From the IMG/VR virus record IMGVR_UViG_3300017971_000203: a stretch of 64,000 nt of DNA. One strand, given 5' to 3'. This DNA is from a virus. The first letter of the stretch is position 1, and each line of letters begins with the position of its first letter. The position numbers and the translations under genes are program-made. This document shows positions 1-64,000 of the stretch, piece by piece. The notes under the pieces were generated by a model that saw nothing but the letters and a program-made list of their open reading frames with translations, was not told the origin of the DNA and made no database searches.

Positions 1-3000
1 ATCGTCCCGAATCTTACTCCAACGCCCTCGCTGCACCGGACCCGTGAGCCCGGGGGCTATCTCAGCCTGCTCCGTAGCATCGATCTCTTCTTTCTTCACC
101 CCCACAGCAGAGAGACGCTTCCGAAGTAGCTTGATCGCCTCGGCTGTGTCCGAAGAAGTGGGATTCGACTTCCGAAGTAGAGTGCCCAGCTCCGCAATGT
201 CTCCCGCATGCTTCTTCCGAGCCGCGGACAAACCATCGAAGGTATTGGAGTACAGACTCAAGGCCACGTTCTCCTTCGTCAACGTCCCCGTCGAGGCCGT
301 CAGAAGGTCCGCTTCTTGGGGCGACTTCGCCCACAAGAGCGCCTGCATACGCAGCTTGTCCTTGTCACTGTCCGAGGGGTTCCTGAGCACCTTCGAAGCA
401 TCCGACCCGAAAACCTTCTTCGTCATCTCCTCGAAAGCGGCCTTGAAAGACTGCCCCGACTTGGGACGGACCTTCATCACCATGATGTCCTTCACGGCTC
501 GTGCATTAGGCTCCGTGCCCTTCCCCGGGACGTTCACTTCGCCAGTCATCATGAAAGCTTCCGAATCGCCGGTCTCCCACTTGTTCGAAGTCATGTGGGC
601 AATCGGGACTCCAATCGGAGGCTCCTCCTGAAACACCCCCGTGCTCTCATCGAAAGGCGCCCACGGGGCGGTGTAGGTGGTTCCGAAATCGTCTGGCTGC
701 TCCAACGCCTTCTTGTCCCGCACACGGAATTGCACGGTGTAGTAATCCTTGCCTGCCTGGTCCCGGTTCTTGCGCACACGAAAAGTGTGGCTCTTGATGA
801 GATCCGCATCGCCTGTGATGGCGAAACCGCCCCAGCCGACCCCCGCCCAATCCGTGGTGTCGTTGATTAGTTTGTCCAGCTGCTCCATGTTCCCGGGGGC
901 CGCCGGAGGGGGAGGGCTCGTAGACAGGTAGGTTGCCTGACCAGGGTGCGGGTGAATGGGGACCGCGTCCTCGGGCTGCGTCGTAACAGTCTCGGTCGTG
1001 GTCACAGAAGCCGCCTCCCAGTCCGACTTCTTCACCGGGGTGAGGGTGTAGTAGCTCCCCTTGATCGTAGGCCCCACAGGAGAAATCCCCAGCTCGGCCA
1101 AGCAACCATTGATCTGGGACTTCGCATGTGCCGGGTCGCTTCCGTTCGTATGGCGCACCATGATGAGAGTGTCGTCGTTCTTGTGCTCCGCTGTGTTGCA
1201 ACCGTACTTGTCCCAAGCAACCTCCTCGGCCGACTTCGTAGTCGTAAAGGTCTCCGTGGTAGGACCGGCCGCTGCGGTACTCGGCTTCCACCCATCCTTG
1301 AACGTGAACGTCCCCTTGGAATCGTTGTGCTTCGTCCGGGCCAACCCCGTCAAAAACACCTCGAAATCCCTTCGGACCGAAGTCTTCCGACCGAGCATCT
1401 TCTGGATGAAAGCCTCCTGTTTAGCCTTGTCTCCAGGGAAACGCTGCTCCGCATAGGGACGAACGGACTCCCGGAACTCGTCGGGCTTGATCGCTTCGAC
1501 CTTCTCGATGGCCCCAGCCATCTCCTTCGGGTCGAACTCGAACTTACCCTTCGACCAGTCCCCCCAGAACTTGTTGTAGAAAGGCGTCTCGTAATTCCCC
1601 GAGGGCTTCCAGTTCGCGTCCAGGCGCTCCTCACCCGAGATCATGTAACGCCAGCCCTGCTCCTTGTCGATGCCGATGACCTTCCCGCTCTCGAGGACCA
1701 TGAAGTTCTCAGCATGAGAATCGTGCTGAGACATGCACCAGTCGAGGACATGCTCCGACGCCACATCGGCCTTCTGTGAATCCGTGAGCGACGCCGGCGA
1801 ATGCTGCATGGGGAGCAAGCTCCCCTGTACACCCGGCAACCAGGGCTGAAGGGTCCCGTACTCAGTCGCCCCTCCCTTCTTGCGCTTCACCATCCCCACA
1901 TTCGGATGGTCTGGCTTCACCTGCTTCGCAATCTTCGCAAAAGCGTCCTGAGCAGCCGCCGCGTAGGGCTTGTCCTTACCCCCGTATCCCTTCGTCTTGG
2001 CCAGCTTGAACATCCAGATCTGGCCGTTCTGGTCCTCGTAGAACTCCTTGATCCCAGCTCCTGCAGTGCCCCCAGGGGGCGTCTCCGTGGGCGTGAGGTC
2101 CTTGAGATCCGGCACGGGAAGCTCGTGCGCAGGCGTCCCCGGAGACACCGAGGGCTTCTTCTTCTTGAACTTGAACGCAACCTCCCCACGGGCTTCGCGA
2201 AGGCGCGTGAAGAAGTCCTCGAACTCCTGCCGAATGCCGTTCTTGCGCTTCAGAACTGCCTGGCGCTTCGCTTCGAGCTGCGACGCCGTCCACCCCTGCT
2301 CGGCCGCGTGCGCACTCAAGTAGGGATCCACCGCCTCCATCCACTTCGAATCGGGGATGTTCTCAATGCGGGAAACGTAGGGCTCCACCGAATTGAAATC
2401 CAGCTCGACCTTCTGCCCCACATACGCCTTGAACAGCTGGTCGTAGATAGACGGCGTCGGATTCGGTTTCGCCTGATGCCCCAGAGCCAAGATACTCTGA
2501 TCCAGGTGCAGGAACGCCTGCTCCTTGTCGATCCCGATGACCCGATTGCCGGCGTCCAGCAAGAAGTTCCTGCCCTTCGTATCCTGGTTCGCGAATGCCC
2601 AGTCCATGACCCGCTCACGGAGCAGATCCCGCAGCTGGTCGTCGCTCATGTTCTTGATGGTCGACACCGGGACCTGCTTCCCACCCTCGCCCGTGCCCGC
2701 GGGCGCGACCGACCCGAGGTTCGGAATCAGAGCCTGGACAGCGCCGGTCTTCCCGCCGATCGTACAGGCCTTCGACGACACGAAGTGCTCCGACTCGACC
2801 ACAAGCGACGACAGATCCGACGCAGCCTGTGCTGCCAAGCCCTTCACCTTGCCCGGCTTGAAGAGAAACTTGTTTGGCTGGCCCGGGGCCGACACAAAGA
2901 ACTTCGGCTTGTTCCCTCCGAGCTGAGCCTGCGCATTCGCGCCGAGCGTCATCGCCTCGATCGGAGGAATGTCCGGGACCTCGAACCCGACCGGCGGCAC

Positions 3001-6000
3001 GCTTGAACCGGACTGAGCCGGCACGGGGTTCATCCAGTGCCCCTCGACCTTCGCAGCCTTCTTGAGCTTCTTCTTGACCGCTTGGACCTCTCCGGCCGCC
3101 GCCGCAGCCATCATGCCATTCAACGCACCGATAGTCTTCAGACCATACTTGTGCTTGAGCTGCTGCTTCTGCGCCTTGAGCCAGTTGGGACTGACCTGGA
3201 GCTCCGCTATGGATGCTGCGGCCATGAGCTCGTTCGTGAGCATCGCAGCCGCGACATGCTCCTTCCAGTCCTCGCCGAAGAGCTGCTGGTAGCTGCTCGC
3301 CGGCATACCACCGGAGATCGTCCCCGTGGAAGGATCCAAGTAAGAACCGGCGAGCACGACAGCCGCCTGGTCCTTCTGGCCCATCGAGAGCACACCAGCC
3401 TTCTTCGCAGCTTCCATCAGCGTGGGCGTGGCGCCGAAAGAGGGCACCAAAGCACCGGACTTGGACTTCGAGACCTGCTCCGAGAGCACGTAGGCAAGGG
3501 TGTTCTTATGGGCAGGGAAGTCCTGGATCGCCGCCGTAGTGGCGTAGATCTTCCCGACGCTGTACTGCGTCATTCCGAAGCCGGCCCCGATGGCGCGATC
3601 CTTCGAAGCCCCCAGCAGGCCTTCGCCCTCGAAGTTGTCCTGGATGTGCTTGACCATCGCCGCAGTCGCCAGACCGTCGAAGAGATCCTTCCAGTCCATG
3701 CTCTGCGATGAAATCTCCCCCTTCGCCGTCGCGATCGCATGCGTAAACGGGTTCTCCGTCCCCGGATACCACAGACTGTCCGCCATCTGCGTCGCGAAGA
3801 ACTGCTTCTGCTTCTCCCTCTCATCCTTGATGAACTTCTTGAGATCGCTGAACGCGGTCTGCTTCTCGATCGCAACCTGCGACATCGCCATCGCAGAAAC
3901 AAGGCCTGCAACCTTGGAACGCACAGCAGGCGTCGGAGCCAGCCCGGCTGCAATGATCAGGTCGTTTGTGACAGCTTTCGTAGGATCGTCTTCGAAGTGC
4001 TCCACCAGCTTCTTCGACACCTCAGTCGCCAGGATAGCGGCCTGGGTGTCCAGATACTTCTCAGGCGTCTCCCCAGCATTCGCCAACGTCTCGGCTTTCC
4101 CGGGCTGCCACTTCATCGCGTGCATCACACCCGCAAGGTTCGGCGGACCCGCTCCAATAGGGAGCACCTTGTTTGCACTCACCGCTTCTTTGATCTTATC
4201 CAGCGGCGTCTCCGCGAAGTCCTTGGCCCCCTTCTCGTAGTAGCCCGCCATCATCTTGATGCGGCTCTCTTTTAGGTCTTCTGTCGAACCTGGCAGCGCC
4301 GCCCCATGCCTGTACACGAACCGCAGATACTTCGCCGAAACCTCGAGCTCGGGCTCGAGCTCTTCCGACGCCGCTTTCACTGTGGGACCCGTCCAGTCGA
4401 ACTCTGTCCCTCCGACCTTCTGGAACATCGCCATGGACGCCGTAAGACTGCCCGCCACGTTCTTCCAGTCGTCACCGAAGTGCTCCTTGAAAAACTCATC
4501 GAGCTCCTCATTCTCCAGAGCTCCCCCGACACCGCCCTCGAACTCGTTCAAGGTGTCGAGCATGACCGCGTACTTCTGCGGGAGCCCCGGGAAGTCGACC
4601 GTTTCATCCAGCTTCGAAAGCCCCTCGAGCGACTCAAAAGCCCCGCCGGTCTTGTCCTTGAACTTCCCCAGGAAATTCGCCTCGGCCCCGGGCTTGAGAT
4701 CATGAACCTCCACGATGTCCTCGAACAGGTCGATGACGTCGTCGTGGTCCAACCCGTACTTCTCCGCCATCTCGGGAGAGTCCATCTGGCTGTACGCATC
4801 GTAGGCAAAATGCAACGCCGCAGCCGTGCTCTTCCAGCCCTTGCCGAAGTGCTCGCTCAAGAGCTCGTCGTCTTCTTCGTCCATGTAACCGAAGCCGCCG
4901 GCCTCGTCCGCCAGGTCGAAGAGGATCTTGTGCTTCCCCGAGAAGCCGATCAGGTTCTTGCCGGGCCCGGGTTCCTCGTCCTCGTCATAGGGGTCCTCGT
5001 CCACGGGATCGGGCACCGGCTCCACCGGCTCAGGTTCGATCGCAGCCGAGGGCATCACAGCCACGGGAAGCTCGCCCTTCTTCTTCTCGACCTTCTTGTG
5101 CTGCGCCACGAGCCCATTGATCAGGGCCATCTGGGTGCCCTGGTAAGGCGGCTGTCCCAACCTCCACGCCGTAGCCGCCAGGGTCCGGGCCTCCTTCGCC
5201 GGATAGCCCGTGAGCTCCTTCAGCTTCGGCAGCGCGGCCTCGATCTCATCCTTCGGCGGCAGCGTACCGTTCGGTTTGGCCTCCATGGGGAGCATCTGGG
5301 CCGCCGTGACAACAGCCTTGGCGACCTTGTACTTGGCCTTCCAATCGGGCCCGAAAGCGTTCTTCGCCAGCTGCACGGTCTTCTTGGGAAGCTGGTCGAG
5401 CCCACCCTCCCCGTCGATGCCGTCCATGAGGTCGCCGATCGTCTGGGGCAAGACCTTCCCGGCTACCACGCCGAGCTCGGGCGGGCCCTCCGGCTCGGGC
5501 TCGGTCTTCGACGGCGGCACTTCTCCGGCGGCCGGTCCCGTCGCCGTGATGCCTTTGTCCTTGGCGGCCTTGTACTTTGCCTTCCAGTCATTGCCGAAAG
5601 CCACCTCGAAGGCCGTGTTCATCCCCGTATGCTTCGACTTGAGCACGTCGAAGCCCTGACCGGAGACGAAATTCACGAGGTCCTGATCTCCGAGGGCGTC
5701 GCCCTCCTTCAGCTTCTTCTGGATCGTCATCGCGAGCTCGGCCGGAGTCCCGGCCTCGATCTCGACCTTCCCAGAAGTCGGCTGCAGGTCGTGCGGACCC
5801 TTGTAACCAGGGGGCACCTTCCCCTTGACCATCTCCGCCCACTTCGAATCTGCGGGCGGGTCGATCAGATCCGGGTAGTGCTTCTGAACCTGGTCGTGGG
5901 TGATGAAGACCGGTTGAACCTTGGTCTTGTCTTTCTTCGACCACTTGAAACAGAACAACCTGTTCGGGGTGGCCTTGTAGTAGGATGCCTCACACAATTC

Positions 6001-6024
6001 GAGAGGAACCAGGGTGCTCGACAT
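1..6024 (-). CDS. Giant protein (>=2008 aa, 3'-truncated by the window) with two tandem HipA/PI3-4K-like kinase domains; possibly virion-associated or injected
   Basis: Manual translation from ATG 6024 (MSSTLVPLEL...) is open to position 1. Two copies of a K...D-x4-N...GIDKEQ motif set: FLFKP..DWAFANQDTKGRNF..IGIDKEQAF and WMFK..DWCMSQHDSHAENF..IGIDKEQGW. Confidence 0.8.
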   Translation of the reverse strand, partial: MSSTLVPLELCEASYYKATPNRLFCFKWSKKDKTKVQPVFITHDQVQKHYPDLIDPPADSKWAEMVKGKVPPGYKGPHDLQPTSGKVEIEAGTPAELAMTIQKKLKEGDALGDQDLVNFVSGQGFDVLKSKHTGMNTAFEVAFGNDWKAKYKAAKDKGITATGPAAGEVPPSKTEPEPEGPPELGVVAGKVLPQTIGDLMDGIDGEGGLDQLPKKTVQLAKNAFGPDWKAKYKVAKAVVTAAQMLPMEAKPNGTLPPKDEIEAALPKLKELTGYPAKEARTLAATAWRLGQPPYQGTQMALINGLVAQHKKVEKKKGELPVAVMPSAAIEPEPVEPVPDPVDEDPYDEDEEPGPGKNLIGFSGKHKILFDLADEAGGFGYMDEEDDELLSEHFGKGWKSTAAALHFAYDAYSQMDSPEMAEKYGLDHDDVIDLFEDIVEVHDLKPGAEANFLGKFKDKTGGAFESLEGLSKLDETVDFPGLPQKYAVMLDTLNEFEGGVGGALENEELDEFFKEHFGDDWKNVAGSLTASMAMFQKVGGTEFDWTGPTVKAASEELEPELEVSAKYLRFVYRHGAALPGSTEDLKESRIKMMAGYYEKGAKDFAETPLDKIKEAVSANKVLPIGAGPPNLAGVMHAMKWQPGKAETLANAGETPEKYLDTQAAILATEVSKKLVEHFEDDPTKAVTNDLIIAAGLAPTPAVRSKVAGLVSAMAMSQVAIEKQTAFSDLKKFIKDEREKQKQFFATQMADSLWYPGTENPFTHAIATAKGEISSQSMDWKDLFDGLATAAMVKHIQDNFEGEGLLGASKDRAIGAGFGMTQYSVGKIYATTAAIQDFPAHKNTLAYVLSEQVSKSKSGALVPSFGATPTLMEAAKKAGVLSMGQKDQAAVVLAGSYLDPSTGTISGGMPASSYQQLFGEDWKEHVAAAMLTNELMAAASIAELQVSPNWLKAQKQQLKHKYGLKTIGALNGMMAAAAAGEVQAVKKKLKKAAKVEGHWMNPVPAQSGSSVPPVGFEVPDIPPIEAMTLGANAQAQLGGNKPKFFVSAPGQPNKFLFKPGKVKGLAAQAASDLSSLVVESEHFVSSKACTIGGKTGAVQALIPNLGSVAPAGTGEGGKQVPVSTIKNMSDDQLRDLLRERVMDWAFANQDTKGRNFLLDAGNRVIGIDKEQAFLHLDQSILALGHQAKPNPTPSIYDQLFKAYVGQKVELDFNSVEPYVSRIENIPDSKWMEAVDPYLSAHAAEQGWTASQLEAKRQAVLKRKNGIRQEFEDFFTRLREARGEVAFKFKKKKPSVSPGTPAHELPVPDLKDLTPTETPPGGTAGAGIKEFYEDQNGQIWMFKLAKTKGYGGKDKPYAAAAQDAFAKIAKQVKPDHPNVGMVKRKKGGATEYGTLQPWLPGVQGSLLPMQHSPASLTDSQKADVASEHVLDWCMSQHDSHAENFMVLESGKVIGIDKEQGWRYMISGEERLDANWKPSGNYETPFYNKFWGDWSKGKFEFDPKEMAGAIEKVEAIKPDEFRESVRPYAEQRFPGDKAKQEAFIQKMLGRKTSVRRDFEVFLTGLARTKHNDSKGTFTFKDGWKPSTAAAGPTTETFTTTKSAEEVAWDKYGCNTAEHKNDDTLIMVRHTNGSDPAHAKSQINGCLAELGISPVGPTIKGSYYTLTPVKKSDWEAASVTTTETVTTQPEDAVPIHPHPGQATYLSTSPPPPAAPGNMEQLDKLINDTTDWAGVGWGGFAITGDADLIKSHTFRVRKNRDQAGKDYYTVQFRVRDKKALEQPDDFGTTYTAPWAPFDESTGVFQEEPPIGVPIAHMTSNKWETGDSEAFMMTGEVNVPGKGTEPNARAVKDIMVMKVRPKSGQSFKAAFEEMTKKVFGSDASKVLRNPSDSDKDKLRMQALLWAKSPQEADLLTASTGTLTKENVALSLYSNTFDGLSAARKKHAGDIAELGTLLRKSNPTSSDTAEAIKLLRKRLSAVGVKKEEIDATEQAEIAPGLTGPVQRGRWSKIRDD

Positions 6025-6124
6025 GCGACGACTCTTCGGCTGGAGGGGGTGGCGCGGGGGGCTTCCCCAATCTTGACAGCCCCCAGCGTATCCCTCGAGC
6101 GCCGCCACGACAAGACCCGCTCAC

Positions 6125-6928
6125 TCAGAACGGTGCGTCGTCCTCGTCCAGGTCGTCACCCCGGGCCGCCTGCTGCAACTCGAGCTCGGCCCGCTTCCCA
6201 GCTTCTTTCAGCACAGGCGCCAGGAAGTCGTTGATGTCCTTGTTCGCGAAGGCACAGTACCGAAGCACCACGTCCATGGCGCGGCGGCCCTTCTGATTGA
6301 GCCGCACGTAGATGTGCTTCTTCGCCCCGTACACGAAGACCATGAAGCTCTTGTCGAGGGTGTCCCCGTACTCGTTGAAGAGCTCCTGGAGGATCACCGC
6401 GAGGTCGTCCATGGACTTCGCGTTCTTCGCCTTCTGCTCGAACTTCTTGCTCTGCTCGGGAGTCAGAGACTTCTTCACCTGCGACCCAATCTCCCCGATG
6501 ATCCGCTTGAACGCGCGCTGGTCCGTGAAGGCGAACATCTCCTGCAAGGGCTCCTTGCCGTACTTCTCCGCCATCCGGTTGTAGAGTTCGATCATCTTCT
6601 CCGCGTTGAGCTTCCCAGCCAGCACGTTGAGCCGAACGACCTCGAACTCCTGGAGGTCCTCGTCCCACTCATCCAGGGGGAGGATGAGCGCAGGGACCGC
6701 ATCGAGCTGCGCCTCCTTGGCAGCCCTCCACCGGTGTTCGCCGCCGATGATGCGATAACGACCGTTCTGGAGGTCCACCACTGTGATGGGAGATATGAAC
6801 CCGACCCCCTCCCGACCGATCTCCTTCACGAGGCGCGTGAACGTCGGGTCGTCCATGCTCTGGGGATTCGACCTCGTCGGGACCAGAACGTCCACAGAGA
6901 GGTACTCGAGCGGGTAACGCCGGGCCAC
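6125..6928 (-). CDS. ParB/Srx-like N-terminal domain protein
   Basis: NP..M, GFISPITV, YRIIGGEHRWRAA and NVLAG motifs typical of the ParBc domain. Confidence 0.8.
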   Translation of the reverse strand: MARRYPLEYLSVDVLVPTRSNPQSMDDPTFTRLVKEIGREGVGFISPITVVDLQNGRYRIIGGEHRWRAAKEAQLDAVPALILPLDEWDEDLQEFEVVRLNVLAGKLNAEKMIELYNRMAEKYGKEPLQEMFAFTDQRAFKRIIGEIGSQVKKSLTPEQSKKFEQKAKNAKSMDDLAVILQELFNEYGDTLDKSFMVFVYGAKKHIYVRLNQKGRRAMDVVLRYCAFANKDINDFLAPVLKEAGKRAELELQQAARGDDLDEDDAPF

Positions 6929-6929
6929 G

Positions 6930-7178
6930 TCACAGCCCCCCTTCTTCCATGACCGAAATCAGGGTCGAGAGCATGCTCTCCACAACCGTGAATTCCGCAA
7001 CCATTTGCTTCACGAACTGATCGTAGTGCATAGCGTCCTTGAACTGGAACCCGGAAACCGAGAGCTCCTTCATCTTCATCTGCCACATCTCAAGGATCTG
7101 GTGGCAGTTCTGGATCTGCCCGCACAGAATGTCAGGCATTATCGGAAAGGTCAGAAACTGTCCCTGCTGAATCGGCAT
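6930..7178 (-). CDS. Hypothetical protein
   Basis: 82-aa ORF tightly packed between its neighbours in the same orientation. Confidence 0.6.
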   Translation of the reverse strand: MPIQQGQFLTFPIMPDILCGQIQNCHQILEMWQMKMKELSVSGFQFKDAMHYDQFVKQMVAEFTVVESMLSTLISVMEEGGL

Positions 7179-8073
7179 TGTCTTCCTCGTCGTCGTACAT
7201 CTGGGCCATGCGCTGCAGCGTTCTGGCCCCGTACAAGAGATCCATCCCGCTGCCCTGCGTGTCCATCACAATCATACGCACCCCGAACAGGTTCTCGAGG
7301 TTCGCCAGGTAAGCCAGGAACTCATCGCTGCCCGGGGGACACGATCCGTTCGTAGCCAGGTAGTCCATACAGACCAGGGTCAGAAGGTGCCCTCGCTTCG
7401 CGCTCTTCGCAATGAACTCACAGCAAGACAGCGCTTCGTTCACGATCGCCTTCTGGTCCGGGTAGAGCCGGAAGCGCACCCAGTCGCTCTCCGGGATCTC
7501 CTCCACGGTCGGCTCTTCGTAGGCCTCCTCCGGGGTGTCCGCCTTCCCCGTTTCCACGGCCTTCTCGGCTTCCTTCTGCGCCTCCTTGAGCGCGTGCCGA
7601 TACGCCCGGATAGCATCGGAGAGGTCCTCGTAGCGACAGTTCTCGGCCTTCTCCACCCACGCCGCCACGTTGGTGGGAGTCAAGACCCCCACGAGCTCCC
7701 GCGTCTTCGAATAACCCAGCCGGATGATACGCTTCTTCAGATCCGGATCCAGCTCGGACAGGTCGTCTACCTCCAGACGATAGAAGATCCGCCGAAGAAA
7801 GCGCACCTTCCGGTCCCGCATCCCGAGCACGTCGTAGGCGAACTGCTCGACGTTGTCGTACCCCCAGAAGGTACACACAGGAGGCTTCGTAGGGTCGTTG
7901 TCGATGGGGACATCGTAGAAAGTGTAGAGGATCCGCCCTAGCTCCAGGTAGCCGGCATCCAGGTCCTCCTGCAGCCGCACCGCCCTGTTCCGAAGCTCCT
8001 CGGCCCAGGCTCTCGAGCCCACCGGAAACTCACTCGGAAACGTCACCCGCAACGTGTTGCCCTCTTGCATCAC
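7132..8073 (-). CDS. Hypothetical phage protein
   Basis: 313-aa ORF with protein-like composition, packed within the operon. Confidence 0.7.
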   Translation of the reverse strand: MMQEGNTLRVTFPSEFPVGSRAWAEELRNRAVRLQEDLDAGYLELGRILYTFYDVPIDNDPTKPPVCTFWGYDNVEQFAYDVLGMRDRKVRFLRRIFYRLEVDDLSELDPDLKKRIIRLGYSKTRELVGVLTPTNVAAWVEKAENCRYEDLSDAIRAYRHALKEAQKEAEKAVETGKADTPEEAYEEPTVEEIPESDWVRFRLYPDQKAIVNEALSCCEFIAKSAKRGHLLTLVCMDYLATNGSCPPGSDEFLAYLANLENLFGVRMIVMDTQGSGMDLLYGARTLQRMAQMYDDEEDNADSAGTVSDLSDNA

Positions 8074-8077
8074 ACCC

Positions 8078-8680
8078 TCACAGTCGGTACAGCCGCACCA
8101 CCACCATCGAGCCCTCGTACTTCGCCGCGTAGCAGCCCCGAATCGACCAGGAAACGATCTGCTTGTCGTTGCCCAGCACAGACTTGTCCAGGGCGTCCCC
8201 CACGGTCTTGAGCACGTTGTCGCCGTCCGGGATCGTCTCCCGCCAGATCCGGCCCTCCGGGTCCTTCTTCCGGTAGAGCCTCTTCGGCCGGTCCGCGATC
8301 GCCTCGACCTTGAGCACCACCGGGCCCGTGATCAGCTGCACTCTCTCCGTGCTCTTCCGCAGCTGGTTCTTGAACAGGAAAGCCGCCGCCTGCTCCCACT
8401 CCGAAGTCTTCGTGGGCGTGTAGGTGTGCGGGATCGTCCTCCCGTCCTTGGTCTTGATACGCACGCTCTTCGGGCGCGCCTTCCCGATCGGCGGACCGAG
8501 GATCTCCACTCGGAAGAACAGTGGCAAGAACCGCGTGATCCAGTCATCCAGGATACAGAACGCCGCGTACTGAACGTGAGCCTCACCCCTCCTGGAAGCC
8601 GCCTGGAACACGGCCCCGACGTCCTCGATATCAAGATCGGAAAGGCGCAGCACCTTCCGCCTATACTCCTCACCGTCCAT
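8078..8680 (-). CDS. rusA: RusA-like Holliday junction resolvase
   Basis: GKARP, YTP..T and PDGDNVLKTVGDAL..NDKQIV catalytic Asp/Lys pattern. Start taken at MDGEEY. Confidence 0.8.
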   Translation of the reverse strand: MDGEEYRRKVLRLSDLDIEDVGAVFQAASRRGEAHVQYAAFCILDDWITRFLPLFFRVEILGPPIGKARPKSVRIKTKDGRTIPHTYTPTKTSEWEQAAAFLFKNQLRKSTERVQLITGPVVLKVEAIADRPKRLYRKKDPEGRIWRETIPDGDNVLKTVGDALDKSVLGNDKQIVSWSIRGCYAAKYEGSMVVVRLYRL

Positions 8681-8993
8681 CGGGGACCCCCGCAACGAAC
8701 ATCCGACCGGTGAGAACCACGGCCGCCAGGATCGTGTCCGCGTCCTCAATCCGGTACAAACGCAGGTCCTTCGTCAACCGGATCGACCTGTTCTTTCGCA
8801 CCTCCCGGCACAGCTGCCGGAACTCTTCGGAAACCCCCACAGAGGTGTCTTCGTACAGATAGCAGAGCGAACAGACAGCATCGTCTTCCGGGCCGACTCG
8901 GAGCTTCCATCGAGCCCGCTCCTCGCCGCAGATGTTGCACTCACAGGTGTTCCTCGGGGTGAGTTTGTCCGGGAGCTGTACGGGGTGCTTCAA
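8670..8993 (-). CDS. Small CxxC zinc-finger protein
   Basis: CNIC...CSLC pairs; overlaps both neighbours. Confidence 0.6.
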   Translation of the reverse strand: MKHPVQLPDKLTPRNTCECNICGEERARWKLRVGPEDDAVCSLCYLYEDTSVGVSEEFRQLCREVRKNRSIRLTKDLRLYRIEDADTILAAVVLTGRMFVAGVPDGR

Positions 8994-9961
8994 AACGGCA
9001 TCTCCTCTTTCTTGGGCTTCTCACACTCGAAGCAGGTATCCAGCACAGCGCACTCCTTAGCGCGCGGCGCGCGGGCGCTCTTGCACACACGATCAGGAAG
9101 CGGTCCACCCTCCACGCCGTCCCAGAGCGACGACAACGCCCCCCTCATCCGGGCAAGGAAGTCCTCGTCCCGCTCAATGTGATGCTCCACCAGGGACCTC
9201 GTTCCGAAAGTCCCTTTGGCCCAGTACAGGATGCACGCCCACTTGAGCCCGGTCGCGAGCAGGTACACATGCGCCTGTGCGACGTGCTTGATGTCAGGCC
9301 GATCACGGACCTTGTAAGCCCCGTTGTTGCTGATGCTCTTCACCTCGAGCAGCCCGAGGTCCTCCCTCCACGGCACCTTCAGGAAGCCGTCCGGGTGCCC
9401 GCCGATCCGGAGCTCCGGGACACCGAACCACATCTCCTCGTACTCGAAGTTCGACCACTCGTCCTCGGCTTCGAAGCCGCACTCACAGCAGCTGTCCGGG
9501 CGGGGGACAACCGAGCGCATCTGGTCCTGCATGAACTCCGCGAAAGGGATCACCGAGTTGCTCAGGAGCTGAGTTCGCGTCAGCTCCTTGAGCCTCTCCA
9601 GACGCGCCTTGTCGTCGTCGGAGAGCCCGCCATAGAGAGCCCCGCACAAGCAGCAGCGCCAACTCCCGAGGAGCAAATCGAGCTCCGGGAGGAGTCTGTT
9701 CTGCAACCCCCAATGCAAAGAAGTCCCGTGCAGAAACGTCAAGAGCAAGTTCGCATTGACCGCGTCCACCCGGGGGAGCTCCATCCGATGCAAGTACACG
9801 TAGGCCCGGGGACAGATGTATGGGATGCTCGAAGCCCTCAACCACTCTGCCTCTGTGAACGGCGGCTTTATCTCATTCCTGACATAACCCCGCTCCACGA
9901 GCTCTCGAATCGTCCCGCCTGCCTGTGAAGCAATCAGCGAGGTAGTAGTCTTCGCACCCAT
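8990..9961 (-). CDS. Cas4-like PD-(D/E)XK exonuclease
   Basis: ASSI..CPR, GTSLH, GHPDG, LEVKS, QAHVY and a C-terminal Cys cluster consistent with a split Fe-S ligand set. Confidence 0.75.
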   Translation of the reverse strand: MGAKTTTSLIASQAGGTIRELVERGYVRNEIKPPFTEAEWLRASSIPYICPRAYVYLHRMELPRVDAVNANLLLTFLHGTSLHWGLQNRLLPELDLLLGSWRCCLCGALYGGLSDDDKARLERLKELTRTQLLSNSVIPFAEFMQDQMRSVVPRPDSCCECGFEAEDEWSNFEYEEMWFGVPELRIGGHPDGFLKVPWREDLGLLEVKSISNNGAYKVRDRPDIKHVAQAHVYLLATGLKWACILYWAKGTFGTRSLVEHHIERDEDFLARMRGALSSLWDGVEGGPLPDRVCKSARAPRAKECAVLDTCFECEKPKKEEMPF

Positions 9962-10293
9962 GATAATCTCCCCCTCCTGGGCTTCAGGAAGTCTCTCAGA
10001 GCCGTCATCACGCCCACGTACTGGTCGATGAGCGCCACCGCTTCGTCGCTGTAGAAAACAAACTCACAGTCCCGGCACGTCCACGAGCTGTCTTTCCACT
10101 CGAAGAGGTCTTCACAGCTCACGCACATGAAGCACACTTTTGGCTCCCCGGAATCGGGGCTCTCGAAGAAGTACGGGCGCACTTTCCCCGACAAAACCGA
10201 TGTAGCCGAGACCGCCTCGGGCTTGTAACCCCCTTCCAGAAGCCGCTGCGCCTCCTCGAGCCTCTTCTCCTGCCCTCTACTCAGCATCGACAT
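9934..10293 (-). CDS. Zinc-ribbon hypothetical protein
   Basis: CVSC...CRDC pairs. Confidence 0.6.
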   Translation of the reverse strand: MSMLSRGQEKRLEEAQRLLEGGYKPEAVSATSVLSGKVRPYFFESPDSGEPKVCFMCVSCEDLFEWKDSSWTCRDCEFVFYSDEAVALIDQYVGVMTALRDFLKPRRGRLSWVRRLLPR

Positions 10294-10747
10294 TGATCAA
10301 CCTCTCGAACACCTCGAGCGGGAGCAATACCCAATCTTGGTAGGGGGTTGCCGCCCGCATGGCTCCTCGCCCTGACGCCCCTTCGAACGTGACGACCAGA
10401 GCCGGCTTCTTCCCCTCCTGAGAAGCTCCCTCGGACACCTTCGCCAACCACTCCTTCTGGAGCCGTATCGACCTCGCCTTGGTCCGCTTGTGCTCCACGT
10501 GAAACCCGGGAACTGTCAGGTCTCCTTTCCTCGTCACCCTCTTCCCCTTTGACCGAATGACCGTCTGGTCCCCTCTCCCGAGCCGCACCATTCCGAACCT
10601 GGAGTGCGCCCCCTGCCACTTCGAGAACGTACCCGCCCCGGAAGCAGGAAGCCTATACCCCCCGAGCCGTTCCGCGACACGATCCTCGTGCTTCTTCGTG
10701 TTCTCTGCATCGCGCCTCTTCCGGCTCTTGGGCTTCGGGATCTTCAC
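10277..10747 (-). CDS. Hjc-like (PD-(D/E)XK) Holliday junction resolvase
   Basis: HEDRVA..LGG..PASGA..KGD..VEHKRT...KEWL.K motif. GTG start follows GAGGAG. Confidence 0.7.
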   Translation of the reverse strand: MKIPKPKSRKRRDAENTKKHEDRVAERLGGYRLPASGAGTFSKWQGAHSRFGMVRLGRGDQTVIRSKGKRVTRKGDLTVPGFHVEHKRTKARSIRLQKEWLAKVSEGASQEGKKPALVVTFEGASGRGAMRAATPYQDWVLLPLEVFERLINVDAE

Positions 10748-10865
10748 CTCTGCTCCTCGTGACCGCAGCCACGGCACCTCCACTGAAAAGGAGGGGGAAA
10801 CGCTCCCACCGAGCCCTCGATGACCATCCCGCCACCACACTTCGGACAAAGGTCCGACTCAGGCG

Positions 10866-11957
10866 CTACGGGCGGCACATCACCGTCGCCAATACCTCCC
10901 TCACCTTCCACCAGAAAGGGAGGTCCTGCTGCATCTGCTTCGTCGCATCCTTCTGGATCCGGAACTCTTCCCCTGCGAGTACCCACGGCTTCCCCTTCTT
11001 CTTCGACTGCTTGAGAAGTCCGAACTCCTTCAACCGATCCACCGGCCACCCACCGTCATCGAAGTCCCCGCGGCAGAGGTCTTTCGAATTCTTGAACAGA
11101 AGCCGGAACTCACCGGCACGACGGGGGTCGAACGTCTTGTTCTTGTGCACACGGAACTTCACCACCGCACAGTCCGGCTCGTTGGCCCCGGCGCCCTTCT
11201 TCGGCTCGTACCCGACCGGAGAGAAGCGGGTCTCCGTACACGCCGCGTACTGGGGCATGGACCCGCCCGGCTTCACCTCAGGGGAACCGAACATGACAGA
11301 GGGATCGACCCGGGTGTGGTTCGTCACCAGCACCGTGGGATACCTACCGAACTCCGCATAGCAGCCCCGGAACGCCATCGCGATCTTCTGCGTGCCCTTC
11401 GACAGCAGCCGAGCCTGCACAGCCATGTGGTCCTTCCCGGAAGACTCCTCGATCACGGTAGTCGGCACGAGAAGCGCCAGGGAATCGATGACCAATAGGT
11501 CCAAACTGCCGCTCCGGATCAGAGCTTCCGCGACATCCAGGCCCATCTCCCCGTGAGTAGGCTCACAGAACACGAGCGCATCGACATCCACGCCGAGGGT
11601 CCGGGCCCACCGCTTCTCGAAATCGTTCTCCGTCGAGATCAGAGCCGTCACAGAAGGCTTCTGCTTCCCGCAGACGCACACCTCCAAAGGCACAAAGCAG
11701 CTGGAACAGCACTTCTGCGCCATCGCGATGCCCTTCAGAGTGGTCGCCGTCTTTGCCGAGGACGGGGGACCGAAAATCGTGTGGAAGCGACCTATGGTCC
11801 AGCCCCCTCCGAGAGAAATGTCCAACCGCAGTGAACCCGACGACCAGCGGGGCATGTTCTCAGCTCTGGCCTCGGCAGCCAACTGGATGGCCCCCTCGCC
11901 GAAGTCCTCCACGAGCTTGTCGACCGCCGCTTTTCCCAAGATGTCCTTGAGGTCCAC
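10866..11957 (-). CDS. recA: RecA/UvsX recombinase
   Basis: SSGSLRLDISLGGG, Walker-A-like GPPSSAKT, LGVD, DLLVIDSLA, QARLLS, FGSPEVKPGG, KNKT. Confidence 0.9.
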   Translation of the reverse strand: MDLKDILGKAAVDKLVEDFGEGAIQLAAEARAENMPRWSSGSLRLDISLGGGWTIGRFHTIFGPPSSAKTATTLKGIAMAQKCCSSCFVPLEVCVCGKQKPSVTALISTENDFEKRWARTLGVDVDALVFCEPTHGEMGLDVAEALIRSGSLDLLVIDSLALLVPTTVIEESSGKDHMAVQARLLSKGTQKIAMAFRGCYAEFGRYPTVLVTNHTRVDPSVMFGSPEVKPGGSMPQYAACTETRFSPVGYEPKKGAGANEPDCAVVKFRVHKNKTFDPRRAGEFRLLFKNSKDLCRGDFDDGGWPVDRLKEFGLLKQSKKKGKPWVLAGEEFRIQKDATKQMQQDLPFWWKVREVLATVMCRP

Positions 11958-12772
11958 TACACCACCACCGCCCCGAGGAGACCCGACTCTTTCCAGGCCT
12001 CCTTCACCTTGCCCGCGAAGACAGGCCAGCTCTTCTTCTCCGCCACACCGCCGAGGTCATCCACGATGTCCCGGGCCGCGACAATCATCCCGTAGCTGTA
12101 GAGGCGGTGATTCCCACCCGTCCGCAACGTCGTCTTCGGCAGATACCCGTTCTTCTCCATCCTGAGCACGGCCGACGTCGTCCGGCCCATTGCCTCAGAG
12201 AGCACGCCCACGCGGTAGAGCCTCTTCAAGCTCTCCTCCCCAGAAGACAAGCGGACCTTCACCACGAATTTCTTCGCCTTGGCAAAGACCTGCTTCTCGT
12301 CCTCCTTGATGAGCCCCGACGCGATGGCTACATCCCGGATCTCGGCAATCAGCTTCTCAGGGTAGAGCCGGTCTCCACGCCGAGCTCGGCGCAGATCCGT
12401 GGTCGGGATCTTCCCCTTCTTCTCCCAGATCCGAACCGTCTGCACAGACCTCCGCAAAACCAGCGCCACCGCCCCGATCGTGTAGACACGGCCCCGGTAA
12501 GTCCTGCCGTCTGCGAGCTCAGGATTCACCAGGCACTCGAACCCCGCATCCGCAATGACCTTGATGGCCCTGCGACGCGCCTCCTTCTCCTCCCGGGCGG
12601 CAATGGCCTCCGGCGTGTTCGCACGCTTCTCCCGAGAAGTCCTGTTCTGGTCCAAAACCCGCTTCCTGTAGACCGGGTTCCTCTTGTACCGCTCACGGCG
12701 GTCCAGGTTCCGCTGTGCCTTGTTCTCTTCCCACCACTGCTTGAAGCTCCAATCCGAGCTGTCTCCTAACAT
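11957..12772 (-). CDS. Protein with two MerR-type HTH domains
   Basis: YTIGAVA..LRRSVQTVRIWEKKG.IP...GDRLY and YRVGVLS..MGRT..AVLRMEKNG.LP...NHRLYS. ATG 12772 follows GGAGG and a TTGACT-N17-TAGAGG promoter. Confidence 0.75.
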   Translation of the reverse strand: MLGDSSDWSFKQWWEENKAQRNLDRRERYKRNPVYRKRVLDQNRTSREKRANTPEAIAAREEKEARRRAIKVIADAGFECLVNPELADGRTYRGRVYTIGAVALVLRRSVQTVRIWEKKGKIPTTDLRRARRGDRLYPEKLIAEIRDVAIASGLIKEDEKQVFAKAKKFVVKVRLSSGEESLKRLYRVGVLSEAMGRTTSAVLRMEKNGYLPKTTLRTGGNHRLYSYGMIVAARDIVDDLGGVAEKKSWPVFAGKVKEAWKESGLLGAVVV

Positions 12773-12831
12773 GACAACCTCCCCGTGCACCTTCCCTCTA
12801 CCATGTCGCGCTGAAATAGTCAAGCAAACCC

Positions 12832-15261
12832 TTATCTCTCGCGGACTTGCTCGTAGTAGTCATCCCGGTTCCGGCCCCACCGTGCATACATCGGGATGTA
12901 GTCGTCCCGGAGATCCACGACGATCGGGGCCTTTTTTCCCGAGTGCTCTCTGAGTATTCGACCCCACGGCTGCTCGGGGTCGTAGATCGGCGTTGCCATG
13001 ACGAGTGTGTCGAGCCTCGGAACATCGAAGCCCTCGCTCGCGAACTGATAAGTGGCGAAAATGACCTGCGCCATCTTGGCCTCCACGAGGGCGTCCCCGC
13101 GCACCCCTCCAACGCAGAAGCTGGTCGTCGGCGTCTTCAGCCCGTGCCGCTCTTTCCACTTCAAGAGCTCGAGCTCGGCCTTCGCATCCCCCGCCTGCAC
13201 CAGCTTGAGCAGGCGCCCGGCGACGGGGTGCCCTTTCGGCAGAATCGTCTTCCAGCCCTCACGGAACTGCTCCTCCAGAAGGCTCAAGTGCTTGAGCCGC
13301 TTCGACAACACCAGAATGTACCGCCCTGCCTGAACAGCCCTCGTGATCTGGTCCACGATGATGCGGTTCCGCCTCGGGTTCGCACACACGAGCCGAAGCA
13401 GGAGAGCCTCGTTCTCGGTGATAGCCGGCTTCGGAGGCACGACATCAAACTCTGTCCACACCCTCTTGAGCGTGGGCTTCATGGTGGACTGGTGCGCCGC
13501 ATGGAGCATCTTCCCCAGGTGGAAGAAGAACACATCCTCGGTGCCGTCCGCCCTGCGCGGCGTCGCCGAAAGGCCCACCCTCCAGCGGGCTTTGAACATC
13601 GGAGGGATCTGGGAAAACGTCGGCGCGGAGACCCGGTGCACCTCGTCGAAAATGAGCAGCCCAGGCCAATCGTAGAGGGTGTCCGGGTAGTTGCGCCGAT
13701 GGACCGACTGCATCATCGCCACGGTCACGTGGTAGCCGTGGTGATCGCAGCTGTCGCCCTGGATCGTGCCCACGCGCGCGTCCGGGAGAAACACCTCGAA
13801 GCTCTCCCGCCACTGGTCCACCAGGGCTTCGTTCTGGACGAAAACGATGGTCGGCACACCCATCTCTGCGATGAGTGCGCACGCCCAAACGGTGTTATGC
13901 GTCACCGTGAAGTCGCCCAACAGGAAGCGTCCGTCCCCGTCGAGAGTAAACCCGGCCCACGCGCCTTCCCCTATGGGCTCCACCGAAAAGCCTGTCCGCG
14001 TCGCGACCTTTTTCTGCCTCCTCGGACCCGGGTCCTTCCGGGCCAACCGGAAAGGAACCTCGGAAAAGTCTCCTGACAGGCCCACGCGCCAATAGGACAC
14101 CCCATCGACTACCTTCTCACAGACAGAAGCCCTGAACCCGAGGGACCGGCCCAGAAAAGCAATGTCCTCCGCCCACTGCTTCCTCTTCTGACAAACCCGA
14201 AGCACACCCGCGTTGTGGTGCCCATCCGAGTCGAGAAGTCCCGCCAGGAACGCCAAGCGGGTCTTGCGAGTACCACGGAGATACATCGCGGGGAGCCTTG
14301 AACCGTCCCCATACACCTCCCGGAGCTCTCGGAGGAGAAGGTTACGGACACCGGCCTGCCCGGCCAAATGATAGGTAGGACAACGCCCACCCGTCGTATC
14401 CGCACGAACCCGAAGCCCCCAGCTTGCCGCCACCTCCTCGCACAGCGACACGATCTCCGGATCCGCAGTCGTCACCGCCGCCCGAACAGGGGACTTCGAA
14501 CCGTCCCCGTACCACACTCCGAGAAAGTAAGGGTCAATCCCCCACGCAGGAGGACCCTCCAAGTATCCAGGATAGAACTCCACTCCGTTCTCGGGGGCGA
14601 ATTGCTTCCACAAATGCTTCTGTGTCTTCGACCACCCCAGCCAGTCCTCCACGCACACATCCTTGACCTCATCCGTCTGCGTGTTCACCAGAGTCAGTAT
14701 GTGCGCATCGTTGCACTCCCAGGGTTCTCCGTTGACGGGCACGATCCGATACATCGGACCCGACCCCCGCGTCGTCGACAAGACCTCCCTCGAGCGGCTG
14801 TCCGGTCCAAGCAGGAAATCCCCCTCTCGGACATCCTCCACCGCCACCGCTTCCCCGTCCGACTTGAGGACCTTGGTTCCAAGGGCCAAGCACTTCCCCC
14901 ATCCGGTCGGCGCTCGGACGATGCCCCCGTAGCCCGTCTTGAGCTTCGGCACCACATCGCGGATTGCGAGCTCTTGCCCCGGACGCAGCTGCCCCTCGAA
15001 AGCCAGCCGCTCCCCCCAATCCCCTGTACCCAGGGTGGTCAGGTCCTCGACCTCGTTGTCGAGGCGGGCGTTGTCGAGGAAGAAGGCCCGCGGAACTCCG
15101 AACCACTCAGGCGCCGAGTCCCAGAGGTGCAGCGTCGCGGGATCGGACTGCGGGTGGAGCCGTCTCTGATGGATTGTCAGGGACCGCTCGAGCCGGACGC
15201 ACTTGGCAAACGTGAGCGCGCTCCGGTCCAACCAGGCCCATGAGTCGAGGCGAACCTTCAC
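12832..15261 (-). CDS. Superfamily 2 DEAD/DEXH helicase (UvsW-like) containing an intein
   Basis: QLRPGQ, APTGWGK|T, DEVH, GLSATP.R.DG, EGFDVP.LD, GRILR. Confidence 0.9.
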   Translation of the reverse strand: MKVRLDSWAWLDRSALTFAKCVRLERSLTIHQRRLHPQSDPATLHLWDSAPEWFGVPRAFFLDNARLDNEVEDLTTLGTGDWGERLAFEGQLRPGQELAIRDVVPKLKTGYGGIVRAPTGWGKCLALGTKVLKSDGEAVAVEDVREGDFLLGPDSRSREVLSTTRGSGPMYRIVPVNGEPWECNDAHILTLVNTQTDEVKDVCVEDWLGWSKTQKHLWKQFAPENGVEFYPGYLEGPPAWGIDPYFLGVWYGDGSKSPVRAAVTTADPEIVSLCEEVAASWGLRVRADTTGGRCPTYHLAGQAGVRNLLLRELREVYGDGSRLPAMYLRGTRKTRLAFLAGLLDSDGHHNAGVLRVCQKRKQWAEDIAFLGRSLGFRASVCEKVVDGVSYWRVGLSGDFSEVPFRLARKDPGPRRQKKVATRTGFSVEPIGEGAWAGFTLDGDGRFLLGDFTVTHNTVWACALIAEMGVPTIVFVQNEALVDQWRESFEVFLPDARVGTIQGDSCDHHGYHVTVAMMQSVHRRNYPDTLYDWPGLLIFDEVHRVSAPTFSQIPPMFKARWRVGLSATPRRADGTEDVFFFHLGKMLHAAHQSTMKPTLKRVWTEFDVVPPKPAITENEALLLRLVCANPRRNRIIVDQITRAVQAGRYILVLSKRLKHLSLLEEQFREGWKTILPKGHPVAGRLLKLVQAGDAKAELELLKWKERHGLKTPTTSFCVGGVRGDALVEAKMAQVIFATYQFASEGFDVPRLDTLVMATPIYDPEQPWGRILREHSGKKAPIVVDLRDDYIPMYARWGRNRDDYYEQVRER
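13894..14892 (-). mobile_element. Intein (333 aa) with LAGLIDADG homing endonuclease in the SF2 helicase Walker A
   Basis: N-terminal CLALGT, block B ECNDAHIL, YFLGVWYGDG and LAGLLDSDG motifs, C-terminal VTHN followed by Thr. Confidence 0.93.
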
Positions 15262-15482
15262 CGAACAAATGGTCGGGGTATGCCGCCTCGAGCCACTCTA
15301 CCCTCTTCGCCCTGGACGAAGACGACCTCACCTCGAGCGGCCTCGGCCCACCTCTTGGGAGGGAGGTCCCCCGGCTCCTTTTCGAACCAGCTGAAATTGA
15401 TCTCGTGCACCAGGCCCTTGGCCTGGACATTCACGACCATCTTCTGCTTGCCGAGAAGCAGGGTCACGTCTTTGATATCCAT
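15258..15482 (-). CDS. Hypothetical protein
   Basis: 74-aa ORF with SD, overlapping the helicase start. Confidence 0.6.
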   Translation of the reverse strand: MDIKDVTLLLGKQKMVVNVQAKGLVHEINFSWFEKEPGDLPPKRWAEAARGEVVFVQGEEGRVARGGIPRPFVR

Positions 15483-15522
15483 TTCCGTCTCCTGCTATCG
15501 AACCAGGGAACCGGCGGCCGAA

Positions 15523-16362
15523 TCAGAAGGGAATTTCGTCCTCGGCCACCTCACCACCGGAGTTGCTGACGCTGCTCGAACCGCTCTTGGGAGAGCTCGA
15601 GCCCCCACCCGACCCCATCGAGATCAAAAGGTCTTCAATCTCATCGTTCGTCGGAGGTGCGAGGAGCTCGTCATAGTTGAAAGGCGGCACCCGTCGCACG
15701 AGCTTTCCTTCCTCATCGAACTCGACCTGGAAAAGCCGCTGGAGATTGACCATCTTCTCGGCGTTCGCCTCGGCCTCGTTGTACCACTTCGAGAGCTTCT
15801 TCCCGCGGTACATCGCCTTCTCGAAAAGCGCGTCGTGATCCGTCACCTCCTGCAAGAGCTCGTGCTCGCCGCCGATATCCGGGTCGCTCCGAGTGGAGTC
15901 TCGATAGGCCTCGATCACCCAGCCCGCGAAACCGCCCTTGCGCTGCCGCTTTGTCTCCAGGCGGTCGAAGCTGTTGTAGAGCGCCGCCATGAACTTCATC
16001 TCGAACTCACGGACATTGCCACGCTGGTCCGTCCACGACCGCATGTCTACGACCGTGTAGAAGTAGCGCGTCCACCGACCATACCCGCGCCGCTTGTCGT
16101 AACGCCTCCCCAGCTTCTTACAACAGATAGAGTTCGGCGTGTTCGGGCAGGAGAAGTGGTTGTTCCAGCCTTGGCCCGGGAGGCTGGGATTGTGCTCGTA
16201 GGCCGGCTGAGGATCGTCATCGACAGCGACATAGCGCCGGCGTTCGTCCTTTGGCACCCAGAACCTGTCCGGGAGCTGCATGCGCTCCCGAGCCCTCTTG
16301 TCCTTCGCTGCTGCCTCTCTCTTGTCCAGTTTCCAGCTCGGTCTGCTCTGCTCTTCGCTCAT
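15523..16362 (-). CDS. Probable single-stranded DNA-binding protein (gp32-like)
   Basis: DRFW near the N-terminus, His/Cys cluster, Ser/Gly linker and acidic EDEIPF tail. Start taken at MSEEQ; located among replication genes. Confidence 0.65.
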   Translation of the reverse strand: MSEEQSRPSWKLDKREAAAKDKRARERMQLPDRFWVPKDERRRYVAVDDDPQPAYEHNPSLPGQGWNNHFSCPNTPNSICCKKLGRRYDKRRGYGRWTRYFYTVVDMRSWTDQRGNVREFEMKFMAALYNSFDRLETKRQRKGGFAGWVIEAYRDSTRSDPDIGGEHELLQEVTDHDALFEKAMYRGKKLSKWYNEAEANAEKMVNLQRLFQVEFDEEGKLVRRVPPFNYDELLAPPTNDEIEDLLISMGSGGGSSSPKSGSSSVSNSGGEVAEDEIPF

Positions 16363-16474
16363 CTCGCATTCCCCTTCTTCAACAGCGGATGTTGCTTCTA
16401 TCCCGAGGCCCGCCTTCACCCCGGCACCCGGCACCGCCCATCCCGAATTGGATCGGACGATCCAGACATACCCT

Positions 16475-16503
16475 AATCTAACAGGACGAGCTTTGATAGT
16501 CAA
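16475..16503 (-). promoter_or_regulatory. Sigma70-type promoter of the ssb operon
   Basis: TTGACT-N17-TAGATT. Confidence 0.55.
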
Positions 16504-17429
16504 GCCCCGCCAACCGCCAAAGCACGATTGTGCCAGCTGCCGCCCGTGGACTCTATCGACTGCAGCCGATCCGGGTCCCAACCCTGCCTCTTCGCAAACT
16601 CGAAAAGGGTCCCGAGCCCCAGGCCCCCCGACTGCTTGCGGAAGGAGTTCCACTTGGTCTTCAGCTCTTTCGTCCCAGGATACTTGGAGCTTCTCTGCGA
16701 CCACTGGTCCCAGATCCGAAAGCCCCTCCCATTCCCGTTCCCGACATCGTCCCAGGTCTGCAGCGCGAAGCCGATGTGCAGCCAGAGCTCGTACTCCTCG
16801 GGCTCGATGAAAGCCAAAGCAGAGTGAATGACAGGCGGGTCCGCATGCCCCTCCTCGAACTTCCGGGAAGGTGGCCGGAATCCCTTCGGGAGCATCCATG
16901 CGGGTCGGGGAAGGAGCTCCCGCGCCCACTTCGGCACATCCGGCAGCTCCGACACAGGCCTCCCGCTCCACACGTAGACTCTTCCCGAAGCGTGGATAGA
17001 CGGAGGCGCCACCACGTAGCCCTTCGAGAGCACATCGATGAGCCGACTCTCCCCCCGCTGCGTCGCTCGGCCCACCGAGCAGTTCTTCGGACGTCGGTAG
17101 TAGTAGTGCCAGCCCTTCCCGGTCTCCACCGAGAGTGTTTCCGGCAGCCCGTAGCCGTGGGCCTCGTCGAGAGCGTCTCTCCCGTCGATGTCGACAACCA
17201 CGAGCTCACTGGGCTCGAGCAGCAACGCAACGTTTGCATCGGGCCGCCACGACCACCACCGCGCGGCCTTTTTCGCCGTCACGAGCCGGTCCTGGTAGCC
17301 ACTCCTCGCCAGGGGAGCCTTCCCAATCCCATGCTCGTGGTGCCCCCGGCCACAAGCACACAGACCCAACACAGTAGGCCAACAGAGCGGGATCGGGTGC
17401 CACCCGAGGTCCACATAGCTCCGCACCAT
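16500..17429 (-). CDS. Bifunctional primase-polymerase (Prim-Pol) with PriCT-2 domain
   Basis: CACG..H...GKAP, ANVA, VVVDID, TGKGWHYYY, YVVAPPS.H; C-terminal Y.LWL.IG.AL...WS.RS.KY...KW.SF. Confidence 0.88.
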   Translation of the reverse strand: MVRSYVDLGWHPIPLCWPTVLGLCACGRGHHEHGIGKAPLARSGYQDRLVTAKKAARWWSWRPDANVALLLEPSELVVVDIDGRDALDEAHGYGLPETLSVETGKGWHYYYRRPKNCSVGRATQRGESRLIDVLSKGYVVAPPSIHASGRVYVWSGRPVSELPDVPKWARELLPRPAWMLPKGFRPPSRKFEEGHADPPVIHSALAFIEPEEYELWLHIGFALQTWDDVGNGNGRGFRIWDQWSQRSSKYPGTKELKTKWNSFRKQSGGLGLGTLFEFAKRQGWDPDRLQSIESTGGSWHNRALAVGGA

Positions 17430-17475
17430 CGTCCAGGGTCCGTGAACGCAAGCTCTCGTCTCATGCTACCCTCCC

Positions 17476-19896
17476 TCAGAAGATCGGCTCTTCCTCGAGC
17501 CCGTCGTCCACGGTGTCGTCGTCAATTTCGCTGAAGTCCATCAGCTCGAAGTCCCAGTGGGTATCGAACGGCGGGATCAGGGTCTCCCGGCCCTTCATGG
17601 GAATCACACCCATCCGGCGGCTCTTCACCATCTCTTCCGTCTGAGTCAACGCGAAAGCGAGGTCCGCGTTCCAGCCGACCACGTCGGAGAGCCCTATGTT
17701 CTCCAGCACATTCGACTGCGGCTTACCCTTCTTCGCCTCCCGGTTGAACTGCGTCGAAGCCGCCAGCGCGACCTCCCTCGATATGCAGATCCGCTTGAAC
17801 TCGTTGAAGACCTCGGCCATGCGCTCCGTGCGCGTCTTCCCCTCTGCCCGGAGCAGGTAGGCCCCATCCACGATCGCGAGCTCGCAATCGGCTTCCTCGA
17901 TGGCCCCGTCGATGGACTCGAGACGGAAGTCGAACTGGCCACCGATGATGTCGAGCCCCACGGCATCCTTCAGCTCCTCGACGCCTTCGAAAAAGCGCTG
18001 CTCGTCCATCTTGGGGAGCTTCCCACGCCGCAGCATCCTGTACGGGAGACGGAAGTACATCGCGGCGAAGCGCTGCAGGATCGTCTCTTGAGCCATCTCC
18101 GTCGTCAGGAAGAGCACCCGATGCTTCTTCTTCCAGGCCTTGAGCGCCAGGTTGATCAGAACCCAGGTATTGTGCACCACCACATCGTTCGCGACGAAGC
18201 ACTCCGTACCAGGAACTGTCAAGTCGAACACCCGTCGGAAGCCCGCTTCCCGGATCTCAACCACACGATCCCAGACGAGCCCAGAAGACCACCACCAGGG
18301 CTCCGAACCTCGCACCCCCTTTTCGTGTATGTGGCAACGCTTATAACGACGGATCCTCTCTCCGTCCCAACACCTCGGAGACCCTGTGTTCGGGTTCCTC
18401 CTCTTCGCCAAGAGCGCCTTCATACGAACCGCTTTCGGCCCCCACAAAGAGAGCTCCCTATCGAAGGCCTCCCAACTCTCCGCGTACACCCGCAAGCGCC
18501 AAGCGTCAAACACAGCCCCCTTCAACCGGGTGGGCTTGTAGTGCACCGAGGACCGAATTCCAAACCGAAGCAACAGGTGAGAAATCTGCCGAAGCATCTT
18601 CCCACTTGCAAGCACAATCCCCGGACCGTTGTCCACATAACCATCGCACATCCAGAAAATCGACAAGAAACGAGCTAGCTGTTCCCGGTCCAACCGAAAC
18701 ACCGCATCCGGTATCGCCTTGTCCCTGGATAGAGTCCTGTCAATCCCATGTTCCCGTAGGAGCTCTCGAACCGGATTGACCCTGCGACGCAAGTCCCCGC
18801 CACCCGTGAACGTGTAATCATAACGGCTCACACGACGAACCGCGGCACCTTTCACCTCGGCCGCCTCGGTAGCCACCCGAACAACCTCCGGATCGCCCTT
18901 CGAAAAGGACACGTGGTGCCCTGTATAGCTGCCGTCCGCAAGGAGCACTGCCAAGAGATCCACATCCTCCGGGGACAAGGCCTCCGGCATCTCAGGGAAG
19001 CCCATTCTACTAGGGGTTCCAACGGTTTCCCCGATGCGGACTCGGTCCGCCCGGCGCCACCCATCCGGCAATATGAAAGGGTGCTCTGGAGTGACAATCA
19101 CCCTCTTTCCGCTTTCGAGAACGAACTGCAGACACCGCTTCGTCCCCGTGTCCACCTTGGCCTGAATGGACCGCGTAACCAAACCACCCGACTTCGACCA
19201 AGACCGAACGTCCTTGAAGGGATCGAGCCCCGTCCGCTCCGAACCCAAGTGTATGTCCGCCAGCGAAGCCTCGCACACCTCCCGGATGGTCCGAACCACA
19301 CCCGTTTGTGGATCCATCAACTCCGTCCGAGCTTCAACACACTTCCCCACGCCCGTGCGCGCGACGAACACAATCAGGTCCTTCGGCCACATCCCGAGGG
19401 TCTCCCCCGTGACAGTCTTCCACGGGAATGGGATCCCCCGCTTGCCGTCCTGGATATCCTTGTAGCGCTTCTTCGCCAGCGGCAGCTGTCCCCACAGAGG
19501 AACCACGGGCTGGATGATGAGGTGCTGCTCCCGAAGGACCTTCTGCGTGTTGTTCAGGGCACTGATCCCTTCATCGACGTCCTTCTTCATCACGGCGGCG
19601 CCGAGCTTCTGCAGCCCGGTGTTCAGGTGGCCCAGCGTGCGGAGCTCCTTGGTCTTCTCCATCCAGAAGTCGAAGGGCTCCGGCGGACAAGCCGGAAGCA
19701 CCACCCCCGTATCGCCCTCGATCGTGGCGCGCGTCGGGAGACCCTCGTAGTCCTTGATGTAGCCGACCAGGTACTGGTAGACCGTCGCCGCATCGGCGTC
19801 GTGAAAGTGAACAGGCTCGAGACCGGTCGAGATCGCTTCCCGGATGCGCTCCCGGCCCCCTTCCAGCATGCTGGATACGAACTCCATGAAAGCCAT
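17476..19896 (-). CDS. dnaB: DnaB-like replicative helicase containing an intein
   Basis: GIPFPW, ARTGVGK|T, FLTTEM, IVDGAYL, TQFNRE, SDVVGWNAD, KGRE. Confidence 0.88.
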   Translation of the reverse strand: MAFMEFVSSMLEGGRERIREAISTGLEPVHFHDADAATVYQYLVGYIKDYEGLPTRATIEGDTGVVLPACPPEPFDFWMEKTKELRTLGHLNTGLQKLGAAVMKKDVDEGISALNNTQKVLREQHLIIQPVVPLWGQLPLAKKRYKDIQDGKRGIPFPWKTVTGETLGMWPKDLIVFVARTGVGKCVEARTELMDPQTGVVRTIREVCEASLADIHLGSERTGLDPFKDVRSWSKSGGLVTRSIQAKVDTGTKRCLQFVLESGKRVIVTPEHPFILPDGWRRADRVRIGETVGTPSRMGFPEMPEALSPEDVDLLAVLLADGSYTGHHVSFSKGDPEVVRVATEAAEVKGAAVRRVSRYDYTFTGGGDLRRRVNPVRELLREHGIDRTLSRDKAIPDAVFRLDREQLARFLSIFWMCDGYVDNGPGIVLASGKMLRQISHLLLRFGIRSSVHYKPTRLKGAVFDAWRLRVYAESWEAFDRELSLWGPKAVRMKALLAKRRNPNTGSPRCWDGERIRRYKRCHIHEKGVRGSEPWWWSSGLVWDRVVEIREAGFRRVFDLTVPGTECFVANDVVVHNTWVLINLALKAWKKKHRVLFLTTEMAQETILQRFAAMYFRLPYRMLRRGKLPKMDEQRFFEGVEELKDAVGLDIIGGQFDFRLESIDGAIEEADCELAIVDGAYLLRAEGKTRTERMAEVFNEFKRICISREVALAASTQFNREAKKGKPQSNVLENIGLSDVVGWNADLAFALTQTEEMVKSRRMGVIPMKGRETLIPPFDTHWDFELMDFSEIDDDTVDDGLEEEPIF
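18169..19341 (-). mobile_element. Intein (391 aa) with LAGLIDADG endonuclease in the DnaB Walker A
   Basis: CVEART start, VTPEHPF block B, LLADG and IFWMCDG motifs, VFDLTV..FVAND.VVHN|T end. Confidence 0.93.
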
Positions 19897-20543
19897 CAGT
19901 TACCTCCCCCGACAACGTCGCCCTTGATCTCTCGGGCCAGAGCCTCCGACATATCGGGACCGATGACATTGAAGGCCAGGAAGCAATCGGCCGCCCCCTT
20001 CAACTGCTTCGCGAACTCCGACCGCAAACCGAGGCGGGTCGTGAGGAGGGTCGTCCCCATGTTCATGGACCGCTGCTTCACCAACGACAGCATCTCCGAT
20101 CCGCCATAGTAGCGGTCGTCCAGGTCCTCCTGCGTCACATCGTCCAGAACTAGGAGCTCCACGTCCCGGCACCTGGCAAGGAGGGTCTGCTCTGTGTCGA
20201 ACTTCTCCCCCTCCCGTCTGAGATGCCTAAGCTCCCAGACACGGAAGAAGTGGACGGTCTTGTCGAACGTCCTCGCGCGCCTGCACGCGAGGGACGCCAT
20301 CGCGGACTTCCCGACCCCCTGGGGTCCAGACAACAGCAGGGTCGGTCCCTTCTCCATGTGCTCCCAGAGCCCCTTCAGGAACCTCCGATAGGGCGCCTGC
20401 ACGCTCTCCGGGATCCGGGCTGCGCTCATCCTCCACAGCCTGCGGGGAAGTCCCATGTAGTCGAGCTCCACCCACTCGAGCTTCCTCGGTTCATCCGGCT
20501 TCTTCTTCTTCCTCATTGCATCCCGCCTCCTCGGTTCGGTCAC
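19896..20543 (-). CDS. DnaC/IstB-like AAA+ ATPase (helicase loader)
   Basis: LLSGPQGVGKS Walker A, LLVLDD Walker B, TLLTT; lies between the initiator and DnaB. Confidence 0.75.
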   Translation of the reverse strand: MTEPRRRDAMRKKKKPDEPRKLEWVELDYMGLPRRLWRMSAARIPESVQAPYRRFLKGLWEHMEKGPTLLLSGPQGVGKSAMASLACRRARTFDKTVHFFRVWELRHLRREGEKFDTEQTLLARCRDVELLVLDDVTQEDLDDRYYGGSEMLSLVKQRSMNMGTTLLTTRLGLRSEFAKQLKGAADCFLAFNVIGPDMSEALAREIKGDVVGGGN

Positions 20544-22138
20544 ATGATGCCAAGCTGCTGCCCCAGCTTGCGCGCCTCTTCATATGGCTTCTCGAGCTCC
20601 GCCGGCGCCTCCACGTCGTGCGGGTTGTCGTCCAGCCAGCTCTCCCGGGCCTTCACTGCGTCCGCCGCGTCGCCCCACTTCAGCGCGTCGTTGACGACCT
20701 CGTCGGCGAAGTACATCAGCAGTCGGATGGACGGGGTCGCCCCCTTCCAGCGCCGCTGCGTCGATACCTGCTCCCAGTAGCGGAGCATGAAGCGCATCCC
20801 GACCTCGAGCTCCTCCACAGTGAAATCTGTAAGGAGCTCCACGAAGTGCCCGCAGACATTCTTCGAACGGAAAGGCCGCCCGGCACGCTCCCCCCGCGCC
20901 TCCATCCCCTCGGTCCAAACCTCCTGCAGACGGTCCATCACCGCCCCCGCGCCAGGAGGAAGGGGCTTGCCCTTGGCGTTCGAGCGCGCCCGGTCCCGCT
21001 CCAGCCGCTTCTCGGTCCGCTTCTCCACCGCATCCCGAGACCGAGCCTCCGCCTTCTCCTTGACTTCGAGCACCTTCTCCCGTTCCTGTGCCGCCAGAAG
21101 GGAACCCGCGAACGGCACGTCCACATTGGAAGGCGGCGCCGGGATCGGCTTGTACTTGCGCTGCTTCTTCTGCTTGCTCCCGCGTCGCCACCCACGGACC
21201 TCGTCTTTGTCGTCTTCGGTGTAGGCGTAAGTAGGAGAAGGGGGCGAGGGCGCCGGCGGAATTCCCTGATCTACTTCCAGCTGTTCGGTTGTTCGTTCTC
21301 CGCCCTGCTGGTCGATCCCCCCTGCCCTATCTCGTGGATGACCCCCACAGTCAGACCCCGGTGTGTTGCGCGCGGGCGCGACAGCGCCCTCAGACGTTCG
21401 ACTCTTTTTTTCTTCTTCTTTTTCTTCTTCCACTTCTTCTATTTCTGTGGGTACCCCGGGATCCAAAACCGGGGAGCTCGTGGTCCGGTTCTGGGGCAGG
21501 CCTGATCCGGGGGTGGACTGTGGAGCGCCCGGGGGTAGCCGATTATTGGCCACCTGAACAGGTGTACCGAAAATCGCCTCTACTGTAGACAGCGCCTTGT
21601 TTTCCGCCGCTTCCTGGAGGATCTCGGCCCGGAACACCTGCACGTAGTTCTCCACGATGGACACCCTCTTGGCTATGGGCATCTCACAAGGGAGCATGTA
21701 GCTCTTTTCACCCTCTTTCTCGAGGGCAGACCAAGCCAGAGAAGCAAAGCGGTCCGCGAAGAACACCTCGTGTGTCTGGATGGCGCCTTCCTCTTGGTGG
21801 TCCTCCGTGTAGCCCAGGATGTAGACGGTGCTCTGGCCCTTCGGGGTCCCTGGACGGAGGACGAAGCCGAGTTCTTCCAGGAACTGGAGCTGCACTTTCA
21901 AGTGGCTCCTCGACAGCCCGGATAGAGCCGCGAGGCGCCGTTGCGAGACTCTGACAGCCAGGATACCTGCTCTGTGGAGCTGCTTCAGGCGGATGTGGCC
22001 GTGTTCATCGGTTCGCCAGACGAAGCGGCGGAGAGCCAGGTAGGCCATCTGGGCGGACTTTCCGAGCATCACCGGGATGCCCGTTTCGAGGTAGTCGTGC
22101 CCTACCGGGGTGAACAGATCGTCGGGTCCTACTCTCAT
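20540..22138 (-). CDS. Probable phage replication initiator (N-terminal wHTH)
   Basis: YLALRR..SQRRLAALSGLSR..VQLQFLEELGFV wHTH, followed by a Pro-rich and EEEKEEEKK linker; directly upstream of DnaC/DnaB. Confidence 0.6.
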   Translation of the reverse strand: MRVGPDDLFTPVGHDYLETGIPVMLGKSAQMAYLALRRFVWRTDEHGHIRLKQLHRAGILAVRVSQRRLAALSGLSRSHLKVQLQFLEELGFVLRPGTPKGQSTVYILGYTEDHQEEGAIQTHEVFFADRFASLAWSALEKEGEKSYMLPCEMPIAKRVSIVENYVQVFRAEILQEAAENKALSTVEAIFGTPVQVANNRLPPGAPQSTPGSGLPQNRTTSSPVLDPGVPTEIEEVEEEKEEEKKSRTSEGAVAPARNTPGSDCGGHPRDRAGGIDQQGGERTTEQLEVDQGIPPAPSPPSPTYAYTEDDKDEVRGWRRGSKQKKQRKYKPIPAPPSNVDVPFAGSLLAAQEREKVLEVKEKAEARSRDAVEKRTEKRLERDRARSNAKGKPLPPGAGAVMDRLQEVWTEGMEARGERAGRPFRSKNVCGHFVELLTDFTVEELEVGMRFMLRYWEQVSTQRRWKGATPSIRLLMYFADEVVNDALKWGDAADAVKARESWLDDNPHDVEAPAELEKPYEEARKLGQQLGIM

Positions 22139-22593
22139 CCCCCCGCCTCCTTACGTGCCAGGATGCGCTTGAACGCTTGCTCCGCCCAGGCGTCTCTTGG
22201 GCGGGGATATCGTTGATCGAACACCAGTTTGATGCCTTCGAGGAGGGGGGTGCCGTCCTTGGCCGAGTGGCAGCAGAGGTCCCCGATGATCAGGATGCTG
22301 TTGCCGTTGTTGCCCCGGATGCGGATCCATTCAAACTCCGCCAGAAGGTCGATGGCTTCTCGAATGTCCTCCTCTTTGAGCTGCAATGCGTCCCCGATCA
22401 TCACGGCGTCGTACAGCACGTGAAGCGTTCCGCTTTCTGTGGGGTCCAGCAGGCCTGTGCCCTCGCCCCCCTGGATGGATCGGTACACCAGAAAGTGGAA
22501 GACCTCGAAGGCGACCGCTCCGATCTCTCGGAGCAGCCTCTTCGCCAGGATGCGGTCGGCCACTCGGTTCCATGTTTGTTCAGCCCACGACAT
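22135..22593 (-). CDS. Hypothetical protein, possible wHTH
   Basis: IGDALQL..EDIREAIDLL.EFEWI resembles a wHTH; translationally coupled to the initiator. Confidence 0.55.
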   Translation of the reverse strand: MSWAEQTWNRVADRILAKRLLREIGAVAFEVFHFLVYRSIQGGEGTGLLDPTESGTLHVLYDAVMIGDALQLKEEDIREAIDLLAEFEWIRIRGNNGNSILIIGDLCCHSAKDGTPLLEGIKLVFDQRYPRPRDAWAEQAFKRILARKEAGG

Positions 22594-22768
22594 CGTCTCT
22601 CTCCTGTTGGTCTTCGAGGATGAATCCGCGCTCCTCGTTGGTCAGTCGCAGCCAGAGCTCGTCCAGCTGCTCCCTAATCTTGTCGGCTGCGGGACTGTTC
22701 CCTCTGCCGACCCCGACAAGCACCCGGAGTCGCTCCCGGGTCTCGAGGTAGCTCTCATACGCGGCCAT
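22580..22768 (-). CDS. Small hypothetical protein
   Basis: 62-aa ORF with a GGAAGG SD, overlapping the next gene. Confidence 0.55.
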   Translation of the reverse strand: MAAYESYLETRERLRVLVGVGRGNSPAADKIREQLDELWLRLTNEERGFILEDQQERDDVVG

Positions 22769-23031
22769 CCTTCCACCTTCCCCATAAACGAAAAGCGCCT
22801 GGGGTCGACACGGGCATCGGGGACCTCCACAGGAGCTTTCGCCACCCGATCCCCACGCCCATCCCAGGCGCTCTTCTATCGGACTCTCGTCCGAAGGTCT
22901 GTTCAGTTGTCACATGCGGGCATACCGCAACGCATAACGCCATCGGCGTGTCCTGTGGAGTTTTGGTGGTGGCATTGTGCGGTTTGGTCCCGGGTCGACT
23001 TCGGGACCACCCAACCGCGGGTTTGTCGAAA

Positions 23032-23066
23032 CGCTACCAGCTCGGATCCGGAGCTGTCAACTTCTT
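23032..23066 (-). promoter_or_regulatory. Promoter/operator, copy 1 of a 35-bp direct repeat
   Basis: TTGACA-N18-TAGCGT with palindromic spacer CAGCTC-GGATCCG-GAGCTG; 31/35 identical to 23587-23621. Confidence 0.65.
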
Positions 23067-23067
23067 G

Positions 23068-23556
23068 TCATCCTCGGGTCCGGTAGCGGTCTTGGATCAT
23101 GGCCGCCATGTCGTTTGCGAGCTCGGCGGCGCGTTCTTTGTTGGCAGAGGGTGACTTCGCTATGTCTTTCTCTACCCATTTCGCAAGGGCACTCTGGTCT
23201 CCCATTGCCACCTTCGCCACTAGAACGGCATCCCCCTTGGTCTTGGACTTCATCAGGTGGACGCTCTTCACGCCGCGAAACGAGGATCCAGGACGGTGCG
23301 CCGTGATTGTGTCCCACACGCTGCGGTTCTTGTAAACGGCGATTTCGTTGGCCGCATCGACATAGACCGTTGCAACACTTTTCGGGATCGAACCGAATGG
23401 TTCCAGGTGCTTCCCGAGGCCAAACTTCGCGGGTCCGAGCGTGGAGGTCTTGACGGCTTTGAGCTGCACTTTCGAGGTCGTTTCGTGCAAACCACTCATG
23501 CGCTCGTACACTTGTTCCAGACTTCGACGGTGCTTTTTCCAATCTAGACTTGGCAT
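23068..23556 (-). CDS. Hypothetical protein
   Basis: 162 aa, GGAGAG SD, flanked by the 35-bp repeats. Confidence 0.65.
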   Translation of the reverse strand: MPSLDWKKHRRSLEQVYERMSGLHETTSKVQLKAVKTSTLGPAKFGLGKHLEPFGSIPKSVATVYVDAANEIAVYKNRSVWDTITAHRPGSSFRGVKSVHLMKSKTKGDAVLVAKVAMGDQSALAKWVEKDIAKSPSANKERAAELANDMAAMIQDRYRTRG

Positions 23557-23586
23557 CGTGTTCTCCTCCGCTTATGTCCGTACAAG

Positions 23587-23621
23587 CGTTACCAGCCAGG
23601 ATCCGGAGCTGTCAACTACTT
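23587..23621 (-). promoter_or_regulatory. Promoter/operator, copy 2 of the 35-bp direct repeat
   Basis: TTGACAGCTCCGGATCC...TAACGC; near-identical to 23032-23066. Confidence 0.6.
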
Positions 23622-24038
23622 TTCGGGTTCGTCACCCTTGCAGAGGTGAATGAAGATCTTCCTCAGAGCGTGGAATTCGATCTGGCGAATGCGTTCTCTG
23701 GAGAGGTTGAAGATCTTCCCGATTTCTTCCAGGGTCACGCCGTGTCTGTCCGCGACATCCAGAGCACAGGTCTCCTGCATATCCGGGAGCTCTGTGCAGG
23801 GAAAGCACTCCCGGAGGGATCCGCTGGCAGTCACCTCGTAGGCGAGGTGGTAGCGGCAGCTCACCCAGGGACAGGGGCGAATGCCTTTCCGGCATTGGAT
23901 CCGGTTCGTTGGTCTGATGAGGCCTTTCGGCTTGCGGTAGGATTTTTCAAAGCGGCGGGTCGTGGGAATAATCCGACCGCGGACGTGTCCGCGGCGAGTC
24001 GCACGGCCCTGAGACCGCTTCCGAATGGGCCTTTCCAT
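23616..24038 (-). CDS. Sigma70 region-4 HTH protein with a Cys-rich N-domain
   Basis: TLEEIGKIFNLSRERIRQIEFHALRKI (sigma 4.2) preceded by RPCPWVSCRYHL..ETCALDVA. Confidence 0.85.
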   Translation of the reverse strand: MERPIRKRSQGRATRRGHVRGRIIPTTRRFEKSYRKPKGLIRPTNRIQCRKGIRPCPWVSCRYHLAYEVTASGSLRECFPCTELPDMQETCALDVADRHGVTLEEIGKIFNLSRERIRQIEFHALRKIFIHLCKGDEPEK

Positions 24039-24041
24039 GGC

Positions 24042-24266
24042 TCAGTCTTTGACGCGCGCTGGTTTCGGGATGGCTCGGATGTAGAGCTCCCAGACCTCTC
24101 CTACGCCCCCGCGCGCGTGCCCGAAGAGGGGGTCGTCGAGACGCTGCTCCCAGTGGGGGAGCGCTTCCTGAGCTTTCTGCATAGTCTGGTAGGACTCCAT
24201 CAGCACTCCGCTGGAGATGCTGTCTTTCTTCCTGTGATAAATGCCGTAGCGAGTGGACTTGTTCAT
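24042..24266 (-). CDS. Hypothetical protein
   Basis: 74-aa ORF coupled to its neighbours. Confidence 0.55.
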   Translation of the reverse strand: MNKSTRYGIYHRKKDSISSGVLMESYQTMQKAQEALPHWEQRLDDPLFGHARGGVGEVWELYIRAIPKPARVKD

Positions 24267-25567
24267 TTTGGCGGGCTATTCAGAGTCGTTTTCACGGAGC
24301 ACCAGGGACAAACGGACCCTCGTCTATGAGAGGAGCATTCAGGGCAAGGGGTGGATGTCATTATTTCTTCCACGGACCAGCCCCTCTTCGCACAATGCAG
24401 GATCTGGTACGGCACGAAAAAAGGGCATCGGTCGTCTCGAGCCCACTCTGTGATGGACTTGATTTCACCGAAAGCTACCAGGGGGTGTCCTATGTTCGAG
24501 GGTGTTGTAGCCGCTTTTTCGAAAGGCCAGTTCCTGCAAAGGCGTTCGGCAAGAGCAGTTTCAGAAACGATGACTCTGGGGTCTTCCAGCCACTCGTGAA
24601 AGGCTTTGGTTTCGCCCCAGGCTTCGATCTCGGACGTTCTACGCCTATATATACGGGGCCGCTTGGAAGCCGAGGACCCGGGTCGGCGACCGCGCGGTTG
24701 AGCTTTCATAGCCTGTTCCAGGGGCTCGCCGGCTTTCAATTTCCTCCGAAGGGTATTCTCGGTAATTTCACATCGAGGGTCTTCGACCCACTCTCGGAGG
24801 GTTCTCTCTTCACCAAAGGCTTTCCATTTACGAGGGGTTCTGCCTTTCTGGGGAGGAGCAAGCAAGGCTTCTCCTCGGAGTCCTTTTCGAAAGCGGTTTT
24901 GTATGGTGGTGTGACTCACATGGGCGCGGGGGTCCCGCGCCCAATCCAGAGCCGTTTTTGATTCCCCAAAGGCTTCGTACAATGGCGCTGTGCGTTTCTG
25001 GACGTTCGGTTCGAAGGAACGCTTTTTAAGCAGAGCTTCCCCTTTCAGACCTTCTTTGAGGCGGTTCCTGACGGTCCTTTGCGAAACTTCGCATCGGGGA
25101 TCTCCGGCCCATTCCTCGGCGGTCTTCTGTTCTCCGAAAATTTCATACAGCGGGCTTTTCCGTCTCGGTACGCGCTTCAGTAGAGCCTCGCCCTCTACAC
25201 CCTCTCGGAGACGATCTCGGATGGACTTCTGTAACACTTCACACCGAGGGTCCCTTGTCCATTCCTTGATGGTTTTTCGTTCTCCAAAAATCTCCACGAT
25301 TTGGGTGGTTCTGCGTCTGACCAGGTCTGTCCCGGTGATACCTTTTCGGAGTCTTCGTATGAGGAGATCGAGGTTGACCTGGCATCGAGGGTCCTCTGCC
25401 CATTCTTTTAGGGCTTTGGCTTCTCCGAAGACTTCGACCACAGAGTTTTCTTCAAGGGTGCTCTCTGGTTTGTCGACATACGATAGGGCCGCATCGTAAG
25501 TGACGAACAAGCGTCCGTTCGCTTTCCAACGGATCACCTTTTCAATTTTCGATTTGGTGGTTTTCAT
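24263..25567 (-). CDS. Tandem-repeat protein (7 x ~48-aa FGE.KT..EW..DPR repeats), probably DNA-binding
   Basis: Seven repeats visible in the translation, C-terminal CxxC pairs, and more AT-rich codons than neighbouring genes. Confidence 0.75.
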   Translation of the reverse strand: MKTTKSKIEKVIRWKANGRLFVTYDAALSYVDKPESTLEENSVVEVFGEAKALKEWAEDPRCQVNLDLLIRRLRKGITGTDLVRRRTTQIVEIFGERKTIKEWTRDPRCEVLQKSIRDRLREGVEGEALLKRVPRRKSPLYEIFGEQKTAEEWAGDPRCEVSQRTVRNRLKEGLKGEALLKKRSFEPNVQKRTAPLYEAFGESKTALDWARDPRAHVSHTTIQNRFRKGLRGEALLAPPQKGRTPRKWKAFGEERTLREWVEDPRCEITENTLRRKLKAGEPLEQAMKAQPRGRRPGSSASKRPRIYRRRTSEIEAWGETKAFHEWLEDPRVIVSETALAERLCRNWPFEKAATTPSNIGHPLVAFGEIKSITEWARDDRCPFFVPYQILHCAKRGWSVEEIMTSTPCPECSSHRRGSVCPWCSVKTTLNSPPK

Positions 25568-27708
25568 CGTCGTACCAGGTAACTGATGAAGCTGTTGGAG
25601 ACCAGCTTGATGAGGTCTCTGCCGAGGGATTCCGGGCTGACCCTCTTCCAGAGCTTGCTCGGACCGAACATCTTCCGCATGTCTTCAGGGGTCAGGTCGT
25701 AGCGGAGCTCTCTCCGCTGCCCCCACCCCAGGTAGGATCCAACAAAGACCGTCGTGACGTGTACACCTCTGCTGCGGGCCTTGGAGACGGTCTGGGCGAC
25801 GTAGCGCTTCAGCTGGTCGGTGCTGTAGCTGCGGCCCTTCCAGGACTGGAAGTAGGGCATCCCGTCCGTTAGGACAATCAGATGTCGGTCCTGGGAGCTG
25901 TCCTGGAGCTGTCGGACTGCGAGGCGCAAAGCGATGTGGAGCGGGGTGCTACCCTTGACGAAAGCCCGCACGGAGGGGTCCGTTTCCAGGCGATTGTAGC
26001 GGAAGAGGTTCACCGTCCCTCCGCTGGGAGAAGAGAACCCCCAGACACGCACGTCGCAGAAGGGGAACCGAAGAGCTCGGGTGATGATGCGAGCCGCTCT
26101 CTCGACCTGTTCAGCCTTATCTCCCATCATGCTCGAGGAGAGGTCCACCAGGACGATGGCTTCGAAGCCCATCCCACGTTCTTCGTGGGAGAAACAGTCG
26201 ATCGGGGTCTTGCTCACCCTTCGTTGGATGTGGGCCTGTACGTCGGCTTCGGTGCCCGTGTCCCGCAGAGAGAACTTCCGGCGTCCGAGGACGCGCATGA
26301 AGGTAGCCCGCAAGCGCTTCACTGCGGTTCGGTCTTCGGGGGCCAGGGGGACCACCATGGTGGATTTCGGAATGTCGACGAAGTCCACCTTTGCCCGGGC
26401 GTCCTTTTTCAGCCACTCGTCTCGTTCTACGATGGGAGTCTTCGCCAGGGAGACCAGGGCTTTGTCGACCAGGTGCTCGGTGTCCTTCTGCGAACGGGCC
26501 AGAGCCCTCTCGACCAGATCGCCTTTGTTGATGTTGGCGTTAGTGATGCTCCCGGCGAGGCCCCGGGACTTCGCCTTCTTCCAGTCCGGCGTGTATTCGT
26601 CGGATTGCACCGAATTCATCGACTGCTCGGCTCTCTGAGGGAGCTCCCCGAGGCGATCAAGGAGGTCGCTCAGCGCCTGTGCGCGCGTCTGAAGGTTCGC
26701 AGACACAGGGGGAGGTTCCCATGGTTTCTGCTCTTCGGGGTCCTCCTCGGGGCTCTCCGGGCTCTCTTCGGGTTCTTTTTCGTCTTCTTCCGAGGGCTCG
26801 GACTCCCCCGACTCTCCGTTCTCTTCGTCTTCGCCCTCGGAGTCGCCCTCTGGGCTCTCCTGGTCGCCGGGATCCCCGGTTCCCCCGCCTCCTTCCCCTT
26901 CTTCTTTTTCTTGGTTTTCGTCACCGTCCTTGTCGGGGTCTTCATCCCCGCCCAACCCCAGCATCATGGAGAGAAACTCTTCGGCTTCGTTCGGGCTCAT
27001 GCCCTGGGAGTCCGGCGGGTCTTCTCCCTTGGATTCACGGATGAGCTCGTTCACGAGCTTCGTGATCAACCACTTCGCGATCAACAGGGTGGCGTCGAAG
27101 CCGCGGCGTTCGACCTTCTTCATGGCCTCCACGAAGTAGGGACGGAAGCGTTCGAGATGTTCGACTTTGATCTCGTCCACCCCGAGGCTCAAGAGCAGGA
27201 AGTATCCGAGGAGGTTCTCGTCTTCTCCTCTGGAGAGGAGCTTCTCGGCATCCACGATGTCCAGGAGTCGCAGGTGTAGATAGTTCCCCGGGTAGAGGAG
27301 TCCCCACAGGGACGTCACGCGGTACACTTCCAGGATGTTGACCAGTGTTCGGAGCTTCTGAGCCAGGAGCGCGTCATCGATGTTGATATGAGCTTTCCGG
27401 GCGTACTCAGAGGCACGCTTCGTGTAGGCGAACAGGAAGGCGTCTCGAGCGTCGGGATCCGTACCGAACAGGATGTGCGACAGCTGCCTGGCGACGCGGA
27501 GGTACACTTCGGGATCGTTGAACGGAACCGTGATGACATTGAAGGTCGAAGAGGGCACTCCTGGTTTGCTTTTCAGGTAGAGCTTCCGACCGACGATGCC
27601 GCCGAAGGTGTGGACGGTCTTGTAGCAGATGTCCAGCTCCTGCTGTATCTGCTGCTCCTCTTCCGGGGAGCGGAACTTGTGAGCTCTGCCGAGGCGGGGC
27701 ATGACCAT
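25564..27708 (-). CDS. VWA-domain protein (CobT/NorD-like), MoxR partner
   Basis: NILE..RV motif, acidic linker, C-terminal MIDAS VLVDLSSSM, GSTP, LIVLTDG.P. Confidence 0.85.
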   Translation of the reverse strand: MVMPRLGRAHKFRSPEEEQQIQQELDICYKTVHTFGGIVGRKLYLKSKPGVPSSTFNVITVPFNDPEVYLRVARQLSHILFGTDPDARDAFLFAYTKRASEYARKAHINIDDALLAQKLRTLVNILEVYRVTSLWGLLYPGNYLHLRLLDIVDAEKLLSRGEDENLLGYFLLLSLGVDEIKVEHLERFRPYFVEAMKKVERRGFDATLLIAKWLITKLVNELIRESKGEDPPDSQGMSPNEAEEFLSMMLGLGGDEDPDKDGDENQEKEEGEGGGGTGDPGDQESPEGDSEGEDEENGESGESEPSEEDEKEPEESPESPEEDPEEQKPWEPPPVSANLQTRAQALSDLLDRLGELPQRAEQSMNSVQSDEYTPDWKKAKSRGLAGSITNANINKGDLVERALARSQKDTEHLVDKALVSLAKTPIVERDEWLKKDARAKVDFVDIPKSTMVVPLAPEDRTAVKRLRATFMRVLGRRKFSLRDTGTEADVQAHIQRRVSKTPIDCFSHEERGMGFEAIVLVDLSSSMMGDKAEQVERAARIITRALRFPFCDVRVWGFSSPSGGTVNLFRYNRLETDPSVRAFVKGSTPLHIALRLAVRQLQDSSQDRHLIVLTDGMPYFQSWKGRSYSTDQLKRYVAQTVSKARSRGVHVTTVFVGSYLGWGQRRELRYDLTPEDMRKMFGPSKLWKRVSPESLGRDLIKLVSNSFISYLVRR

Positions 27709-27710
27709 GC

Positions 27711-28574
27711 CTACTTCCTCCCAGCCTTGGCTTTGGGCTTCTCTTTCACGACCACGACGCCGAAGATGTCCTTGATCCATCTTCCCACAGTCCGGCGGTC
27801 GTCGTCATCGAACTTGCCGGAAAGAATCCAGAGGGCCCGTTTCGCCCCGAGCCTGCTGAAGTGCATGCCCAGCTGCACGAGGTCCCGCGTGGACAGGGCG
27901 TAGTCGATCTCCCCCTTCCGGGTATGCTGCGCCAGACGGAGCATCGAGTTCACCACCTTGTTATCGAGGCAAGGACCGTCTTTGACGAGCACGGCCTCCA
28001 GGATGGTCTCTTCGCGTTCGGGATAATCGAGGGGAATGAGGTGGAAGCGACTCTTCAGGTCTTCGTTGAGTTGATACGTGCCGCCATAGACCGCGGTATT
28101 CATCGTACCGACCACCCAGAGCTTGGCCTTCCCGTGCAGCCGGAACACCCGCTTTGCTTCGGGTACTTCGATCTTCTTGCGGAAATCGGAGGCGGGGTTC
28201 AGCACCTTCTGCATCTGCGGCGTCAGAGCGTTGACCTCTTCCAGGCAGAGGATGCAGTGCCCGCACTCGTTCGCGATCTCGAACGCTGTGGTGAGAGGTC
28301 CTAGAACGAAAGGCGTCTCATCACCCCGGATGATGAAGTTGCCGAGCAGGTGAGAGCGTCGCACGTCTTCGGAGCAGTCGAACGTGACAATGGGGTACTT
28401 GTGTGTGTAGGCGAAGGTGGCGACCGAGAGGGACTTCCCGATGCCCTTGGGCCCCACCAGGATGACGTTCGCTTCGAACGAGAGCTGTTCGTGCACTCCG
28501 AGCAGGTCATGAACGTCCAGGTACAGGGGGGCCTTCAGGGGCATGTATTCTTCGGTGGGCAATCGTTCGATCAT
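27711..28574 (-). CDS. MoxR-family AAA+ ATPase (CbbQ/NirQ/NorQ-like)
   Basis: GPKGIGKS, GPLT.A, LEEVN, GTMN..YGGT..LNEDLKSRF, DYP, STRDL. Confidence 0.9.
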   Translation of the reverse strand: MIERLPTEEYMPLKAPLYLDVHDLLGVHEQLSFEANVILVGPKGIGKSLSVATFAYTHKYPIVTFDCSEDVRRSHLLGNFIIRGDETPFVLGPLTTAFEIANECGHCILCLEEVNALTPQMQKVLNPASDFRKKIEVPEAKRVFRLHGKAKLWVVGTMNTAVYGGTYQLNEDLKSRFHLIPLDYPEREETILEAVLVKDGPCLDNKVVNSMLRLAQHTRKGEIDYALSTRDLVQLGMHFSRLGAKRALWILSGKFDDDDRRTVGRWIKDIFGVVVVKEKPKAKAGRK

Positions 28575-28576
28575 AG

Positions 28577-29059
28577 CTATCCCTCCTGGGTGATGCTGGT
28601 GATGCGTCTCTTCAGGTTCCTCGACGGGGTCACTTTCAGAGCTTCGCTCTGTTTGTGCAAGGCGACCACGTCTTCTCTTTCGAGCTTTCCGATTTCGATC
28701 AGGTACTCGATCTTCGAAGGGTTCATCTGCAGGGTGCGCACGACGTCGAAAGCCTCCTGGAGCTCGATGCCTTCTTCGTCCAGCTTGTCTCGGAGCGCGT
28801 TCACGTCCGGCAGCTTCGACACACGGAGCTGCTTTTCTACCGTGAGCTCTCCTATGTCTAGCGCCCGCCCGGTCTTCGTGTGGAAGCCCTCTTCAGTGGC
28901 TTCCAGGAGGCCGTTCCGAAGGCTCTTCAGACGCTTGGTGCACAGGTCCGACAGCGCCTTGAGCGCCACGTGGTAGACCGCGGTCTCCCGCAGGTCCTCC
29001 GGGGGCGTCTGGAACAGTGTCAGTGCCATCGCTTCCTTCAACAGTTCTTCGGCAGTCAT
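28577..29059 (-). CDS. Hypothetical protein
   Basis: Start MTAEELL after a GAGGAG SD and the promoter at 29088-29116. Confidence 0.65.
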   Translation of the reverse strand: MTAEELLKEAMALTLFQTPPEDLRETAVYHVALKALSDLCTKRLKSLRNGLLEATEEGFHTKTGRALDIGELTVEKQLRVSKLPDVNALRDKLDEEGIELQEAFDVVRTLQMNPSKIEYLIEIGKLEREDVVALHKQSEALKVTPSRNLKRRITSITQEG

Positions 29060-29087
29060 TGTCGCTCCTCGGGCTTGTTGCAAAGGG

Positions 29088-29116
29088 ACGCTATCAGGAC
29101 ATGCCTCGATTGTCAA
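29088..29116 (-). promoter_or_regulatory. Class B promoter (TTGACAATC family)
   Basis: TTGACA-N17-TAGCGT. Confidence 0.65.
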
Positions 29117-29223
29117 GGTGTGGATCGTCCGATCCAGATCAAGAAAGTGCATCGAATTGTCCCGAAAGGCACCTTCACCAGCATGAAGGGTAGAGACCCT
29201 TTGGTATGCTGTAAGGAGGCCTC

Positions 29224-29511
29224 GTGAGACCTTGGAAAGACCGGATACAGGACCCGGAGGTACGAATGCGTTTCGAGATGGCGGACAGGATGGAACGGGA
29301 CAAGTCTTTCGTGGTCCGCCCCATGCGAGCATGCGAGCGCGATCCCGATGCGTCCAGGATGGTAGTGATCTCACCGCCCAAGCACGAGATGCCTGTGGAC
29401 GTTCGCCTGGAGCAACTACAGAACTATCGCTATGTCCCCATGAGGTACCGGAACGAACTATGGTACGCCCCCGGGAGGGTCCCAGGGAGACCTTTCATGG
29501 ACGATGGTTAG
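29224..29511 (+). CDS. Small hypothetical protein; the only credible plus-strand gene
   Basis: Extended -10 TGGTATGCT, AAGGAGG SD, GTG start; fills the gap between minus-strand genes. Confidence 0.6.
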   Translation: MRPWKDRIQDPEVRMRFEMADRMERDKSFVVRPMRACERDPDASRMVVISPPKHEMPVDVRLEQLQNYRYVPMRYRNELWYAPGRVPGRPFMDDG

Positions 29512-29950
29512 CGCCCCCCTGATAGTACTGCTGGGCGTAGTAGGAGCACTGGGGCGCCTGTCCCGAGCTCCAATGGCAGGGCTTCCCTGCTGTTTTCGGG
29601 TTGGCGCAGGTCCCGCGGCACTGGTTCGGGCCGAGGTGCCCGGGAAAGATCCTTCTCAGCCAAGCGCAGGAGTGTTCGGTTACTCGAGGTGCGTCGAAGA
29701 GGGTCCGCTGGTCGTTGTTCAAGTCGGGCTCGGACTGCTCCTGTCGCCCCAAATCTTGAGGGGGGCCGATCCGGAGCCGCTGTCGCACGACCTCTGGCGG
29801 AAGGGCTGCGATCAGGACTTCCCGGGCCCAGCCCGATAGGGACTTCCCCTGGTTGCGAGCCCAGGCCTCGAAGAGATCCCGTTCATCGTCGCTGAGGGAG
29901 ATCACGATCTGGGGGCGATTCGTTCCCTGGTCTTCGGTTTCGTTACTCAT
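29495..29950 (-). CDS. RHH-like DNA-binding protein with Cys-rich C-terminus
   Basis: QIVISLSDDERDLFEAWARNQGKSLSGWAREVL resembles a ribbon-helix-helix. Confidence 0.55.
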   Translation of the reverse strand: MSNETEDQGTNRPQIVISLSDDERDLFEAWARNQGKSLSGWAREVLIAALPPEVVRQRLRIGPPQDLGRQEQSEPDLNNDQRTLFDAPRVTEHSCAWLRRIFPGHLGPNQCRGTCANPKTAGKPCHWSSGQAPQCSYYAQQYYQGGANHRP

Positions 29951-30218
29951 CAGGAACCTCTCCAATAATCCGCGCAGCCTCCGCATCTTTCTGCCCTTGT
30001 TGCATTCCAGCCGCGAAGGCTCGGGCTCGTTCGTTTCGAAGGTGCTTCTTCGCGAGCTCGCAGTGGTCGAAATATTCGCACGAGAAGCACGCGGAGACTG
30101 CTTTCATCTCCTGGCACTTCTCCACATGCCGCTTCGTGAACTCCACCTCGAACTGGACGGAGCCCCGCTTCAGTCCGCGCAGGTTGAGCTCGAATTCGAT
30201 GTCTTCAAGAACACTCAC
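29943..30218 (-). CDS. Cys-rich hypothetical protein
   Basis: C..ACFSC..HC; coupled ORF. Confidence 0.55.
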   Translation of the reverse strand: MSVLEDIEFELNLRGLKRGSVQFEVEFTKRHVEKCQEMKAVSACFSCEYFDHCELAKKHLRNERARAFAAGMQQGQKDAEAARIIGEVPDE

Positions 30219-30429
30219 TGCCGAGCTCCTCCAATATGAGCTCCGGGGAACGCACAGCTCGAAGAAAGCACACCCTGTGCATTACACCCCAGTGAGGACC
30301 GGATACGAGGAGCTTGCCCCCTTGCATCTCGAGCTCTCCCATGGACACGCTGGCTACCTGTTCCCCTCCGGCGAGGGTCTCACCACAGCCGGCGCAGCGG
30401 TGGAGCTTCTTCTGTCGTCTCGTGGCCAT
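30205..30429 (-). CDS. Small zinc-binding hypothetical protein
   Basis: CAGC...HRVC; start MATRRQ after GGAGG. Confidence 0.55.
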   Translation of the reverse strand: MATRRQKKLHRCAGCGETLAGGEQVASVSMGELEMQGGKLLVSGPHWGVMHRVCFLRAVRSPELILEELGSECS

Positions 30430-30431
30430 CG

Positions 30432-31031
30432 CTACCTCCAAGTATGCAGCCCCAGGCACCGCATCACCGCTTGCAAGTCCTCCCAGGTGTCGCGCTTCGC
30501 TGGTGTGTACCGCAACAGATACGCGGGGTGGTAGGTGACACGAAGAGGTAACCCTTCCCAGGTGTGCCACTCCTCCCGCAGCTTCGAAATGGATTGGTTG
30601 GTCCCGAGGAGAGCTTGCGCGGCAGCGCCACCGAGAGCCACGAGGACAGGTGGACGCACCGCATCGAGCTGTCCGAGTAGGATTGGATGACAGGCTTCCT
30701 GCTCTTGGACAGACGGCGTTCTGTTCCCAGGGGGCCTGCAGCAGACAGTGTTGCAGATGTAGACGTCGCCCCGGCTCAGCCCCATCGCTCGGATCATTTT
30801 CCCGAGGAGCTTCCCGGAGGGCCCGACAAAGGGCACACCTTGATCGTCCTCTCGAGCCCCGGGCGCTTCACCCACGAACGCCAACTGCGGCGTCTTGGAA
30901 CCAACACCGAAGACAACGTTCTTCCGACCCTCGTGGAGGACACATCGCGTACACGCCTGCGCCCGCGCGCGAAGCGTGCCGAGGTCCAGTGTCCCTATGG
31001 AGCCGGGTTCGCGGAAAAGCGATCCCTGCAT
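30432..31031 (-). CDS. udg: Uracil-DNA glycosylase, family 4 (Fe-S)
   Basis: CTRC.L, FVGEAPG..ED..G.PFVG.SG, N.V.CRPP.NR.P, TYHPAYLL. Confidence 0.93.
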   Translation of the reverse strand: MQGSLFREPGSIGTLDLGTLRARAQACTRCVLHEGRKNVVFGVGSKTPQLAFVGEAPGAREDDQGVPFVGPSGKLLGKMIRAMGLSRGDVYICNTVCCRPPGNRTPSVQEQEACHPILLGQLDAVRPPVLVALGGAAAQALLGTNQSISKLREEWHTWEGLPLRVTYHPAYLLRYTPAKRDTWEDLQAVMRCLGLHTWR

Positions 31032-31224
31032 CAGCCGTTCAAGGGCTTTTTCGGTTGTGGTCGACTGTCGAGCAGCTTCTCTTTCGGCTCGGTGTCGCCG
31101 ATGACCTCGCGGATCATCGGAGGTCGTTTCGGCTTCGGCTTCGGCTGCTTCGGGTCGTTCTCGTTCATGTCGTCCCCTCGGAGTCCCTGGTCACACTCTG
31201 TATAATCAGGGCGGAGGGGGATTG

Positions 31225-31548
31225 TCAAATCAGAGCTCTGTAGGCTTCACACTCTTCGAGGCGCTCTTCCAGCCAGGAGGGGCCGAAAAAACGCACGATG
31301 CTGTCTTTCCACCACTCCTCCGAGAACGTGAAGATCCGCAAGGACTCCATGAGCTCCGAGAAGTAGAGCCTGGGCCCCAACGGCTCGAGCTCCTTTTCCT
31401 TCCGTTTCTCCAACCAGTCAGGGTAGAACTGGAAGACGTTTTTCACCCAGTAGGGAATGAAAACGTGTGTTGGGCAGGACTCCCATGTGTCGCACGGGAG
31501 GGGTACGTGGATGTCTCCGACAATTAGTTGCCAACGTTCTTCTTTCAT
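31225..31548 (-). CDS. Hypothetical protein
   Basis: Trp/Phe-rich ORF in the operon; start MKEERW. Confidence 0.5.
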   Translation of the reverse strand: MKEERWQLIVGDIHVPLPCDTWESCPTHVFIPYWVKNVFQFYPDWLEKRKEKELEPLGPRLYFSELMESLRIFTFSEEWWKDSIVRFFGPSWLEERLEECEAYRALI

Positions 31549-31552
31549 GTCT

Positions 31553-31828
31553 TCAGTAGCCACGGAGAGAGTCGTAGATGCGCCCGGCGTACATCTTGGC
31601 CATTTCGACGGCTTTCTCTCTGGAGACGGGATTGCCCTCCGCATCGGTAGCCCTGAAGCGAGGACGGTCTTCGGTGCTCTTGTAGCGGATCTCCCACCAA
31701 TCGCCGTTCGACCTCTTTCGAAGTGTCACCCAGGCTTCGCCGAGGACTGTGTCCACCGGGATCGGTTTCGTGACGATTGCTTTCTTCGGGGACAAGGTGT
31801 CGGGGTCCATGATTTCGTTGCGTCTCAT
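31553..31828 (-). CDS. Hypothetical protein
   Basis: Coupled to the phosphatase stop (ATGA). Confidence 0.55.
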   Translation of the reverse strand: MRRNEIMDPDTLSPKKAIVTKPIPVDTVLGEAWVTLRKRSNGDWWEIRYKSTEDRPRFRATDAEGNPVSREKAVEMAKMYAGRIYDSLRGY

Positions 31829-32439
31829 GACTGTTCCCCCCAGGTACGAACGAAGTTGACCTGGCAACCGCGCTCAATGGCGCCTGGACGCGCCGCTCGA
31901 GTGGCCAGAATGGCCTGCTGGGCGTTCATCCCGTTCTGGACGAGCAAGCAGGCGATGTAGGTTCCGGTTCGGCCCAACCCGCCGCGGCAGTGCACGAGCA
32001 CGTTGCGGCCCTCTCGAAGGGCTCCCAGGGTGCGATCGATGTGCAGACGGTAGGAACGCTGCTTCCCGGGCCTCGGGATGTACATGTCCTTCACGGGGAA
32101 CCAATCGACGCCGATCCCGTAGTGCGGGGCGATGTCGAAGAGGTTCACGCAGTTGCAACGCTCGTATTCGAAGTCCTCCATCAGGGACACGACGCGCTGC
32201 ACCTTGTGGACGTCTCGGAGGACCCGGAGGTCTTCGTCGAGGTCCCGGTGCCAGAGCCCGGTCCAGCCGTCGTACTGCTTACCGGGCACGATACCGGCGC
32301 CGATACGTCCGGGTGTGTCGAGCGCTTCCCTCGATACCCAGTCGGCACGGAAGGGGTGCGACTTCGAGGTCTTCGGGGTGCGCTTCGCGGCTCGGGCGCC
32401 GCGTCGAAATGCGTCAACGTAATCGTCGGGGTTGAACAT
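31825..32439 (-). CDS. Dual-specificity/tyrosine protein phosphatase (CDKN3-like)
   Basis: PGK..W.RDLDEDL, FPVKD..IP, catalytic VLVHCRGGLGRTG, RPGAIE..Q. Confidence 0.9.
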   Translation of the reverse strand: MFNPDDYVDAFRRGARAAKRTPKTSKSHPFRADWVSREALDTPGRIGAGIVPGKQYDGWTGLWHRDLDEDLRVLRDVHKVQRVVSLMEDFEYERCNCVNLFDIAPHYGIGVDWFPVKDMYIPRPGKQRSYRLHIDRTLGALREGRNVLVHCRGGLGRTGTYIACLLVQNGMNAQQAILATRAARPGAIERGCQVNFVRTWGEQS

Positions 32440-32454
32440 GGTGAGCCTCCGTTC

Positions 32455-32682
32455 TCAGGAGGCGTTGAGCTCCGCCGCGAGGGCTTCGTACCTGGCGGCG
32501 TCGAGCTCGGACGCCTCTGCTTCGATGTTGTTGGGGGTGCCTGAGCCACTGCGGATAGCTGTCGCAGGCTCCGTTCCGACACGCACCCTGTCCAGGTGCC
32601 GGGCGAAGAAGAGCTTGGTTGCGCCCTGGTCGATGAAGGGCTGGGCAAGTCGTTTGAGAACTTCCGCGGTGACTGGGATCAT
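32455..32682 (-). CDS. Hypothetical protein
   Basis: 75 aa with SD. Confidence 0.55.
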   Translation of the reverse strand: MIPVTAEVLKRLAQPFIDQGATKLFFARHLDRVRVGTEPATAIRSGSGTPNNIEAEASELDAARYEALAAELNAS

Positions 32683-32691
32683 GGTCGTCTC

Positions 32692-32964
32692 CTACGCCTG
32701 TCCGACCGTCTTCAGGACCAGAACAGGCTTGTCAGTGCCTGCATCCATCACGTGCGCTTCACGTGCTTCGGCCTGCAGAGCCAAGATGAAATCGTCGAAG
32801 AGCACTTGGGGGTACACGCCCGAAGCGATAGCAGCGCGGGCCGCCAGCCTCATGTAGGTCCGGCACAGCCGGTACGTGTGTTCGGGGTCCACCGGGACTT
32901 CTTTCTCTACCAGAGCGGTTGAGACGGCTTCGTCGATGATGGGCTGCATTTCACGGCGTTTCAT
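32692..32964 (-). CDS. Hypothetical protein
   Basis: Preceded by the CCAACGGAGGGG leader. Confidence 0.6.
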   Translation of the reverse strand: MKRREMQPIIDEAVSTALVEKEVPVDPEHTYRLCRTYMRLAARAAIASGVYPQVLFDDFILALQAEAREAHVMDAGTDKPVLVLKTVGQA

Positions 32965-33033
32965 GGTTCTCCCCTCCGTTGGTTCCTATCAGGTCAGGTG
33001 CGGGTTGTCAAGCGAGGCCGAAGCCCCGGAGCG

Positions 33034-33924
33034 TCAGGCAGCTTCAGCGTCCTGTTCGAGGTGGCTGCAGGGGATCCACTTCCCGTTCCAGGGAAGGAGT
33101 CCCTCTTGGCACTCCTCTTTGGTGGTGCAGTGTGCGCAGTGTGCGCAGAGCGCTTCGTCTACAGCGAGCTCTTCCAGGAAGGTAGCGGTGATGCCGGCGG
33201 CGATGTTCGAAGCACCGGTGCTGGTCGTGGTCTTGGGGGTGTCTTCGGTCTCGGCGTTGAAGGTGTCCACGATGCCCGTGGCAACGCTCGAGGCCGCTTC
33301 TTCGTGGGAGGGCTCGGGAGTAGGCGCGGTGTCCGTCGCAAGGTCCAGAGCGTCGTTCTCGGGACCTTCGGCGTTCCACTCAGCTTCCATTTCCGCCATG
33401 GCTTCGTGTAGGGCGCCCGGGTCCTTGGTTTCTTCGGCTTCCGCCTGGGCCTTCGCCTCGGCCTTGAGCTGCTTGTCGAGAGCCTTCCAGGAAGCGCCGC
33501 CACAGTGGGGGCCCATGCCGAGGTGCACGCTCACAGGGTGCGTGAGGTCTTTGTTGCAGTGGCTGCAGGTACCTTCCAGGAGGTACTCGAGCCCACTCTT
33601 CGTGCCCTTGTCGGTGTTGTTCAGGAGGGCCGCCATCTTCAAGAGGCTTCCGTCCTTCTTCGCCTGGGAAGTCCAGACGCGAACCTTGCCGTCTTTCACC
33701 CAGCCGAAGCGGCGCCAGTGCGTCCAGTTTTCACGGTCGGGGCCGATGAGAAGGGAAACGACGCGCTCGCCCTTCAAGTAGTCAGGAGCGCTGGAATTCT
33801 TCTTCACCACCGCGATCTTGAAGGTCCGGTGCTGACCTGACTTGGTGTTGTTGATGGTGATGTAGCCGTTGTGAGTGGCGAGAAGAGCGGTCGTGAAAGC
33901 GATATGGTTGATGGCGGCGTTCAT
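33034..33924 (-). CDS. DUF6011-like protein (C..C..LT.P.S...G.GP.C) with acidic tail
   Basis: SGQHRTFKI, LLIGPD, EGTCSHCNKDLTHPVSVHLGMGPHC; first gene after a class A promoter. Confidence 0.7.
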   Translation of the reverse strand: MNAAINHIAFTTALLATHNGYITINNTKSGQHRTFKIAVVKKNSSAPDYLKGERVVSLLIGPDRENWTHWRRFGWVKDGKVRVWTSQAKKDGSLLKMAALLNNTDKGTKSGLEYLLEGTCSHCNKDLTHPVSVHLGMGPHCGGASWKALDKQLKAEAKAQAEAEETKDPGALHEAMAEMEAEWNAEGPENDALDLATDTAPTPEPSHEEAASSVATGIVDTFNAETEDTPKTTTSTGASNIAAGITATFLEELAVDEALCAHCAHCTTKEECQEGLLPWNGKWIPCSHLEQDAEAA

Positions 33925-33968
33925 CGTGTTCCCCTCCGTTGGAACGTTCGTCGTGTCAGCTGTCCCTC

Positions 33969-33996
33969 AGTATAGCCCCCTCGACGTGAGTGTCAA
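33969..33996 (-). promoter_or_regulatory. Class A strong (early) promoter
   Basis: TTGACA-CTCACGTCGAGGGGGC(16)-TATACT with upstream GATCTTTTTTCATT. Confidence 0.8.
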
Positions 33997-34141
33997 CCGG
34001 TAAATGAAAAAAGATCGAAGAAAGATCGACTCGACCCGGGGAGCCCATCCAGGTGGGACGTTTTGGAAAAGTGCCGAGGGGCTTCGGGTGGGCATATCAG
34101 GCGGGCCGCACAACGGCGGGAAGCTCCCCGGGTCGGTCTGA

Positions 34142-34603
34142 CTACAGAGAGTAGACAGGCTGATACTGTGCCTCTTCTACTTCTTCTGTGTCCAGGGTGA
34201 ACTTCTTCGTTCCGGTCTTCACCGTCACGTTAGAGAAGTCGTCCTCGAGAGACCACTCCTGCTCATCGACGCTCAGATCGGCGTCGACCTCGACCTCGAC
34301 CTCGACCTCGACCTGGCCGGACACCTCATCGACACCGACGGCCTCTTCCCAGGCGTCGCGGTCGATGATCGCAATCCACTTGTAGCGGCCTTTGATGAGT
34401 GTGGCGTCGCCGGAAACTCCGATCATAGAGAGGTATGTTTCCAGGATCTGGCGGTCGAAGCGGTGGTACAGCTTCACCACGATGAAGTCCTCGGGGGACT
34501 TGCGGTGGGGGCGGTAGTGGATGCCCTTGATCCCTTCGATGAAAGAGATCACGGCGTTCTGGGTGTTGATGTCGGCGATGGCGTTGGTGGTGATGTCGTT
34601 CAT
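34142..34603 (-). CDS. Hypothetical early protein with acidic C-terminus
   Basis: Follows a class A promoter and the CCAACGGAGGGG leader. Confidence 0.65.
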   Translation of the reverse strand: MNDITTNAIADINTQNAVISFIEGIKGIHYRPHRKSPEDFIVVKLYHRFDRQILETYLSMIGVSGDATLIKGRYKWIAIIDRDAWEEAVGVDEVSGQVEVEVEVEVDADLSVDEQEWSLEDDFSNVTVKTGTKKFTLDTEEVEEAQYQPVYSL

Positions 34604-34661
34604 AGTTCTCCCCTCCGTTGGAGCGGGGCCTGAAGCGGCCTCCGTCGTGAAGACAACCCGG

Positions 34662-34689
34662 AGTATACTCCCCCTGACGCGAGTGTCAA
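34662..34689 (-). promoter_or_regulatory. Class A promoter
   Basis: TTGACA-CTCGCGTCAGGGGGAG(16)-TATACT. Confidence 0.8.
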
Positions 34690-34703
34690 GAGGGGAATAC
34701 GAA

Positions 34704-35738
34704 TTATTTCACTTTGTACTTCCGGGCCCCTGGATCGTCTCCTTCTCCTCGAAGGAAGGGCTGTAACCAGGTACGCCTTCTGGGGCGCTCAGAGAGCGGT
34801 ACAGAGCGAGGACCGTAGGGCACGTCTCTCCAGTGGCCCCGAACCCAGTGGCGCTTCACGGCGCTCCTGGGGCCTTTTTCGGGGCTGTTCGAAGGCTCTC
34901 GGTCGATGGACGCTCCTACCACAGTTACGATGGACGGTACGGGTAGATGATCGAGCCGTTCGAGCAGGGAGAGCCGCACTCGTTCGTTCTTCGCCTTCTG
35001 GAGCTTCTTTTCGATGCGGGCTCGTTGCCGGGTCCGGGTCCGGTCGACGCGCTTCGAGGTCTCCGCTCCCGCGCTCGAGAGGTACTGAGCCAGGTTGAAG
35101 ACCACACGGACCACACCGGCGGAAGTCTGAAGTGTCTCCCGCTCGACTTCGGGATCGTCCATCCCGGTCACTTCCACCAGGTGCTTTTTCGTGTCGGTCA
35201 GCAGCTGCTGTAGGTAGTGCTCGAGGTCTTCGAAGTCCGCCACAGCGTTCTTCATGTCGATACGCCACCAGCGGATCGCATCGTCACCATGGTCCGTGCC
35301 GTGAGGGCGGCCCCAACAGGCGAAAAGGATACGACCATCTTCTTCAACCGACACGTAGACACCGTCGATCCGGTGCCAGCCGCTGCTCCCTCCCCAAAGC
35401 TTCCAGGGGCAATCCCGGAGCGCCAAGTAGAAGGCGTCGTAGGGCAGACGGAGGTCCTCGAAGTCGATGCCCCGAAGGGACGTCGCCGAGAGCATCTCCT
35501 GGAGGCGAGGACCAATCTCGAAGGCCTGACGCCCATGGTGGATGTAGCGCATCACACTCACGGCCAAGGCCTGGGTGGCGAAGCTGGAAGGGAGCAGACC
35601 ACCAACGGTTGGGAACAGCTTTACTACGGTGTCCAGGTACGTTTCTGGGGAGAGCTCCTGCGCAGCCGACTCGAGGAGTAGGCCAATCGAGGGCAGGTTC
35701 TTGTGGACGAACTCGAGGTGTAGCGTGGCTTTCTTCAT
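34704..35738 (-). CDS. Hypothetical phage protein with a C-terminal RHWVRGHWR...W.QPF..G motif
   Basis: Start MKKATL after the leader motif; LRLPYDAFY and H.VRGHWR motifs are common in phage proteins. Confidence 0.7.
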   Translation of the reverse strand: MKKATLHLEFVHKNLPSIGLLLESAAQELSPETYLDTVVKLFPTVGGLLPSSFATQALAVSVMRYIHHGRQAFEIGPRLQEMLSATSLRGIDFEDLRLPYDAFYLALRDCPWKLWGGSSGWHRIDGVYVSVEEDGRILFACWGRPHGTDHGDDAIRWWRIDMKNAVADFEDLEHYLQQLLTDTKKHLVEVTGMDDPEVERETLQTSAGVVRVVFNLAQYLSSAGAETSKRVDRTRTRQRARIEKKLQKAKNERVRLSLLERLDHLPVPSIVTVVGASIDREPSNSPEKGPRSAVKRHWVRGHWRDVPYGPRSVPLSERPRRRTWLQPFLRGEGDDPGARKYKVK

Positions 35739-35766
35739 GTCCCCCTCCGTTGGGTGTGTCGACGTT

Positions 35767-36873
35767 CTACAGGGTAGACTCCGCCGGTTCCTCGCTGCTG
35801 ACAGCTCGAGGGGCACAAACGTGTTCGGCCAGATAGAAAAGGTGCTGCGGGTGGTACTTCGTGGCGAAGACCTCTCCCCGAACGGGCTTGCAGGTCTCCA
35901 CAGCTTCGGCCCAGCGCTCGGGGATGTCGTTCAAACCGAAGTAGGCGCCGAGCAAAGCTCCAGCGATAGCGCCGTTCGTGTCGGAATCTCCTCCGCGATT
36001 CACCGTGTCGAGGAGCCCGTCTTCAAAGCTCTCCGCGTGCAGCAGCTGGTAGAAGGCCAACCGGAAGCTCGTTCGCACGAAGCCGTTCGGACGCTCGATC
36101 TTCGGATCGTCGTCCCGGGCAGCCGTCAAGTCGTCCTGGAGGTCATAGAAGCAGCGCACGATCTCGGGGTCCTTGGGATAGATCGTCGGGTCGACGTTCT
36201 CTCGGCGGTACTTGGCGAATTCGCCGAGCTCCACCACCGCCCTTCGCAGACCATTCCAGGCGGCCCTCCACATCTCTTGGCGAGTGCCGCCCTTGACGCC
36301 GCACGCGATGGCGGAGTTGAAAGCCGCACACGCCATCGTGCAGTACGGATGTGCGTGTGTGATAGCACTCTCCTGGAGAGAGGCGAGTCGGACCAGCGCT
36401 TCGTCTTCTTCATCGGCGTAGAAGACGCCGAGGGGGCTGGTACGCATCAGGGAGCCGTTTCCGGCCGCGCTGCGCCCGCTTTTGTGCCACCCGAGGTAAC
36501 CGCCCATGCGCGGGTCCTTGGTCTCCTGGTAGCCGCGGATGCCCCCGATGGTGGTCCCTCCGATGTCGAAGGTGTGTTCGCGCCACTCGACGTAGCGATC
36601 CGCGATGTCTTTGGCGTCGAAGCCGTCGTGCTCGACCAGGGAGGCCGCGATACAACACGCCAGGTGTGTATCGTCTGTGACTTGACCGGCTGCCAAACGG
36701 AAGGGCCCCTCCCCGATGATCTCCGTGTGCGGTCCTTTCATCCTTTCGGGCCACTTCGGAGCGTTCGAGACGTGGGAGAACTCAAGTGTTGTACCGAGGG
36801 CGTCGCCCGTGGCCTGGCCCATCATGGCGCCCATGGCCTTGTCAGCGATGATGTTGCTTTTCTGGTAGTCCAT
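35767..36873 (-). CDS. ADP-ribosylglycohydrolase (DraG/ARH family)
   Basis: G.ATGDALG, GQVTDDT, FDIG.T, AGNGSLMR..P, ITHAH, GGDSDTNGAIAGAL.GA..G..IP..W. Confidence 0.92.
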   Translation of the reverse strand: MDYQKSNIIADKAMGAMMGQATGDALGTTLEFSHVSNAPKWPERMKGPHTEIIGEGPFRLAAGQVTDDTHLACCIAASLVEHDGFDAKDIADRYVEWREHTFDIGGTTIGGIRGYQETKDPRMGGYLGWHKSGRSAAGNGSLMRTSPLGVFYADEEDEALVRLASLQESAITHAHPYCTMACAAFNSAIACGVKGGTRQEMWRAAWNGLRRAVVELGEFAKYRRENVDPTIYPKDPEIVRCFYDLQDDLTAARDDDPKIERPNGFVRTSFRLAFYQLLHAESFEDGLLDTVNRGGDSDTNGAIAGALLGAYFGLNDIPERWAEAVETCKPVRGEVFATKYHPQHLFYLAEHVCAPRAVSSEEPAESTL

Positions 36874-36884
36874 GGTTTGTCTTC

Positions 36885-37172
36885 TCAGTCCCACCCGCGG
36901 GCGGCGTATTCGGCGTCGATGAGCTGATTCAGGGCGAGCTCCAGGAGCTCTTCTTCCAGGTCTTCTCGGTTTGTGTCGAGCGCGCAGAGGGCTTCGTCCA
37001 GGGAGACCTTGACTGTCTCCCCTTCGTGGTAGAGCTCCACCTTGTCGAGCTGCACTTCGGGCGGGTCGCCCGGGTAACAGTTCTCCGGGGGTCCCGAGAG
37101 CTTGGGCGGACAACCGGGGTCGAAGTCGACGGTGAAGAGAAAGTCTTCGATCTCGAGTTCAAGGCTGGTCAT
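36885..37172 (-). CDS. Hypothetical acidic protein
   Basis: SGPPENCYP..PPE motif; SD present. Confidence 0.6.
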   Translation of the reverse strand: MTSLELEIEDFLFTVDFDPGCPPKLSGPPENCYPGDPPEVQLDKVELYHEGETVKVSLDEALCALDTNREDLEEELLELALNQLIDAEYAARGWD

Positions 37173-37183
37173 CGGAAAGCTCC

Positions 37184-37465
37184 TCAGCAGTAGCACGTGT
37201 CGGCGGGGTTGAGGGGTTGCTCGGTGAACTCGAGCCCGAAGGGCGCACCCGAGAACTCGGTGGCCTTCCCCTCGGGCCCCATGATGTCGAACCACTCGGG
37301 CGGGTCCTGGCGGAGCTCGCGAACGATCTTGATGAGACGGGCGTTTAGGAGCACAGGCTGCGTAACCGCATGGTGTGTGATCACGAAGTTGTGAAGGATC
37401 AGGTAGACTACGCGGACCGAAGCTCCGCTGAGAGGCTCGATGTGGATGGTGATTTCGCGGTCCAT
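37184..37465 (-). CDS. Hypothetical protein
   Basis: Leader CCAATGGAGGGG precedes the ATG. Confidence 0.55.
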   Translation of the reverse strand: MDREITIHIEPLSGASVRVVYLILHNFVITHHAVTQPVLLNARLIKIVRELRQDPPEWFDIMGPEGKATEFSGAPFGLEFTEQPLNPADTCYC

Positions 37466-37519
37466 GTTGTTCCCCTCCATTGGAACAGGCTGTGAATAAG
37501 AACGTGAGCTCAATCTTGA

Positions 37520-37717
37520 CTACTCATCTTCGATGATGCGAAGGTTCTCGACCGGCTCACTCCATCGAAGCGCATTTCCGTTCCACAGCGTGCCTTCGAC
37601 GTCGACGACTGTGCCACCAGCGATGCGGCGAGGGCGTCGCAGGATTGTCACGATGCCGCAATGGATCGCGAGGAACTTCGAGCCGGGCTGGATCTGAGTG
37701 CATTTTGGGCGTGCCAT
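37520..37717 (-). CDS. Small hypothetical protein
   Basis: Leader CCAACGGAGGGG precedes the ATG. Confidence 0.55.
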   Translation of the reverse strand: MARPKCTQIQPGSKFLAIHCGIVTILRRPRRIAGGTVVDVEGTLWNGNALRWSEPVENLRIIEDE

Positions 37718-37748
37718 GTTCCCCTCCGTTGGAACAGGGTGTTGTGAT

Positions 37749-37931
37749 TGCTCAGGGCGGGACTCGAACCCGACATCCAGAGGACGCCTCCAGAGAGAGA
37801 GCCGCAACCTTCTCCCTCGACGGCACCGGCTTCAGCCTTCAGGACCGACGTTTGATTGGTCCTGGGGGAATCGAACCCCCCGCTCGATGGCGTCGACTCT
37901 TTCGGTCGGCGTCTGCCTGTGCCCCCCGAGC
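37749..37931 (-). ncRNA. Candidate tRNA-mimic small RNA with two T-arms
   Basis: 5' GCTCGGG pairs with 3' CCTGAGC-A. T-arms CGGG-TTCGAGT-CCCG and GGGGG-TTCGATT-CCCCC, the latter followed by an AGGACC/GGTCCT hairpin. Begins right after a class A promoter. Confidence 0.55.
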
Positions 37932-37939
37932 TGTCTCCG

Positions 37940-37967
37940 AGTATAGTCCCGCTGACGCTAGTGTCAA
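37940..37967 (-). promoter_or_regulatory. Class A promoter
   Basis: TTGACA-CTAGCGTCAGCGGGAC(16)-TATACT. Confidence 0.8.
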
Positions 37968-37995
37968 GGGGAAATGAAAAAAGATCGGTCTTTCT

Positions 37996-38208
37996 TCAAA
38001 CACGGTCGGAGAGGCGCACTTCTTCCAGGGCTCGGCCTGCCAGAATGCCGGGGTTATTGACGGAGCCGGTGTAGAACTTCGCCAGCAGGCGTTCGCCTTC
38101 GGCCTGGAGCTCCACGAGTTCCCAGCACTGTTCCTCTTCGCACTTTCGGAGGTAGACGCGGTCACCGCGTACCCTGGAGGTCCGTTTGGGCCAGCGTGCG
38201 GCCATCAC
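37996..38208 (-). CDS. Hypothetical protein
   Basis: Coupled to the dam stop (GTGA). Confidence 0.5.
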   Translation of the reverse strand: MMAARWPKRTSRVRGDRVYLRKCEEEQCWELVELQAEGERLLAKFYTGSVNNPGILAGRALEEVRLSDRV

Positions 38209-39065
38209 AACCCCGAATCGGTGAGAGCCTCCACGTCTTCCGGGGGATCGTAACCGGCCAGGACGATGAGCTCGTTCACAGGGCCTCGTTTGTTCCCCTT
38301 CGAATTGATGCTCCTGCGCGCTTGTACGCGCACACGCGGAAAGCGTCGGTACAAGCCATGACAGAAAGGCGTGTCCGAGTTCGACACCATGACTTGCACC
38401 CCGTTCTCCACCAGTTCTTCCACAGCAGCAGCGAGGGCTCTTTGGTGGTCTTCCCCGAAGCCCTCCTTGGTGAAGGACGTGAAGCTCGAGGTGGGATTCA
38501 AGGGCACGTAGGGCGGGTCCAGGTACACGAAGTCTCCAGGGTTCGTCTTCATCAGAAGACCCATGTAGTGGTCCGAGACGATCTCCACATCCTGCAGGAC
38601 TACAGAAGCTTCCCGCAAGAGTTCTTCCCGAACGATCTTCGGGCTCTTGTACTTCCCGTAGGGCACATTGAAGCCGCCCTTCCTGTTCACGCGCCAGAGT
38701 CCATTGAAGCAGGTCCGGTTCAGGAAGAGCATCCGGGCAGCTCGGTGCACCGTGTTGTCCCGGTCGGCGTTGAACAGCTCCCGAATGTCGTAGTAGGTCT
38801 GTTTCGGGTCCATCCAGTAGAGGGCGTCCAGCTGCTTCAGGGCTTCAATCAGGTTGTCCGGGCGATCCCGGATCTCCCGGTAGACATTGACCAGTGCGTG
38901 GTTCAGGTCCCCAATCTTGGCGGGCTTCGGCTCGAGGTCGAAGAACAACGCGCCGCCCCCGACCATGGGCTCGACATAGGTCTTCCATGAGGGCGGCTTC
39001 AGTCGGAGGAGCTCCGGGAGCAGCTGGCGCTTGCCGCCGGGCCACTTCATCACGGGGGTTGCCAT
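38205..39065 (-). CDS. dam: DNA adenine methyltransferase (Dam/D12 class)
   Basis: KWPGGK, YVEPMVGGGA, LNRTCFNGL.R.N..G.FNVPYG, DFVYLDPPY, MVSNS. Confidence 0.93.
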   Translation of the reverse strand: MATPVMKWPGGKRQLLPELLRLKPPSWKTYVEPMVGGGALFFDLEPKPAKIGDLNHALVNVYREIRDRPDNLIEALKQLDALYWMDPKQTYYDIRELFNADRDNTVHRAARMLFLNRTCFNGLWRVNRKGGFNVPYGKYKSPKIVREELLREASVVLQDVEIVSDHYMGLLMKTNPGDFVYLDPPYVPLNPTSSFTSFTKEGFGEDHQRALAAAVEELVENGVQVMVSNSDTPFCHGLYRRFPRVRVQARRSINSKGNKRGPVNELIVLAGYDPPEDVEALTDSGL

Positions 39066-39583
39066 CAGACTCTCCTTGCTCGAGGTCGGGGGGCTTTCGG
39101 TCCGAGGTAGACTCTTCCGTCGTCCAGGACCACCAGATCCTTGTCAGAGGCCTTCTGCATCACTTCCCCGGCTTCTCCCGGGGCAAACGACTGGGAAAGC
39201 TCGATGGCTTTACTCGTCTTCAAGCCGTCGAGACCAGCCACGATCACAGTCAGGGCCATCACTCTGCGGTCGTCGAAGCAGTGCCCGCCCCACTCCATCC
39301 ACGGGATAGAGTCGAGCACTTTTCTCCAGCTGTGGCAGAGTGCATACGTGGCCGCAACGTACCAGCTCAAGTTCCCTGCCCCCATAGCGGCGTGTCGCAT
39401 GCGGAGTGCCTGGAGGTAGTGCCTCGATATGAAGAGTGCCTCCGGGGTGAAGCGTACCAAGACCCGCTTCATGAAGCTGCTTTCGACCTGGATGTCGCCG
39501 GCTTCCATGCCGAGCTGCAACTGCTCCAGGTCCCACATGAGATGCCCAAACCAGTCGAGCGTTTCGAGCTCGATCTCATCCAT
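39065..39583 (-). CDS. Hypothetical protein
   Basis: Start MDEIEL; coupled to dam. Confidence 0.55.
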   Translation of the reverse strand: MDEIELETLDWFGHLMWDLEQLQLGMEAGDIQVESSFMKRVLVRFTPEALFISRHYLQALRMRHAAMGAGNLSWYVAATYALCHSWRKVLDSIPWMEWGGHCFDDRRVMALTVIVAGLDGLKTSKAIELSQSFAPGEAGEVMQKASDKDLVVLDDGRVYLGPKAPRPRARRV

Positions 39584-39842
39584 TGGAGTTCCCTTTGAAG
39601 AGGCCCGCGTGTGGAGCGCATTGGGTGCAGTGCCAGCCCACCGTGTACTTCCCGTACCGCATCGGCACCATGTCCCCATGGCAGAGGTTGCAGGTGGGAG
39701 CAACGAGCTCGATCTTGGCGGAGACCGGAGGTGCCTCGATGACCTGGGGTGCTTCGACCAAGATGTAGCCCTGGTTGCACTGCGGACAGCCAGGAACGGT
39801 CCGGTCTTGGTAGGACCCGTGTTTGTCGCAGAAGCCCATCAC
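39576..39842 (-). CDS. Small zinc-finger protein
   Basis: C..HG..CPQC and CNLC...CTQC. Confidence 0.6.
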   Translation of the reverse strand: MMGFCDKHGSYQDRTVPGCPQCNQGYILVEAPQVIEAPPVSAKIELVAPTCNLCHGDMVPMRYGKYTVGWHCTQCAPHAGLFKGNSNG

Positions 39843-40051
39843 GAAGACCTCCAGCCCGTGGAGAAGTGACGAGGCATCTTGTTCCGCTCCCGACTCATGG
39901 CGGACTCGAGGTCCCGGAACAAAGCAATGACCTGGAGCTGTGTTTCCTGGTCAGCTTCGTCCATCAGCTGTTCCACCTTCGGGTAGCGCCGCCCTGTGAG
40001 TCTCTGCATGGTTCCGGCTATCTGAGCGCCTTCTCGTGATTTCATAACCAC
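39839..40051 (-). CDS. Hypothetical protein
   Basis: 70 aa with a GGAGG SD. Confidence 0.55.
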   Translation of the reverse strand: MVMKSREGAQIAGTMQRLTGRRYPKVEQLMDEADQETQLQVIALFRDLESAMSRERNKMPRHFSTGWRSS

Positions 40052-40097
40052 CTCCGTGTGAAAGGCGGGAGCAGGCTATCAGGTCGGGGCGAAATGG

Positions 40098-40379
40098 TCA
40101 AGAACGGAACCTTTCGTAGGCGCTGGGCTTACTTCCTTCGGATCGGTGCAGGAGGAAGCAGGTCTTCGAAAGAGGCGGTTCTTTGCCGTCTTCGTAGAGT
40201 TCCCAGGCGTCGTGATTGACGCTGCTTCGGATCACGTAGACTTTCCCGCAGAGGTTCCAGGCGGCCCTCAGAGCGGTGTCTTTGCAGCAGTGGGAAGAAC
40301 AGGCAATCCAGCTGCCGTAGTTGACAGACGTGGGCCGCTTCTCCTGGATGATGCAGTACCAGCGGTTGTGTCGTGGCAT
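40098..40379 (-). CDS. Hypothetical protein
   Basis: Start MPRHNRWY coupled to the upstream stop. Confidence 0.5.
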   Translation of the reverse strand: MPRHNRWYCIIQEKRPTSVNYGSWIACSSHCCKDTALRAAWNLCGKVYVIRSSVNHDAWELYEDGKEPPLSKTCFLLHRSEGSKPSAYERFRS

Positions 40380-41041
40380 CAGCTGTGCGATGCGTAGAGG
40401 GCCCTGGTAGCCTCGAACTCGTTCTTCCATTCCCATTCGTCCTGCACCCACTGGCGGAACTGGGAACCGTCGAGTTTGATCTCGGTCTCTTGGGCCATTT
40501 CGAGCATCTCGATCAGTTGTGTGTAGTCCCGCTCGTGGTTTACCGGGGGTCTCATACCGAAGGTCATCCAGTGCTGCCGAGGTCCGTCCATCTTCTCGGC
40601 GGCGATTTTCCGGGCCCGCTTGCGGAGCTCGATGACGCAGAGGTTCTGGAAGCCGGCCGCCGATTCTTCGTAGTCGGCCACGTGGGCGGCGCGGTTCGTG
40701 CGGAGCTTCGCGAGCAGTTCGCCGACGCTGACAGTGATGCTGAAGTGTCCGATGTGTCGCATGTCGTCTCCTGATGCTGTGATGGTGTAGGGAAGCATTC
40801 TCTCGATGTGAGGGAAGGTCACCTTGGTGAAGGTCATGAGGGGTTCGTCGTCGAACAGATCCAGAGCGTCTCCGGTCATAGGCTGCACGCTGCAGATCTG
40901 CTCGGAGAAGGTCTGCCGGTGCTCTTCTTCCGGGTGTTGAAATTCTTCGTAGCTCATGGGTTCGAAGTTGATGGCGCAGTCGTCGCAGTCGTCGAGTTCG
41001 CAGTCGTCGCAGGGGTCGTAGAGGTCTTCGGAATCGTGCAT
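40379..41041 (-). CDS. Hypothetical protein carrying gp23-like VQPM peptides (alternative start 40762)
   Basis: ATG 41041 after AGGAG; contains QICSVQPMTG and KVTFPHIERMLP. Confidence 0.55.
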   Translation of the reverse strand: MHDSEDLYDPCDDCELDDCDDCAINFEPMSYEEFQHPEEEHRQTFSEQICSVQPMTGDALDLFDDEPLMTFTKVTFPHIERMLPYTITASGDDMRHIGHFSITVSVGELLAKLRTNRAAHVADYEESAAGFQNLCVIELRKRARKIAAEKMDGPRQHWMTFGMRPPVNHERDYTQLIEMLEMAQETEIKLDGSQFRQWVQDEWEWKNEFEATRALYASHS

Positions 41042-42558
41042 TCGCAAGCTCCTGTGCCGTTGCATTCGTCACAGTCTACGAAGACCCGCTCTTCATAGAC
41101 GCCTGTGCCGAAACAGTCATCGCAAGGCATTTCTCCTGTGCCCTCGCATTCGTAGCACTCTTCGACCCCAGGCTCTATGAAGGCGGTACCCAAACAAGTG
41201 TCGCATGCTGTGGCGCCTGTGCTGTCGCAGGCCGTGCAGGGGGACTCGATGATCTCGTCGCTGTGCACCCTCTTGTGTCCGTCGCATTCGTGGCAGCGGC
41301 GGTCGTCGTTGCAAACGAAGCACCAGGGCAGGTTCGGCATCGGGGGATGCTTTCCGATGGACACGATCCCGGCCTCTTCGTCCAGCTTGAAGATGCCCGC
41401 CACGATGTCGCGATCATCCACGTCGGCCGTTTCCCTCTCGGTGACGAAGTCGGAGAGAGGCAGCGAGCCGCCTGCACGGTGGAGGCGTATGAGAGCTCGG
41501 CCGATGTTCCAGCGCAGATCGTTGGACACGTACCGGGGGGCGAGCCTCGTGCGCGGGGCCAGGTCGTCCGGATCCACAAAGGTCGGAGTGGTCTGTACAG
41601 ACACGTAGGGAACCCAGACGAAGCCCGCCTCGAGAAAGCTCCGTCCACGTCGGGGCTCGTGCCCCTGGTTGCGCAGGTAGGTGTCCTGGTTCTGCAGGAG
41701 CAGCGCAGTGATACGTCGAGAGCGCTCGTCTGTGACGCCTTCCAGGAGTGGCGCGAAGCGCTCCATGGCCGCGCGTACACGTACCTCTTGCTCGGCGGCT
41801 ATGTGTAAATCCGCGAGGATGTCGGCGTCGATCTCTTCGGCCATCCGTGCCGACATGGCTTCGACAAGATCACGTTCGCCTTCGAAGAGTTCCTCGTCGG
41901 TGGCGGGATCCAGTCCGACATTTTGGAGGTCTGCTTCGTTCCTGATGAGCTGCGTCTGCGCCTCCGGTCCCCGCTCTGTGGGACCGACCACCGTGAAGTC
42001 CGGTCGCAGTCGAAGGGTTCCTGTGACGCCTCCGTCGCCATCGTCCAGAAGTTCTGTGAGGGAGGCGCGACTACTCACACCGTAGCGCGCCTGAAGGAGT
42101 TCTCGGACGTTTTCTTCGACTTGCTCGCGGTCCATCCCCTGGAGAGCTCGGAATTCCTCCGGCATCTCGATGTGCCACACAGCTACGAGACGTCGTTCCC
42201 GGTGAGATCGGACTTCGCTCCCGAGGAGGTGTCCGGCAGTCAGATCGCTGGTGAGCTTCAGCAAGACGTCCATCACGAGGCCGAACCAGCCGAAGTACTT
42301 CGCGGCTCCGTAGGTCCATCGGAGGACTTTCTCGTCTGGGACCTGGGACATGAGCTTCGCCAGAGACCGGCCTCTTTCGGCGTTGTCGGTCTGGACGCAG
42401 CGCTGCAGGTCCGCCAGGAAGTGCACCCAAATCTTGGGGCCGCCACCGAAGGGCACGAGCTGCTGACGGAGGCTCGCGTGGACCAGGGCCTCCCCGGCTC
42501 GAGAATCTCCCGCCTGGGCGATCCGGGTCAGCCGTTCGAAGTTCGCATCGAGACTCAC
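40954..42558 (-). CDS. Mosaic protein: GD-helix N-module, T4 gp23-like capsid peptides and DnaJ-type CxxCxGxG zinc fingers
   Basis: FAPLLEGV..RRITALLLQNQ, MAEEIDADIL, FLEAGFVWVPYV..TPT..DP, plus at least five CxxCxGxG-type repeats. Confidence 0.65.
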   Translation of the reverse strand: MSLDANFERLTRIAQAGDSRAGEALVHASLRQQLVPFGGGPKIWVHFLADLQRCVQTDNAERGRSLAKLMSQVPDEKVLRWTYGAAKYFGWFGLVMDVLLKLTSDLTAGHLLGSEVRSHRERRLVAVWHIEMPEEFRALQGMDREQVEENVRELLQARYGVSSRASLTELLDDGDGGVTGTLRLRPDFTVVGPTERGPEAQTQLIRNEADLQNVGLDPATDEELFEGERDLVEAMSARMAEEIDADILADLHIAAEQEVRVRAAMERFAPLLEGVTDERSRRITALLLQNQDTYLRNQGHEPRRGRSFLEAGFVWVPYVSVQTTPTFVDPDDLAPRTRLAPRYVSNDLRWNIGRALIRLHRAGGSLPLSDFVTERETADVDDRDIVAGIFKLDEEAGIVSIGKHPPMPNLPWCFVCNDDRRCHECDGHKRVHSDEIIESPCTACDSTGATACDTCLGTAFIEPGVEECYECEGTGEMPCDDCFGTGVYEERVFVDCDECNGTGACECTIPKTSTTPATTANSTTATTAPSTSNP

Positions 42559-42923
42559 GTGTCTTCTCCGTAGATCGGGAGGACCATCTGACTGTGCATC
42601 CAGGTCTGGAAGGCTTCCATGGCGAAGTTGGCGTCGTGAGGAAACATGAACTCCAGGGTCACTGTGGTGTTCTGGGGCATCATCCGCGCGTAGGGGTCCA
42701 GGTCGTATCTCGGGTAGTCCACCCTGGTGTTGGTGATCCTGGCACCGTCCAGGGGGTGCGGCTGGAACTTGGTTTCTGTGCGCACTTCGGTCTGGACGAA
42801 GCCGCCGCGCTTGAGGGCGTGCTCGAGCTCCTCGGCGAGCGCCTTGTCGAGGGCGCCGAGGCGGCCGATGAAGTCTCTGAACTCAGGCTTCGCGGTGTTT
42901 CCCGTCAGACCTTTGTCGCGCAT
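42555..42923 (-). CDS. Hypothetical protein
   Basis: Start MRDKGL; in the Ro60 transcription unit. Confidence 0.55.
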   Translation of the reverse strand: MRDKGLTGNTAKPEFRDFIGRLGALDKALAEELEHALKRGGFVQTEVRTETKFQPHPLDGARITNTRVDYPRYDLDPYARMMPQNTTVTLEFMFPHDANFAMEAFQTWMHSQMVLPIYGEDT

Positions 42924-43191
42924 TGCCACGCCATTGCTCCGGGAGGGTGTAGACAGAGCGGCAGTCGTTGTGCGGCACCGTGTAGGTTTTCCCCACGTCA
43001 AAGGGGCACTGGCGTTTGCTCTTCTTCCCCCTCTTGGGCGGAGCCCCGTGCTCTGCAGTGTTTGTGCAGAGCACGGTGAAGGACCCGGTCCCGACACAGA
43101 GGACGTGACCGAGCCCGGTTTTCTTCCACTGCTCCCAGGGAGCCCCCGGGAGACGGAAGCTGACGAGGTCGCCCTTGATGAGGTCTGTCAT
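42883..43191 (-). CDS. Hypothetical protein coupled to Ro60
   Basis: ATG overlaps the TROVE stop (ATGA). Confidence 0.55.
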   Translation of the reverse strand: MTDLIKGDLVSFRLPGAPWEQWKKTGLGHVLCVGTGSFTVLCTNTAEHGAPPKRGKKSKRQCPFDVGKTYTVPHNDCRSVYTLPEQWRGNARQRSDGKHREA

Positions 43192-44687
43192 ACCTTGTCC
43201 GTCTTGATGGCTTCCGCCATCGTACCCCAGCCCCTGGAAGCCATGGACACGAAGTTCAGGACCTGGAGACTCCACCCGTAGATGAAGTAAGCCGGATCGT
43301 TGGGCTCGAGGAGCCCCGTGCGATACGGGGAGACGTCCACGATGAAGACGTTGATCTTCTTGTTGACCATCCGACGATACCGGTTCAGCACGTCGATGAA
43401 AGGCGAACCCTGGTTCTGCTGCTCGTCCGTGATGAGGATCAGGTTGTCCGCCTCGAACTTCTCCTGGAGCATCCACTGGGCGATGAGGTCCGTGCGCGTA
43501 GACCCGCTCGAGCGAATGGTCCGGGCCTGGGACAGGACACTGTCCCGCATCGAGACCTTCGCTTCGTGAAGGCAGTGGTTGAAAAGGAAGAAGCGCCCGT
43601 TGTAGTTGGTCTTCTTCATCAGAGAGATGGCGAAGATCCCGCCGATGAGAAGGAACCGGCCCTGCATGGATCCGGAGATGTCCAGGCAGACCACGGTACG
43701 CCCCGGGATCTCCGGGAGGTTCCCGAAAGAGAGCTCCAGCGCGTCCCGCAGAGAGTCCTGGGCCCACGGCGAAGACACGTGGTCGATGGCATCCAGAAAG
43801 CGGAACGGGAGGATCTTCGACTTCCCGATCACCTCGGGGTCGTTGAACTTCCGCTGCACCATTTCCCGGTGGTTATCCAGCACACCGTGGCGCTCCAGGG
43901 TCGCGAGGTTCCTCAGCAGCGCGAAGATCGGCATCTGCGGAGCGATGGCGTCCCAGACCTCTGTGTCCTTGCCGGCGAAGGTGCTGGCCACTTCGTGAGG
44001 CAACCGACCCTCGGTGATGAGCCGGACCTTCTCCTTGGCATCCGTGGCCTTCTTCAGCGCTTCGAAGGCGGCGATCTGGGGGAGCTCTTCCAGGTTGGTC
44101 TCACGGCCCATCATGTAGTCGGCCAGGTCGCTCCGCATCCTCTTCGGGTGCAGGATGATCATCAGGTCCCGGATGGACCACTCCCCGACCTTGCTGGCGC
44201 CGTACTTGATCGCCCAGTACTCACCCAGCTTCTGGGCCAGCCACCTACCGGCGGTGCGCTTGACGCACTTGCCGCTCTTGTTCCAGCCCAGAGAGCACAG
44301 AATAGTGATGAAGTCCCGGAGGTCGTTCGGGGTGCGGACCACCTGACCGAAGGCACGCTTGAAGCGGTCCTTGTCGGTCATAAACAACTTCGCCAGCCCG
44401 AACACAGGCTGCGTGCGCATGAAGCCCTTGTTGCGTCCGTACCCGAGAGCCTTGGTGGCGAACTCGGGGTCCTCGGCCATCATTCGGTCGTGGATCGTGT
44501 GGCTCTCTTTCAGGAGGTCCTTGGACGACACGTAGAACGTGTTTCCAAGGGTGTTGGTCAAGAGAGTCTGCAGGTACTGCTCTTCGAGCGGGCGTTCCCA
44601 CGCCGGGTACCGGGCCGGGTCGCGGGTTGTGATCGGTGCCAGTCGACTACGCTGCCTCGGATTGAACAGGGCGTTCACGCGGCTCAT
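43188..44687 (-). CDS. rsr: Ro60/Rsr TROVE-domain RNA-binding protein with C-terminal vWA
   Basis: LLTNTL..TFY, GFMRTQP, V.RTP.DL..F, KY...WS.RDL....HPK, MP.FALLRNLATL.R, KSKILPFRF..A, D.SGSM, ITDEQ. Confidence 0.9.
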   Translation of the reverse strand: MSRVNALFNPRQRSRLAPITTRDPARYPAWERPLEEQYLQTLLTNTLGNTFYVSSKDLLKESHTIHDRMMAEDPEFATKALGYGRNKGFMRTQPVFGLAKLFMTDKDRFKRAFGQVVRTPNDLRDFITILCSLGWNKSGKCVKRTAGRWLAQKLGEYWAIKYGASKVGEWSIRDLMIILHPKRMRSDLADYMMGRETNLEELPQIAAFEALKKATDAKEKVRLITEGRLPHEVASTFAGKDTEVWDAIAPQMPIFALLRNLATLERHGVLDNHREMVQRKFNDPEVIGKSKILPFRFLDAIDHVSSPWAQDSLRDALELSFGNLPEIPGRTVVCLDISGSMQGRFLLIGGIFAISLMKKTNYNGRFFLFNHCLHEAKVSMRDSVLSQARTIRSSGSTRTDLIAQWMLQEKFEADNLILITDEQQNQGSPFIDVLNRYRRMVNKKINVFIVDVSPYRTGLLEPNDPAYFIYGWSLQVLNFVSMASRGWGTMAEAIKTDKV

Positions 44688-44775
44688 ATGTGCCTCCTTC
44701 GAGGGTAAGCCCCGAACTCGGGTTATCAGGATCCCGTCCGTCTCAGACGCCCACAGCGTCCACGGGATAATTGCT

Positions 44776-44809
44776 GTGACACGCTATCGTGTCACTATCG
44801 GATTGTCAA
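44776..44809 (-). promoter_or_regulatory. Ro60 promoter with overlapping perfect inverted repeat
   Basis: TTGACA-N17-TAGCGT; GTGACACG-N4-CGTGTCAC at 44776-44795 covers the -10 box. Confidence 0.75.
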
Positions 44810-44912
44810 GGACGCTGGGCTTCCACCAGCTCCGCCGTGTTTACGACTTGGTGGGACGCCGAAATAGTTGGAAGAACGCCCCGAGTCGCGATGCACGGTG
44901 CCTCGTTCTGCC

Positions 44913-45095
44913 TCATCGACCGGCCACCTCCGATTCAGGCTCTTCCTCGTGGACTCCTGCAAACGTCCGAACCATTTGCAGGGCCACGGAAGGCCGAAGG
45001 GTAAACTGCTGTCCACACGGGCACGTGTACGTGTTGTGTGTCAGCAGGTAGTCCAGGGTGTTGGGGAGCTTTCTACCACAGAAGCACTTAGTCAT
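44913..45095 (-). CDS. Small zinc-ribbon protein
   Basis: CFCG...CPCG; coupled start. Confidence 0.5.
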   Translation of the reverse strand: MTKCFCGRKLPNTLDYLLTHNTYTCPCGQQFTLRPSVALQMVRTFAGVHEEEPESEVAGR

Positions 45096-45568
45096 CCCAA
45101 CCTCGTCACGGGTTCTTCTTCCGTCTCTTCGTCGTACTCCGGGGGAGCTTCGTCGCCGTGGTAGCCGGTCAGCTGGCACGCCAGAACACGCCCCTCTTCG
45201 AGGAGCTTCTTTGCAGTCTCCAGGCGGAAGGTGCGTAGAGCGAAAGCGATGTCCATGTTGCGCCTGGCGGCTTCTTTCACGAGAGCTCCGCTCCGGGAGA
45301 GAGCGATGTGGAAGGGTTCCCCCAGGAACTTGTGCATGTCTATGTCGTGCTTCTTTCCGAACTCGAACTCGTCGCCGCCAGAGCCGAAGCACGGGTCTGT
45401 GGAGCCGTAGTCGCAGATGATACGAGGGGGATAGGGGAGGATGTCAGGGTCCGTCCACTCGAAGAACTGGATCCCGGTTAAGTCGCAGCGTTTGTACTCC
45501 GCTGCCCGTATTGTGTGTGGTTCTCCGGTCTCGGGATTGAAGCGCTTTTTCGTGAACCAGACCCTCAT
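45092..45568 (-). CDS. Hypothetical protein
   Basis: Start MRVWFT coupled (ATGA) to the upstream ORF. Confidence 0.6.
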   Translation of the reverse strand: MRVWFTKKRFNPETGEPHTIRAAEYKRCDLTGIQFFEWTDPDILPYPPRIICDYGSTDPCFGSGGDEFEFGKKHDIDMHKFLGEPFHIALSRSGALVKEAARRNMDIAFALRTFRLETAKKLLEEGRVLACQLTGYHGDEAPPEYDEETEEEPVTRLG

Positions 45569-45804
45569 GCGGACTTCTCCAGTTTTCGCACTTGCAGACC
45601 GACGTTGTCTCCCGGGATGGGAGGGTCGATGAGCTTCAGGAAGCGCTCGACTCCACGGACCTCGTAGAGCTCTCCGCGGAACTCGAAGCGGGTCCCGACC
45701 TCGGTGAAGCGGTGCTTCGGATCGAAGACCTGGAAGACGAGTCCACGGCCAGGGATGACCATGATCTCCTTCACGTCTGTTTCGTTGAGAAGAATCACAT
45801 CCAT
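45565..45804 (-). CDS. Small beta-rich hypothetical protein (weak resemblance to EF-Tu domain II)
   Basis: IPGRGLV..EVRGVE.F.K....PGDNVGL.VR resembles the EF-Tu domain II pattern I.GRGTV...GVEMF.K....AGDNVG.LLR; AAGGAG SD. Confidence 0.55.
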   Translation of the reverse strand: MDVILLNETDVKEIMVIPGRGLVFQVFDPKHRFTEVGTRFEFRGELYEVRGVERFLKLIDPPIPGDNVGLQVRKLEKSA

Positions 45805-45829
45805 AGCCGTCTCCTTGTGATGCGAAAGG

Positions 45830-45953
45830 TGGCGGCACTTGCCTTTGCAGCCCTAAATTCCGGCGCCTGCGCCCCTCATTCCCCGGGCCGGCCCTCTACT
45901 CAGTGTCTGCAAATCACTCCCACGGCGTAACGCCGCAGATCACGCTGCCGCCA
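45830..45953 (-). ncRNA. Unclassified structured RNA
   Basis: Terminal stem TGGCGGCA/TGCCGCCA and internal TTTGCAG/CTGCAAA helix; last element of the RNA cluster. Confidence 0.4.
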
Positions 45954-45954
45954 G

Positions 45955-46028
45955 AAGGGCCGGAGGGACTTGAACCCCCACCCCCGAGGGTAGAAACCTC
46001 GTGCTCTGTCCTATTGAGCTACGACCCC
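45955..46028 (-). tRNA. tRNA-Arg(UCU)
   Basis: GGGGTCG/CGGCCCT acceptor, TAGCTCAATAGGACAGAGC D-arm, CGAGG-TTTCTAC-CCTCG, GGTTCAAGTCC; CCA not encoded. Confidence 0.85.
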
Positions 46029-46029
46029 T

Positions 46030-46460
46030 GGATGCGGGGCTTCCACCCGCTACGTCGTGTCCTGACGACTTGGAATGCTCGAGCTGCAGCCGTGCCTCGG
46101 AATGAGGCGGGGAGCCAAACAGTCTCGAAATCGACCGCTCCCTCGGCATATCATGCGGGGGCCTATCTGTAGAACCCTCCCCCTTTCAACTTGGCTCTCC
46201 TTCCCAGGCTGGCCGGACAGGCGCGCTTTCACCACTCTGGCTACTTTGCGCCAACGAGCTCTGACAGCTCGTCTCCGGGTATGGGCAACTTTCCCCGGTG
46301 TCCAGCGCGAACACAGGTCGGATCCACACCCGCCACGCCTTACTGTGGTTCTTTCCATCTGCGTGACCGTCCCCGTCCAATCGCTGCCCGGGGGCTGGTT
46401 GCCCGGTCCAGAGTCCCCGGGAAGAGGTGTGCTTTTTTCATGCGGGCCGACCTCGAAAAA
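46030..46460 (-). ncRNA. Large unclassified structured RNA (3' part)
   Basis: No credible ORF; many hairpins, AGUA/GAAA motifs and a terminal T-loop-like hairpin GCGGG-TGGAAGC-CCCGC. Confidence 0.4.
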
Positions 46461-46462
46461 GA

Positions 46463-46534
46463 TGGACTGGCGTGGAATCGAACCACGGCTCCCTGGGCTT
46501 CAACCAAGCGCTCTACCGACTGAGCTACCAGTCC
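46463..46534 (-). tRNA. tRNA-Phe(GAA)
   Basis: GGACTGG/CCAGTCC-A acceptor, TAGCTCAGTCGGTAGAGC, CTTGG-TTGAAGC-CCAGG, CGTGG-TTCGATT-CCACG. Confidence 0.88.
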
Positions 46535-46539
46535 GCTCC

Positions 46540-46860
46540 CTGCTGCCTTCCAGCACGCCCTACTTCCGCAGCCAACGGATTCGGGAACGCCCCAGAAGAA
46601 CAGCCCCCAGCTTGATGCCTCCGGGGCTTGAGGCGGGGAATGGATCCCGATGGAGGGGGTTTCCCGGCCCCCTCCGTGCCCAACCCGATACATCAACCTT
46701 CCAGGCTCAGTGCACATCCCCTGGTAGGCGCTGGGCTTCCCTGTATCTTCCACGGCTCCCGAGCTGCCTGTGGTTTCAGCACAGGCCCGAGACTTCAGAC
46801 GTCGAGTGCTGTCGACTCCTGGACCCCGTCAGGGATCAGCACGTCCCTGGGGAGTACCGT
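46540..46860 (-). ncRNA. Large unclassified structured RNA (5' part)
   Basis: Stems such as GGAGGGGG/CCCCCTCC, CAGGGA/TCCCTG and GCCTGTG/CACAGGC; no credible ORF. Confidence 0.35.
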
Positions 46861-46864
46861 GAAA

Positions 46865-46934
46865 TTGCGGAGGCGGGAGTTGAACCCACAAGATCCAGGT
46901 TATGAGCCTGGGCGCCGACCGTCGACTCTCCGCA
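46865..46934 (-). tRNA. tRNA-Met/fMet-like (CAU) with a shortened D-arm
   Basis: TGCGGAG/CTCCGCA-A acceptor, CCAGG-CTCATAA-CCTGG, GGTTCAACTCC. Confidence 0.75.
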
Positions 46935-47064
46935 GAACGGGAGGACCATTCCTCCCGTGTGTTTTTGCTCCAAACGTCACCCCGCGAAGCAGTGCGGGAC
47001 TGGAAAATTCCAGACTCCGACTCTACGATCAGGGATCCCCTCCAGAACTGACCGCAGGACCGAA

Positions 47065-47136
47065 CAACGGACCTGGGAGTCGAACCCAGTACCTCCGGCT
47101 GCAATCACCGGCGCGCAACCCTTACACCTGTCCGCT
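47065..47136 (-). tRNA. Atypical tRNA, anticodon UUG (Gln) but lacking U33
   Basis: AGCGGAC/GTCCGTT acceptor, CCGGT-GATTGCA-GCCGG, CTGGG-TTCGACT-CCCAG. Confidence 0.6.
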
Positions 47137-47139
47137 ATA

Positions 47140-47306
47140 CGGGGGAATGACGGTCCCCCATGAACCGCTCCGCGAGAGTGCGCAGGAGTACACATGGCAT
47201 ACCCTTTTCGAACGGAGGTGAACCACCGAAGAGGTGAAACGCCTCCCTGCAGTCTGCCACCACAGGGAGGTCGTTTCAAGAGCGGCACCCTACCTCACGC
47301 TCTCCC
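47140..47306 (-). ncRNA. Unclassified structured RNA immediately 3' of tmRNA
   Basis: CCGCTC/GAGCGG closing stem and a long GAAACG-CCTCCCTG/CAGGGAGG-CGTTTC helix. Confidence 0.45.
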
Positions 47307-47307
47307 A

Positions 47308-47674
47308 TGGAGATGGCGGGAGTTGAACCCGCGTCCGCAATGCTTCGGAATCGTGCTTCTACGTGCGTATCCTGTGTACGCTACCCCTCGAGACGCCCAC
47401 AGGCAGGCTCCTCTTCGGGAGGTCCAGCTCTGATTGTCGGAGACCAGCTCGCCCTGAACCAAGGCTCTCTGGCGTCGTATCCTGCTGATTGACGTCAGCA
47501 GCTCGAGCCGCAGGAGCTCTCGAGGCCGACGCGCTCACGCAGCTTGTGCGTAGGCGAATTGCTCAACATCGTCGTTGGCAGTTGTCGTTGTCTTCGCAGT
47601 TTGTCGAGGTCACGAAGACCACCCCCGGCACGCAACACGTCCCTCCATCACCACGTCGAAACCGTGTCATCCCC
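47308..47674 (-). ncRNA. ssrA: tmRNA, tag (A)ANDDVEQFAYAQAA*
   Basis: GGGGATGA..GGTTTCGAC 5' end, G3:U70 acceptor, 3' GGACGCGGGTTCAACTCCCGCCATCTCCA; tag ORF 47579-47535 ends in AA-stop. Confidence 0.93.
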
Positions 47675-47676
47675 AA

Positions 47677-47801
47677 AGCCCCGTGCGGGGATTGCACCCG
47701 CGCTTTGTCCGTTGGGACACGCAGACGGGGTAGGCTGCGCCAACTGCAGGTCCGAAGACCTTCGACCGGGACAAATGCCTGAAAACCCGGTCCCGCGGGC
47801 C
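47677..47801 (-). ncRNA. tRNA-framed RNA with an enlarged central domain
   Basis: 3' T-arm-like GCGGG-TGCAATC-CCCGC plus an imperfect acceptor; a TTTGTCC/GGACAAA stem encloses multiple hairpins. Confidence 0.4.
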
Positions 47802-47820
47802 AGCACCGCGGTTGTATGAT

Positions 47821-47977
47821 TTTGCTCGAAGATGATTGCCGGAAGGTGTGCAAAGCACATTCTATGTCTGATGCTCTGACCAACTGAGCTACCACTCCAT
47901 CTGTGGAGTGGGCAGGATTCGAACCCGCGACCGCCAGATTAACCGAAGTAACCCTCACGAGCTGCGCTCCGAGCAAA
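47821..47977 (-). ncRNA. YrlA-type Y RNA (unit 7) with permuted tRNA domain
   Basis: Terminal stem TTTGCTCGGAG/CTTCGAGCAAA; AGGGTTACTTCG; then T-arm, closed acceptor hairpin CCACTCCA/TGGAGTGG and D-arm TAGCTCAGTTGGTCAGAGC. Confidence 0.8.
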
Positions 47978-47982
47978 GAGGT

Positions 47983-48059
47983 TCCTCCCGAAGATGAGAA
48001 GCGGCAAGGTACGTTTCGTGTGCATCGTCGAAGTAACCCTGCCAGGCGCTCCGGGAAGA
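47983..48059 (-). ncRNA. Minimal Y-RNA-like unit 6
   Basis: Same terminal module (CGGAGCG..AGGGTTACTTCG..ACCTT..TCATCTTCG) with an insert of about 20 nt. Confidence 0.7.
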
Positions 48060-48061
48060 GA

Positions 48062-48145
48062 GGGGACGCCCAGGGTGCGAGCCTGGTCTGTAGGGCGGAT
48101 CCGAAGACATATGCCCTGCCGTCCTACTACGGGCGGCCACGTCCC
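48062..48145 (-). ncRNA. Cloverleaf tRNA-like element with degenerate loops
   Basis: GGGACGT/GCGTCCC acceptor, GCCGCCC/GGACGGC, AGGGC/GCCCT with a 16-nt loop, CCAGG-CTCGCAC-CCTGG. Confidence 0.5.
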
Positions 48146-48152
48146 AAGAGCA

Positions 48153-48226
48153 TCTCACGAGGATGAAGGCTGCCAAGGGCTGGGTTCGTTGAAAGCGAAG
48201 TACCCCTGGCAAAACGCCCCGTGAGA
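48153..48226 (-). ncRNA. Minimal Y-RNA-like unit 5
   Basis: TCTCACGGGG/CCTCGTGAGA stem, AGGGGTACTTCG..CCCTT..TCATCCTCG. Confidence 0.7.
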
Positions 48227-48233
48227 AAAGGTA

Positions 48234-48350
48234 TCACTCGAAGATAATAGCGGAAAGGCTTTGCCCCTCCATCCGGGGCTGGCCGGCATAAGGGCGCCGG
48301 CCTTTGGGGTCGAACCAAACGAAGTAGCCCTGTCCTGTCGCTCCGAGTGA
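48234..48350 (-). ncRNA. Y-RNA-like unit 4 with compact permuted tRNA domain
   Basis: TCACTCGGAG/CTTCGAGTGA stem, AGGGCTACTTCG, T-arm TTTGG-TTCGACC-CCAAA, GGCCGGC/GCCGGCC hairpin, GCCCC/GGGGC D-like arm. Confidence 0.75.
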
Positions 48351-48357
48351 AAAAGGG

Positions 48358-48475
48358 TCCCCGTGAAGATGATGGTAGGGAAAGTCAACGACTGCCTCCG
48401 AGGCTGCGCTGGAGTCGAACCAGCTTGGTCGTGGTTGTAAACCACGAAGTAACTCTCTCTGGCGCTCCACGAGGA
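48358..48475 (-). ncRNA. Y-RNA-like unit 3 with T-arm
   Basis: TCCTCGTGGAG/CTTCACGGGGA stem, GAGAGTTACTTCG, GCTGG-TTCGACT-CCAGC. Confidence 0.72.
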
Positions 48476-48482
48476 GAAGAAC

Positions 48483-48611
48483 CGGTCGAAGATGAAAGTT
48501 GCCAAGGTGTCTGTACAAGGCGTTCCTCCGGTCGTTGCCGATCCGGTAATCCCATTGGGAGCCCCCCGAAGGGGTGGTGGAACGAAGAACCCCTGACGGC
48601 CGCTCCGACCG
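48483..48611 (-). ncRNA. Y-RNA-like unit 2 with a non-tRNA multi-hairpin domain
   Basis: CGGTCGGAG/CTTCGACCG stem, AGGGGTTCTTCG..CACCTT..TCATCTTCG; insert of three hairpins. Confidence 0.7.
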
Positions 48612-48613
48612 AA

Positions 48614-48757
48614 TAGACCCGTTGGGATTCGAACCCAACTCCCTTCCACGATGCTCCTACCCGGCACTTCCGTCCGGCCTCAGAGCACACTCACTGTTGC
48701 CCCTGTGAGCTGCTTCAGGGTTCCGGCCTGGGGAGGGGCACCCCATTCCGCAGGTCT
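48614..48757 (-). ncRNA. tRNA-framed RNA (acceptor plus canonical T-arm) with ~110-nt replaced core
   Basis: AGACCTG/CGGGTCT-A acceptor and TTGGG-TTCGAAT-CCCAA T-arm. Confidence 0.6.
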
Positions 48758-48758
48758 A

Positions 48759-49054
48759 TGGAAGACATCGGAGTCGAACCGATCACCTCCCCTAAAGGAT
48801 CCAAGAACCGGGACGGCATCGAAGCCGACAACGCAATGCGTTCCACCTGGCGCGGTTCTGTTCAGGGCAGAAATTCAAGAGCCTCCTTGTACGTCGAAGC
48901 CATAGTGACTCCGGCTTTCTGATTGTTTTTTGGCGCAGTCCTTCGCATTGTGAAGACCGCCTTGCAGTGCGCTAGGTCTTCTGGTATCAGACAATCCACT
49001 TCGAAGGAAGGAAAACCAGCTCAGCAGGCGCTCTCCCAGCTGAGCTAGTCCCCC
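48759..49054 (-). ncRNA. tRNA-Ala-like RNA with a ~230-nt structured insertion at the anticodon arm
   Basis: GGGGGAC/GTCTTCC-A with G3:U70, D-arm TAGCTCAGCTGGGAGAGCG, T-arm ATCGG-TTCGACT-CCGAT. Confidence 0.7.
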
Positions 49055-49059
49055 AAGGT

Positions 49060-49198
49060 TGTCCGAGGATAAAAATTGGGAAGGTACTATACGGCGCTCT
49101 TCCCCTGAGCTATCCCCTTCACAACGGAAGGGGAGCAGGATTCGAACCTGCGACCTCCGGCTCCGAAGGCGAAGTAACCCTCTCCGCCGCCCCGGACA
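49060..49198 (-). ncRNA. YrlA-type Y RNA (unit 1) with permuted tRNA domain
   Basis: TGTCCG/CGGACA stem, AGGGTTACTTCG, GCAGG-TTCGAAT-CCTGC, TCCCCTTC/GAAGGGGA hairpin, TAGCTCAGGGGAAGAGC. Confidence 0.8.
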
Positions 49199-49234
49199 TG
49201 ACATCAGCGCCGAAGCACCAACATCGTGACACCG

Positions 49235-49263
49235 AAGCTAACAGGGTCGGTTTGGATTGTCAA
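49235..49263 (-). promoter_or_regulatory. Class B promoter driving the RNA cluster
   Basis: TTGACAATCC.., N17, TAGCTT, followed by GTGTCAC. Confidence 0.7.
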
Positions 49264-49407
49264 GGGGCTTTCTGAAAAAAGTGCACTGGATCGAGAAAGG
49301 GGCCCCGGGCAGCATTGGTGGGACCCCTTCCTCTTCACTCCGAGGAGACGGCTTACGGAGTGAGTTCTTCTAGGTGTACCGTTGGGGCGCTGTTCCCGTC
49401 AAGAACA

Positions 49408-50238
49408 TCACTCTTCCAGAGGGGCCGAAGATTCGATCAGAGCAGCAATGTTGCCGCCGATGTCCTCGAAGCGCGGAGAGGGTTGCGGCTCTCGAGGAGT
49501 CGAGGCCATGCTGCCGTTCACCTCGGGGTCTTCGAAGCGTGGGTGCCCCGGGGCTTCGGACGGGGGCAGAGGCATCCCGAAAGGATCGCAGTCCAGGGTC
49601 TCCCACCTGGTGGGTTTGTCCGTCAGGTCGCCCGGGGTCGGTCCGGTCAGGGGTGCGGGGCCGCTGCTCGAGCTCTGGGGCGGCACCCCGAATCTGGAGG
49701 GAGCGCGCGGGCTCGCTGTGTCGGCCTGGCGGATCTGCTCGATGAGCTCGCGGTCTGTCCGGGGTGCTCGAGGTCGAGGCGGCTCGGGCGGAGGTGTGGG
49801 AGTTCGAGGTGCCGAACGCCTCCTCGGAGGTCGGTTGTCCATGCTCTCCGGGAGCACCCGCTGCCGGGTCAGTGCCTGATCCCACGCGGAGGTCTGTCGG
49901 AGTGCTTGGATCGTCCGATCCTTTGCAGCGACTTCCCGGCGGAGGTGTCGGTTCTCCTGGATGAGCTCCCCCCGGCTCATGTTGTCGTAGCGGGAAGTCT
50001 CCCGGAGCCCCCTCAGAGCCCTCTGGAAGCGCGCTCCCGCGCGTGGGCGCGTGGACGTGTGCGCGGGCGCTTGCGCTTGTGCTCGCGCTCGTGTGGTCTC
50101 CTGGAGCCCCAGGAGGCGTTGCACAGCCATGTCGTCCGCCTGGGCAGGCGTGCTAGCCCGGAGCGGGGAGTCCATTCCGAGGATGCGGTCGACGGCCTTT
50201 TGTTCCTGGAGCAATGTCAGCGGCGGCAAGAACGACAT
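49408..50238 (-). CDS. Hypothetical protein, coiled-coil with Pro-rich disordered tail
   Basis: AAGGAGG SD; 276 aa. Confidence 0.55.
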   Translation of the reverse strand: MSFLPPLTLLQEQKAVDRILGMDSPLRASTPAQADDMAVQRLLGLQETTRARAQAQAPAHTSTRPRAGARFQRALRGLRETSRYDNMSRGELIQENRHLRREVAAKDRTIQALRQTSAWDQALTRQRVLPESMDNRPPRRRSAPRTPTPPPEPPRPRAPRTDRELIEQIRQADTASPRAPSRFGVPPQSSSSGPAPLTGPTPGDLTDKPTRWETLDCDPFGMPLPPSEAPGHPRFEDPEVNGSMASTPREPQPSPRFEDIGGNIAALIESSAPLEE

Positions 50239-50422
50239 GGGGGAACCCTCCTTGTGAGAAGGTTCCCCCTCGGCGGTCGCTCTGTCAAGTCCAGGTCAGA
50301 GCTCACCCGTCTTCAGCCCGCTCCGATTACCGTTGCGAAGCCCCCTTTCCTGGGCTTCAAGACCAGTGTGTAGTCCGGTCTGTTAGCCCTTGGGGGCGCT
50401 TTCTTAGCCACGAATCCACCCC

Positions 50423-50839
50423 CTACAGGCTTCGGTTCCGGATCTTCTGGGCGATCCCCTGGAGGATCTCTTCGTTCCGGCCTTCCCATGCTTCGGGCAC
50501 AAGCTCGACCTCTTCGGGACCTCCGCAATCACGAAAGACCTGAATGAAGGCCGCCGTATGGTCTTGGCGGAGAGGTGCCTTCAGAGAGGCCTGATGAAGT
50601 GCGAGCAGCACCTGGGCTCGAGTCCCCAGACGCTGTGTCCGACAGAGCTCCCGAACGTGGGCCCTGTACACCCACGGGGCCATGTCCAGGAACTCCGAAG
50701 GTTGAGCCAGACGGAATGTCTCCGAAGACTTTTCCCCCGTGAGCCCAGCTTCTTTGATCTCTTCCTCGCAGATCAGCATGAAGTCGAACATCCGGGCGAT
50801 ACGCCCCCCTCCCGGGAACTGCTTGATGAGTGTATCCAT
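50423..50839 (-). CDS. Hypothetical protein
   Basis: Operon packing; start MDTLIK. Confidence 0.6.
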   Translation of the reverse strand: MDTLIKQFPGGGRIARMFDFMLICEEEIKEAGLTGEKSSETFRLAQPSEFLDMAPWVYRAHVRELCRTQRLGTRAQVLLALHQASLKAPLRQDHTAAFIQVFRDCGGPEEVELVPEAWEGRNEEILQGIAQKIRNRSL

Positions 50840-50847
50840 GTTCACGA

Positions 50848-51372
50848 TTAGTTCTCCAGCGTATAGAGGGATTCGAAAAGGTGTTCGTCGGCGAACACTT
50901 CCGCCAGGTTCTCCGGATCTCCTGCCCAGCCTTCCAGGAAGGTCCTTGTCATCTCTTCTGCAGGGAAGTCGAGCCGGAGTTTCGCCTTCTTGCACAAATG
51001 CGGGATCTCTACTCGAATGCTCCAGTATTCTTCGTCAGGTAGTTGAAAGATCTCTGTACGAAAAGCCTCGCACCACGCCTCTTCGAGGTCGTAGCGAACG
51101 TCCACGGCCCGGCTCCTGAGCTGCGCCTCCGTATCGCTGTGGTAGACCCAGTTGTTCGCCCACACCCCCCGGTGGTCCTGGTCGAAGCCCGGGTCCCCGG
51201 AGTGGTAGTGCACGTTACCGTCCACGAGCTGGACGCGGAACTCTGTGTCGGGCTCGTTGCCGTCTTCATCCAGGGTAGGCTCTGGGTGAGCGCTCCGCAG
51301 TGTCTCTTGCGTGTACTTCAGGGCCTTGGCAATGGCCTCCACGCTCGGGATGATACTTGTCGGGAAGTCCAT
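50848..51372 (-). CDS. Hypothetical protein
   Basis: SGDPGFDQDHRG.W motif; SD present. Confidence 0.65.
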   Translation of the reverse strand: MDFPTSIIPSVEAIAKALKYTQETLRSAHPEPTLDEDGNEPDTEFRVQLVDGNVHYHSGDPGFDQDHRGVWANNWVYHSDTEAQLRSRAVDVRYDLEEAWCEAFRTEIFQLPDEEYWSIRVEIPHLCKKAKLRLDFPAEEMTRTFLEGWAGDPENLAEVFADEHLFESLYTLEN

Positions 51373-51381
51373 GTTCGTCTC

Positions 51382-51636
51382 CTACATCCAGATGCACTCG
51401 TAGCCACTCCAGGTCAGGAAGTAGCACGGTTGTCCGTTGATGGTGCCCTTGTGATAGCCGACATGCCAGTCATCCTCGAGCTTCAGGTCCTTGTCGTATC
51501 CGTGGAGCTCCGCCCACTCGTCGAGGCCTTCCACGGCGCCCCTGAGCTCCTCCGGGGGCACGTCTTCGGAGGAGTGTCGGAGCTCGCAGATCTCGAGGTA
51601 GTTGAAGCACACGCACTTGCCGCGGTAGGTCATCAT
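51382..51636 (-). CDS. Hypothetical protein
   Basis: Start MMTYRG coupled to the SWIM gene stop. Confidence 0.6.
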   Translation of the reverse strand: MMTYRGKCVCFNYLEICELRHSSEDVPPEELRGAVEGLDEWAELHGYDKDLKLEDDWHVGYHKGTINGQPCYFLTWSGYECIWM

Positions 51637-52190
51637 CAGAACGTCACCGCCTTCTTCCCCTTCTTCTTCGGGGGCATGGCATGGGGGTGCTTGATACCGA
51701 ACGCCGAGCGAACGATGCTCGCGATGGCCTCGTTGACCGAGCTCGCCTTGGAGCGGGCCTGGAAGACCGCCAGGACTTCCTGCCGGTCCTTCGCCGCACC
51801 GGCATCGACGAGGGTCTTGATGGCCGCCGTGAAGCTCCCAGCCGCCTTCACGCGAGCTCTGTAGAGGTGCTTGCAGGCGGTCTTGTGCTTCCCCGCCGGA
51901 CACGTGCAGGACACGGCGTCGTCGTGCTCGAGGCTCACGACCACGGTGTAGGTGGTGTCGGAAGAGTCCGACTTGACTTCGACCATCACCTCCGGGGCCA
52001 TCTTCGGGGCTTTCCACCCGAAGGCCCACTGGCCATCGGCCATCGGAAAGCAGCCGTAAGCGAAGCCGGTCTCGGCCATGAGGTCGCTTTGTTTCGTGTC
52101 GAACCCAGGGTGGTAGACTTTCTGCCCGTCCTTGGCGACACCGAGCACGAAAGTGGAAGTGACGAGAGCTTTGACGGGATGAGTGTTCAT
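51636..52190 (-). CDS. SWIM zinc-finger protein
   Basis: VKSDS...YTV...SCTCPA......CKHL. Confidence 0.8.
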   Translation of the reverse strand: MNTHPVKALVTSTFVLGVAKDGQKVYHPGFDTKQSDLMAETGFAYGCFPMADGQWAFGWKAPKMAPEVMVEVKSDSSDTTYTVVVSLEHDDAVSCTCPAGKHKTACKHLYRARVKAAGSFTAAIKTLVDAGAAKDRQEVLAVFQARSKASSVNEAIASIVRSAFGIKHPHAMPPKKKGKKAVTF

Positions 52191-52192
52191 GA

Positions 52193-52525
52193 CTATTCCG
52201 TTTCTTTGATGGCGTTATCGAGAGCGCGGCCTACAAGGGCTTTCCCGTGTTCAAGACCGAACCAGCGTTCATGGAAGTTCTGGACTAGGTCTTCCCGAAT
52301 GGTACGCAGCTGTCGGAGTCTTTCCTTGCGGGCCTCCTCGAGAGCTTCCGACCGGGAAGGCAGAGGGCCGAGATCGTCTGTCGGTTGCAAGCTCCTGCTC
52401 GAGTGCCAGCACCGTTGCCCTTCTTCGTTTTCCACAAGGGTGTCACACATGCCGGAACTGAGGGGCTTCCACTGGATCACGGTTCCGCGATCCCCCCAAG
52501 CCGTTCTTATTCGTCGTCCTTTCAT
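52193..52525 (-). CDS. Hypothetical protein
   Basis: 110-aa packed ORF. Confidence 0.55.
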   Translation of the reverse strand: MKGRRIRTAWGDRGTVIQWKPLSSGMCDTLVENEEGQRCWHSSRSLQPTDDLGPLPSRSEALEEARKERLRQLRTIREDLVQNFHERWFGLEHGKALVGRALDNAIKETE

Positions 52526-52527
52526 GA

Positions 52528-52779
52528 CTACCCCAGAAGTCCAAGTGCCTTTTCGGCCTTGTCTGTGAGAAGGGTGGAGAGAGCTTCAAGGCTCTGAGCG
52601 TTCTCGATGTTGCCGGCCAGACGATCGGCTACCGCGTGGCCCCTGTGTCGGGCTGCGGACGACAGAAAGGAGAGGGCGTCGGCCAGCTGTTCACAGTCGT
52701 CCACGGAGCCGGTCGCGGCGCAGTCGTCCATGTGGGCGACCAAGCGTTCGATCAGGGCGCGTCTCTCTTCCTTGGTCAT
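52528..52779 (-). CDS. Hypothetical protein
   Basis: 83-aa ORF with an AAGGAG SD. Confidence 0.6.
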   Translation of the reverse strand: MTKEERRALIERLVAHMDDCAATGSVDDCEQLADALSFLSSAARHRGHAVADRLAGNIENAQSLEALSTLLTDKAEKALGLLG

Positions 52780-52782
52780 CGA

Positions 52783-53133
52783 TCACACTCCTTGGCAGCG
52801 GGGACAGCAGGGCCATTCACCGGGCCACGGGGCCTCGTAGCGCACCCACTCGTTGCAGTATCCGCACACGTCTTTGTGGCCCTCCTCACGGTTTAGGGCG
52901 GCCCGGATCTCCTCTCCCAGGGGAGTGAGCTCGAAGCGGTAGTTCTCCTCGACCATCAGGCCGCGCCGGATCAGCGCCTGGAGTGTGCTACCGCGGGTCC
53001 AGTCGCCGTCTCCGACGCCCTTCACGCGGGGGAAGGCCTGGAGCATGCGATCGGACAGGTCGAACTTCTTCGCGATGGCGCGCACCATCCAGTGCGTGGT
53101 GTCGAGCGTGGTGGTCGGTACGGGTGTAGCCAT
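52783..53133 (-). CDS. wHTH-like plus zinc-ribbon protein
   Basis: TLQALIRRGLM...FELTPLG and CGYC..CPRC; leader motif present. Confidence 0.6.
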   Translation of the reverse strand: MATPVPTTTLDTTHWMVRAIAKKFDLSDRMLQAFPRVKGVGDGDWTRGSTLQALIRRGLMVEENYRFELTPLGEEIRAALNREEGHKDVCGYCNEWVRYEAPWPGEWPCCPRCQGV

Positions 53134-53161
53134 GAGATCCCCCTCCGTTGGGATGTGGTGG

Positions 53162-53392
53162 TCAGGCGTTGCGGCCGGCGTCGGTCAGCAGGTAGTAGGT
53201 AGTCCAGTGGTGGCGCGTGTTACCATCGCGCAAGTATTCGACCCTGTAGTCGGTGTCGAGCCACAAGAGGAGACCCCGTCTACACAGCGCCTTGAGGGTG
53301 CCCGCGTGGAAAGCGTCGGTGCTGATGCGACCCGCGCGGCGCCTTTTGGCGAGCTCGAGGGCCTTCTTCATGTTTGGACTGAGCACTTTCAC
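53162..53392 (-). CDS. Small wHTH-like protein, paralogous to 52783-53133
   Basis: LS..M..AL..TLKAL.RRGL..Y.LT.AG; first gene after a class A promoter. Confidence 0.6.
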   Translation of the reverse strand: MKVLSPNMKKALELAKRRRAGRISTDAFHAGTLKALCRRGLLLWLDTDYRVEYLRDGNTRHHWTTYYLLTDAGRNA

Positions 53393-53436
53393 TGTGTCCC
53401 CCTCCGTTGGAACGTTCAGCAGGTCAACTGAGGCTA

Positions 53437-53496
53437 AGTATACGCCCCTCGACGCTAGTGTCAACAGGCGAATGAAAAAAGATCGATCTTTTTTCA
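53437..53496 (-). promoter_or_regulatory. Class A promoter with an upstream perfect 24-bp palindrome
   Basis: TTGACA-CTAGCGTCGAGGGGCG(16)-TATACT; TGAAAAAAGATCGATCTTTTTTCA at 53473-53496. Confidence 0.8.
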
Positions 53497-54588
53497 GAGA
53501 CCCTTTTCAACCCATGACGGGACGGTGCCGTCGACGCGCATAATGGGTGGCGGCGTGGAAATGCCGCCCACGGGGATGTGCGTCGGAGCCGGTCCCTGGA
53601 ACTCTTCCATACTGATGAGACGCTCCCACCGGTTGGGATGGTCGTAGAGCTTGCGGTGGAAGTAGAGGTTCTCCATGACCACGTTCTCATTTTTCGACAT
53701 GGTCATATCCATGGAGCGCTGGACCAGGGTGCGCATCCCGGAGCCGCCTCGAGAGTTCGTGCACCGGATGAGCCCGGCCAGGGTGGTGCCCTTCTTCCAG
53801 CCCATACGCTTCATCATGGCCAGACCGTCTGGGGTGTAGCTCTCCAACCAGGCCTCGATGCAGATCTGGATCACCTGGGGGTGCAGACCGATTTCCCACC
53901 AGCCGGAGAGCAGCCAGTCGTACTTCTTCTGGTGAGGGCGCTTGCCACGCTTCACCCGGATCTGTTTCCGGATCCACTTCTCCGAAGCCATCTTCGCACC
54001 GACCCGGTCACCCCAGGCGTGTGCGGCCAGCTTCGGCAGACGCAAGGCGAGCACAGCCAAGACGTCCGGCGCGGTGTCTGCCCACCAGTGCGCGAAGCCG
54101 ATGGAGAGCTCGTCCAAGGAGATCCAGCTGTCGGGAGCTCTCGAGAAGACCAGCTGGTGGTTCTTCTTCCGTGCCCCGGAGACGAGCTTCAGGAGCCCGT
54201 CCTCGAAGGTCGTGTCTGCCAGAATGAACTCCCAGGTGGGGCAGGGCTTCAGGTACTCCCAGGGGCAGTGATCGTAGCCCCAGCGGACGGTGACCTTTGG
54301 CAGTGGGTGCAGCACCGGGTGGGGACTGTCGCCGGCGGGAACATCCAGGACCTCGGCGGGCTCGGGGAACATGGTCCGCCAGGTCTTCGGCCCCATTTTC
54401 CCGTCGATCTTCAGCCCCTTGGCTTCTTGCCAGGCCGCCAGTGCTCGGACGGTCTTCGAGCCCCAGAGCCCGTCGGTCTTGGTTCCGACTTCGTTTTGGA
54501 TCCGCCGGGTTTTCTTCTTCGAGTAACCCCTCTTCAAGTTGTAACGGATAGCGGCGTCCACTTGCGCCTTGTTCAGCTCTACCATCAC
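53494..54588 (-). CDS. Peptidoglycan-binding-domain protein, probable endolysin or cell-wall hydrolase
   Basis: IQ..VG..TDGLWGSKTVRAL.AWQ..KGL.IDGKMGPKTW PGBD; catalytic domain not identified. Confidence 0.75.
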   Translation of the reverse strand: MMVELNKAQVDAAIRYNLKRGYSKKKTRRIQNEVGTKTDGLWGSKTVRALAAWQEAKGLKIDGKMGPKTWRTMFPEPAEVLDVPAGDSPHPVLHPLPKVTVRWGYDHCPWEYLKPCPTWEFILADTTFEDGLLKLVSGARKKNHQLVFSRAPDSWISLDELSIGFAHWWADTAPDVLAVLALRLPKLAAHAWGDRVGAKMASEKWIRKQIRVKRGKRPHQKKYDWLLSGWWEIGLHPQVIQICIEAWLESYTPDGLAMMKRMGWKKGTTLAGLIRCTNSRGGSGMRTLVQRSMDMTMSKNENVVMENLYFHRKLYDHPNRWERLISMEEFQGPAPTHIPVGGISTPPPIMRVDGTVPSWVEKGL

Positions 54589-55325
54589 ACGATCCTCTTG
54601 TAGATGTCTGCGAACTCCCGCTTCGGAACGTGTGCTCGGATGAGCTCTGCCACGCGCAGGATCTCCTCGGCGCGGGCGCTTTTCGAGGGTCTGTCTTCGT
54701 CCCAGGGAACACGCAGGACAAACGTACCAAAGTGCTGGAGCACCTCGGTCATACGCATGATAGCGTTGTGAATGCGGGCGAGGTAGTCGAGGTCGATCTC
54801 GAGCTCACAGGAACGGGTCTTCTGGGCCCCCATCCGGCGTTGAATACGCTGCAGGGACACCTCTGGGGAGATCACGAGGTGCACACAGACATTCGGGTAG
54901 CTCACAAAAGCTGTCATGAGCTCGTAGAGCTCCTTGTAGGACTCGTATTCACGGTCGGGCAAGTAGTCCAGTTGATTCTGCACCTCCGCGAAGGCCACGT
55001 CTCCGTAGAAGCTCCGGTCCAGGATGGCATCCCCCCGCTTGGACTTCACGTGGTAGATGGCATTCAGGTGCATCAACATACGCTGGGTGAGAAGGTGAAA
55101 CTGCATGATAGCGGCCCAGCGCGCTTGTGCAGTGTAGTAGTCCTGCAAATATGGGTTGCCTCCGTTGGCTTCGTCGGGTTCGGTCAGGTAGAGGGACTGG
55201 GGCATGGGACCTTTGTAGGTACCCGGGACAGGCAGTCGCTCGAGGGCGTCGGCTAGTTCAGCGCTGAATTCAGTCTTCCCCACACCGGGGATGCCCTCGA
55301 TGATGACGTGCTTGAAGGTCAACAT
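54585..55325 (-). CDS. Deoxynucleoside kinase
   Basis: IIEGIPGVGKT, EP...NPYL..YY...RWA..Q, LDRSFYGD.AFA, RIQRR..R..E..YL. Confidence 0.88.
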   Translation of the reverse strand: MLTFKHVIIEGIPGVGKTEFSAELADALERLPVPGTYKGPMPQSLYLTEPDEANGGNPYLQDYYTAQARWAAIMQFHLLTQRMLMHLNAIYHVKSKRGDAILDRSFYGDVAFAEVQNQLDYLPDREYESYKELYELMTAFVSYPNVCVHLVISPEVSLQRIQRRMGAQKTRSCELEIDLDYLARIHNAIMRMTEVLQHFGTFVLRVPWDEDRPSKSARAEEILRVAELIRAHVPKREFADIYKRIV

Positions 55326-55327
55326 CT

Positions 55328-56131
55328 CTACTCCTGTGGTGGTTCGAGGTAGGGATCAGGGACGAGCAGAACCGAGGCAGACAGTCTACTCCATGAGCCC
55401 TGGATCGCCAGCAAACACATCTCCGGGGAGTACCAGACTTCCCCGTACTTCTCGACCACGGAGTCAATGGCCTCGAAAGGCAGATAACGTCTGCATCTCC
55501 GCGGCCCCTGGAGCTCTTCTATGAGAGCCCCCTGAGTCGTGGCTTCTGGGTCTCGTGCCCCTTCTCGGCACCAGATGCGTTCGTTCAGACGGATCTCTGT
55601 TGAGACCAGGTAGTGGGCTCTGGAGTCCGACCACCGGGCATCCAGGATGGTCGCTAGCAGAAGCACCTCGAGTTGGTGCTGAACGGTCTCCTGACGGGAG
55701 AGAAATAGAAGGGTCCGCTTCACCCCGGCTTCGAGCTCGGGGAGCTCTTCCCCAATCTTATAGGCGGGCGTATCGGAGAGCCCCGTCCCGTCGAAGAATC
55801 TGAGCGGCTCGGTGAACGTGAAGCGGCTCTCGAGGGAATCGAGGAAGGGTTCTGTCCAGGAGAGCTGCGGCTTCCGTTCTTTCTTCTGCGGGGTTGCTAG
55901 GAGGGGGCGCAGGTCGGTCTCGGTCAGCTCGAACCACTCCCCTCTCGTGCGCTTGTGAGCGAAGTGCTTGTGGAGCTGCTTCTCGAGGTTCTTTCCTCCG
56001 GGGAGGACCCCCAGGAGAGTCAGCTTCCGTGGATTGGCCGTCTGGAGAGCACGAAGACGCTGCTCGACATCCGTGGACGTACCGATCTTGGTGCCCAAGC
56101 CATCAGAGATGAAATAGACAAACTCAGCCAT
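55328..56131 (-). CDS. T5orf172/GIY-YIG-like domain protein
   Basis: FVYFI...KIG.S..VE.RL..LQTANP..L...E..LH..F...R.RGEWF. Confidence 0.85.
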   Translation of the reverse strand: MAEFVYFISDGLGTKIGTSTDVEQRLRALQTANPRKLTLLGVLPGGKNLEKQLHKHFAHKRTRGEWFELTETDLRPLLATPQKKERKPQLSWTEPFLDSLESRFTFTEPLRFFDGTGLSDTPAYKIGEELPELEAGVKRTLLFLSRQETVQHQLEVLLLATILDARWSDSRAHYLVSTEIRLNERIWCREGARDPEATTQGALIEELQGPRRCRRYLPFEAIDSVVEKYGEVWYSPEMCLLAIQGSWSRLSASVLLVPDPYLEPPQE

Positions 56132-56146
56132 GTCGGACCCCCTCGG

Positions 56147-56413
56147 TCAGGAGGTCTTCACTTCCATGGTCTTGCCGGGTCCGACAGGGACTTTCATAGT
56201 CTTTGTCAGAGGCGCCGGCTCGAGCAGACGTTTGAAGACGAAGGAGCGATCCTGGGTGGAGTGTCCACCCTTCACGACAGTCTGAACTGGGCGGCTCATT
56301 TCAACCACTTCCCAGCCCTCGGAGCCGAGCTCGTTCAGTAGAGACGTGAACTGTTCGTCAAGGTGGGCTACAGGAACGCGAAAAGTCTTCACCAGATACT
56401 CGAAGCGTTGCAT
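56147..56413 (-). CDS. DUF4177-like protein
   Basis: FEY......LNELG.EGWEVV...FKR. Confidence 0.7.
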   Translation of the reverse strand: MQRFEYLVKTFRVPVAHLDEQFTSLLNELGSEGWEVVEMSRPVQTVVKGGHSTQDRSFVFKRLLEPAPLTKTMKVPVGPGKTMEVKTS

Positions 56414-56850
56414 CAGGTCCTCGCGGACGCGAACCGAAACTTGTTTCGATCCACTTCCTCACGGTTGATCAGCACCGACCGGGGCGCTGCGAAGCGCAAG
56501 CGCACTGCTTCGGACGTGCGATCGATCGACAGTATGCCGATCTTGATCACCATCACCCCGGAACAGGCCGCGTAGCGCAGGATGTGGTCCTCGTCTTCGA
56601 ACGCTGTGATAGTGAAGGTCTTCCGGCTCAAAGGGCGGACCGCTCCGTCGTCTTCCTCTTCTGACAAGACAGGGTCCATGAGCCGGGGCGTCGTAAACCG
56701 AAGCTGTGCGACGCCCTTGTGTCGATTCGACCGGACCAACTCCACCGTGATGATGTCGTGCTCCCAACTGCAAGTAGGGATCCGAAGGATCACCTTCTCA
56801 CTGGGATACCGTTCGATACTGAGCGCGGGCATTCGTTTGCGTTCTCTCAC
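56413..56850 (-). CDS. Tandem CsrA/RsmA-like RNA-binding protein
   Basis: Repeat 1 MPALSIER..SEKVIL..IITVELV..AQLRF.TPR; repeat 2 ends VRLRFAAPRSVLINREEV (CsrA VRIGI.AP..V.IHREE). Confidence 0.65.
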   Translation of the reverse strand: MRERKRMPALSIERYPSEKVILRIPTCSWEHDIITVELVRSNRHKGVAQLRFTTPRLMDPVLSEEEDDGAVRPLSRKTFTITAFEDEDHILRYAACSGVMVIKIGILSIDRTSEAVRLRFAAPRSVLINREEVDRNKFRFASART

Positions 56851-56903
56851 TTTCCCCTCCTTTGGAAATCAGGCGATGACCGCGCCAAAGCGCAGTCCCT
56901 TCG

Positions 56904-56932
56904 ACGCTATCAAGACGTCTACGGATTGTCAA
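56904..56932 (-). promoter_or_regulatory. Class B promoter
   Basis: TTGACAATCC.., N17, TAGCGT. Confidence 0.7.
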
Positions 56933-57216
56933 CCACTTTCGTGGAGTCTCGGTTCTCCCACGGCTTCGCGGTTGGCGTCCGTTCTCAAGTAATCGTTTCC
57001 GAGGTGTCGGGCAAACTCCCGGGCTCTTCCCGATCCAGGTTCCGCTTTGTCTAGTTCGAGAGCGGCCCAGACCCTCATGGGATGCGGGAGATCGCCGTTT
57101 TCTTTACAGCGTTCTCTATAGGAGCTGTACCAGGCCCGGATTTTTTTGCTCTTGTCTCGTTTCTTTCTCGGACGGTTGCGTGGTCTTCTCTTCCTGTTAC
57201 ATCTGTCCTTCTTCAT
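56929..57216 (-). CDS. Basic hypothetical protein
   Basis: Coupled (ATGA) to the upstream ORF. Confidence 0.5.
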   Translation of the reverse strand: MKKDRCNRKRRPRNRPRKKRDKSKKIRAWYSSYRERCKENGDLPHPMRVWAALELDKAEPGSGRAREFARHLGNDYLRTDANREAVGEPRLHESG

Positions 57217-57854
57217 GCTGTCTCCCGAACGGTGACTCTTCGATTGCAGGCATCCCGGACGATGCGCACAAGGTTCCAGTCGTGCGGAGTCCCCACCAAC
57301 GAATGAAAGAGCAGGGCCCGCACGTCTTCTCGAAGAAGACGCCCGGCCGCTACTTCTTCCTGGATCCGGTTTCCAATGTCGAATGCGAGGTCTTCCACCT
57401 CTTCCGAAGAGAGGCGTTGCCTATTCCGAGACGCCCGTAGGAGCGCCCTGGAGAGCTCCGAGGTCATCTGTCCCAGATACCGCATGTAGTCCAGGTCGAC
57501 ATCTTCGTAATCCCTGCCCCCTATGTAGAGCTCGGTGGCGCCGCTCACGTTCTGAGCTTCCATGTCTGGAAGCACTGTTTCCCCCATGACCTGGTCGTAG
57601 ATTTCTTGGGCGAATTCAAGGTCGCCCTGGATGAGCGTTGCCCTGTAGAGATAGTCTGGCAGGGCCCTGTCTCCCTTCGCGGTCGCTTCCTCCAACATGA
57701 CGCGATAGAGGGGCTTCACTCCTTCCCAGCCCCAGGCCTCGATGGCGTCGGTGTTGTGTCGCAGAAGTTCTTTCTGAGCCCACTCTCTGGCATAGTGGTC
57801 CCCTTCGCAAAGGGCCCGCCGGAGGCGCCCAAGTCGGGCTTTGTCGTCCAACAT
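57213..57854 (-). CDS. Hypothetical protein with GD-helix N-module
   Basis: RLGRLRRALCEGDHYA at the N-terminus. Confidence 0.6.
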   Translation of the reverse strand: MLDDKARLGRLRRALCEGDHYAREWAQKELLRHNTDAIEAWGWEGVKPLYRVMLEEATAKGDRALPDYLYRATLIQGDLEFAQEIYDQVMGETVLPDMEAQNVSGATELYIGGRDYEDVDLDYMRYLGQMTSELSRALLRASRNRQRLSSEEVEDLAFDIGNRIQEEVAAGRLLREDVRALLFHSLVGTPHDWNLVRIVRDACNRRVTVRETA

Positions 57855-58225
57855 CACAGCTTCCTTTCGTCCACGAGGCCACACGCAACCATGAGCTCTA
57901 CTGGGATCTCGTTGTCAACCCGGTGCTCCTGTGCCGGTGCGTCTTTGGTCTCGGAGGGCTTCGGTCGTGGGGGTGGTACGAACTGGTCGACGAGTTGCTC
58001 CCTGGGGATGATGTCAAACCAGTAGTACCCCTTCCGGTCCCTGATGCGCCCGGTCCACTGGGTGCCGTAGGGGTCCTCGATTGTCCAGACCCCCTTGCGG
58101 GACCACCGCTTCGCAATGTGGATGGCCTGAAACTCATGGATCCAGATGTCTCCAGGAATGAGCTCCGTGTACGTGATGCGCTCCGTGTAGAGCATCGGGA
58201 GCAGCTCCTCGATGCGCATACTCAT
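57854..58225 (-). CDS. Hypothetical protein
   Basis: Start MSMRIE after a GAGGTG SD. Confidence 0.55.
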   Translation of the reverse strand: MSMRIEELLPMLYTERITYTELIPGDIWIHEFQAIHIAKRWSRKGVWTIEDPYGTQWTGRIRDRKGYYWFDIIPREQLVDQFVPPPRPKPSETKDAPAQEHRVDNEIPVELMVACGLVDERKL

Positions 58226-58422
58226 CAGATCACCTCGTAGAGCAGGAACAGCAAAGCCAAAATCACTGCCGCCCCAAGAATACTCAGTACGATGTCCTTC
58301 AGCATGACAACCCCCGAAAGAGGTCTCCCAGGGATACGCCAACGACACAGAAGGTCGGTACGGAGGGCGAGGTGGAAGCACAAACTCTCCGTATGGATGC
58401 GCTCCCTGGGAGACCTGTCCTG

Positions 58423-58451
58423 ACCTTATACGGTTATGTGCGGATTGTCAA
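58423..58451 (-). promoter_or_regulatory. Class B promoter
   Basis: TTGACAATCC.., N17, TAAGGT. Confidence 0.6.
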
Positions 58452-59209
58452 GCACCTTCTGGCGGGTTGTTGTGGGTGTGATCGCGCTCCTCGTCTCTCA
58501 GAGCGAACCAGCAGTCCATGATGTAGGCGCCTTCGGTCTCATCGTCGAAGACCCCCTGTGGAAACGTGTCCGGGCACCGGTCCACCTCTTTGGTTGAGTA
58601 CTCCAGGAAGTCCCGTGTCCTCGGGTCGTGAGGGAGATCCTTCACGAAACGTTCGTTGTGGCCCCAACCCTCTCGAGCGGCGCGATCGAGCCTCGCCCGG
58701 TCCCCGGTGCGGGGCACAGAGGGCGCTCCAGCGGTCAAGCAGCGCTCGACCTCTTCGCCTTTATCGTTGAGCAGGCGGTACGCGCGCGTGCGCGGGAGGA
58801 GGCTCCTGAGCCCGTCGTAGTAGCCCTGTGCGTAGGACTTCCGGCCGGCGGCGCCCACGATGTCCATCCACTTCTGAGCGCCTGGCAACCATGCTTGCAC
58901 TTGCCACATACCTGTCATGGTTTCGAACTCCTCTAGGAGCACATCCCGTCTTGCGAGAGCGGGCAGGACGAGCTCTTCTACGGCAGATTGGAAGGCGCCT
59001 CGCAGACCGTCAGCGCGACTGTAAACGTCTTGGCACAACGAAGCCGGATCCCCAAAGTCGAGGACCGCTCGCCACTGATCAGACGGCTCTCCCCAGAGAG
59101 GGTGCATGGAGAGGATGAACCGGAGATCCCCCGCTCTCCCGTGGCGCATGTAGTCGCACTCGAAGTCTTTCCAGGACGAAAACCACACCAGCTTCTTCGG
59201 TCTTGCCAT
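58448..59209 (-). CDS. Hypothetical protein
   Basis: 253-aa packed ORF. Confidence 0.6.
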   Translation of the reverse strand: MARPKKLVWFSSWKDFECDYMRHGRAGDLRFILSMHPLWGEPSDQWRAVLDFGDPASLCQDVYSRADGLRGAFQSAVEELVLPALARRDVLLEEFETMTGMWQVQAWLPGAQKWMDIVGAAGRKSYAQGYYDGLRSLLPRTRAYRLLNDKGEEVERCLTAGAPSVPRTGDRARLDRAAREGWGHNERFVKDLPHDPRTRDFLEYSTKEVDRCPDTFPQGVFDDETEGAYIMDCWFALRDEERDHTHNNPPEGA

Positions 59210-59221
59210 GCACGCGCCTGA

Positions 59222-59509
59222 TCAGTGGACGGTTCCACCGGAATCGTCCTTGGCAAACAAAGAAACGGCCTCGGTCAGCTGCTGGGCGTCCAGGAAAACA
59301 CGCAGGAGCGCCTTGTACTGTTCTTCCGGTATGAGGTTCTTCAGCTCCGACTCGACACTGGTGGACAGGGTCCGAAGCGCGATGGCGCTGCCTACGAGCA
59401 CGATCGGCCACGGGATTCCTCTCTTCAAAAGCTGTTCGACAAACTCCTGATGGCACGCTGTGAAGGCTTTCATAACGGCCTGCATTTCGTGCTTCTCTTC
59501 CGGTGTCAT
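59222..59509 (-). CDS. Hypothetical protein
   Basis: Start MTPEEK after GAGGGGG. Confidence 0.55.
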   Translation of the reverse strand: MTPEEKHEMQAVMKAFTACHQEFVEQLLKRGIPWPIVLVGSAIALRTLSTSVESELKNLIPEEQYKALLRVFLDAQQLTEAVSLFAKDDSGGTVH

Positions 59510-59517
59510 GAGCCCCC

Positions 59518-59742
59518 TCAGTCGAAGACCGGTTCGATCTCGTCCGGCTTTGCAAAGACCCGGCTCAGGTGAGGTCCCTGGGTGAGAACCACCCAGGGAG
59601 TGCCCTCCCGGTTCGGGCTGGCATACCGAGCATGGAGGACTTTCCACACGCGCCCCTGGTACTTCACATGGAGAAGCGGCAACCCGTGCTGTTCGGGATT
59701 GTCCACGATCTCTATGGTCTTCGGCTTCTCGTCTTCTACCAT
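59518..59742 (-). CDS. Hypothetical protein
   Basis: Start MVEDEK overlapping the upstream stop. Confidence 0.5.
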   Translation of the reverse strand: MVEDEKPKTIEIVDNPEQHGLPLLHVKYQGRVWKVLHARYASPNREGTPWVVLTQGPHLSRVFAKPDEIEPVFD

Positions 59743-60266
59743 GGGTACGGCTCCAGGACTTCGGCGTCTTCGTAGTTCTCGTGCCTCTTTTCGATCTCCC
59801 GCTCCTGCTCCTGGGCTTTCTCGAGACACTTTCTCGAGCAGACAGCGTCGCGTCCGGTCCACTGGCTATTGTGCCAGAGCGGCCACTCGTTCTCACAGGC
59901 ATCGATGTGCTTGCGGCAGACCGTGCAGGAGCCCACGACGTTGGGCACGAAGTCCTTGCACAAGAAGGCGAGGGCGCGATTGTATGCGGACTCATTGTCC
60001 CAGGATTTCACCATCCCTTCAACGAACATCATGAGCTCTTCGAACTCATCCGAAGCGTCGTCGTCACGGTCGAGGTCACAGTAGCAGTGGTAGGGCACTG
60101 CAGGGGACCACGGGTCTTCCTGGTAGCCGCCGTCGTGCGCCGCATGAACGCACTGCTTACAAGAGCGGCAGTCACCCTTGCGCCGGAGCTTCTTCTGGAG
60201 CTCCTCGAGCGCGACACCGTCCCCGAGAAGAACGAGTTTGCGAAGTCTATCATGGTCCTGCTGCAT
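59736..60266 (-). CDS. Cys-rich protein with GD-helix N-module
   Basis: DRLRKLVLLGDGVA N-terminus, multiple CxxC, leader motif. Confidence 0.65.
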   Translation of the reverse strand: MQQDHDRLRKLVLLGDGVALEELQKKLRRKGDCRSCKQCVHAAHDGGYQEDPWSPAVPYHCYCDLDRDDDASDEFEELMMFVEGMVKSWDNESAYNRALAFLCKDFVPNVVGSCTVCRKHIDACENEWPLWHNSQWTGRDAVCSRKCLEKAQEQEREIEKRHENYEDAEVLEPYPW

Positions 60267-60305
60267 CGCCCCCTCCGTTGGTGGCAGCCTCTGGGAACTG
60301 TTCGT

Positions 60306-60334
60306 ACCTTATCAGGACACCGAAGGATTGTCAA
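60306..60334 (-). promoter_or_regulatory. Class B promoter
   Basis: TTGACAATCC.., N17, TAAGGT. Confidence 0.65.
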
Positions 60335-60510
60335 GAACCCTTTCGAAAGAGGCCTTCTCTCAGCTCACCCAGGATCTCGGCGGCCTGGGAGTAGAGGTCG
60401 TCGGTGGGGGTCTTGTCGGAGTGGAGCTGTGCCGGCTCGGACTCGGTGCCCCAGCGCTCCAACCCCTGGGTCTCCCGGACGTCTTCGATGAGTTGTTGGA
60501 TTCGGCTCAT
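60331..60510 (-). CDS. Small hypothetical protein
   Basis: GGGAGAG SD before MSRIQ. Confidence 0.5.
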   Translation of the reverse strand: MSRIQQLIEDVRETQGLERWGTESEPAQLHSDKTPTDDLYSQAAEILGELREGLFRKGS

Positions 60511-60637
60511 GGTCTCTCCCTTCAACGTGGGCTACTTCAGAACATGCTCTCTCCACCCTACCGGAGGGGCCTGCGGCGCGTCCAGTCTCCCCAATCTTTA
60601 GCGCGCGCATGTGCGCCCGGCGTGCGGGCGTGAGGGT

Positions 60638-60662
60638 CGAACGATCGTTTTACGATCGTTCG
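60638..60662. repeat. Perfect 11-bp inverted repeat (terminator or binding site)
   Basis: CGAACGATCGT-TTT-ACGATCGTTCG at the end of an operon. Confidence 0.55.
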
Positions 60663-60997
60663 GCTTCGGACTGGAAGCCGCCTTCCGCCTCCCAGTTCCG
60701 AGCTTCTTGTTTGGCCTCCGTAGCCCGAGCTCTCTCTTCGGCTTTGCGCACCCATACGACCAGCTCTCGGACAGAGTCCCGGGTCAGTTCTTCGAGGACC
60801 AGCTGGGCGAAGCCGCCATCTTCGTAGGGACCGGCCACGAAGACGGCTTCGCACCCGTCACGTTCGACCCTGATGACCGCCTTCTCTTCTCCGAACTGCA
60901 TCTGGCGGAAGATGGTGAGTGCGTAGAACGTCTCATCAGGTATGAAGAGAGCGGTTCCCTCTCCGATAATCACGGTTCGTTCGGCTGTGTCTGGCAT
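60650..60997 (-). CDS. Hypothetical protein
   Basis: Start MPDTAE after AAGGAG. Confidence 0.55.
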   Translation of the reverse strand: MPDTAERTVIIGEGTALFIPDETFYALTIFRQMQFGEEKAVIRVERDGCEAVFVAGPYEDGGFAQLVLEELTRDSVRELVVWVRKAEERARATEAKQEARNWEAEGGFQSEAERS

Positions 60998-61491
60998 GTT
61001 CCATCTCCTTGTAGCATTTGAATGGCCTTTCGGACGTGCTTGTCCTCGAGCCCTTTTTCCAGGCTGGTCTGTACAAGGCCCCTGCCCACAGGCCTCATGT
61101 CGCTGCCATCGTCGAGGATGACGAAGTGCGTCACCTCGGGGTGCAGCTCCAGCCACTCTCTGATTTCGTCGCCCCTTTGGCGGCTGACCATGGTGGGGTC
61201 GTTCCCGGTGCGTCCGATGATTTCCCCGGTGACACCGATCCCCTTGAGAATACCCTTGAGCGCTTCGTGCTCGTGGAAGAGCCGCCAGGCACTGGAGATG
61301 ACGATCTTTGCTCCGGTGGTGTTCGTGATCCGGTTCAACAGAGGAACGTGACGCACATCCAGCTCCCGTTCGGGGTGGTCGTTGAAGGTCTCCCAAAAGT
61401 CGTCCCGCTGGTTCGGATACTCCCGCTCGAGGCGCCGCCACATCTGCATGCTGTTGAGCACCCCGTCGATGTCCAGGAAGAGCACTTTCAC
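60970..61491 (-). CDS. HAD-family protein (Swiss-Army-Knife RNA-repair type)
   Basis: KVLFLDIDGVLN, IVISSAWR, RGDEI..WL, FVILDD, VQT...GL. Confidence 0.85.
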   Translation of the reverse strand: MKVLFLDIDGVLNSMQMWRRLEREYPNQRDDFWETFNDHPERELDVRHVPLLNRITNTTGAKIVISSAWRLFHEHEALKGILKGIGVTGEIIGRTGNDPTMVSRQRGDEIREWLELHPEVTHFVILDDGSDMRPVGRGLVQTSLEKGLEDKHVRKAIQMLQGDGTCQTQPNEP

Positions 61492-61624
61492 TTTTTCCTC
61501 CGTTTGCGCTTCCGGCGGCGAGCCGCCCGGGACGGGAACTTCAGCTGGAAGATCACGCACGCGCCCGCGCGGGTGAGACCGCACTGGTAGGTCTCTTTGA
61601 AGAACCACCCTTTCCTGCGGTCGC

Positions 61625-62086
61625 TCACGTCTTTTCCTGCTCCCGGATGGCCTTGATGGTGCTCTCGATGTGCTCTTCGATCAGGCGGTCGTAGACCAGT
61701 CGGGCAGTGTCCCCGACAGCGCTCCAGGAGCACGTGGGACAGTAGAGAGTGTAGTTGTCGTGAGGTTGGCTCTCTTCCATGACTCCCTTGCACCTGGGAC
61801 AACGCCGGAGCAGGAAGTCCCGCTCGTAGGCGCAGTCCACGAAGCCCTTGTTGGCCAGGACCGACACGATGCTGAGGTGCAGCTTCTTGACGAGCCCGTT
61901 GGGGACGGATTCCTCGAAGAGAAAGGTCTCCCCGGCGTTGACCACATGGAGCACGATGTCCTTGGCCTCTTCCAGGTCGGAGGCCCGTACTTCAATGCGG
62001 AAGACCCCGCCCCTGGGAATGAACACCGCGCTGTTGTAATCCGTGCGGATCACGGTGTAGGGCTCTTTCTCGGCTGTCATCTTCAT
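61625..62086 (-). CDS. Zinc-ribbon hypothetical protein
   Basis: CPRC...YCPTC. Confidence 0.6.
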   Translation of the reverse strand: MKMTAEKEPYTVIRTDYNSAVFIPRGGVFRIEVRASDLEEAKDIVLHVVNAGETFLFEESVPNGLVKKLHLSIVSVLANKGFVDCAYERDFLLRRCPRCKGVMEESQPHDNYTLYCPTCSWSAVGDTARLVYDRLIEEHIESTIKAIREQEKT

Positions 62087-62391
62087 GGTTCACCTCCTCT
62101 CGATTCCGAGAGGTTGGGCGGCTTCGTAGCCGTCACGTGTGTTCCGCATTTCCAGCAGTACTGGAAGTCTCGAGGGCTGCCGTTGCTCAACCACGCGAAC
62201 TCCAGCACCACGCCGCAGTCCGGGCAGGGCTTTCCTGACACCCCCGAACTGTACTGGTAGCGCAAACGCTCCGCGCCGTCCTTCAGGGCCCTCCTGACTG
62301 TGGAGCTCCGGCTCGCCCCCATGGCCGCTGCGAGGGCGTCCAGGGCGTCCAGGAACTCGTCCTCGACCACGATGTGGATGCGCTTGCTCAT
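62083..62391 (-). CDS. CopG/RHH plus zinc-ribbon protein
   Basis: KRIHIVVEDEFLDALDALA...SRSSTVRRAL; CPDC..CWKC. Confidence 0.7.
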   Translation of the reverse strand: MSKRIHIVVEDEFLDALDALAAAMGASRSSTVRRALKDGAERLRYQYSSGVSGKPCPDCGVVLEFAWLSNGSPRDFQYCWKCGTHVTATKPPNLSESRGGEP

Positions 62392-62711
62392 GGTTCCTCC
62401 TTCTCTACCCAGGGCGTCCAGATGTGCGGCGGCAGCCGGTGTGCGAGCTCGTAAGGCTTCTGCATCGTCAGGATGATCAGACGCCCGGAGAGGTGGTGGA
62501 GATAGACCGCCAGGCGGCGCAAGAAGAACTTCGTACCGGCCCGCAAGAGGCCTCTCGTGACGATGTACTTGAGCGGACGACACACGTACTTGGGGGGCAC
62601 TCCGTTCAAGATGAGCACTTTCGGCCGCTTCCCCATGCGCCTCTCCATGCACTTGGCACACGCACAGGGGGCGTCTCTCGAGCGCTCCGTGTGGACGTAC
62701 TCGATTTTCAT
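62388..62711 (-). CDS. Hypothetical protein
   Basis: Coupled start MKIEYV. Confidence 0.5.
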   Translation of the reverse strand: MKIEYVHTERSRDAPCACAKCMERRMGKRPKVLILNGVPPKYVCRPLKYIVTRGLLRAGTKFFLRRLAVYLHHLSGRLIILTMQKPYELAHRLPPHIWTPWVEKEEP

Positions 62712-63082
62712 GGCTTCGTGTCCTTGCAGTCGGGGTTGACGGCGTCGAACTTGATCACCTGACCCCCTGGATAGGTAAGCGTGACCTCCATGGACGGAGC
62801 GGGCCCGACCGGGTACCCGTCCAGCGTGACATACGTGACGTAGAGTCGGTTCTCCTCCGTCTGCGCTGCCAGGACGCAATAGCGGGCGTTGTACGGCTTA
62901 ACGTGGATGTAGGCGTCGCCAAGGTCCACAGCCATACCGTCCGCTTCGACCACCGAGATGGTCGCGTGTCCTGATTGCTTCTCCCGGTTGTTGCGCTTCC
63001 GCACACGATCGAGCTCCCACTGGGCAGAAAAGTCGCCGCCTTCGGCCAGCTTCCGCAGTCGTGCGAAGTCGTTGAACTTCAT
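62708..63082 (-). CDS. Hypothetical protein with GD-helix N-module
   Basis: ARLRKLAEGGDFSAQWEL. Confidence 0.6.
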   Translation of the reverse strand: MKFNDFARLRKLAEGGDFSAQWELDRVRKRNNREKQSGHATISVVEADGMAVDLGDAYIHVKPYNARYCVLAAQTEENRLYVTYVTLDGYPVGPAPSMEVTLTYPGGQVIKFDAVNPDCKDTKP

Positions 63083-63594
63083 GTTTCAAGCTCTCGAAGT
63101 CGGAGGGGGTTGGTTTCGACTCTCTTCATGCCTTCCAGGAGCAGGTCCCGGAGCGCGTCGTACATCTCACTGTCCCGTTCCTGGAGCGCGTGCAGACAAC
63201 GCTTGCAGGGAGGTCTCTGGCCCTCCTTGGGCTCCCTCCCGGTACCCTTCCACCACGGCCAGCTCATGTCTGCGGGGACGAAGTGAATCCACTCCCCGTT
63301 GATGGGATCTCTCCTACACATCGTGAGGTGCTTTCCGCCGATATCGCACAGGTGTCGGGAGTGGTTGGATCGTCCGATCCACTTCAACTTCAGGCCCCGT
63401 TCCCAGGTCGCGTAGTGCACGAGGACCTCCCGGATTGCCATGGCCGAAGTGGCCAGGTCAGTCATCGCTCGGTCCAGGGAAGCCAGGGCGACCTCGTTCA
63501 CCTGGCCCCTGCGCACGAGCGTGATCAACCTGTAGGCCGCTTCCACATCCCCTTGCTTGGCCAATTCGAGCAGTCTCTCGTGCTCTCTCTTCAT
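63079..63594 (-). CDS. Hypothetical protein with GD-helix N-module and His/Cys motif
   Basis: ERLLELAKQGDVEAAYRL; H..TMC..CKRC. Confidence 0.6.
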   Translation of the reverse strand: MKREHERLLELAKQGDVEAAYRLITLVRRGQVNEVALASLDRAMTDLATSAMAIREVLVHYATWERGLKLKWIGRSNHSRHLCDIGGKHLTMCRRDPINGEWIHFVPADMSWPWWKGTGREPKEGQRPPCKRCLHALQERDSEMYDALRDLLLEGMKRVETNPLRLRELET

Positions 63595-63941
63595 CGGATC
63601 CTCGTTTCCAGAAGCCGGATGAGCTCCCGGGCAGCCTGGGGCCGAAGCATCAACTGCAAACGAGCGCCCTTCATGTTGACCCGTCTCGCCTCCACCTCGA
63701 TCTCAAAGCGCCCCAGGAACGTCTTGATGCGGTCTCCGTCGTTCTTCAGCGATGCGTCGCAGGGGCGGTACACCACCTGCTTCTTCGTCTCGGGCTCGTA
63801 GTAATAGTGCTGGTAGCTATACGTCCCGTCGCGTCTTCGGACCTTCACGCGGACGGGGTCCCGCAGAAAACCGCAGAAGTAGCAGCGGTCTCTACCCTCG
63901 AGAGCCTTGGACTCCCAGGAATGGTGGATCTTGTCAGCCAT
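63591..63941 (-). CDS. Hypothetical protein
   Basis: 116-aa ORF coupled to the downstream gene. Confidence 0.55.
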   Translation of the reverse strand: MADKIHHSWESKALEGRDRCYFCGFLRDPVRVKVRRRDGTYSYQHYYYEPETKKQVVYRPCDASLKNDGDRIKTFLGRFEIEVEARRVNMKGARLQLMLRPQAARELIRLLETRIR

Positions 63942-64000
63942 TGAACGATGCCTTGAGCCGCGCCACGGTCCGCCTCATGAGAGTGCACTCATCACAATGT

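What the first reader, a model, noticed from the sequence alone, without database searches (positions are those of the whole stretch)
48614..49054. tRNA-framed RNAs: a 296-nt tRNA-Ala-like molecule and a 144-nt acceptor/T-arm molecule with large structured inserts
Seen: 48759-49054 has a canonical Ala-type acceptor (G3:U70, A73), D-arm and T-arm. About 230 nt of multi-stem RNA replaces the anticodon arm (GATTGT/ACAATC, AAGACC/GGTCTT, AGAACCG/CGGTTCT), and this insert includes a tiny SD-led ORF, MASTYKEALEFLP. One base downstream, 48614-48757 has an acceptor and a canonical T-arm around a different core. A third, weaker example lies at 47677-47801. No group I P7 core is recognisable, and a separate true tmRNA is present. 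Inference: these could be an aminoacylatable tRNA scaffold carrying cargo RNA, a second tmRNA-like RNA class, or an unusual intron.
Basis: partly seen in the sequence, partly recalled or inferred. Interest (0 to 1): 0.8.

Follow-up and report, generated by a model that had tools for sequence, protein, structure and literature searches.

The report
tRNA-shaped RNAs inside phage Y-RNA operon
Two non-decoding, tRNA-shaped RNA genes, one an alanine-tRNA shell whose anticodon arm is replaced by a 232-base insert, sit inside a phage operon of seven Y RNAs next to the phage's own Ro60 gene; they are neither introns nor a second tmRNA, and what they do is still unproven.

Summary
Everything lies on the minus strand, inside one non-coding operon of a T4-like phage. 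Its order is promoter, Y RNA U1, X, Z, Y RNAs U2-U7, tmRNA, three tRNAs, small ORFs, Ro60.

X (49054-48759) is a real tRNA-Ala frame. Nt 1-32 match bacterial tRNA-Ala. G42-G43, the variable loop, the T arm, the 3' acceptor strand and A73 follow. Nt 33-41 are replaced by 232 nt, so splicing cannot restore an anticodon arm. The sister phage carries a compact 68-nt ortholog with an identical acceptor stem. No intron, tmRNA, ribozyme or Y-stem model matches X.

The predicted ground state is therefore two long hairpins, not a cloverleaf. The central 163 nt folds no better than shuffled sequence, and the mini-ORF is within chance.

Z (48758-48613) is a cloverleaf-shaped RNA with a consensus T arm. 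Its closest known analogue is T4 species 1 RNA.

Best reading: these are tRNA-derived processing and stabilising frames, possibly chargeable with alanine, that carry cargo.

The scan earlier noted tRNA bodies with permuted Y modules on other DNA. I tested that design here and did not find it.

The parts
48759..49054 (-). X: 296-nt tRNA-Ala-derived frame with a 232-nt replacement of positions 33-41
   Evidence: Sequence. Cloverleaf-constrained fold. 93% identity to E. coli tRNA-Ala over nt 3-32. The compact ortholog in L026 (7492-7559) scores 45 bits with Rfam tRNA.
49023..49054 (-). X nt 1-32: acceptor 5' strand, D arm and anticodon-stem 5' strand, up to U32
   Evidence: Nt 1-14 are identical to the L026 ortholog.
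49010..49025 (-). Anti-5' arm (X nt 30-45). It pairs with nt 1-16 in a 16-bp hairpin containing 4 G-U pairs.
   Evidence: z=-5.2, 0 of 500 shuffles. Every departure from perfect complementarity is a transition that keeps a G-U pair on this strand.
48847..49009 (-). Central 163 nt of the insert, with no significant predicted structure
   Evidence: z=+0.10. No Rfam hit. No similarity to the L026 array.
48862..48903 (-). 13-codon ORF MASTYKEALEFLP with GGAG 7 nt upstream; probably fortuitous
   Evidence: 11.6% of shuffles give one. Absent from the ortholog.
48805..48846 (-). Anti-3' arm (X nt 209-250). It pairs imperfectly with the variable loop, T arm and acceptor 3' strand (nt 254-297).
   Evidence: 34 pairs, z=-2.0, 15 of 500 shuffles.
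48759..48790 (-). X 3' tRNA part: G42-G43, variable loop AGGUG, T arm (48767-48783), acceptor 3' strand, A73. No CCA is encoded.
   Evidence: 92% identical to L026 over 26 nt.
48613..48758 (-). Z: 146-nt cloverleaf-shaped RNA with a 7-bp acceptor, arm I, a branched 75-nt arm II, a T arm (48621-48639) and discriminator U
   Evidence: the MFE is the four-way junction; z=-1.8. T-loop consensus GGUUCGAAUCC.
47679..47730 (-).
48063..48145 (-). Cloverleaf-shaped spacer element between Y units U5 and U6, with no T-loop consensus
   Evidence: not better than shuffles.
49059..49199 (-). Y RNA unit U1 (YrlA type, cargo is a permuted tRNA-like domain); it ends 4 nt before X
   Evidence: R1 93.4 bits. Rfam YrlA 36.5 bits, below threshold. 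Fold.
47822..48612 (-). Y RNA units U2-U7 (48482-48612, 48359-48474, 48234-48350, 48153-48226, 47984-48058, 47822-47976). U2 starts at the base after Z's discriminator.
   Evidence: Stem covariation.
47305..47674 (-). True tmRNA, tag ANDDVEQFAYAQAA
   Evidence: 159 bits.
43188..44687 (-). Phage Ro60/Rsr ortholog (TROVE domain plus Ro60 vWA domain)
49235..49263 (-). Promoter-like TTGACA-N17-TAGCTT ahead of the array; a similar site stands in L026
   Evidence: Read from the sequence. Below the threshold of the scan.

Best explanation
X and Z are non-decoding, tRNA-derived RNAs made from the same long transcript as the phage's seven Y RNAs, its tmRNA and its tRNAs.

Shown:
- X descends from a tRNA-Ala(UGC)-like gene. 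That gene persists as a compact 68-nt mimic in the sister phage.
- In this phage, positions 33-41 were replaced by 232 nt.

Inferred mechanism:
- The tRNA frames act as processing and stabilising handles.
- RNase P cuts at G1 of X and at U1 of Z. The second cut also makes X's 3' end at A73.
- A 3' cut after Z's discriminator makes the 5' end of Y RNA U2.
- CCA is then added. X, with G1:C72, G2:C71, G3:U70, A73 and G20, could be charged by AlaRS.
- The body inserted at the anticodon position is cargo, not a decoding arm.
- The insert ends are antisense to both halves of the frame. X can therefore close into two long hairpins, or open into a cloverleaf with a stem closing the cargo.
For: - **Context.** The Ro60 gene is established. 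Model R1 finds exactly seven Y units in the window, on this strand. It finds 1-10 units directly upstream of Ro60 genes in at least 14 other contigs. Stem covariation is 94.4% paired against 66% in shuffles, with 174 double changes.
- **Frame.** The L026 ortholog scores 45 bits with Rfam tRNA. Its anticodon is UGC, closed into a 7-bp stem with a triloop, and its variable loop is 2 nt, so it does not decode either.
- **Conservation.** The acceptor strands are identical in both phages, while neighbouring RNA is about 74% identical.
- **Spacing.** U1 ends 4 nt before X, X abuts Z with no gap, and Z abuts U2 with no gap. True tRNAs abut Y units at 0-2 nt in L154, L156, L157 and L161.
- **Hairpins.** The anti-frame hairpins are described.
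- **Known parallel.** T4 species 1 RNA shares Z's layout and its position in a tRNA cluster.
Against: - There are no expression or processing data.
- The predicted ground state of X is not a cloverleaf (-107.8 against -93.9 kcal/mol when constrained). RNase P and AlaRS may never see a tRNA shape.
- The insert is known from one lineage only, so nothing shows that the cargo is conserved or functional. Its centre is no more structured than shuffled sequence.
- Y units U2-U5 and U6-U7 are separated by only 7-8 nt with no tRNA-like element between them. tRNA-type punctuation is therefore not generally needed.
Confidence: 0.45

Rival explanations
1. X is a disrupted gene. A tRNA-Ala-like gene was hit by an insertion or an inverted duplication. 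It is still transcribed within the operon but has no function of its own, and the hairpins are leftovers of how the insertion arose.
For: The insert is absent from the sister phage. The central 163 nt has no significant structure. The ORF is within chance. The MFE is not a cloverleaf.
Against: The frame is unchanged against the ortholog (14 of 14 nt at the 5' end; 24 of 26 at the 3' end), while flanking RNA is about 74% identical. All four non-Watson-Crick positions in the 16-bp hairpin are G-U pairs on the transcribed strand. That points to selection at the RNA level.
Confidence: 0.2
2. X is a precursor. The two long hairpins (16 bp and about 34 bp) are double-strand-specific nuclease (RNase III-type) sites that release the roughly 165-nt centre as a small RNA or a tiny mRNA. 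The tRNA frame is only raw material for the hairpins.
For: The hairpins are the only statistically supported structure in X. The centre is unstructured and A-rich, and has an SD and an AUG.
Against: If only pairing mattered, the frame strands could drift with their partners, yet they stay identical to the ortholog's tRNA sequence. The ORF is not significant. I found no antisense target of 14 nt or more in the window.
Confidence: 0.15
3. X is a tRNA gene with a self-splicing or enzymatically removed intron.
For: ARAGORN with introns allowed returns a tRNA-Gly(gcc) with a 204-nt intron. Bacterial tRNA genes can hold group I introns of about this size (established knowledge).
Against: No intron family matches at E<=10. 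The canonical sequence stops at U32 and resumes at G42, so no anticodon loop or 3' stem strand remains. The ARAGORN solution has two mismatches in a 5-bp stem, a long variable arm, and a Gly anticodon on an Ala acceptor.
Confidence: 0.05
4. X is a second tmRNA-like RNA that enters ribosomes and adds the peptide ASTYKEALEFLP.
For: G3:U70 and A73, a T arm, and an ORF whose second codon is GCU.
Against: Neither the Rfam tmRNA model nor ARAGORN finds it. It has a full D arm where tmRNA has none. It has no P2 helix and no pseudoknot set. The tag lacks an (A)LAA-type end. The ortholog has no ORF at all. The phage already has a standard tmRNA.
Confidence: 0.03
5. X and Z are further Ro60 partner RNAs. 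They would be either 'inside-out' Y RNAs, as noted elsewhere in this scan, or misfolding-prone ligands of the Ro60 cavity.
For: They lie inside the Ro60-linked array. The scan's notes describe tRNA bodies with permuted Y modules in other Ro60 phages. X has two competing folds.
Against: The phage's own Y-stem model scores at most 1.7 bits on this strand of X and Z. A permuted model scores nothing inside X or Z. The compact ortholog has only a plain hairpin.
Confidence: 0.12

Closest known systems
Bacteriophage T4 species 1 RNA (rnaC) and species 2 RNA (rnaD), stable RNAs of the T4 tRNA cluster
   Same: They are encoded in a phage tRNA cluster and abut tRNA genes with spacers of 1-6 nt. They are 119-139 nt long. 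rnaC has a consensus T arm (CCGGGUUCGAAUCCCGG) 9 nt from its 3' end, a terminal stem joining both ends, and large hairpins in the core. Their function is still unknown (PMC3014915, PMC9697503). The host phage here also has a T4-type capsid protein.
   Different: I found no sequence similarity beyond the T arm. T4 has no Ro60 or Y RNAs. rnaC has no Ala-type acceptor or D arm.
YrlA/YrlB bacterial and phage Y RNAs (Rfam RF02553; Chen et al. 2014, PMC4201824; phage phiLo Yrl1/2, PMC12135203)
   Same: They are tRNA mimics encoded beside Ro60 on the same strand. M. smegmatis YrlA is cut by RNase P and receives CCA. YrlB carries a T arm.
   Different: YrlA is a permuted tRNA-like domain held inside a Ro60-binding stem. 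X and Z have free acceptor ends and no Ro60-binding stem, in either orientation.
tRNA-Ala and alanine-accepting mimics (tmRNA tRNA-like domain)
   Same: G1:C72, G2:C71, G3:U70, A73 and G20. [quoted passage not shown]
   Different: X has no anticodon loop. Rfam tRNA does not score X. There is no tmRNA architecture.
tRNA bodies with a permuted Y module in the anticodon arm
   Same: A tRNA frame with a foreign module at the anticodon position, in a phage that encodes Ro60.
   Different: Here the inserted module is not a Y stem, and it is flanked by arms antisense to the frame.

Membership tests
tRNA (Rfam RF00005, decoding tRNA) | 7-bp acceptor stem, D arm and T arm with consensus loops | tested here: met
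   X. Z has the acceptor stem and T arm only.
tRNA (Rfam RF00005, decoding tRNA) | 5-bp anticodon stem with a 7-nt loop; score at or above the Rfam gathering threshold | tested here: not met
   No tRNA hit on X or Z at E<=10. Nt 33-41 are missing. The ortholog X' scores 45 bits, but its loop closes to a triloop and its variable loop is 2 nt.
tRNA gene with group I/II intron | Match to an intron covariance model | tested here: not met
   no intron family at E<=10.
tRNA gene with group I/II intron | Exons that join into a normal anticodon arm | tested here: not met
   Canonical tRNA-Ala sequence stops at U32 and resumes at G42. The ARAGORN -i solution is strained.
tmRNA (RF00023) | Model match; tRNA-like domain without a D stem; P2 helix; pseudoknots; tag ORF without a start codon that ends in a degron | tested here: not met
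   8.8 bits on the T loop only. ARAGORN finds only the true tmRNA. X has a full D arm. The ORF starts with AUG and ends in EFLP.
tmRNA (RF00023) | Alanine identity set in the acceptor stem (G3:U70, A73) | tested here: met
   Read from the sequence. Charging itself cannot be tested with these tools.
Y RNA (YrlA/YrlB type) | Ro60-binding stem: outer helix N5-CGGAG/CUUCG-N5, asymmetric internal loop, middle helix | tested here: not met
   R1 with filters off scores at most 1.7 bits on this strand, against 58-93 bits for U1-U7.
Y RNA (YrlA/YrlB type) | Encoded beside Ro60, on the same strand | tested here: met
Inside-out (permuted) Y RNA on a tRNA body (notes of this scan) | Loop-closed copy of the Ro60-binding helix inside the anticodon arm | tested here: not met
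   Permuted model R2 has no match inside X or Z.
T4 rnaC-like stable RNAs of phage tRNA clusters | Non-tRNA stable RNA in a tRNA cluster, with a T arm near the 3' end and paired termini, abutting tRNA genes | tested here: met
   Z. T4 rnaC. This is a likeness of layout only. Homology was not shown and RNA stability was not tested.

The most novel reading that the evidence does not exclude
X is a natural 'caged tRNA scaffold'. It would be an alanine-chargeable tRNA frame that carries a foreign RNA domain. Built-in antisense arms would lock both acceptor strands into hairpins until a factor opens them into the tRNA shape. That factor could be the phage Ro60/Y-RNA machinery, which handles misfolded RNAs. 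This would be a new class of switchable tRNA-framed RNA in phages.
Probability: 0.1. Interest if true: 0.8.

Novelty: new variant of a known kind. Interest (0 to 1): 0.5.

Why it matters
Phage tRNA clusters have long been known to hold stable tRNA-like RNAs of unknown role. T4 species 1 and 2 have gone unexplained for about 50 years.

Here such RNAs sit inside a Ro60/Y-RNA operon. One of them can be traced to tRNA-Ala, and a compact form and an expanded form exist in two sister phages. This natural pair gives a direct test of whether the tRNA frame serves for processing, for stabilising cargo or for alanylation.

The antisense arms would be an unusual built-in switch if they are real. On the practical side, these elements cause annotation errors: a false tRNA-Gly call and a false permuted-tmRNA hit.

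Tried and rejected
**Searches for relatives that found nothing**
- blastn of the whole array against the phage collection: no match.
- Ro60-based and pattern-based searches for more relatives. There was nothing in viral contigs for this clade. The metagenome scan gave only the one sister lineage, L026/L153. L030 and L031 are identical to the window.
- A homolog search with the neighbouring 276-aa protein returned only itself.

**Tests on X and Z that were negative**
- Local alignment of the X insert and of Z against the L026 array: not above the shuffle level.
- A search for antisense targets of the insert in the window found only 11-13-mers, as chance would give.
- Y-stem model R1 and the permuted model R2 on X and Z: negative.

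**Steps that failed or gave only noise**
- A model of the X frame could not be built, because MAFFT misaligned the D arm across the 232-nt gap.
- The pattern GGAGCG..GGGTTACTTCG in viral contigs gave 25 hits, about what chance predicts. I did not use them.
- ARAGORN at lowered thresholds gives many overlapping spurious tRNAs in the array.

Full report
**Where it lies.** Every feature of the finding is on the minus strand. The window is a phage. It has a T4 gp23-type capsid protein, an endolysin and a deoxynucleoside kinase. No host genome is held for it. The ORF at 43188-44687 (-) is a Ro60/Rsr ortholog. It has a TROVE domain (9e-18) and a Ro60 vWA domain, matches phrog_850 (8.6e-44), and is about 50% identical to many bacterial TROVE proteins. 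Upstream on the same strand lie tRNA-Arg, tRNA-Phe, tRNA-Met and a standard tmRNA. Above these lies the stretch 47680-49230, which holds the finding.

**The surrounding array.** Seven units share one design:
- an outer helix N5-CGGAG/CUUCG-N5;
- an asymmetric internal loop;
- a middle helix (..CAGGGU/ACCUUG..);
- the string UACUUCG;
- a variable cargo.

Each unit folds this way on its own. A strict pattern with full outer-stem complementarity finds exactly these seven, and only on this strand. A covariance model built from them (R1) scores them at 58-93 bits. It also finds 1-10 units directly upstream of Ro60 genes, on the Ro60 strand, in at least 14 independent contigs. One of these is a 224-kb IMG/VR phage with about ten units. 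On 40 units the stem is 94.4% paired against 66% in shuffles, with 174 double-sided changes. Slid controls give about 50%. Rfam's YrlA model aligns the same architecture at sub-threshold scores. So the array is a set of Y RNAs of the YrlA/YrlB kind (Chen et al. 2014, PMC4201824). U1 and U7 carry the permuted tRNA-like domain. X and Z lie between U1 and U2.

**What X is.** X runs from 49054 to 48759.
- Nt 1-32 are acceptor strand GGGGGAC, U8 A9, D arm GCUC-AGCUGGGA-GAGC, G26 and CCUGCU. Nt 3-32 are 93% identical to E. coli tRNA-Ala genes.
- The 3' end reads GG-AGGUG-AUCGG-UUCGACU-CCGAU-GUCUUCC-A. These are G42-G43, a five-base variable loop, a T arm, the 3' acceptor strand and A73.
- The alanine identity set G1:C72, G2:C71, G3:U70, A73 and G20 is present. 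That these bases define alanine identity is established knowledge, not something tested here.
- Positions 33-41 are absent, and 232 nt stand in their place.

The sister phage has 75% Ro60 identity and the same gene order (L026). At the same place after its U1 it has a 68-nt gene with the identical acceptor stem and a near-identical T arm. Rfam's tRNA model gives that gene 45 bits with anticodon UGC. Its anticodon loop closes into a 7-bp stem with a triloop, and its variable loop is 2 nt. ARAGORN does not call it. Both phages therefore keep the acceptor, D and T parts of a tRNA-Ala, and neither keeps a working anticodon arm. The frame is far better conserved than its surroundings. The 5' 14 nt are identical and the 3' part matches at 24 of 26, against about 74% for neighbouring RNA.

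**What X is not.**
- *Not an intron.* No group I, group II or other intron family matches at E<=10 with lax filters. Removing any segment cannot restore an anticodon arm. ARAGORN with introns allowed offers a tRNA-Gly(gcc) with a 204-nt intron. That solution has two mismatches in the stem, a long variable arm, and an anticodon that disagrees with the acceptor.
- *Not a tmRNA.* Only the T loop matches (8.8 bits). X has a full D arm and no P2 helix. The 13-codon ORF has its own AUG, an end unlike a degradation tag, and no counterpart in L026. An ORF of this kind arises in 11.6% of shuffles.
- *Not a Y RNA.* R1 with filters off gives at most 1.7 bits on this strand.
- *Not an inside-out Y RNA.* Notes of this scan on other phages describe tRNA bodies with a loop-closed, permuted Y module in the anticodon arm. 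I built a permuted model from the natural 3'-element/spacer/5'-element junctions (R2). It finds nothing inside X or Z.

- The first 13 nt of the insert, together with G30-U32, are complementary to nt 1-16. This gives a 16-bp hairpin (z=-5.2, 0 of 500 shuffles).
- All four departures from perfect complementarity are transitions that leave G-U pairs on the transcribed strand. On the other strand they would be A-C mismatches. This points to selection on the RNA.
- Near the other end, nt 209-250 pair imperfectly (34 pairs, z=-2.0) with the variable loop, T arm and 3' acceptor strand.
- The predicted ground state of X is therefore two long hairpins flanking the centre (-107.8 kcal/mol). The cloverleaf-constrained fold is 14 kcal/mol worse.
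- The 163-nt centre folds no better than shuffled sequence (z=+0.10).
- The frame strands have not drifted with their antisense partners and remain identical to the ortholog. I infer that both the tRNA sequence and the hairpins are under constraint. This is an inference from one lineage.

**What Z is.** Z runs from 48758 to 48613 and starts at the base after X's A73. Its minimum-energy fold is a four-way junction:
- a 7-bp acceptor stem, 8 bp if X's A73 is counted;
- an arm at the D position;
- a branched 75-nt arm at the anticodon position;
- a 6-bp T arm with loop UUCGAAU.

Z's discriminator U is followed at once by U2. L026 has two smaller cloverleaf-shaped elements with T arms elsewhere in its array. 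The window has two more weak ones, at 48063-48145 and 47679-47730. The motif GGTTCGA occurs six times in 1.8 kb of this strand.

**How it probably works.** In other Ro60 loci, true tRNAs abut Y units at 0-2 nt (L154, L156, L157, L161). Here U1 ends 4 nt before X, X abuts Z, and Z abuts U2. M. smegmatis YrlA is cut by RNase P and receives CCA (PMC4201824). I therefore read X and Z as tRNA-derived frames that:
- give RNase P and 3'-end enzymes their sites within the long transcript;
- protect the RNA they carry;
- in X, may be alanylated.

These steps are inferred and none is shown. Against this reading, most Y units follow each other at 7-8 nt with no such element between them, and X may stay locked in its hairpins.

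**Comparison with known systems.** The closest known analogue of Z, and loosely of X, is T4 species 1 RNA (rnaC). rnaC is 139 nt and lies in the T4 tRNA cluster, 6 nt from rnaD, which lies 1 nt from tRNA-Arg. It has a consensus T arm 9 nt from its 3' end and paired termini. Its role is unknown (PMC3014915, PMC9697503). This is a likeness of layout; homology was not shown. A phage Ro60 with two upstream Y-like RNAs has been described for Thermus phage phiLo (PMC12135203).

**Limits.** The clade is known from two lineages only, and the insert from one. No covariation test of the insert or of Z is possible. Expression data could not be reached.

**Verdict.** The context is a phage Ro60/Y-RNA operon. 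The intron and tmRNA readings fail. A tRNA-Ala-derived scaffold with an unexplained insert flanked by antisense arms remains, which makes this a new variant of the known kind 'tRNA-like stable RNAs of phage tRNA and Y-RNA clusters'.

Noticed in passing
window 47822-49199 (-): Seven-unit Y-RNA array with one shared Ro60-type stem and different cargos. Cargos are a permuted tRNA-like domain in U1 and U7, T-arm-bearing cargos in U3 and U4, and short hairpins in U5 and U6. The stem model finds the same module next to Ro60 in at least 14 other contigs, with strong covariation.
   Followed up: yes
L175:4306-5917 (IMG/VR UViG_3300009671_000009, 224 kb): About ten Y units in a row upstream of this phage's Ro60 gene. 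A further unit with a cargo of about 170 nt (roughly 5108-5325) was missed by the model. An unrelated structure of about 130 nt, closed by a stem, lies at 4965-5100.
   Followed up: partly
window 48475-48481, 48351-48358, 48227-48233, 47977-47983 (-): The spacers between adjacent Y units are pyrimidine-rich and alike (UUCUUCU, ACCCUUUU, UACCUUUU, AACCUCUUU). They may be 3' tails or cleavage sites.
   Followed up: no
window 47535-47962 (-): The Rfam 'tmRNA_permuted' hit above threshold (52 bits) is an artefact. It joins the T arm and acceptor hairpin of Y unit U7 to the 5' part of the true tmRNA.
   Followed up: yes
L026:7353-7423 and the same place in L027-L029 and L153: ARAGORN calls a tRNA-Gly(acc) that is really the permuted tRNA-like domain of a YrlA-type Y RNA. 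The real tRNA-Ala-like gene next to it (7492-7559) is not called.
   Followed up: yes
L096:1472-1734: Two weak Y-stem hits (about 20-23 bits) each enclose a complete, unpermuted tRNA (Phe at 1494-1566; anticodon tca at 1630-1705). This may be a third way of wiring a tRNA to a Y stem.
   Followed up: no
window 49235-49263 (-) and L026:7281-7320: Both phages have TTGACA, 17 nt, TA...., then GTGTCAC ahead of the array. This looks like a shared promoter and operator-like motif. It falls below the threshold of the consensus scan.
   Followed up: partly
window 46030-46860 (-): Long stretches between the tRNA genes have no convincing ORF. I did not examine them here (another note of the scan covers them).
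   Followed up: no
L177:1909-2047 (phage T4 rnaC): T4 species 1 RNA carries a perfect T-arm consensus. Its fold is much more stable than shuffled sequence (z=-4.6).
   Followed up: partly
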